DNA of 36,216 nt from Octopus bimaculoides (Eukaryota). Position numbers and translations under genes: made by a program. Every line of letters begins with the position of its first letter. Positions within the stretch are counted from its first letter, which is position 1. The DNA is taken from the NCBI RefSeq assembly GCF_001194135.2, contig NC_069000.1:284070-320285 (forward strand), in the 5' to 3' direction. Under the pieces are notes generated by a model. That model did not search any database. It worked only from the letters and a program-made list of their open reading frames with translations, and was not told the origin of the DNA. This document shows positions 1 to 36,216 of this stretch, one piece after another.

Positions 1-789
1 CGGCTGCCACAAAGACAACTCGCCATTTCTCCTTTCTCAGAAGATAAAAGTTCCCAAAGAAAGAAAAGAGAAAGGATGGGAGGTAACTTTCCGCGATCTG
101 GCTTCTTCACCTGCTTTTCATTTCCTTATTTCAGCTGTTTCAATAATAACTCGTCCATCAAGCGAAATACACCCACCCGCTCCAGCCCACCACCCTCGCT
201 TCGGTCTCCCATCACACCACCACCACCTTGCTAATCACTACAATATACACTGCACCACAGTATACCACTCGCCCTACACTGCACCATGCATTAATTCACG
301 AGGCAACTTGGAGGTGAAGTCAGAAAGAGCGAGACTGGAATCTTGTCGGATTTGGAATATTCAGCCGCTTGCTAGTCAAGTAACGAAGAGATGCATCAGT
401 TGGAAGAACGACGAGTTGACCGTCGAAACCGAGGGAGAGACTCCATCCCGAGGCCTCTGCATGGATCGGCGGAGGAAGACGGAATGGTGATGGTTACAAT
501 ACCTTTGATCAGCGCTGACCGGGGTCTAAGCAACACACACACACACACCCTAACTTGCATCATGCATCAGGCACACACTGTCCTTGTGCGATGTAGCGTA
601 GGTTAAGACGAGATAATCTACTTTTGATTATATTTCGTCGTCTTTTGCATATCAGCATCAAATTCTTAATTACTTAGCCCCCTCCCCCGCCATATATATA
701 TAAAATTTGTGTGTGTCAATTGGTCAAATGGTGTAATTCCAGTCATATCTCGAATGCTTCACTGAGTCTTCTTCTTCAGAGGGACGAAC

Positions 790-875
790 GGCCAACTTCG
801 ACAGGATTTGAACTCGGAACGTAAAACTTTTTGAGTAAAAATCGTAAGGCTTTTAATCCAATGCTCTAACGATTG
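790..875 (-). mobile_element. Degraded family-2 SINE head
   Basis: cgacaggatttgaactcggaacgtaa...ctctaacgatt. Confidence 0.55.
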
Positions 876-1447
876 TGCAAATCCATTGTTGTTTAGCCCC
901 AGGTCAGCCATGGTCGAGCAGACAACTGTGATTAAAGGCATGCCTTTTCCGGTTTGACTACCCCCTCTTTAACACACACACACACAGTCTAGCCTTCTCT
1001 CCTTTGTGTCCCCCCCTTTTTTTATTTTTTGAAAGAAAGTGACATAATCATTAGATTTCGCTGTTGTATCAAAACGGGACCGAAAGGCCGCGTCTGTCCT
1101 CTTCCGTTGGCTCTTGCCTACAACGAACACCCGCACATCAAATCCATACCAACACCCAAGAACACACCCGGGACCAATTAATAATCTCTTGCTACATTGC
1201 CGTTTAAAGCCTTTGTTGTTTTGTTGTTGCTTTTCTTTAATAATCTCGTCAACGGTCTTAAAGAGATTCTTATCCAGCTGCTTCTTCTTGGTTTACTTTC
1301 TCTAAACATTCTCACCTTTTCCCGCTGCTTCTTCGTTTAACTTCGATCCAACTTAACTGTTTCAAATTTTTTAACGATTTTCAAGATCGGTGCTAACAAT
1401 ATTAAACCAAAGAATTGGCTAAAACCAGATCCACAAAAAAAAAAAAA

Positions 1448-1457
1448 NNNNNNNNNN
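1448..1457. other. Assembly gap (N run)
   Basis: 10 N between poly-A tracts. Confidence 1.
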
Positions 1458-3189
1458 AAAAAAAAAAAAAAAAGGAAAAAAAAAAGAATCCTTAGCTTAA
1501 TAAATTCTTGTGAAGAAAAGCAGAAGAGAAACTTGAAAATTTTAACAAAACATTAATCGAAAATAGAACAATACCGCTATGGAAGTGTCAGATCTTAACA
1601 GTACAGACAACTCTAGGCATGTTTCGGTGTTATTAGACTTCCTCGGTGGAGTTTTTACTAATACTGCCTGTTGGTTGTCGCCGCTGTTATTTACTCTGCC
1701 CTTCCTCCTCTCCTCCTTATTTTCTCTCTTGCATTATAATACGTTTTCAACTAACTATATACTTTTTTTTTTAATTGTTTATAAATTATATTTTAACACT
1801 TTGAATTTTTTTATATTTCATTAACCATTCCTCAACATTGTTGTTTATCCAGACGTCGGCCGCAAACAAGCAGGGCAATCCTGCGAATAAAAAATTTGTT
1901 TTTTTTCCAGCTGTGATCAGATTACGTTTTTATCTACTTTTTTTTTCCAGACCACAATGTCTTGCCTCTTTGGGGACGTGATTAGCAGCTTTTTCTTGCT
2001 GCTCAGGCGACTACATATAGGCTCCTTTTTAAAAGAAGTGATAAACATTCCTGGTTTTTAGTTTTAGCTGAAACCTCGCATCAAATCTCGGAAAATATCT
2101 TTATGTCTTGAAATTATCTCCCATTTAGTCACCGCTCGGACATTTCTTTCTTTCAGTGTTTGTACAACATTTGATAGGTTATCCCTCTTAATTTGATTTT
2201 TACTTCTCAAATTCTAGATACTTTCCTGGGGCAATTTCCTATAACCAGTCTACTTATGGGATCGTTTGATTTGCGAAAATTGGTAGCCAGATTTCCCTCA
2301 AATCACATCAACCAAAGTTTTTTTAAAGCACAAAACAAAACCATTGAACTACTGTAATCTTGAAAAAATACGGTTGAAATGGCCGTGGCTGGAAAACCTT
2401 TCATAAGTTTGCTCAGTCGGCTGACTTCCGGTTAAATAAGTTCCGAAAAGTTATTTCTATTGACCGTTCTTTAACTGGTTTCTGTTTTAAAACTGCGGTC
2501 ATGCTGGGGCACCACCGTTGAAATGACACACACAAATATATTGAAAAATAGTTAATCTCTAAGTTATTGGTGTTTTATAACATTAGTAATCAACTAGTTG
2601 GAAACCCTTTGGCTTAAGACAATGTTTGATTCGAAGAAGAAAAAAAGCTACGCGGTTCCGGTGAGTCGAACTCAATGCGCAGCAGTCTGAAATAGTTTCC
2701 ACTGTTTTCGGGGTGGAGGTGAGGGGTTGACCAAAGCCTTAGAGTTTGGGGTCAATTTTGATCCTTTTACCCGCACGATTTTCACTGAAAAAAAAAAACT
2801 CGGATTTTTTGCCTGGAATCAAGTACCCTAACCTCCTAATATGCAGCGAACCCCTTATTTTTGTTCGGAGGAAAAGGGGGTGGGTGGGAAAACCGGACCC
2901 CCCCCTCCAATCCCGGAATCGTTGGAAAATGTGGCTAAGTTTAATGACATCGTTCGAATAGAAATGCCTTCAATTTCCACCATTTCTCAGTTATGCCCCG
3001 TTATTGATTCGCAGGTTGCAGTCCCGTCCAATTTACATTTCTTAGGATGTTGGTAATTCCGATTTGAAATTTCACTTCTTGATGAACTTTGATCCATCAA
3101 CATGTCCACTACCTGCTTGTCCATTTGGTGAGCCTGATGAGTTGAGGCTTGCGTAATATATTACGTAATCTTATGGATGCGTATTGCAT

Positions 3190-3440
3190 AACTGAATGCC
3201 TACATCACAAAATCTCATAACGAAACAGCTGTAGCTATACCATTTTCATGATGGTGCTCGAGCATGTCTGTAGGCCTACGACTGAAACCATTAAAAGAGA
3301 TATGGAGAGAGACCTCAATAAATGAGCAGGAAAAACCTTAGCGGAAGCTCGAACTCTGGTACATATCCAGGACAAATGGAAGACTGGTAATATACACAGA
3401 ATGTTGTTACAACGACGCCCTTACGATTCCGCCGGAAGTA
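3190..3440 (+). mobile_element. Degraded RTE-clade LINE 3' remnant
   Basis: From 3272 it reads RPTTETIKRDMERDLNK*AGKTLAEARTLVHIQDKWKTG, which resembles the RTE ORF2 C-terminus (GRP..RW.D.IK.D...DR..W). Contains stops and frameshifts. Confidence 0.45.
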
Positions 3441-3852
3441 GAGTTCTACACATACGATTGCCTTTATTTGTGTTAAAGGAAATTTATATACAGTTTATCT
3501 ATTCACCCCGCCCCTTCATGCTCTCTCTGTCTCTCCAGTTGGCAGCTAAGCAAAGAACTAGGGCGTCTGACAAATTGTGATTGTAACTGAACTGTTGGTT
3601 TGCATTGAATGGTATTGGGTTAGAGAAGAAACAGTGTTTCAGACAAGCTTAAGTTTTAAAAGCAACAACGCAACAACACTGTTTCAACAACGGTGAAACT
3701 AGTAACGGACTAACCGAGGTCAAGTGTAGACAATGGCTGTATTATTTCATATCAAAGATTAAGAAGTACAATCGCTGAACTACTGAGCTTAAGCTCTCGA
3801 GCTCTTATCCTCCGCCCTCATCTCTCTCTTCCCCCTCTCTAGCTCTTTCTGT

Positions 3853-3895
<43 letters not shown>
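3853..3895. repeat. (CT)n microsatellite
   Basis: Directly visible. Confidence 0.95.
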
Positions 3896-3897
<2 letters not shown>

Positions 3898-4199
3898 CAA
3901 GAAAGATTACACTCCGTTATTAAGTGATTAATTATAAAGACAGCTGGTCTCTAAGTTACATGCAAATTAACATTTGAAGAGATAAGCAATGGCGGCCATG
4001 TTGTTTTCATAGAGAAAGGAGGCGGGGGATGGGCAGCTAGTCACTCTTGCTCTGAGGTGCCAAATATTTAACACCCCAGTCTGTAGCATTGCTATGGTAG
4101 TTAGGCCCAGGGTGGATGAAGTGAAGACATGCTTGACATGTGGGGGTGGGGGATTGCTTACAGAACCGATATCGTCTGGAAGGATGGATTGGGCTTTTA

Positions 4200-4650
4200 A
4201 CGTTCAAGACAGAAGACTTGGACTGCGACCTATTCTGGCGGCCTTTTGCTGAACCGATTGGTCACGGAGAACGTAAGCGAACCAACACCGTTTGTTAAAC
4301 TGTTGGAATAACAAAGACGCATACACACAAAAAAAACAGGCTTCTGCACACTTTCCGGTTACCAAACACACTCGTAAGGAATTTGGTTGGCGGAAACTGT
4401 GGAAGCCGGTTTTATATATAAATAATGTGTTTGGGCTTGCCCGCTCCGTTCCGCTTGGCAACCGGTGTTAGTGTTTAAAAGTCCCCGTAACTTAGTGACC
4501 CAACAAAAGAAAACAGAGAAATGCCAGGCGCAAAAGAAACAGAAATATCAAGCTAAAAAAAAAAAACCGGTCGATTTATTTAAATCTTTTCAAGGCAGTG
4601 CTCCAGTATGACCGCAGTCCACTGATTGAACAAAAGAAAAATAAAAAGAA
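4200..4650. mobile_element. Two degraded family-1 SINE fragments in opposite orientation
   Basis: About 4200-4400 is a minus copy (ctttccggttaccaaacacactcgtaagg). About 4455-4650 is a plus copy (gtccccgtaacttag...gcagtgctccagtatgaccgcagtc). Confidence 0.55.
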
Positions 4651-5805
4651 CTGGCCTTGTACCGTTACTATTGCCATTAATTATTTCTGACATTTCAGAT
4701 AATACTTGATGGAGGTAGGTATGTTGGTGGCAGTTGTTTGCCTCCATTTTCAAATATCTCACGACCCTAAACTGTTTCTATTCATTCCAGGAGCTTTGGA
4801 AACCATTGTTGCTTTTGTCTGATTTCCTTATTTATTGATTCCACTTTACATTGTATTCATGTCCGATGTTTGCTTGGCACCGCCACCAAACAACCGGACC
4901 CAGTTTGACATTATCAATATAGTTAGTTACTTGGATTCTCAATGAACTACAATAGCGTTTAAAGCTGCGGCTGTTGTAATTCATTAATTAGTCATTGACA
5001 GTAATTAATATGTACGTATATTATTGATTCGTTGATGGAATGATATTTGGTGACTGGCTCGATACGTTGACAACTGATATCAATTCTTTCTCTCTCTCTC
5101 TTTCTAGTCTCAAGTGACTTTGTTGTGGACTTTGTAATTTGTTTCTTTTTCACTGATATAACAAAACAGCCTTCCAGTAGGTCGAATGACCTGCTAGAAA
5201 TAAGAGACCAGACCTCCTTAAATCGAACACTGCAGTCTTAACAAGGAGGGGCACGTTTAGTAATGCACTTCTTAGATACCTTTAAAAATGCAGGGTGGTC
5301 ACGGCTAGAATGTCTTTAATGATAGTTAAGCTTAGAATTGGTCAGGTGTTAGCTAAACCAGTTTTCAGTGTTGCATAAAGATTATTTGGAAATAGTGGAC
5401 TCTTGATGAGGAGATTGTCGTTGGAATGGATTTTGGAGATTTAGATAAAACTTGCAGATGTTCGTTTCTCAACCGCATGGTTCCGTGTTCCATCTCATTG
5501 TGCTGTTCTTTGAGCTGGCGTGGTATCTGTTAGTCTCATCTCTCGTTGACTAATGAGTTATTTGCAGAATTTGTTGCGAGGCCAAACATTGTATTTCGAG
5601 TTTATGGTAATCTGGTTTTAGAAAAAAAATAAAAACAACTTTATGCTCTTTTTAAGCGAAATGACAAAATAGATCGATAAAAGTACTGTATGATCAAATA
5701 AAACCATTAAAAGTGGTGCTCCAACATGGCCGTTCTCAGTTAATGTAAGATATAACATTGTCTATTTGGTCTCAAGATATTAAGTTAAAATTTATCTGGC
5801 TCTCC

Positions 5806-6057
5806 TCTCTCTTTCTCTCTCTCCCTCTCTCTCTTTCTCTCCCCTCTCTCTCTCCCCTCTCTCTCTCTCTCCTCTCTCTCTTTCTCTCTTCTTTCGCATT
5901 CCTACTGTATTTGCTGGTATTTATTTCATAGTAAAACTTAGAAAAACTAAATAAATCCGCTTTTTTCCTCCCTTTACAAGTTGTAAAACTTCCTCAAGAC
6001 AGCCAATCCTTATTTAATTTATCTGGACAACGAAGCAATTATAAAGCTGCGCGCGCA

Positions 6058-6104
<47 letters not shown>

Positions 6105-6146
6105 TCACTCACTTACGCGGTTTGATGTTTGTTGGATGTACGAGCC

Positions 6147-6180
<34 letters not shown>
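5806..6180. repeat. Microsatellite cluster: (CT)n, (CA)n, (GA)n
   Basis: Directly visible tracts at about 5806-5890, 6060-6100 and 6151-6180. Confidence 0.95.
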
Positions 6181-6183
<3 letters not shown>

Positions 6184-6414
6184 CTCTGAGTGGTTGATAT
6201 GGTAACCGTAGTAGGTAAAATCTCTCTCTCGGATCCCATTGTCTCAGTTAAAATCTCTTAAAACCTCCAACTTTAAACCTCTTCACTTTTATTATTGCCA
6301 TCCAAGTATTTCTGAAGTGAGAAACAAAATTGGAATCGATTAAAGGCGACTAAATAACGCGAGTTGGGGCTACAGAGGGAGATTTAGCTATTTCGAGGAG
6401 GCTGGAAGCCATCA

Positions 6415-6433
6415 CCCTAACCCTAACCCTAAC
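6415..6433. repeat. Short interstitial (CCCTAA)3 telomere-type repeat
   Basis: ccctaaccctaaccctaac is directly visible. Confidence 0.7.
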
Positions 6434-7386
6434 TTCGTGCCATCTCCGTTTGGAAGGAAAGGAATTTTTTGCGGCCCTAAATTTCCTGTAAGAATTCTTG
6501 TGTTATACGCCTGGCTTCTTTTCCTTTACGGGATGCTGGATCGATCTTAGCCCGTTCCCGTTGTTTATAGGCAAAGTACTCTATCTTTGTACTCTGTCTC
6601 TATTTGCCCTTTCTCAACACGGACCTAGGATCGACTGCGCCGGAATTTCGAGATCGAGTGGGAGGGATCCGTAACCTTGGATAGGGGTCTATTCTAGGTA
6701 CTGCCAGTCGGAGCTAGCTGAACCCAAAGTTCGTATAAGGCAGGATTACCATTCCGTTCATTAATGATTGCGGTCTGTAATCTCCTGATGAAATGATAAA
6801 GGGGACACACACACGCAAAAGCATGCGCAGATGAGGACACGTACTATAGTAAGGCATAATAGAACAGGAGACACGTGGGATGCAAAGTTGCTGAAGAGGT
6901 CACAGGTGTGTGACGAAAGCTTTCCAGACAATGGACATAAAATAAGAACAGTAATAAACAAGTGAAGAACGAATATACAGTGTGTATTTGTTTTGGAAAA
7001 TGACCGTCCCGAAATATAAAATGTTTCCACACGATTTCACAAAACCTTCAGAAACGTCAAAATTTGTGGGAATTAAACCCCAAATCTGCGTCGCCCTACT
7101 CTCTTGAATAATGGATTTGATCTAAATCCAATTTACTGACATTCTTTATTTATTGTGAAGAAAGGGACAGTGGACATTACTCTAAAGAAACGATCAGCAG
7201 TTAAAGGCTGGGGAAGGGGTGACGGAGGATCATTTGTCCATCTTTCCATATTTAGGGACACTACGCGGTCGCTCGACATGCTAGAAATAGCAGTCAAATC
7301 TTATTTAAATCACAAAAGAAAAAAAAAAGATACAGTTAATGTCTGATATACTGCAGGAAGGTCACAACTGAAAATTCTTAATTATA

Positions 7387-7585
7387 TTGGGTTGGTTTCG
7401 TAATTATTGCGGCTTTTTTTTTCCACAAATTTTATTCAACAAAAACATCTTTAAATGATTACTCCGGAGCATATTCACCATCGACTTCAATCGGTGCTTC
7501 CTATTTGCTTGGCAGACGGTCAGAATAATCATTTAAAGATGTTTTTGTTTGAAAAAAAAGCCGCAATAATTATGCCCCAACCCAA
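7387..7585. mobile_element. Mariner-derived MITE (199 bp, TA target-site duplication)
   Basis: TIRs TTGGGTTGGtttcgTAATTATTGCGGCTTTT / AAAAGCCGCAATAATTAtgccCCAACCCAA, flanked by TA on both sides. They resemble Hsmar1/MADE1 TIRs. An internal transposase C-terminal remnant lies on the minus strand. Confidence 0.88.
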
Positions 7586-9307
7586 TAGATAGTTGTGCCT
7601 GTTTAGAAGTGACCTGCGGTTAAACAGGCAGGTCAGCGGGGGAGTCTCGGGAGTCGCTCGAATCGTTATAAATGGCAGTTAATTCACACTCAAGCCTCTT
7701 TAAGTGTGTGTGTGTGCAGTCTGACGATGGTCATGGTTGGAATGCTTTTTTGGTCGTAAGTCTAATAGTTTATCAGGGTTGACCTCCGGAGCAAACCATT
7801 TGTCATATTCTTCAAACCATTTAAATCCCCCCCCCCTTCCACCTCCACACACCGATGCTACTCCGCTTCACATGATTATTGTAATGATGATGATTTGGTG
7901 AGAGCAGACCAGTTGGAAGTGGGAGTGATACGAGTGAGTCATTGAGTTGCAGCTGCTTTTGAAAGCCGACCCCGCTATTTTCTTTCTTTTTCTTCCTCTG
8001 TTGAATGGTTGAAGTAATAACCTCTGCCTACAAACTTACTTACGTCCCTGCTGCTTCACTAATATATATCATAGCAGCAGTTCATGATGATGATGATGAT
8101 GATGATGATGAAGCTACATCATACACACACACACTAGTATTAAGCGGAAAGGAAGTTCAATCTGATGAAATAATGAATTCATTTTTTTTTTCGTTTTGTT
8201 TTTCAACGTAAAATTGTAAAAGATGGTCTGAAAAGGATAAAAAAAGAAATTTCAAGAAACCTTCGGAAAGGAAAGAGAGAGAGAGAGAGAAAGCAACGAA
8301 CGATGTGACAGAATTGTTGAGGGAAGGAAAACTTTGTTGACAGCTTTAAAGGAAGGATTTGATAGTTGTTTTATTTTTTTTTTAATTAAAATAAATTGTA
8401 GTAATTAATATTGTAATTAAAGACACACCGATCTTCGTTCTGGGCCCCGAAATATTTGCTAAACAATTGTTTGTGTCGTCGACTCCAATTCAATGTCTGA
8501 TGGTTTTTATCCTTACAGTTTCGATTTTGTCAATTCCAGTTTCACACACACAAGTCTTTCATTTCTACACGTACACACGATTAGGCGTTCTGGCCGAGAC
8601 CATCCTGTTTTTTTTTTCCGGACTACATTATCTAAACATCCTTTTATATTTTTTGTTGTAATTTTTGAAAGATTTTGCTACCATTTCCAGCATTTGGACC
8701 AGCTTAGTAGAGGCAGTTCGCCTCTGGTTTTTTCTCAGCGATTTCACACATTCTGTGGAATTAATAGTGCAGAACAAGAGTCGAATAATTCTAATGGATT
8801 GTAGATAGAGAGTGTTGTTGTTAGTCTATTTTGACATGGATGTGGAAGGCCGATGGCTGGCGTCTTCTCATCTCGTCTTTGAAGACTCACAACTTCAAAT
8901 ATTGCCTTTTTTTTCTACCGTTTAAGAATGTAAGGAAGTCAGCAGAACATTACTGGAAAGTGAATTAGTCTCCTTCTTTCCAATTTGCGAGGAAACAACA
9001 AAACAGAATAAATAAATGAATCCCAACGACGGCTTTAAACTTTCTAAGCCTGGTTGTTGTTCGTATTGTCTAAGGTTTTCGCTTGGAATGTCGCTGACTA
9101 AAACTCCTTACTTTTTCTTCGTTGTCTGGCCTAGTTTTATTGTTTTTTCTGTTAGAATTCCATTTACATTTGCGATGATATAAGAATATTATAGAATCGA
9201 TTTCAACGACTCTGGGAGAATGTCTGTTGATCCTTCTCCGTCGGTGGGATTTCAACTTTGAATAGAAAGGGCCGCAACTAAATCCCGAACATTTCAGCGC
9301 TTTAACT

Positions 9308-9528
9308 GTAGCGAGCTGGCAGAATCGATAGCACACTGGTGAAATGCTTAGCGGTATTTCGTCTGTCGCTATGATCTTAGTTCAAATTACTCCGAGATCG
9401 ACTTTGCCTTTCATCCTTTCGGGGTCAATAAATTAAGTACCAGTTGCGTACTGGAGTCGAACTACCCGACTGCCCCTCCACCCAAATTTCAGGTCTTGTG
9501 CCTGTAGAAGAAAAGGATTATTATTGTT
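9308..9528 (+). mobile_element. tRNA-derived SINE (family 2)
   Basis: A-box-like TGGCAGAATCGATAG, B-box-like AGTTCAAATT, body cgactttgcctttcatcctttcggggtc, and an (ATT)n tail. Confidence 0.82.
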
Positions 9529-9963
9529 CAGACAGCAGTGTATTTTTAGAATGAAATTATCCAATGTCATTTCTTTTTCAACGTTTAGGATATTTTGAAG
9601 GCCATTGGACTGCTATTTCCAGGCTTCTAATGAAGATACCAGAACACAGTCGTATATTCGCGACTGGTTATCGTTGGGAGGTTGAGGGGGGCAGGCTATT
9701 AAATGGCCTTCCTCCTTCATTTGGATCGGAGTTATCCTTCATCACGTAAACCTTTTCATGAAAGACACTCCAGCTGTGGCAGTCCCGTCTTATTCACCGT
9801 GACAATGTCTTGGTGTTTAGAAAGACTTAGCTGCCATTTCTAGCAGGTCCAGTCTGCTTAGTCCAAGACATATGCTGGGTATTTCTTCCAAATTCCTTAA
9901 TGGCTATAACAAGTGAAGTCTCCACCCCAACATTTTCGTCTCCCCCCCCCTCGTTTCCGCTCT

Positions 9964-10518
9964 TGTTTAGCCCCAGGTCAGTTGTTCCAGCAGGCTTATG
10001 TTCTGATCAAAAAAACAACCTCTTCCTTTTGGCCATTATGACTTCCTTTTTCTAAAGGACTAAAGGGAATGTTTTGAGGGAGATTTAGCTGCTATTTCTC
10101 GCAGTTCGAGGTTTCTTCATTGACTCCTCTTAGTCGTGTAAAAAGAATTATTCAGCTTTGAACCCGAGATCAACTGCTTCGAGTCGGTGCTCCAACTATG
10201 ACCATCCTGTCTTTTTATATATTTGGTACCGGTTGATTTCATTCTTTTGCCTTTTATAAATAAGGACTTCAGGCAATTTGACTGCTATTTCTAGCAAGTC
10301 AAGTGACCGCATAGCTCATTCAGGGCTTGACTTTTTTCTTCATTCTTTACCCCAGGTCATCTCTGATCAAAAGCACTCCACCTATGACCATTCCGTCTGT
10401 TTTCTCCTTTTACCCGACACTGATTACCTCAGTCGTTTTAACTTTTTTCTTTTCTTTTTGGTGTGATTTTTGTAGGAATGTTGCTGCTATTTTTAGCAGT
10501 TCGTACGACCACGTAGAG
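9964..10518 (-). mobile_element. Three head-to-tail copies of a bipartite SINE-like repeat (family 4)
   Basis: Alternating motif A' (ccccaggtca..ctgatcaaa..ctatgaccat.c.gtct) and motif B (gagggagatttagctgctatttctagca..cgaccacgtagagg). Confidence 0.75.
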
Positions 10519-11102
10519 GTACTACCACCCTCCTCCTCGTTGGTTCTACTTGTGGAATGCAGTTTAGGCTTGGAAGAAAAGTCTTCCTGTTTTGTTTTTT
10601 TTCTCCTCCACCATCGTCGTTGTCTCTCTTGATGGTTTGTTGTGGGCGAACAACTTCCCCTCAAAATCAAACAAAACCATTCAGCTTTTGAATCGCTTAT
10701 CCTCATCTCTTCAAAGCAGAGATGAGGATGGTTGTGTCACATCCCCCCCCCTCCTTTTTCCTTTCTCTCTTGAGTAGCGGGAAGAGTTCCAAGTTAAAGA
10801 ATTCTCTTTGCTTCTCTTTCTCCTCTCCCACTCCTTTTTCTCTTCAACGCTTTGTGTGGAATGAGAAAGATGGACATTTTTTCTTCTTCTTTTCAACAGC
10901 AGTAAAAGTAGTAGCAACACATCATCATCGTTCTCATTTCTCTCCAGCTTTCCTCCTCCCCCGTCCTTTGTCAATAAATACTTCTCCTTACCCCATCTCT
11001 CTCATCTCTCCTCCTCCTTCCTTGCAAGATCTCTCTCTCTCTCTCTCTCTCCCTCCCTCCCTCAGTCCTACTTTGAGGAGTGGTAGGAGAAACTTTAAAG
11101 TC

Positions 11103-11199
11103 TCAGTTCTCAGTTCTTTCTTTCTAAGCTTCGGACATCAACAGTTTTAACTCTTCTCTCACCCTTATCTTTTTCTCCAAATCAATTAACGCGGTAAGC
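11103..11199 (+). promoter_or_regulatory. Candidate TSS and non-coding first exon of the beta-thymosin gene
   Basis: CT-rich upstream tract; Inr-like TCAGTT at 11103 and 11110 (TCAGTC at 11062); ATG-free segment ending in donor GCG|GTAAGC at 11194. The acceptor at 22607 requires some upstream exon, and CpG density falls shortly downstream of this site. Confidence 0.4.
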
Positions 11200-13191
11200 A
11201 GTGTTCATTTATTTTCCTCTTGTAAATTTCTAATTAACTTTTCTGGTTTTAACAAAAAATTGCGTCAATGACTCATTTCAGCAAATTTATAAACTTTTAT
11301 TGTATATTCCACTTAAAAACTGAAATAGTAATATTTTCATTGTTCGGTTCCCTCTCGACCCCTCAATGAACAGACCCTAATGAGGAGTTGGGGTACGAAC
11401 CCCCAAAACCTGGTCCACGTTATCCCATATCCCTCCCCCAACCAGTTCTTTATATTCTTTTGTCTCATCTTTGTTATAACGATTTGCTAACAACTTTCGG
11501 GCGAAATTTATTTGCTCTTGTTTGCCATTCGAATAACCGCGGAGAAAGAAACTCGTTTCTGACGCTTGAAAAAAACAAAAATTATGACGTTATTAGTCAA
11601 CTCTTGTAAATAGAATTTTAAAAGATTTAAATATAATTAAGGAGGTAATATAATTAAGTCGGGATTAAAATAAGTGGTTTTACAGCATCTTTGGTTTCAA
11701 CTTATTTCTTAGTTTCTGCCAAACAAAACTATAGAAATTGTACTCCGCACCGATTTTGTTTTCTAGTAACTTACTTTAAAATATTCTTTTGAAAATTTTT
11801 TTCAAATATATTTTCAATGATGGAGATTGCAGTGATGGGGTGTGGCAACGTCAATTTTTTTTTTCCAGGGTAATTTTCACCCCCTCCCCCCATCTCATTA
11901 AACTTCAAATTAATATTTTTTTTAATGGAAATTTTTCTCCAAGATACGTTTCTGAAGATGTAGAATACAATTATATTTTTGATAAAGTTTGAAAAAAAGA
12001 ATTATTCTGCATCATCAAAAACGTATTTTTAAAAAATTTTAATGAAAAATATGCATTTATCAAAATTCTCCTGGAGAAGGAAGGGGGAGAAAATTATTTT
12101 AAGTTTTTTCTTTCACCCCTCCCCCTCTCATTCATAATGTACTCCATCCAAAATATCTCTGGAAAATTTCATTAAAAAATATGTATTTTAAAGAAAGTTT
12201 CTAGCAAATAGGGTGTGGTGATGGGCACGAAACTGTAGTTATGCCTTTTAAACTGCAGATATATACTCTTCCACATTTCGACTTTGTGAAAAAGGCATAT
12301 TTTTTGATGAAATTTCTGTAAATACATTTAAGCTGGTCTAGATTAGGGTTATATCGTAATTTGTGTGGGTGAGAAGGGTCTTTGGAAGTGAGCAGGTTCT
12401 TATAATTCACACGCCTTGACTTTGCTCGGTTTTTTTCATATTCTGAAATCTATTTGTAAAAATTGTATTTAATAAGCATTTTCAGAAAGTTCTGATAAAG
12501 CAGTTTGGCTGGATTGGGAAGGCTCATTCCTGTGGTTTCAGCTGCTTTAACTCTAAAAGACCCTCACACCCCACCTTAACCTTATTGGTCCTAAATGACT
12601 GTCGTGTCCCTTGACATTTCCATTCTTACAATACATCCTTTGTTTCCCCAACATCAAGTCCCCTTCTGTTCAGCATATTCAGTTTGGAGACTGGGTGTGA
12701 TTTGGGAGAGATTTAGTTGCTATTTCTAGCATGTTGAACGACCACAGCGTTTGCTTCATTTGGTTCTGTTCTAACAATATTGACGTGTCCCAGAAGCAGC
12801 AGAGCTTCTAAACAGCCACTCAACATGCTGAAAATAACAACCAAACCTCACTCCTCCTATTCTGAAAAATAGATCTGAATAAATGAAATAACATTTGATA
12901 GTCTAAAAGAGATGGTGGAAACGTGTCTTTCTCTCTCTCTCCTCTACCATCAATATTCACCTGGGACCTCTGGATAGTTGTTACTATGACCCCTCCACTG
13001 CTTGCTTCCTCTCCCCACTCTAAACTACCCCCTACTTTACCTTCCAATCTGACCCTTTCTTCAACTTCCACAAGCCATTCATAACCAACAGCTTGTAAAT
13101 CCTTTTTCACACTCTTTGCCTCCTCCCTCCCTCCCTCCACTGCTACTCTTATCCTTCAACCCACTACCTCTTACCATACCCCTCTCATTAC

Positions 13192-13194
<3 letters not shown>

Positions 13195-13228
<34 letters not shown>

Positions 13229-13241
13229 CTCTCTCTCTCTT
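13195..13241. repeat. Compound (CA)n(CT)n microsatellite
   Basis: Directly visible. Confidence 0.95.
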
Positions 13242-13419
13242 TCCTTTCCTTTCCTCTCCTGACTCTTCTGAGATTTTTCACCAATCCCCTAAAGCTTTCT
13301 CCCTAGAACCTTTTTCCTTGTGGTTGTTTGACCTGCATGAAATAACAGCCAAATCTCCATATCACCCTCAGCACCCTTTAAAAACAATCTAGTCCCGGCT
13401 CCACTATTCCTGCAAAGCT

Positions 13420-13790
13420 GACAGGGATGGTCATGGCTGGAATGCCTTCCAATTATGCCTTTGCCTCTCACTCTATGTGGTCATCTAGTTTGCTAGAAAA
13501 TGCAGTGAAATTTCCTCTCTAATCATGTCATCTTTCTACAGAAGAATGCAATTTCGATAAGATTGGCTTAGTGGGGATGGTCATGGCTAGAACACTTTGA
13601 TTAGGTTTAAACTATCATTCTCAGCCATGATAACCTTTCTCATGTTCCTGGAGCCTCTACGTGGTCTCTCTGTTTACTAGAAACAGCAGTCAAATGATGA
13701 TATATTGGATAATGTCTTTCGTTCGTCTGCATATAAGAAAAAGACAGGATGGTCATGGCAGGAATTCTTTTCATCAGAGTTGAAATCAAA
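13420..13790 (+). mobile_element. Head-to-tail family-4 cluster
   Basis: ggatggtcatgg occurs at about 13426, 13575 and 13747, alternating with the reverse complement of motif B at about 13472 and 13654. Confidence 0.75.
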
Positions 13791-16518
13791 CAGCAACAAC
13801 TGATTCAACATAGTTTCAAAAGTCACACCAGGCAGTGGGGGGGGTATAACTACAGTTTAGTGCCCCATGAACTTACACTGTTTCCTCATAACTTTCTGAA
13901 AAATGCAAAGCCATGTTTTTGAGGATGTAAGATTATGATTAATGCTAAAATTAAAATCTCTTCCATTGTAATTGAGGATCGTTGTCACTCTTCTGGGCTT
14001 TGTTTCCTCATAAAACTGTCTTTTAAAATACATTTCTAAATATCTTGCAGAAAGACATTTTTGAGGGAATAGATTACATAATGCTGTTATTTCAAATAAT
14101 ATTTAAATCAGAAGAATTTTGAAGTAAAAGAAGTTGGGGACAGCCCCAGGGGGGGGGGGATGAACCGATCACAATCTTCACCCTTGAAAATGTGTTTCTG
14201 CAAAACTTCAGTAAAAAAGAAAGAGAATCACGTGGAAACAGTCAGGGTGGCACCAATCTGTAGTTCTAGCACTTTGTGTGTGTGTCTGTGTGACTCACCT
14301 CACTCATCATCACTCAGCTCACTCATCATCACTCCTCCTACACATCATTTGATTCTTATCATCATTGTTTAACGTCTGCCTTCTATACTGGCATGGGTAG
14401 GGTATGTTTTTTTTTTCTTTTGGACAATGGATGTAGGATAACATGATAGATGTCCCTCAGATATGGTTTGGAGATTTAGTTGCTATTACTAGCATGCTGA
14501 CCAATCATGGATGGACGACTGCAGTGGTGAACTAAGACTGAATTATATTTACATGTTTCAGAGCTTCTTTGTAGAGTAAGCCTTTCACCATGCGTGACCA
14601 TGGCAACAGTTTGGTAAAGTGTGTGTAGGTGGGATTTGCCTTTTGGTTCTGATATTCTACAGAATTGGACCCTCTTGGCTGTGGAAGACTTCACCTTCAT
14701 CTTATTCATTTACCTCTAACGAGACATTCAATGATGGGGTTTTGCTTATGACGCTCGCACACTTCACTCTCTCTCTCCTCTGCTCTGAATAAACTAGGAG
14801 CTGTATTGTTGAGTCTTTTGCAATCACTAGAAATGCTGTACATAGGAAGGAGAAAGGCAGGATGCTCATGGGTGGAATGGCTTTGGTCAGCAGTTTATCA
14901 GACCTCGGCTGAACTGGGGCTAAACTCTTTCTCTTGTACATAAATTCCAACAGTTATTTTCGGCATTTTCCCACCACTTCCTCATATTTTTCGTTGGAAA
15001 CTTGAGACTCTGAGTAATGGCTGAAGTCTTTAGCTTAGAATAAATTTCATTTTGACTTTGCTTCTTTCTCCTATATTTGTACAATTAATTTTTGTATCTG
15101 TGCTAAATCAATTATTAATCTATTACATATGTATAATTGTATGAATAAATTATGCAAATATATGGTGTCATGATAGAATTTTCTTGGACTAATGGAAGAC
15201 ATTTTTGTCTTGGACTTATAAAAGACATTGAGTAGAAAGATTTTATCTCCTCCCCTTCCCTCCATTTCTAACTTTCTCTTCCCCCCCCCCCATTTCTAAC
15301 CTCCTACCCTCTCTATGAAGCTTTGTTATACTTCACCCTCACCCAAATAGTCTGTTAGTAGCTGCCATGTCAGTTTTGTTTGAAAGTGGGTGGGAGGCAA
15401 TGTTCAAAGACATTCAAACTAACCATTTTGCGTTTGTCTTTTATAAAATGGTAGAGTATCCTTTCGTTACTATATTTCTGTTAATTAATTTGGAGATTAA
15501 TGAAAAATTCAGTAAAATAACTTTGTACTTGGAATGAAATTTTGATGGAAGATTTTAATTTGGATCCCATTAAACAAGAAGTTTATAGAAGCAGTCTCAG
15601 AAGTGATAACCTGCTATTTCTGGGAGGCTGAAGCACCACGTAGAGAGTCTCTTGGAGCAGAAGGTTAGGTGTGGTACTTTGGATTATGTTACTCTGTGGA
15701 ATCAAAAGAATTGGAGGTGGGCGACGTCTGTGAATGAATGAGTCTCAAGAACTCTCTCGTTTAATGTTTAAGCTGGAAATATAGTTGGAACCTGATGGAA
15801 GAAACTTAATCTGAGAGGCATTATTATTTTTTTTGTCATTGTTGTGCCCTGTTTTTAAGAAATTTCAAGTTGGTGTGGACCAAGCAGATGTATATCAGGG
15901 AAGACCATCTTGTTTTTAGGGGCTACATTGTGTCCTGCTTGACATTTTAGATAGTTGGTGTGATTTGAGAGATTTAGCTGCTGTTTCTAGCTCTAAGCAG
16001 TCACATCTAAGAGACTAATCGTATTGATTCACGTTTCTTATTTGGTGTGTGTGTGTGTGTGTGTGTAAAGTGTTCTATTAACGCACCCCCTCCCCAAGTA
16101 GTTGATTTTTTTCCACAATTAGTTAATTATTGTGAGGGTGGATTATTTTTTTATGAAGGTGGATGTCAAAAATAAATATACAAACCAGAACCAGAGCTCA
16201 CTGTCCAAATGTTTCTGGTTTTGCTGACAGAACCAGTTTCTGTAGTCATAGTAGCAGTGGTGTTGGGAGGTGTTTTTTTGCTAATCTCAGGAGATGGAAG
16301 CGGCCAGAGAAAACACTCTTTTTTGGACATGTCTTTAAAAAAAAAAGAAAAGAAATTCAAATAATTGTGTGGGTATGTGGTTAAGAAGTTTGCTTTCCAA
16401 TAATCTGGTTTTGGGTTCTGGCAAGTGTATTCTAATATATGAACGTTGGGTTAAACCAATCCCTTGGGAGGGAATTTGGTAAATAGAAACTGGAAGCCTG
16501 TCAGGTGTGTTTCTATAT

Positions 16519-16533
16519 GTCTCTCTCTCTTTC

Positions 16534-16564
<31 letters not shown>

Positions 16565-16611
16565 CCCCCTCTCTCTCTCTCTCTTTCTATATGTCTCTCT
16601 CTCTCTCTCTC
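16519..16611. repeat. Imperfect (CT)n microsatellite
   Basis: Directly visible. Confidence 0.95.
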
Positions 16612-17169
16612 ACACACATGGTGAAGCAAACAAAGAAAAACATAACAGAAAGATCTTTTTATTAGTAATTTAACATCTGTTGCCAGCCACCCTGCTTGAT
16701 CACCATGTCAGTTTGTGTCCTTGTAACTAAGCCATTGGGTTTAAGTTTCTAGTAAAAGGGAGTATTGTGGGAAGACCGCTGTCTTCCCACTGTCCAGCCC
16801 TTGACTGAATACAACTGAAATGTGGTGCCTTTGCTTTCGTTAATTTTAAAAAATAATGAAAAATTTAGTGAAATAAATTTGTCATTTGGAAGATCTAATG
16901 AAGTACTTTTGTTGGGATTACTTAAAAGTAGAAAGTTTGGATAACCAACCTGTCTATGAATGCCCCCCCCCCCAAACACACACCAGCAAAATGAATGAAC
17001 TCCCCCTTCCTGAGTGAAATTTAAACTTTAGATGTAACTAAATACCACAAAGACTTTCTGCTGTTTCTGGCGAACATCATTTCTGATGCAGACCACACCC
17101 TTCTTTCACCCAAATGCATTCATTACCATGTTTCTCTTGAAATGTACCACATGATTTTGAGAATAATCA

Positions 17170-17330
17170 TTTTCTTGTTTCAGTCCTCATTGGATTGTGG
17201 TCATACTGGGGCAATGCCTTCAAAGGACTTCAAAGTCTCATACTTAGTCTGTTGGTCTTTTTTGTGAAACTGCTAAGTTGTATGGATGTAAGCAAACCAA
17301 TACTGGTTGTCCACCAGTGGTGTGTGTGTA
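17170..17330 (-). mobile_element. Family-1 SINE tail fragment
   Basis: Reverse complement of the tail motif (cagtc..attggattgtggtcatactggggca), also seen near 2490, 22845 and 31700. Confidence 0.6.
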
Positions 17331-17379
17331 TGTATGTACATATATATATATATACATACATACAGAGAGAGAGAGATGC

Positions 17380-17703
17380 AGGCATGGCTGTGTGGTAAGA
17401 AGCCTGCTTCCCAGCCACATGGTTCCAGGTTCAGTCCCACAGCGTGGCACCTTGGGCAAGTGTCTTCTGCTATAACCTTGGGCCGACCAAAGCCTTGAGT
17501 GGATTTGGTAAATGGAAACCGAAAGAAACCTGTGGTGTACATTACATGTGTGTGTGTGTGTGTGTATAGATCTGTGTGTCTGTGTTTGCCCTCCACCATT
17601 GCTTAGCAACTGATGTTCACATCCCCGTAACTTAAAGGTTTGGCAAAAGTGAACAAGTCCCAGGTTTAAAAAAAATCAGTATTGGGGGTCAATTCATTCC
17701 ACT
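17380..17703 (+). mobile_element. tRNA-derived SINE with CORE-like central motif (family 1)
   Basis: Head GGCATGGCTGTGTGGTAAG with B-box-like GGTTCAGTCC; GGCACCTTGGGCAAGTGTCTT resembles the MIR/CORE motif; (TG)n linker and tail, truncated by the gap. Confidence 0.8.
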
Positions 17704-18495
17704 NNNNNNNNNNNNNNNNNNNNNNNNNNNNNNNNNNNNNNNNNNNNNNNNNNNNNNNNNNNNNNNNNNNNNNNNNNNNNNNNNNNNNNNNNNNNNNNNN
17801 NNNNNNNNNNNNNNNNNNNNNNNNNNNNNNNNNNNNNNNNNNNNNNNNNNNNNNNNNNNNNNNNNNNNNNNNNNNNNNNNNNNNNNNNNNNNNNNNNNNN
17901 NNNNNNNNNNNNNNNNNNNNNNNNNNNNNNNNNNNNNNNNNNNNNNNNNNNNNNNNNNNNNNNNNNNNNNNNNNNNNNNNNNNNNNNNNNNNNNNNNNNN
18001 NNNNNNNNNNNNNNNNNNNNNNNNNNNNNNNNNNNNNNNNNNNNNNNNNNNNNNNNNNNNNNNNNNNNNNNNNNNNNNNNNNNNNNNNNNNNNNNNNNNN
18101 NNNNNNNNNNNNNNNNNNNNNNNNNNNNNNNNNNNNNNNNNNNNNNNNNNNNNNNNNNNNNNNNNNNNNNNNNNNNNNNNNNNNNNNNNNNNNNNNNNNN
18201 NNNNNNNNNNNNNNNNNNNNNNNNNNNNNNNNNNNNNNNNNNNNNNNNNNNNNNNNNNNNNNNNNNNNNNNNNNNNNNNNNNNNNNNNNNNNNNNNNNNN
18301 NNNNNNNNNNNNNNNNNNNNNNNNNNNNNNNNNNNNNNNNNNNNNNNNNNNNNNNNNNNNNNNNNNNNNNNNNNNNNNNNNNNNNNNNNNNNNNNNNNNN
18401 NNNNNNNNNNNNNNNNNNNNNNNNNNNNNNNNNNNNNNNNNNNNNNNNNNNNNNNNNNNNNNNNNNNNNNNNNNNNNNNNNNNNNNNNNNNNNNN
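17704..18495. other. Assembly gap (N run) inside the presumptive first intron
   Basis: N run. Confidence 1.
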
Positions 18496-20739
18496 NTTTT
18501 TTTTTTTTTTTTGCATAATTGTATGAATTCCTTGTGTAGAATACAAATTTACAAAAATTGTTTTGAAAATTCCAAAAACTAAGAGTTACAAGTGATTGGC
18601 ATGTGTTAAAGCAGAATTTGTTTACAGTTGACAATATGAAGTCACGCATAAAATGATAGCTTTCTAATCCTGTTTTCTGACTGCGTAAAAACAATCAAAC
18701 TTTAAACCTTTTGTAACTTTTTATTAAAAAACTTTCTAGAAAAAGCAAATTATCTCCTGAGATTCAGCATGGAAAATTACATTAATACACCAAATTTTAA
18801 AATTTTCACAAAACTTTCAAATTTCTACAGTTGCGGCCAAAGAGAAAAGATCCAAGATCCAAGATCTTCGTCTGCAATGCTTATCACAAAATGAATTCTA
18901 TTGAGGTCATTCTGATTTTCAAGTGGTGCTCTTATCACTTTGCTTAATAATGAGTGCATTATTTTCTAAATTAACTGGAATGAAGACAGAAATCATCATC
19001 ATCATCAAATATGATGACTAACAAGTTTAAACTGACACTGTGTACCCTGGGGGTTGGATTTGAACTGCTGATGTGATTAACTACTGCAAGCTATTTTATC
19101 CTATGTGCCAGGAATTCTGCCATTCATCCTTATTTGGTCCCTAATTTCTCATTGGCAGCTGATCCGAAGTTCATTTGGAGAGAAGTTGATTCCAGAGTAA
19201 TTTCTACTCAAAATATTGAATTAAAATTAGATCTTCACCCGAAGGAATTATTCCACATCAGAATCATGCAAATGGCGCCTAAACCATCAGTCTGTAAAAT
19301 AAGGCAATGGTATTGAACCAACGTGTGTGTGTGTTTATTATTTATTAACATATTGACTCTCCCTAGATAACAATACGCACACACACACACACACACACAC
19401 CACCGCCGCTTCGCTATTTATCTGCGTTAACATATTTAATGAGTCATAGATTAAATATGTTAAGTGACCTCAGTTAATATTTAGGACAAAACAGAAATCT
19501 CAAATATAATTGTTTTTAAAAGAGGGGGGTGTGTGGAGAAAATGGTTTCCATCAGAATTTTAAGCATCGAGTTTAGGTGGTGGTGGTGGTTGTTCAGGCT
19601 GGACTTTGACTTATGATCAAAGACATTCCATTTGTGACATCCTGTTTTAATAGTAAAGAATGGCGTCTAATGTATTTTTTTTTCCATAATAATGAGATTT
19701 GAGGGGAAATTTGGTTGCCATTTTCATTACCAGTTTCAGCACCAATGTGGATAGTTCTTGGTTGGTTTCTATAGGGGTTAGTGATGGTATCAGCAGCATT
19801 GATAATAATGGTAAACAGACCAGTTGTATCCTTTTTTTATTTTTTGGTAAATTAAGAAGAAAAAAAAATACCAGAACACTTTAGTTCCAGATCAGCTCTA
19901 ATCCAGTCGACCCCTAGAAAATACTATTCCAGTTGTGATTATTGAGTCCTTTACATTCTCCAATGTACAAATACATATTTTTAAAGAATATAGTGTGACC
20001 TGAGGGAGGTTTGGTTGCTGTTTCTAGCAGATTGAGCAAGGCTCTGATAGGTCTCACTCATTGAAGGTAATCACAAGAGCTTCACAATTAATGTGGTCCT
20101 GAAATGGTTTTAAAGAGTGGAAGCAAATAAGCCTGAAGGGAAAATCCAGTCCCTGCAAACTGTATTTAAATAATGTCTCTCCTTGCGATATTGAAAACAG
20201 GATCTTCTCATAGAATGTGTTTTGTTGACAAAAAAGCACACGGATATAGTGGAATGTTATATTAATAGAATAGAATGAAGACAGCTTCCTTGTACTCTTC
20301 TTATCTCCCAACACATCCATCGTGATTGTGTTGATTAGGCTAATTTCTGGACTGAGTAGCACATTGCATCGTTGAGCAAGGCATTTCATTTTATGTGACT
20401 CCAGAATCTGCTTGGCTAAAGAGTACCTATTGGTTGTTGGTGCAGCCCTTGGGGGCCATTGGATCCTCTCTAATTGTCCAATGCATATTAGCTAGGAGGA
20501 TGAGAGTTAAAAGGTGATGATGATATGCAAGATGGAAGAGTGCTCTAAAGATATCATATAGTCTGAATAAAAAGAGAAAGTAGAGGGAGCTGTTGGCTTT
20601 GAGGGTGACAAAGGGTTTGATCTGAGTGGAAAAACCGTTTTATGAAGCCTGGTATCATTTGATCGTCTGGCATTAACATAGAATCCTAAAAGATATGAAC
20701 AAAGTGAAAAGAAATGAAGCAGTGATGCTCAACACAATT

Positions 20740-20990
20740 TGTATATTATTTGGGAGAAAAGCTGGATGTGTGGAAGGAAGGAGTTGGGGTTAGGGTACGG
20801 ATGATGAGAGTTGGTTAAGGAAGTAACAGGGGATTCAAGTAGATGCGGAAGACCAAAGAAAATAAGAGATCAGAATGGTAAAAGTTGATCTTGGGATGCT
20901 AAACCTTACAAAAAAAATGTAATAAATGCTGAAAAACTGTTGAAGAGGACTTGTACTTAGTGATACATCATCATTTAATATACACGTGGC
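20740..20990 (+). mobile_element. Degraded RTE-clade LINE 3' remnant
   Basis: Frameshifted fragments DDESWLRK, RCGRPKK and VKVDLGMLNLTKK resemble the RTE C-terminus; ends in a catcatcat tail. Confidence 0.5.
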
Positions 20991-21187
20991 TCAGCTGGAG
21001 TAAGTTAAGGCAGATTTTGTTATGGCCAGATGGCCTTCCTGTTCCCATTCTTCACCTGTTTTGACATGAGCTGATATTTCCCCATGGACAGACATGTTTT
21101 AAATGGAATGTTCGTTCATAAACATCACTTGTAGTATGACTGATGCTTATCGACAACAATTGTGTTATGTCTAGATGAGAGTACATG

Positions 21188-21336
21188 CTTCTGTCAGTTT
21201 CCATCTACCAAAATCCACTCACAAGTGGATTTGGCAGTTTGGGGCTATAGAAGACACTTGCTTAGGTGCTGTGCAGTAGAATTGAACCCAAGACCACGTG
21301 GTTGGGAAGCAAGTTTCTTAACCACACAGCCATACC
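21188..21336 (-). mobile_element. Family-1 SINE head/core copy
   Basis: Reverse-complement similarity to 17380-17530 (aatccactcacaag, gaagacacttgc, gggaagcaag...accacacagccat). Confidence 0.8.
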
Positions 21337-21723
21337 TTTCACTATACAGTCATGAAAGAAACAGATGCAAAAATTCTGAGAGAAAATGTGTGGGTGTGAA
21401 AAACTGTTGAAAGAGAAATTTAAAAAGAAATTCTTTGAGGAGGAGGATTAGGGTATCATGTGTTGCAGTTCTTGTCTATTTTGATGCTGTCAGACAAGAA
21501 AGAACTGCTTGTTAAGTGTGAGAATGAAATTTGGTGCCAGCCAAATATATATTCTTACAGAGATAGTCTTGTATATCTATAAATGAAATTTCTTTTCCTT
21601 CCAAGTAATTCTAAACAACTTTCATTTAAGAAAGCCTACCAATCTGTGATGATTGATGTTTTAAATTTATTTATTTTATTGAAAATTGTCTCTTAGCAAT
21701 ATGAAACGTTTTTCTTAAGTTGT

Positions 21724-22040
21724 GGCCGATGATAGCACCGCCTGACTGGCATCTGTGCTAGTGGAACGTTAAGAGCACCATCTGAGTGTAATCGTTGCCA
21801 GTGCTGCTGGACTGGCTCCTGTGCAGGTGGCACATAAAAAACACCATTTGAGCATGGCTATTGCCAGTACCGCCTGACTGGCCATCGTGCTGGTGGCACG
21901 TAAAAGCCCCCACTACACTCTCGGAGTGGTTGGTGTTAGGAAGGTCATCCAGCTGTAGAAACTCTGCCAGATCAGATTGGAGCCTGGTGCAGCCTTCTGG
22001 TTCACCAGTCCTCAGTCAAATCGTCTGACACAGGGCATCT
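21724..22040 (+). mobile_element. SINE-like repeat with internal tandem subunits and RTE-type 3' tail
   Basis: Three diverged subunits (accgcctgactggc..gtgctggtggcacgtaaaag-like), followed by gttaggaaggtcatccagctgtagaaac. The same tail motif recurs near 28845 and 29745. Confidence 0.65.
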
Positions 22041-22607
22041 ATGGCCGACCTCCTTACTCTGTCCCTTTTCAATAACAGGACTTAAGGCAATGCCTTCTAT
22101 ACACACATCTACACACCTATGAACCAACATACGACTACTTTAGTTTGTAATGTTATTCACTCTCAGAAACCAACAAGTCTTTTATATATTGGTCAACTTA
22201 TTAGAAATAGCAGCTAAAATTCCCTTCAATCACACCTTACTGGTTGGAAAAGTAAAAGGCTATTGGCAGTAGTAATCTTGTCAAATATAATTTTGGTTAT
22301 AATTCTCTTCAATCTGGCTTTGATAATACTGTCCTCTTCATCATTAATTAAAAATTCTTCTTTTTCAATTGATTACAATTAACTTCTTTTTTTTTTTTAG
22401 CTGTTATTCTCTTTCCCTCGCTTGTAAACAATCTATTTTTATTTTTACTAATTTCTTTTTCTAAATAAGATTAATTTTTTCAAACAATTCCCTTCATTAT
22501 TAGAGATTAAACTTTGTTTTTTGATAATGCAGCTGTAAGATATTTAAATGAGTAACAAACGATAATCTTATTAACTGATCAACTTAATGTGTTTTAAATA
22601 TTTTTAG

Positions 22608-22733
22608 GCCTTTTAAATTCCAAGATGACTACCACTTCTCCCCGGCCATTTTTGGATGAAATCAAAACTACCAAGAAGGACGACCTGCAGCACATCGATG
22701 TCCAAGAGAAGACGGCTCTTCCGACGAAAACTG
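22608..22733 (+). CDS. Beta-thymosin first coding exon (17 nt leader, ATG at 22625, repeat 1 core)
   Basis: Acceptor tttttag at 22607; caagATG has A at -3; reads MTTTSPRPFLDEIKTTKKDDLQHIDVQEKTALPTKT; donor CTG|GTGAGA at 22734. Confidence 0.92.
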
Positions 22734-25700
22734 GTGAGAATTGAAACTGTTTCCTTTTTCCTTTTAAGGGCCTGAAAAGTGGAATAGCTGTGGGGAGGTG
22801 GTGGGAGGGAAATTAATGATTTTCTTTAACTCTTTCACTTGTTTCAGTCATTGGATTGCAGCCATGCTGGGGCAGTGCCTTGGAACGGATTCAACCAAAC
22901 AAATTGACCCCATTTTTCTCTTTCTTTTGTAAGCCTGGTCCTTCTTTTGCTGTCCTTTGAATTCCTGACTGACAGATGTCCTTGTTTGGTTGGGACCTCT
23001 GCTACTGCATGATGGGAAAATGAAATCTGGTCCTTAGAGTTAAGTTGTATTACTTTGCCTCGGATGCTATAAACGGTGTCCTTCCTTGATTGAAGAGTAG
23101 AAAGAGACATCTGGCAATAGTTACACTTGCGTTTTGGAGTGGAGGGGTCTGACAGTAGTCACACTCACGTTTTGGAGGGATGGCAGGACATTGATTTTAT
23201 TAATCCCTTGAATGGTACTTTTTTTTTTTTTAATCCCTAAGGTCGTCAACTTCCTTAAAGCTGATCTCATCAGATGTTGCAGTTATGATCCTGCCTTTTA
23301 TTTCTCTCTCGTGTGTGTAAGATTGTGGTCTTCAATTTTCTCAAGGCTGTAGGAGTGTATTTTGAGGGAGATTTGGGTGCTATTTGAGTAACCACCTTAA
23401 GGGCTCCCTATTTAGCTCCTAGTTATTGTTTTGGTCCCAGATTAACCCTCATCAAACAACCCTATTCTCTATCAAGGGCCACATAATCACAATGTGAACT
23501 TCCTTTTTATGACAACAATAATTTGAGGGAGAGATAGCTGACTCTTTCTAGAAGGAAGCCATGTTATAAAGAGGCTCCTTTGTCACCCCAGAACTGCTTG
23601 AGCATTTGTTTGATGTATAAACTATTTATAGAAATAATTATGCAATGAATCGTTTGTTTTAAAGAGGAGACATTAAAACCTTGAAGACAAACAAAACACG
23701 CATTTTGTTTGCATCCATCAGCTTCACTGTTGTCATGGTGACAAGCACATTGGTCGGATTTATAACCGGATACTTTTTCACTGGTTTGTGTACACACACA
23801 CACACACCCGTTGACAATTACGTAGCTACACTACTTTTGCAAAACTGACCGAGTAATCCATTAATTTTATTTTTTCTCTATGTAAAAATGGATTCCAAAG
23901 CCACAGGAAACCCAGTCTTGAGTGCTTCTCTGCTTTATTCTCAGAAAGAAAAGAAAATTCTTGATTCAGATTTATTAAAGTTTTCACCTGATCGAAATAA
24001 GTCACACCTTCCTCAAATCAAATAACATTGGAGCTATTAGATGATGTAGTTCTAGATATTCCTAAAAATGATGGGAAGGTCATGGTTGGGTTGCTTTGAT
24101 CCAAGGCTTACTCAATCAAGGTTGACCTGTGGCTCATCATGTTTCTTTTAAATCCCACCCCTATATAAAAGGGAGTCTCCATAACCCTTTAAGTTGTGAA
24201 ATATCATTTGAAGACTTCATCTTTATTCGTTTCTAAGTCTATCGGGAGTTAACTATACTGATAAGACAATCCAGCCATGACTTTCACTTCTATATAAGTC
24301 TACATTATCCAATGGTACTTTTTTTTTTTTTAAGATAGCAGGATATGATTTAAATGGAGATTTGCTGCTGCTGCTATTTCTAGTATTTTGAATGACCCCC
24401 AGGCTGCATTGGCCGTGTTAACCAACCACAATCATTCATTTATTTTACCAACTGTGAACTTAATGTTGGTGACTGGTGTGAGTTGGAAGTTTTGACTGCT
24501 ATTTTTAGCAAGTATGGATGACCATGTAGAGATTCTCATTCAAGGAATCTGAGTTAACTTGGTCCAGTAGATAATCCCCTTAATTCAAGCAAACCCTAAC
24601 TGATAATCAGTCCTGCAATGCCCTAGCCCTCACTACACTCAACCAAGTAGCACTAACTTTGGCTGAGGAACTTGGCTAACCCTGACAGGTCTATTTCTTT
24701 CAACCAAATGCCTTTTGTAAATTCTTTTCTAAAATTTTGGGGGAAAAAATACAGGATTTCAATTTAAGAAATAATCTGTAGAAAGATATGACTGGAAAAT
24801 AAGCTTATCTGACTAGACTAGTTGGTCATGGGCAGAAAGACTTAACCATGTGCTGAGACATGCTTCATGCAATTGGGTGGACAAACGAATAACTGAACAG
24901 ATTTGTGTTTTTAATTGTGCTTATGAGTGATGAGTGACTTCCATTGGCAGCTTTTGCCTCCCTTCCATTATTCTTTAATCTTTTGGTTCCTTCAGTCACT
25001 GCCACCAGCAGTCCTTCCTCAAATGTCTTTGTTTTTCTATTTTTTGTTTTTATTGTTTTTTTTTCCTTAGATATTGTCAAAGAGAAAAGTGAGCAAGAGT
25101 TACGCAGCTCCATTGGTAGTTTTGATAAGACAAAACTTAACCCAACTGAAACCCAAGAGAAAATAAACTTACCTGACAAGACAGGTTGGTCATGGGCAGA
25201 AAGTCTTAACCATATGCTGAGGCATGCATCATGCGATTGGGTGGACAAACGAATAACTGAATAGATTTGTGTTTTTAATTGTGCTTAAAATTTTGCTCAA
25301 TAACCCTCAGCGTTTCTTACTAACAACCTTAGCTTTCAGTTGATATTTTTTTTTAATTACTAAACTTGTGTGTTTTTAGTTACTAACCACTCAAGAGCCT
25401 TTTAAGTATGTAACAGCAACTGGCTGCCACCATTTCAGACATGCATCAGCAAATGTTTTGTTTGCTGAAGTTATAAACAAGAGCCCTGAGCTCTTGTTAG
25501 TCATTAGTTTGGGGTCTCCTTTGCCTGAGAAGACAACAATGTTGAAACAGAGGTGTTTCAGGGTCCCATATGTGTTATGGACACATTCAGATCTTCCAGA
25601 ATGTATTAAAAATGTGAAAGTAATCATTTTGATGCTCATAAGAAAGCTAATCTTTTTTTCTCCTGTATGTATTTATGTCTACAAGTTGACATTTTCTCTT

Positions 25701-26134
25701 CTTGGCATAAATTAGGCAGTGGTTCCCAAAGTGGGTGGTATTGCCTCCTTAGGGACAGTGGAAAATTCCAAGAGGACCTTGAAGAAAAGTGGGGTGATAA
25801 TGGAGAAACGATTCCTGTAAAAACAACAAAATAATGGGTTCATTGGATGAAGTTTTATTGGTGAAATACGGTTGCTTTGAATTTGCTTCAGAAAGAGGTT
25901 TGTGATGGTTGGTTGGGATGGGTGCGCTAGGAACGTGGCCCGGATGTTAAGGGGGCGACAGCCCGAAAATGTTTGGGAACCACTGAGTTAGAGGGACCTT
26001 CTTTTGCACGCTGCCTCAACATTTTTGCATTGTTTAATCATCATCTCTTTTGTGAACAGATATAACAAAATGTGTGGTGTGATATATAAAACACGCACAT
26101 ATGGTTGTAATAAGTCTTTAGGAGTAGACTCTTG

Positions 26135-26175
<41 letters not shown>

Positions 26176-27664
26176 CAAGTATATTCATTCTTTGTTGTCT
26201 TTGTTTAGGAATGTAGAGACAGACTTATTGTTATACATTGTATCAAAAATAGGTTTAGTGTTGTCAGCTTGTGTGTGTTGGGGGTATGCAGGTTGAATGA
26301 ATCGATCAATAAACCAGGCTCTCCTTCCAATCTGGTCCCTTTTTTGTGTATGTTCATACTTAAAGGGTTGCTTGTAGTTTTGGTTCAAACTAACTCAAAT
26401 TGTTACTAACATAGCTTTTAGAGATTTTCATTTTTAATGTTGTTTTTGTTTTTGTTTTTGTTTGTTTCTAGAACGCCAAACACTCTGGAGCAGAAAATGT
26501 CCCCTCCTTGCAGAAATATGTACTCCCACCCACTAAAGATGTACTCTAATCCTCATTCCATCATAAATTGATTTAAATTGATTTAATTTTGTAAATGTGA
26601 TTAATTTGTATTTAATTGTATATCGAAATGGACCCTTTTAAATATTCAATGAATCTTCGTTTGTTGTATTTCTTGGTCTTTATAAGTCACACACATTTTA
26701 ATCTCTCCTCAAACCCTAATAACTTCTTTGTCCAAATCTTAAAAGGCCATTTTCTCCTTTAAAGCTGCTGTCGTTTTTTTTTGCCTGAGATTGTTTTATG
26801 TCTAGATTACAAAAAACAACATTTGGCATAGAACTCTGTTTTCATCCAAATAAAATTCATTTCTTGAGAAAATCAAGTTATAACTCCTGAAATTTACTTA
26901 ATAGTTAAAAAAACAAAATCATTTTAAAGTTTGGTGTGAGAATTTTATTGCCTTCCTATAATTGGAAACGAATTAACTAAATTCTTATGAAAATAATTAC
27001 TTCAAATCTGTTGAAGTTTTTCTTTGAAGAATTTATTCCCTTCTCACTAAAATCATTTCTTCAAAGATTCTCTCCATTCCATACAACTTTATCAAATTTT
27101 ACAAAATTAAGTCAAATAATTTTTTGTGGTTGCAGACCCTAACCACAAACTTTTCCTGGATTCTGTTATCTTCCAGTTAATTGTCGGAAATCTTTCTTCA
27201 CCAATTAACTCTTAACTCTTAATGAGAAAGAATTAAATATATTTTTGTCACACATTGACTGTTTTACTAATGATAATGGTTGCATAAACATTTAAAACAA
27301 TTGTATTGTTGTTCTTAGTCATATAACCCCCCCCCCCTCTCAGGTTTTCTTATTTGCTCTTTTGTTTTTGTCCAATAGTTTTCAAGTTTCCAAGTCTGTA
27401 AAAGAAGCCAGTTCTTGTAGAATGTAGGCGTGAATAGATAATTTGTGCTGAAACCTAATAAGAAGCAGCCAACAGCTTCTGTCATTAAGACTTTTAGTAT
27501 TTGTCGTGGCCCAGTCATAATTGCATAACAAAAGACTTTGGTACTTGACAAAATGCTATTATGTATTGTATGGGTTGAATATAAAATTTTGAAATGACTG
27601 ACTTTGGCAGTCAAACAATTTCTGGAGTTTCCACCTAACCACACAAATGCCCACAGTCTCTTTT

Positions 27665-27738
<74 letters not shown>

Positions 27739-30241
27739 ACAAATAGGACAAATAGGACAAAGGAACTTATATTTTGAAAGCTATTAAAATATTTTAATGA
27801 ATTCAAATAAACTGTATGGAATATAGAAAAAAAGTGTTTCTGAGTTTGTAAATAGACTTTTCACACCTCCGAAGTGACTTAGTTTTTGTTTTTCTTTTCT
27901 AATTTTAATTTTTTCTTTAAATTTAGAAATTGACCAAGAGAAGACAGAACAAGAACTCCGAAGCAATATTACCGAATTTGATAAGAACCAACTAAAACAT
28001 GCGAACGTGGAGGAGAAGAATCCACTTCCAGACAAAGACAGTAAGTGATTGCTTACGGTTATCGTCATCAACATCAACATACTGTCCTTTGACCAAACGT
28101 GTTTTTCAAAGAAGTCTGGATATGAGTAACATCATCTGATCCCAGGATCTCATAACAAGGAGGCACACATTCCTTCAACCATTCACTGTTTATGACCATT
28201 ATCATTTTCTGTTTTTCCATGCTTGAATGGATCAGACGGGATTCAGTGAGACAGGACGCCTTTCCTGTTGCCAACCTTTGTTTCCATATCTAGTGCCAGA
28301 TATGCAAAATAATGGGGAGTGAATGTCATGGATGGAGAATCTTTGATCTAAAGTTTGCTCTTTTCAAGACTGACAAGAAGTGGAACCACGTACATCCACA
28401 TCCTCATCATCATCCTCATCATCATCATCGTCGTTTAACACCCTCCTCCTATTGGTTGGGCAGTTTGACGGAAGCTGGCCAGGCTGGAGCCTGCATTAGA
28501 CTTGTCTGTTTTGGCAGGGTTTTTTATGGAGGGGTGCCTGCCCTTCCTAACATGAACCACTCCACAGAATGGACTGAGTGCTTTTTACATGGCACAAGCA
28601 CAAGTGGGGTCAGTTTGGCAGCACATAGACAGATTTTCTGGACATTGGTTAAGCTTGCTTTACAACCATGTGGCTTTGGGTTGGCACCTTAAGCAAGTCC
28701 TCTCTGTAGCCCTGAACCAACTAATACCATTTTAAAGAGGCATCACCTTCATAGAAGTGCAGTTTTGTTTGTTTGCAATCTATTGTGGAAACCTATCTGG
28801 TCATGGCAGAAACATGTTACCTTTCTTGGAAACGGTGAGGGTTGGTGATAGGAAGGGCACCCAGCTGTTGAAAAGTAGATGTCAGAATGACTACGATGAT
28901 AAAATGGCACTTTACTGTTTTTTTAAATTGAAATCTGTTTATATTAGAAACTGATATTTCTGGTATGTACTTCAGTTTGTGTGTGTACTTGGAGCTACAT
29001 TTAATATTCTGAAATTTTTCTTTAGCAATTAAACAAGAAAAAACTGAGCAAGAACTGAAGGCTTCCATCAACAAGTTTGACAAAGCTGATTTAAAATGCA
29101 CAAAGACTTGTGAGAAAGGAGTATTGCCAACCAAGGCTGGTGAGTTTTTTGGGTTCAATTTCTGTTATGCATTGTTTGTTTGACAAGTGAAATTTGTTTA
29201 GCATTTTTGGAGCTGACAGCCGTGTATAGGGCCTTTTTTTTTTTTTTTTTTTTTTTTTTAGTTGGGCACAAACTGATTTATATAATCAGTGCCGATACAT
29301 TTCTCTTATTCAACAAAGGAAAAAAAAATCGTCATTAATCAAGGTCACGTGTTGTGAGAAAGGTTAGTCAATAAGAGCGAGGGGAGACAACTCCGAAGCT
29401 CTATGTAAGCAAATGGATCGATGAGGGAAATATATTTAGAACTGGAATAAGGTGTAAGCATGGCTGTACGGTTTCCCAAGGGTCACTTTCCAACCGCATG
29501 ATTACAGGCTCAATCCCACCGTGAGCAAAAGTTCTCTGCTATAACCCTGGGCCGACCAAACCCTTTGGAGTGGATTTGGTTGGCAAAAACTGAAAGAAGA
29601 CTATCACGTGTTTGTGTTTTTTTTTTCTGCATTTGTTTGTATAAAAGTGTTCTTTGTTGTTGTCAACAAATTGTTTTTGCTCTTTGTCCCTTTGAAGCTG
29701 TGTGAAATGTGATCCCTTACTCAAATAAGGTAAGGGTTAGTGTCAGGAAAGGCATCTGGCTGTAAAATGAACAAGTTTGGATGTGTGGGAGTTCTTGTTA
29801 ACTACTTAATGTTCTGACCAGTGAGAAGGGACTCCCAGCCTCAAGTGCAAACAGTGAAGGAATCAGGAAGAGGGGTCGGGTAGGGTTTGTTTAGCCAAAG
29901 TGAAACTGGAACCTGATGGTAAAAATTATTTTGGCTTAAAGTAATAAAGCAATGAAAGAGTTTGTGGCCAGTGGTGATTCTGTTTGGGGAAAAGCAAGAC
30001 AAGAAAGCCCCAGGATGGCAGATAACCATAGAAAAATAGTTATTTCTTGCTAGGGGGTGGGTGGGGATGGAAAGACTAAAAAGGATAAAACTTGGATTTA
30101 AAATTTTTTTTTTTAAAGACAAAAAAGGTGTGTTTTTACCTGGCGTCAATATATTGTTTTACCTGTGGAATTTCTTTTATTTTCTATAAACCTTTTTTTT
30201 TTCTTTTTTCAGATATTGCTGAAGAAAAAGGTACTGCTTAA
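22625..30241 (+). CDS. Four-repeat beta-thymosin/WH2 actin-binding protein (tetrathymosin/ciboulot/Csp24-like), 159 aa; join(22625..22733,25071..25184,27927..28040,29026..29139,30213..30241)
   Basis: Manual splicing gives 480 nt (159 aa plus TAA) with no internal stop. All four introns are GT-AG with polypyrimidine tracts. There are four copies of the beta-thymosin pattern (I..FDK..L....T/V.EK..LP.K..I..EK). Confidence 0.95.
24795..24923 (+). repeat. 129-bp direct-repeat copy of 25159-25287 (exon-2 3' end plus donor), inactivated
   Basis: Ungapped alignment with 118/129 identity. CAG|GT has become CTA|GT, and AAG has become an in-frame TAG. Confidence 0.93.
25071..25184 (+). CDS. Beta-thymosin internal exon, repeat 2 (114 nt, phase 1-1)
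   Basis: Long T-rich tract ending ttccttag; reads (D)IVKEKSEQELRSSIGSFDKTKLNPTETQEKINLPDKT; donor CAG|GTTGGT. Confidence 0.93.
25717..25985. mobile_element. hAT (Charlie-like) MITE in the intron after exon 2
   Basis: Perfect 14-bp TIR CAGTGGTTCCCAAA / TTTGGGAACCACTG. The flanks aaattagg / agttagag are a degenerate 8-bp TSD with a TA core. Confidence 0.8.
26472..26536 (+). CDS. Candidate alternative terminal exon of the beta-thymosin gene
   Basis: TACTAAC at 26404-26410, T/G-rich tract and ctag acceptor at 26471. A second in-frame acceptor (cccctccttgcag) lies at 26513. The phase-1 reading is ERQTLWSRKCPLLAEICTPTH* or EICTPTH*. An AT-rich stretch follows, with AATAAA at 26849-26854. No transcript evidence. 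Confidence 0.4.
27657..27738. repeat. Imperfect (CT)n microsatellite
   Basis: Directly visible; it explains the RERE run in ORF 27315..27806. Confidence 0.95.
27927..28040 (+). CDS. Beta-thymosin internal exon, repeat 3 (114 nt, phase 1-1)
   Basis: Acceptor atttag; reads (E)IDQEKTEQELRSNITEFDKNQLKHANVEEKNPLPDKD; donor ACA|GTAAGT. Confidence 0.95.
28403..28690 (-). mobile_element. Minus-strand copy of the RTE-tailed repeat
   Basis: (CAT)n tail, cgtttaac, gcccttcctaac and gagtgctttttacatggcac are the reverse complement of 21724-22040 motifs. Confidence 0.6.
29026..29139 (+). CDS. Beta-thymosin internal exon, repeat 4 (114 nt, phase 1-1)
   Basis: Acceptor tttttctttag; reads (T)IKQEKTEQELKASINKFDKADLKCTKTCEKGVLPTKA; donor CTG|GTGAGT. 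Confidence 0.95.
29457..29775 (+). mobile_element. Degraded family-1 SINE in the intron after the repeat-4 exon
   Basis: gcatggctgt head and ctataaccctgggccgaccaaa...gagtggatttggt shared with the 17380 copy. Confidence 0.7.
30213..30241 (+). CDS. Beta-thymosin terminal coding exon
   Basis: Strong acceptor (T-rich tract ending cag); reads (D)IAEEKGTA-TAA, which completes the C-terminal helix of the last repeat. Confidence 0.9.
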
Positions 30242-30894
30242 GATGGCTGGCTTCTTCACTTTTTATTTCTTTCTTCTTCACTGGGTTGGCAAATCTTTTG
30301 AGAGAATTTCTTAAGACAACCTTAACCTTTCACATTAAGGCTGAAATCTTCAGAAGATAAAGTAGGGGGTGGGGAAACTTTAAAAGTTCTTTTTTTTCCT
30401 TATTGCTAGCCATTGCTTTCTTGCCTCCTCCTCCTCCTCATTACTATTTTAATTATAATAGTTATTATTCTAGCCTCATCTTAAATCTTGTTTTCTTCTC
30501 TCTCTGCATGTCATTACATCCTCTTTTTTTTTCTCTCACACTTCAACGAAATTGGCCTTTTATTTCTGTATTTCTTTCTTTTCTTACTTTTGCTGGTTTA
30601 TTTTAACAAAATCTGTTTAATTTACCACACTACCTGACATACTTTTGTCTGTATTATTATTTTTCTATCATAATTTAATATCTGCAAATGTGACAAGATA
30701 TGGAATTATTGCCTTCCAGTGGTTGTTAATCACGAACAAACCTAACGTAACTTGCTTTCGTTAAACAAAACAAAATTATTTTCCCTTCAAACCATCTGGT
30801 GCCTTTTTTTTTTTTTTTTTTTAACTATTTCTAAGAAACACAATTTTCTTTTCTATATTTCATTCTTTCACTTTTTGCTGCAATTTTCATAGAA

Positions 30895-30988
30895 AATAAA
30901 TCAAGAAAATTAAATGACTTACAAATTAAAAGCTAATTTCTGTTTCTTTTTTTCTTTAATTCCATTTTCCAACTTTTTTTGAAATAAA
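30895..30988 (+). terminator. Candidate polyadenylation signals of the beta-thymosin gene
   Basis: AATAAA at 30895-30900 and 30983-30988, each followed by T-rich tracts, about 0.65-0.75 kb after the stop codon. Confidence 0.55.
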
Positions 30989-31032
30989 CTTATCAAACTT
31001 TTTCTTCTTGTTTCGTTTTTTTATTAAATTTC

Positions 31033-31033
31033 A

Positions 31034-31063
<30 letters not shown>
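31033..31063. repeat. (TAA)n microsatellite
   Basis: Directly visible. Confidence 0.95.
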
Positions 31064-31066
<3 letters not shown>

Positions 31067-31290
31067 CACCTTGAGTTCTGTTGGTCCGTAGTTTCTTCCA
31101 GAGAGTGGAATCGAACGCCAGTATTTAACTGGTACTTCGACACTTCGGCAGGATTTGAACTCAGAAAGTTAAGAATCAGAACTTTGACTTCAAATTCCGT
31201 CAAAGTCAAGTTGCCCAAGCATTCTTTTGAGGTGGATGAAATAAGTACCCCTCCCCCACCCCTCAAAATCGATAGTCTTTTTCCTAAATC
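31064..31290. mobile_element. Head-to-head family-2 SINE fragments
   Basis: Minus fragment ending cggcaggatttgaactcagaa (31146-31166), followed 16 nt later by a plus fragment tttgacttcaaattccgtcaaagtc...gaaataagtacc. Confidence 0.55.
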
Positions 31291-31307
31291 GGAAATCCAA
31301 TAAAAAT

Positions 31308-31508
31308 TCTTTTCACTATAGGCATAAAGACTGAAAGTTTGGGGCAGGGGTGGGGTTAGTCGAGTTCACTGGTATTTATTTTATTGATCCCCCCCAAAGG
31401 AAGAAAGACAAAGTCGATATCGACGGAATTTGAACTCAGACTGTGAAGACACGAAATGCCAACAGATATTTTGTCCTGTGTGTTCTAACGATTCTACCAG
31501 CGAACTGG
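31308..31508 (-). mobile_element. Degraded family-2 SINE
   Basis: caaagtcgatatcgacggaatttgaactcag and ctaacgattctaccagc match family 2 in reverse. Confidence 0.7.
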
Positions 31509-32524
31509 CAGAATAGTAGTAGTAGTAGTAATAGTAAGTTTCACCTTTCGATCTTAAGTCTCTGCTTTATCAGAAAAAAAAAAAGTCTCACAGCTGAAGT
31601 TATTTTAAGGGAAGTAACTTATTCATAAAAGCCTAAAATAATTTAGAGTGATCTCTCTTGGAAGATTTTTTTTTTCCATCATTTCTTTTACTAGTAGCAG
31701 TCATTGAACTGCGGCCAAGCTGGGGCACTGGACTCAAGTGCTTTCAGCGATTGTAACAACACCGGAAAAAGAAACGGCAACATCTATCTGATAATACACG
31801 AGCATAACAATTCTAACGTATTTTTGTTCTACTTTTTCTTGATTGTAATCCTCTCACACTACACACACCAGTGTTACAGACTCCTGCCACTTTTACCTCG
31901 TGCCTCTCCCTTCGCAGGATTCCCTTGTACTTTTTAAAGTCGACCTTCTTAAAATAAATTTCTTCAATTTTTTCACCAGCCGCAAAATTCATTTTCTTTT
32001 CCCACGTTAATTTTTTCCGTCTTCTGGTCAGCAATATTCAAACTTCTGAGTAATTCTTCTCCAGAAGTCGTCACGTCTGAATAATTCAAATCTTCATGCA
32101 TTACGAAGACACAGATAATGCGCTTCCTCCTTCAAACTAGGGGGATAGCGTTAACAAAACTGCTGTAAAGCAGCAAAAACAAGTGTCTCAAGACACAACA
32201 ATTAATGACAAATATAATTCCTGTTCAAGAACCCTTCACTAATCTCAAAGATGACGAATAAACAAAATTCATGACCAACTCGGTCACAGATGATTGCACA
32301 ACCGTGGGAAAAATACCAATGTGGGCAAATCTATGTTTGTATTATCAGAAGATTGCAAAAAAAGTGTTTAAAAAAATTCAAAACTCTACAAAAGCCCGAT
32401 ACAAATTCTTCGCGGTTCAAAATCTTGCTTACTTTTTACACACGCACGCACGCGAAGAATAATAATAAATGGAGCAAAACGCATATAATCAATAGGTTCC
32501 TTTAATTCCTACATATGTTTCAAA

Positions 32525-32717
32525 ATATATGTGCACTCTACTGCAAGGAAGTAAGAGGTGCTGGAATTCCACATAAATTCATCGTCAGGGAACCAGCTTA
32601 CAAAAAGCAAGACATGTGCTAAATGCTAAGGTTGCTTTTTGTATGTTGGTTCCCTGAAGATGAATTTACGTGCAATTCCAGCCCCTCTTACTTCTTTGGA
32701 GTCGAGTGCACATATAT
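32525..32717. mobile_element. Fold-back (palindromic) element, probably a MITE
   Basis: 86-bp inverted arms (32525-32610 and 32632-32717) with 9 mismatches and a 21-nt spacer; ATATAT at both ends. Confidence 0.8.
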
Positions 32718-32779
32718 CAAGTGAACGTATCATTCATTGCTTCCTATATCCCGAAGGTAGAATATCGTCTTCGTAAATG

Positions 32780-33085
32780 ACAACTGGCACTCCGTTGGTG
32801 ATGTCGACGAAGGTTCTAGTTGCTCCTGAAATTAATGTGCAAGTGGCTGAGCACTCCACAGACACGCGTACTTCTCACGAAGTTCTCAGGGAGAGTCAGT
32901 GTGACACAGAGTTTGACAAGGTCAGCCTTTTGAATTACAGATACTACTCATTTTTGCCAGCTGAGTGAATTGGAGCAACATGAAATAAAGTGTCTTGCTC
33001 AGAGACACAACGCGCCGCCAAGTATCGAACTCATGTCCTGACGATCGTGCGCCGAATACCTTAACCACGTAACCACGCGCCTTCA
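32780..33085 (-). mobile_element. tRNA-derived SINE (family 3), near full length
   Basis: The minus strand reads gaaggcgcgtggttacgtggttaagg (A-box-like)...gagttcgatact (B-box)...gtgtctctgagcaagacactttatttc (CORE-like), then the tail. Confidence 0.78.
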
Positions 33086-33295
33086 CTCGGAGTACATGGC
33101 ATTGACAAGCCACAATTGCGACGAAACACGTCTGTAATTTTTGGAATTCTTTTTGTGACAACGTTTACCTCGTTCTGATAAATATTGAATTTTTAACACA
33201 AATCTATGAAGAAAGTTTCTCAAAGAAGAAAAAACAGCATCATGTCTTTCAATAGTTTATATACTTTTAGTATCTCTGGCAGACGATGGCTTTCA

Positions 33296-33507
33296 NNNNN
33301 NNNNNNNNNNNNNNNNNNNNNNNNNNNNNNNNNNNNNNNNNNNNNNNNNNNNNNNNNNNNNNNNNNNNNNNNNNNNNNNNNNNNNNNNNNNNNNNNNNNN
33401 NNNNNNNNNNNNNNNNNNNNNNNNNNNNNNNNNNNNNNNNNNNNNNNNNNNNNNNNNNNNNNNNNNNNNNNNNNNNNNNNNNNNNNNNNNNNNNNNNNNN
33501 NNNNNNN
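33296..33507. other. Assembly gap (N run)
   Basis: N run. Confidence 1.
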
Positions 33508-33611
33508 AAAACAAAGCATAACACACATAAAAAAGATTGGTTGAAACGGGCAACGTTGAAAATAGAGCAAACACAAGGAGCGATACGCTTTGGTGATTCA
33601 ACAGCAACAAC

Positions 33612-33833
33612 AATAATAATAGTATCAAATTTTGCCACCAGGGCAAGAATTGGCGGGGAGGGGACTAGTCGATTACATTGACCCCAGTGTTTCACTGAAA
33701 CTTAATTTATCAACCCCGAAAGGATGAAAGGTAACATTGACGCCGGCGGAATTTGAACTCAGAACGTAGCGACGGGCGAAATACCGCTAAGCATTTCGTC
33801 CGGCATAGCTAACGATGCTGCCACCTCGTCGCC
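33612..33833 (-). mobile_element. Family-2 SINE
   Basis: Reverse complement closely matches 9308-9528 (ccccgaaaggatgaaagg, ggaatttgaactcagaacgta, ataccgctaagcatttc). Confidence 0.85.
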
Positions 33834-34917
33834 TTCAACAACAACAACAACGACAATGACAATAATAATGATAATAATAACAACAACAACAACAACAAAT
33901 CATCGTGGTTTTTGAATTTGTTTTATATCATGAAATTTATGGCTTTTATAACACAGAAATTGACGGATGACGGACCAGAAATTACACACACACAGACACA
34001 TACACACACACACTCTCACACACACGCACGCACATACACACATACATACAGATACGCACGCACACAAACTTATTGTTATCATTTAATGTACAAAATAAGC
34101 TGCGAGATACAATGTAATATAACTTTACAAAGAGAATAAAAATAGGATAGAAAGCTGCGACATGGCAAACATGTGGGGTAAAAACAAATACATCCCCGCC
34201 CCACAAAATGAGATAAAATAGGCTTTGGGTAAACATTTCTTGCAGAAAATAATAAGCCTGAAACTTTATAAATTATCTCTCAATAAATTACCTCCTCTGT
34301 CTATCATTGTGGTCTATTTGTTGTTGCATTTTATCTAAGGTCAGGATTGGAGAAGGGAAAGGGACTATGTTATTTCAGAACTGGATTTGTTTGTTTGGCG
34401 AACGATTTGATCTTAAACAATTACAAAGTTGTAGAGTCAGGATAACCGTTTAAAAGACTAGTGTGTTTAGTGACATACAATTTAGTTTTAATATGTGAAA
34501 GTATCCTAAAAATTTTCTTTTTAAATGTATTAACACAGTTTTAAAAGACTTCGTGGCTATTTGACCAAAACATTATATCACACATACTCAACCTGGCTGA
34601 CACATTTAAGAACTAAAAAGAAACAAGAATGTTATTTTCAAAAGGAATATCATTGCATTTAGAAAACAAGGTGTCCGTCCACAACATGCAAGGTCTTCGT
34701 TCCATTTGCTGCAGATAACAAAAAAAAACAAACTCTGAGACGAAACTTGATAATAGGTTCACTCGCATCGATACGTTGTGGACTGGGAGAAGATATCTGA
34801 CTGCACCTGGTCTATGTCAAGTTTTCAACAACAGTATGGTTTCATGCCAGTTTCGAATGATAGAATAAAGACTTGAAACACTGGACCTTATGAATATATA
34901 TATATATGCATATATAA

Positions 34918-34954
<37 letters not shown>

Positions 34955-35648
34955 NNNNNNNNNNNNNNNNNNNNNNNNNNNNNNNNNNNNNNNNNNNNNN
35001 NNNNNNNNNNNNNNNNNNNNNNNNNNNNNNNNNNNNNNNNNNNNNNNNNNNNNNNNNNNNNNNNNNNNNNNNNNNNNNNNNNNNNNNNNNNNNNNNNNNN
35101 NNNNNNNNNNNNNNNNNNNNNNNNNNNNNNNNNNNNNNNNNNNNNNNNNNNNNNNNNNNNNNNNNNNNNNNNNNNNNNNNNNNNNNNNNNNNNNNNNNNN
35201 NNNNNNNNNNNNNNNNNNNNNNNNNNNNNNNNNNNNNNNNNNNNNNNNNNNNNNNNNNNNNNNNNNNNNNNNNNNNNNNNNNNNNNNNNNNNNNNNNNNN
35301 NNNNNNNNNNNNNNNNNNNNNNNNNNNNNNNNNNNNNNNNNNNNNNNNNNNNNNNNNNNNNNNNNNNNNNNNNNNNNNNNNNNNNNNNNNNNNNNNNNNN
35401 NNNNNNNNNNNNNNNNNNNNNNNNNNNNNNNNNNNNNNNNNNNNNNNNNNNNNNNNNNNNNNNNNNNNNNNNNNNNNNNNNNNNNNNNNNNNNNNNNNNN
35501 NNNNNNNNNNNNNNNNNNNNNNNNNNNNNNNNNNNNNNNNNNNNNNNNNNNNNNNNNNNNNNNNNNNNNNNNNNNNNNNNNNNNNNNNNNNNNNNNNNNN
35601 NNNNNNNNNNNNNNNNNNNNNNNNNNNNNNNNNNNNNNNNNNNNNNNN
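34955..35648. other. Assembly gap (N run) flanked by (TA)n
   Basis: N run. Confidence 1.
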
Positions 35649-35681
<33 letters not shown>

Positions 35682-35697
35682 GCGTGTATACTTAGTG

Positions 35698-36055
35698 GGA
35701 GGCATAGTTGTGTGGCTAAGAACCTAAGAACTTCGCAAGTCTGTGGTTCTAGGTTCGATACCCCTTTCTCTGAATGACAGCTAAGGGAGATGTCTTCTAT
35801 CATAGCTTCTGATTAACCAATACCTTGTGAGTAGAATATAGTAGACGGAAAAATCTTCGATAACCCGTATAAATGTGTGTGTGTGTCTGCATGCACGTAT
35901 GTATGTGTGTTTAAGTTTTCACCGTCTATTAACCGGTGTTGCTGCAGTAACAGCAGTAACCTGCAGGTTCGACAAATAGATATCGATGAAATAGGTACTG
36001 ACACTAAACCTTGGAAAACAATGTCCTACCTTGACCGCAATTCAATGATTGAAAT
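35698..36055 (+). mobile_element. Degraded family-1 SINE
   Basis: ggcatagttgtgtggctaag head, ggttcgatacc B-box, gatgtcttctatcatagc...ccttgtgagt...gtagacggaaa, (TG)n and tail. Confidence 0.6.
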
Positions 36056-36099
36056 CAGTTTATGTAAATATATGTGCTTGTGTACGTATATGTATGTAG

Positions 36100-36216
<117 letters not shown>

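What the first reader, a model, noticed from the sequence alone, without database searches (positions are those of the whole stretch)
25178..25260. Exon-2 splice donor appears to be supplied by a retroposon copy (one A>T change creates the GT)
Seen: the exon-2/intron junction AAGACAG|GTTGGTCATGG matches the dispersed family-4 motif AAGACAGGATGGTCATGG at 13741-13758 at 17/18 positions, and the minus copy at 10196-10213 at 16/18. The single difference from the 13741 copy turns GA into the GT of the donor. Weaker similarity continues (gaa.gtctt; tggg...aaac). AAGACAG is also genuine thymosin coding sequence (Lys-Thr-Glu). Inference: a repeat copy landed at the exon end through microhomology, replaced the ancestral donor and was exapted as a weak donor (GTTGGT). 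That could make repeat 2 the most often skipped or read-through cassette.
Basis: partly seen in the sequence, partly recalled or inferred. Interest (0 to 1): 0.7.

Follow-up and report, generated by a model that had tools for sequence, protein, structure and literature searches.

The report
Thymosin exon-2 donor resembles a repeat
The start of the intron after exon 2 of a four-repeat beta-thymosin gene really does resemble the core of a common local repeat, but only over about 18-44 bases and at borderline significance, so "a repeat supplied the splice site" remains unproven and the site looks like an ordinary donor.

Summary
25178-25195 (AAGACAG|GTTGGTCATGG) matches 13741-13758 at 17/18 and 10196-10213(-) at 16/18. 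The one difference from 13741 is the T of the donor GT, and AAGACAG is coding sequence.

- A profile of 17 family copies aligns to only 25176-25219 (5-8 bits, window E 0.31-0.045). The weakest true copy scores 24-27 bits.
- With the core fixed, the next bases follow the family in register (P <0.003-0.055, depending on the test).
- The 91%-identical upstream duplicate gives only P 0.03-0.49, and pairwise tests find nothing.
- There is no target-site duplication and no tail. The family is not shown to be a retroposon.
- An isolated 17/18 pair is expected by chance in a window of this size. Only its position is unusual.

New facts:
- A 129-nt block (the last 26 nt of exon 2 plus the first 103 nt of the intron) is duplicated 364 bp upstream at 24795-24923, and that copy already carries GTTGGTCATGG.
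- The exon ends at the same phase-1 position as exons 1, 3 and 4.
- By U1 pairing energy the donor (-8.0 kcal/mol) is not the weakest of the four.
- No orthologous sequence could be retrieved.

Best reading: an ordinary donor with a short chance or coding-driven resemblance (~0.5). Repeat-derived origin: ~0.35.

The parts
25071..25184 (+). Exon 2 of a four-repeat beta-thymosin gene (114 nt, phase 1-1; encodes DIVKEKSEQELRSSIGSFDKTKLNPTETQEKINLPDKT plus the G of the next codon)
   Evidence: The spliced CDS of 480 nt translates without stops. Pfam PF01290 matches four times, E 4e-35.
25182..25190 (+). Exon-2 5' splice site CAG|GTTGGT
   Evidence: It has 7/9 matches to MAG|GTRAGT. The U1 duplex energy is -8.0 kcal/mol.
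25176..25219 (+). Stretch that aligns in register to the family-4 profile.
   Evidence: nhmmer gives 5.4-8.2 bits, E 0.31-0.045.
25159..25287 (+). Block X: last 26 nt of exon 2 plus first 103 nt of intron 2. This is the downstream copy of a local direct duplication.
   Evidence: the repeat finder family D14. blastn 91.5% over 129 nt, E 2e-44.
24795..24923 (+). Block X': the upstream copy in intron 1, 364 bp away. It carries GTTGGTCATGG but has CTA|GT in place of CAG|GT and an in-frame TAG.
   Evidence: The U1 duplex of its pseudo-donor is -2.6 kcal/mol.
13683..13834 (+). Family-4 copy that contains the 17/18 partner (13741-13758)
10118..10281 (-). Family-4 copy that contains the 16/18 partner (10196-10213). 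It sits in a roughly 200-bp-period array at 9600-10500.
14815..14956 (+). Family-4 copy with the 15/18 partner (14854-14871)
28286..28395 (+). Family-4 copy in intron 3, same orientation as the gene, 246 nt downstream of the exon-3 donor
   Evidence: It was not a seed sequence. nhmmer found it at E 0.0035, rising to 5e-10 on iteration.
22625..22733 (+). Exon 1 (coding part; donor CTG|GTGAGA)
27927..28040 (+). Exon 3 (114 nt; donor ACA|GTAAGT; also ends ...GACAAAGACA)
29026..29139 (+). Exon 4 (114 nt; donor CTG|GTGAGT)
30213..30241 (+). Exon 5 coding part (DIAEEKGTA, then stop)

Best explanation
The site is the ordinary 5' splice site of the second repeat exon of a four-repeat beta-thymosin gene. 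It lies at the same phase-1 position as the donors of the other repeat exons.

Seven of the 18 matching bases (AAGACAG) are present because they encode Lys-Thr-(Glu). The paralogous exon 3 also ends in AAGACA.

The remaining match (GTTGGTCATGG against the family core GATGGTCATGG, plus a few bases more) is a short resemblance to the best-conserved core of a repeat that fills about a tenth of this window. It is most likely coincidence.

The firmly shown structural event is different: a 129-nt block spanning the exon end and the intron start was copied 364 bp upstream. That copy already carries GTTGGTCATGG and has since lost its splice-site context.

Shown: the gene model, the phase, the duplication, the short extent of the family match, and the donor's mid-range U1 complementarity. 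Inferred: that the resemblance is coincidental.
For: - Exons 2, 3 and 4 are each 114 nt and phase 1-1. The boundaries fall at the homologous repeat position.
- Exon 3 ends GACAAAGACA|GT and exon 2 ends GACAAGACAG|GT.
- The family profile aligns to only 36-44 of about 160-190 model positions, at 5.4-8.2 bits and window E 0.31-0.045. There is a gap of more than 15 bits to the weakest real copy.
- The 100 nt beyond the core show no pairwise similarity to any copy (P 0.86).
- The tail of the 91%-identical duplicate is at or near chance (P 0.03-0.49).
- Isolated 17/18 pairs occur at the chance rate in this window.
- There is no target-site duplication, A-rich tail or second donor remnant.
- The family consensus has GA, so a repeat origin would need a non-functional intermediate. 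None of the 17 copies has T.
- U1 pairing is -8.0 kcal/mol, within the range of the other three donors.
Against: - With the 14-mer core fixed, the junction's next bases follow the family profile in register better than shuffles do: P 0.055 and P <0.003 to 0.017 across gap settings.
- In leave-one-out trials 13 of 14 true copies pass the same test, and the junction scores at the bottom of their range.
- The profile score rises on iteration without the junction ever being included (5.4 to 8.2 bits). It is the top non-member hit in the window.
- Corrected only for the eight intron ends of this gene and about six families, the profile hit has P of roughly 0.003-0.02 (my arithmetic).
- The family is dense here (17 copies in 36 kb). 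One same-strand copy sits 246 nt downstream of the paralogous exon-3 donor.
Confidence: 0.5

Rival explanations
1. Repeat-derived donor without retroposition. A family-4 copy already sat in the intron in gene orientation. It was joined to the exon end through the shared 8-mer AAGACAGG, either by a slippage or microhomology-mediated deletion, or at the breakpoint of the duplication that made the exon-2 cassette. That removed the old donor. An A>T change, or a rare T-bearing copy, then gave CAG|GT at the ancestral boundary.
For: - The in-register similarity starts inside the exon end and runs to about +35 (25176-25219).
- Anchored tail tests for the junction give P <0.003-0.055.
- Three family copies carry AAGACAGG or a close variant immediately 5' of the core.
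- A same-orientation copy lies 246 nt downstream of the exon-3 donor, so resident copies near donors do occur in this gene.
- This mechanism predicts no target-site duplication and no tail, as observed.
- Exon 2 is a symmetric 114-nt cassette, so a transient loss of its donor could be tolerated as in-frame skipping.
Against: - Profile support is borderline (E 0.045-0.31), and the score is more than 15 bits below every accepted copy.
- The duplicate's tail is not convincingly family-like.
- Beyond about +35 the alignment is gappy, with 35 of 66 columns matching.
- It needs two rare events, one of which destroys a donor.
- No family copy has T at the critical position.
Confidence: 0.25
2. A 5'-truncated retroposon copy inserted exactly at the exon end with microhomology, displaced the ancestral donor, and was exapted after an A>T change as a weak donor that favours skipping of repeat 2.
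For: The same similarity data as above. 5' truncation with junctional microhomology is a known feature of LINE-mediated insertions (general knowledge).
Against: - No target-site duplication abuts the fragment, there is no A-rich or simple-repeat tail, and no displaced ancestral donor lies downstream. The only candidate, CCTGAGAAGACA at 25524, is followed by ACAATG rather than G|GT, and the 340 nt in between are not family-like.
- The family shows no tRNA, 5S or 7SL head.
- It occurs partly in tandem arrays of roughly 150-260 bp period, so its retroposon nature is unproven.
- Eight bases of microhomology is long for a retroposition junction.
- The donor is not weak relative to its neighbours.
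Confidence: 0.1
3. The resemblance reflects a shared short functional motif (for example a protein- or RNA-binding site containing TGGTCATGG) that is selected both in the repeat and at this intron start, not common descent.
For: GGTCATGG is the most conserved part of an otherwise 60-70% identical family. It is also unchanged between the two copies of the 129-nt block.
Against: No such motif is known to me. The other three donors of the gene lack it. The region has no unusual RNA structure (z -0.19). Conservation between the duplicates is simply 91% overall.
Confidence: 0.05

Closest known systems
Transposable-element-derived 5' splice sites, as in Alu exonization, where a single point change creates a GT/GC donor inside a repeat (Sorek, Lev-Maor, Ast and colleagues; cited from my own knowledge)
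   Same: The proposal is the same in kind: a repeat sequence one substitution away from a donor (CAG|GA to CAG|GT) becomes the splice site.
   Different: In those cases the whole new exon lies inside the element, the element aligns over its full length, and the exon is usually new and alternatively spliced. Here the exon is an old coding repeat, the boundary is at the ancestral position, only 35 or fewer intron bases resemble the element, and the alignment is borderline.
Multi-repeat beta-thymosin / WH2 proteins (Drosophila Ciboulot, C. elegans tetrathymosin, molluscan Csp24; from my own knowledge)
   Same: There are four PF01290 repeats in one polypeptide, and each internal repeat is encoded by its own symmetric 114-nt exon.
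   Different: Nothing unusual was seen. Orthology to a named gene was not established. The closest database protein is a 3-repeat transcript at 60% identity.
Microhomology-mediated deletion or replication slippage, and short local segmental duplication
   Same: A sharp-edged 129-nt direct duplicate lies 364 bp away. An 8-nt identity between the exon end and the repeat could serve as a breakpoint.
   Different: No breakpoint signature could be demonstrated, and the sequences flanking the duplicate are unrelated.
Octopus SINEs (OK, OR1, OR2 of Ohshima and Okada 1994, as cited in PMC4824008)
   Same: A short, abundant, dispersed, old repeat that is dense in introns.
   Different: Family 4 has no detectable tRNA-like head. 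No tails or target-site duplications were seen. It is partly arranged in tandem arrays. No published consensus was available for comparison.

Membership tests
TE-derived (exapted) splice donor | The intron start, including the GT, aligns significantly to the element consensus well beyond the splice site | tested here: inconclusive
   nhmmer aligns 36-44 nt at 5.4-8.2 bits, E 0.31-0.045. Anchored tail tests give P <0.003-0.055 for the junction but 0.03-0.49 for its 91% duplicate. Pairwise alignment gives P 0.86.
TE-derived (exapted) splice donor | Insertion hallmarks: target-site duplication, element tail, displaced ancestral donor | tested here: not met
   None is adjacent to the fragment. The 11/12 repeat of the exon end at 25524 is not followed by a donor, and the 340 nt in between are not family-like.
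TE-derived (exapted) splice donor | Relatives without the element have a different intron start (an empty or ancestral state) | not testable with these tools
   No cephalopod genomic sequence was reachable.
TE-derived (exapted) splice donor | The donor is actually used, and its strength or skipping differs from neighbouring exons | tested here: inconclusive
   No transcript data from this species were available. The in-frame gene model requires this donor. Its U1 duplex of -8.0 kcal/mol is mid-range among the four donors.
SINE / retroposon (for 'family 4') | Pol III-type head derived from tRNA, 5S or 7SL | tested here: not met
   ARAGORN found 0 genes. Rfam found no relevant hit at either the gathering or the E<=1 threshold.
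SINE / retroposon (for 'family 4') | 3' A-rich or simple-repeat tail and flanking target-site duplications | tested here: inconclusive
   The copies are only 60-78% alike and their ends are undefined. An internal A-rich linker is present. Some copies form tandem arrays of roughly 150-260 bp period.
SINE / retroposon (for 'family 4') | Many dispersed copies in both orientations | tested here: met
   There are 17 copies on both strands across 36 kb.
Beta-thymosin repeat protein gene | Thymosin/WH2 repeats (PF01290) above the curated threshold | tested here: met
   Four stretches, 119.7 bits against a cut-off of 24.8.

The most novel reading that the evidence does not exclude
The first ~35 bases of intron 2, including the donor GT, descend from a copy of the local repeat family. 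That copy was fused to the exon end through the shared 8-mer AAGACAGG and was then converted from GA to GT. A repeat would then supply the working donor of an old, conserved coding exon at exactly its ancestral boundary in a cephalopod. The later 129-nt duplication would date the event.
Probability: 0.35. Interest if true: 0.45.

Novelty: not a real feature. Interest (0 to 1): 0.2.

Why it matters
If it were real, this would be a clean case of a repeat replacing the donor of a conserved coding exon without moving the exon boundary. That is rarer than repeat-derived new exons. It would also be an example of how the very repeat-rich cephalopod genomes remodel splice sites, and it would suggest a handle on regulated inclusion of one actin-binding repeat.

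As the evidence stands it is an ordinary splice site. Its interest lies mainly in showing how a coding-constrained 7-mer next to a short conserved repeat core can mimic an exaptation.

Tried and rejected
- Orthologue retrieval failed.
  - A protein search with the spliced protein returned only a 3-repeat metatranscriptome sequence and an unrelated exon.
  - The exon-plus-read-through ORF had no relatives and is not on record.
  - The protein and DNA scans of metagenome contigs were both empty.
- Literature searches for an octopus thymosin gene, an octopus SINE consensus, or the motif strings gave nothing usable.
- A simple 364-bp tandem duplication was rejected. The sequence between and outside the two 129-nt blocks is unrelated.
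- A whole-exon pseudo-copy upstream was rejected. There is no similarity 5' of 24795.
- A target-site duplication using CCTGAGAAGACA at 25524 was rejected. No donor follows it, the intervening 340 nt are not family-like, and the window expectation for such a 12-mer is 0.19.
- A 'cassette inserted into a resident repeat' model was not supported. It predicts the 5' half of a plus-strand family copy upstream of the exon. The nearby copies are minus-strand or complete.
- RNA structure hiding the donor was rejected (z -0.19). No inverted repeat involves the donor.
- Homology of the intron-2 start to the paralogous intron-3 start is 7/11, but it is explained by splice consensus positions and is not informative.

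Full report
**What is at the coordinates**

The window carries, on the plus strand, a five-exon gene for a four-repeat beta-thymosin.

| Exon | Coordinates | Donor |
|---|---|---|
| 1 (coding part) | 22625-22733 | CTG\|GTGAGA |
| 2 | 25071-25184 | CAG\|GTTGGT |
| 3 | 27927-28040 | ACA\|GTAAGT |
| 4 | 29026-29139 | CTG\|GTGAGT |
| 5 | 30213-30241 | none (ends DIAEEKGTA, stop) |

- The spliced 480-nt CDS is open.
- Pfam Thymosin (PF01290) matches four times, 119.7 bits.
- Exons 2, 3 and 4 are each 114 nt and phase 1-1. The exon-2 boundary therefore lies at the same repeat position as the others.

**The observation**

- 25178-25195 is AAGACAG|GTTGGTCATGG.
- It matches 13741-13758 at 17/18, 10196-10213(-) at 16/18 and 14854-14871 at 15/18.
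- The one difference from 13741 is the T of the donor GT. None of the 17 family copies has T there.
- AAGACAG is coding (Lys-Thr plus the G of Glu). Paralogous exon 3 ends in GACAAAGACA, so these seven bases need no repeat to explain them.

**The repeat family**

- 'Family 4' is an old, degenerate element. Its layout is: CTACGTGGTCGCTCGAC-TGCTAGAAATAGCAGTCAAATCTCC...; an A-rich linker; CATTGGATAATGTAG...; then AAGACAGGATGGTCATGGCTGGAATGCTTTTGATCAG-GTTGACCTGGGGCTAAAC.
- There are 17 recognisable copies on both strands, about a tenth of the window. Copies are 60-78% alike.
- Some copies form arrays of roughly 150-260 bp period (9600-10500 minus strand; 13300-13850 plus strand).
- No tRNA-like or other pol III head was found. 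I could not define tails or target-site duplications, so 'retroposon' is unproven.
- GGTCATGG is the best-conserved part of the family.

**Does the junction belong to the family?**

| Test | Result |
|---|---|
| nhmmer profile of 14 copies, junction excluded | 25174-25209 only, 5.4 bits, window E 0.31 |
| Three iterations, 17 members, junction never included | 25176-25219, 7.4-8.2 bits, E 0.08-0.045. Top non-member hit, but more than 15 bits below the weakest member |
| Pairwise local alignment of the 100 nt after the core against every copy | At chance (P 0.86). Six of 14 true copies also fail, so power is low |
| Core fixed, tail shuffled, nhmmer | P 0.055 |
| Anchored profile alignment of the tail | Junction P <0.003-0.017 across gap settings. 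13 of 14 true copies pass leave-one-out, and the junction scores at the bottom of their range |
| Same anchored test on the upstream duplicate (6 differences in 103 nt) | P 0.03-0.49 |

- Past about +35 the alignment is gappy, with 35 of 66 columns matching.
- The similarity is therefore real over about 18-44 nt. It continues in register a little further than chance alone would predict, but it is fragile.

**How surprising is it?**

- In composition-matched random windows an all-against-all scan gives about 3 runs of 17/18 matches. The real window has four isolated pairs, this one among them.
- Only the location is unusual: a donor on one side and a family core on the other.
- I scaled the profile E-value to the eight intron ends of this gene and about six families. 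That gives P of roughly 0.003-0.02. This is my arithmetic, not a tool output.
- That has to be weighed against a low prior for a repeat replacing a donor while leaving the exon boundary untouched.
- I put repeat descent at about one third.

**New structural fact**

- A 129-nt block at 25159-25287 (the last 26 nt of exon 2 plus the first 103 nt of intron 2) is duplicated at 24795-24923 in intron 1, 364 bp upstream. Identity is 91.5% and both ends are sharp.
- Both copies carry GTTGGTCATGG, so the T predates this duplication.
- The upstream copy has CTA|GT, an in-frame TAG and a dead U1 match (-2.6 kcal/mol).
- The flanks are unrelated. It is therefore neither a simple tandem duplication nor a whole pseudo-exon.

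**Insertion hallmarks**

- None was found: no target-site duplication abutting the fragment, no tail and no displaced donor.
- CCTGAGAAGACA at 25524-25535 repeats the exon end at 11/12. The window expectation for such a match is 0.19 and the local P is 0.02. It is followed by ACAATG, and the 340 nt in between are not family-like.
- If the fragment does derive from the repeat, fusion of a resident intronic copy to the exon end through the shared AAGACAGG fits better than retroposition. The fusion could be a slippage deletion or a duplication breakpoint.
- A same-strand copy does sit 246 nt downstream of the paralogous exon-3 donor, at 28286-28395.

**Donor strength**

- CAG|GTTGGT matches the MAG|GTRAGT consensus at 7/9, the same as exons 1 and 3. 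Exon 4 has 8/9.
- U1 5'-end duplex energies are -8.1, -8.0, -6.4 and -9.2 kcal/mol for exons 1 to 4.
- The +3 U and +4 G are uncommon (my own knowledge), but by these crude measures exon 2 is not the weakest donor.
- There is no local RNA structure (z -0.19) and no inverted repeat at the donor.
- Skipping of exon 2 would be in frame.
- The only related transcript found (P0001, 60% identity, from another species) has three repeats and lacks an exon-2-type repeat. This is compatible with exon 2 being either a cassette or a lineage-specific addition, but it proves neither.

**Comparison with other species**

This could not be done. None of the searchable collections held cephalopod genomic DNA for this locus.

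**Verdict**

- The exaptation story is neither shown nor excluded.
- The most likely reading (~0.5) is an ordinary ancestral donor with a short, partly coding-driven resemblance to an abundant repeat core.
- Repeat descent by any mechanism is ~0.35, with microhomology fusion (~0.25) more likely than retroposition (~0.1).
- Even if true it would be a new instance of a known phenomenon. Interest is low.

Noticed in passing
window 24795-24923 vs 25159-25287: Within the 129-nt duplicate, the 26 exon-derived bases differ at 5 positions (including -1, -2 and -7 of the donor, and creating an in-frame TAG). The 103 intron-derived bases differ at only 6 (Fisher P 0.044). This could reflect selection against a decoy donor in intron 1, or it could be chance.
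   Followed up: partly
window 25524-25535: CCTGAGAAGACA repeats the exon-2 end (CCTGACAAGACA) at 11/12, 352 bp downstream on the same strand. With the upstream copy this gives three exon-end-like motifs spaced 364 and 352 bp apart. No further similarity surrounds it.
   Followed up: partly
window 23792-23807 and 26139-26171: (AC)8 in intron 1 and (TG)16 in intron 2 flank exon 2 and are complementary. In the pre-mRNA they could pair and loop out exon 2.
   Followed up: no
window 9600-10500 (minus) and 13300-13850 (plus): Family-4 units stand head to tail with periods of roughly 150-260 bp. That is a satellite-like arrangement, unusual for a SINE.
   Followed up: partly
window 24012-24176 (+) and 24183-24359 (-): Two family-4 copies in intron 1 abut tail to tail as an inverted pair, about 700 bp upstream of exon 2.
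   Followed up: no
L001 108-473 (protein P0001): The closest database relative is a three-repeat beta-thymosin transcript from a marine metatranscriptome. Its internal repeats best match exons 3 and 4 of this gene, so its architecture equals this gene with exon 2 skipped.
   Followed up: partly
window 1448-1457, 17704-18496, 33296-33507, 34955-35648: Runs of N (assembly gaps). They produce spurious long ORFs and 'perfect' inverted repeats in the mechanical lists.
   Followed up: yes
window 17448-17496 / 29517-29565; 795-825 / 31142-31172 / 31417-31447 / 33740-33770; 9341-9471 vs 33667-33797: At least two other dispersed repeat families are present. One (CACCTTGGGCAAGTGTCTTCTGCTATAACC...) has a copy in intron 4. 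Another carries a GGATTTGAACTC box reminiscent of a tRNA T-arm.
   Followed up: no
window 21723-21904 and 32525-32717: There is a 66-nt unit repeated three times in tandem about 700 bp upstream of exon 1. There is also an 86-nt, 90% complementary hairpin-forming inverted repeat downstream of the gene.
   Followed up: no
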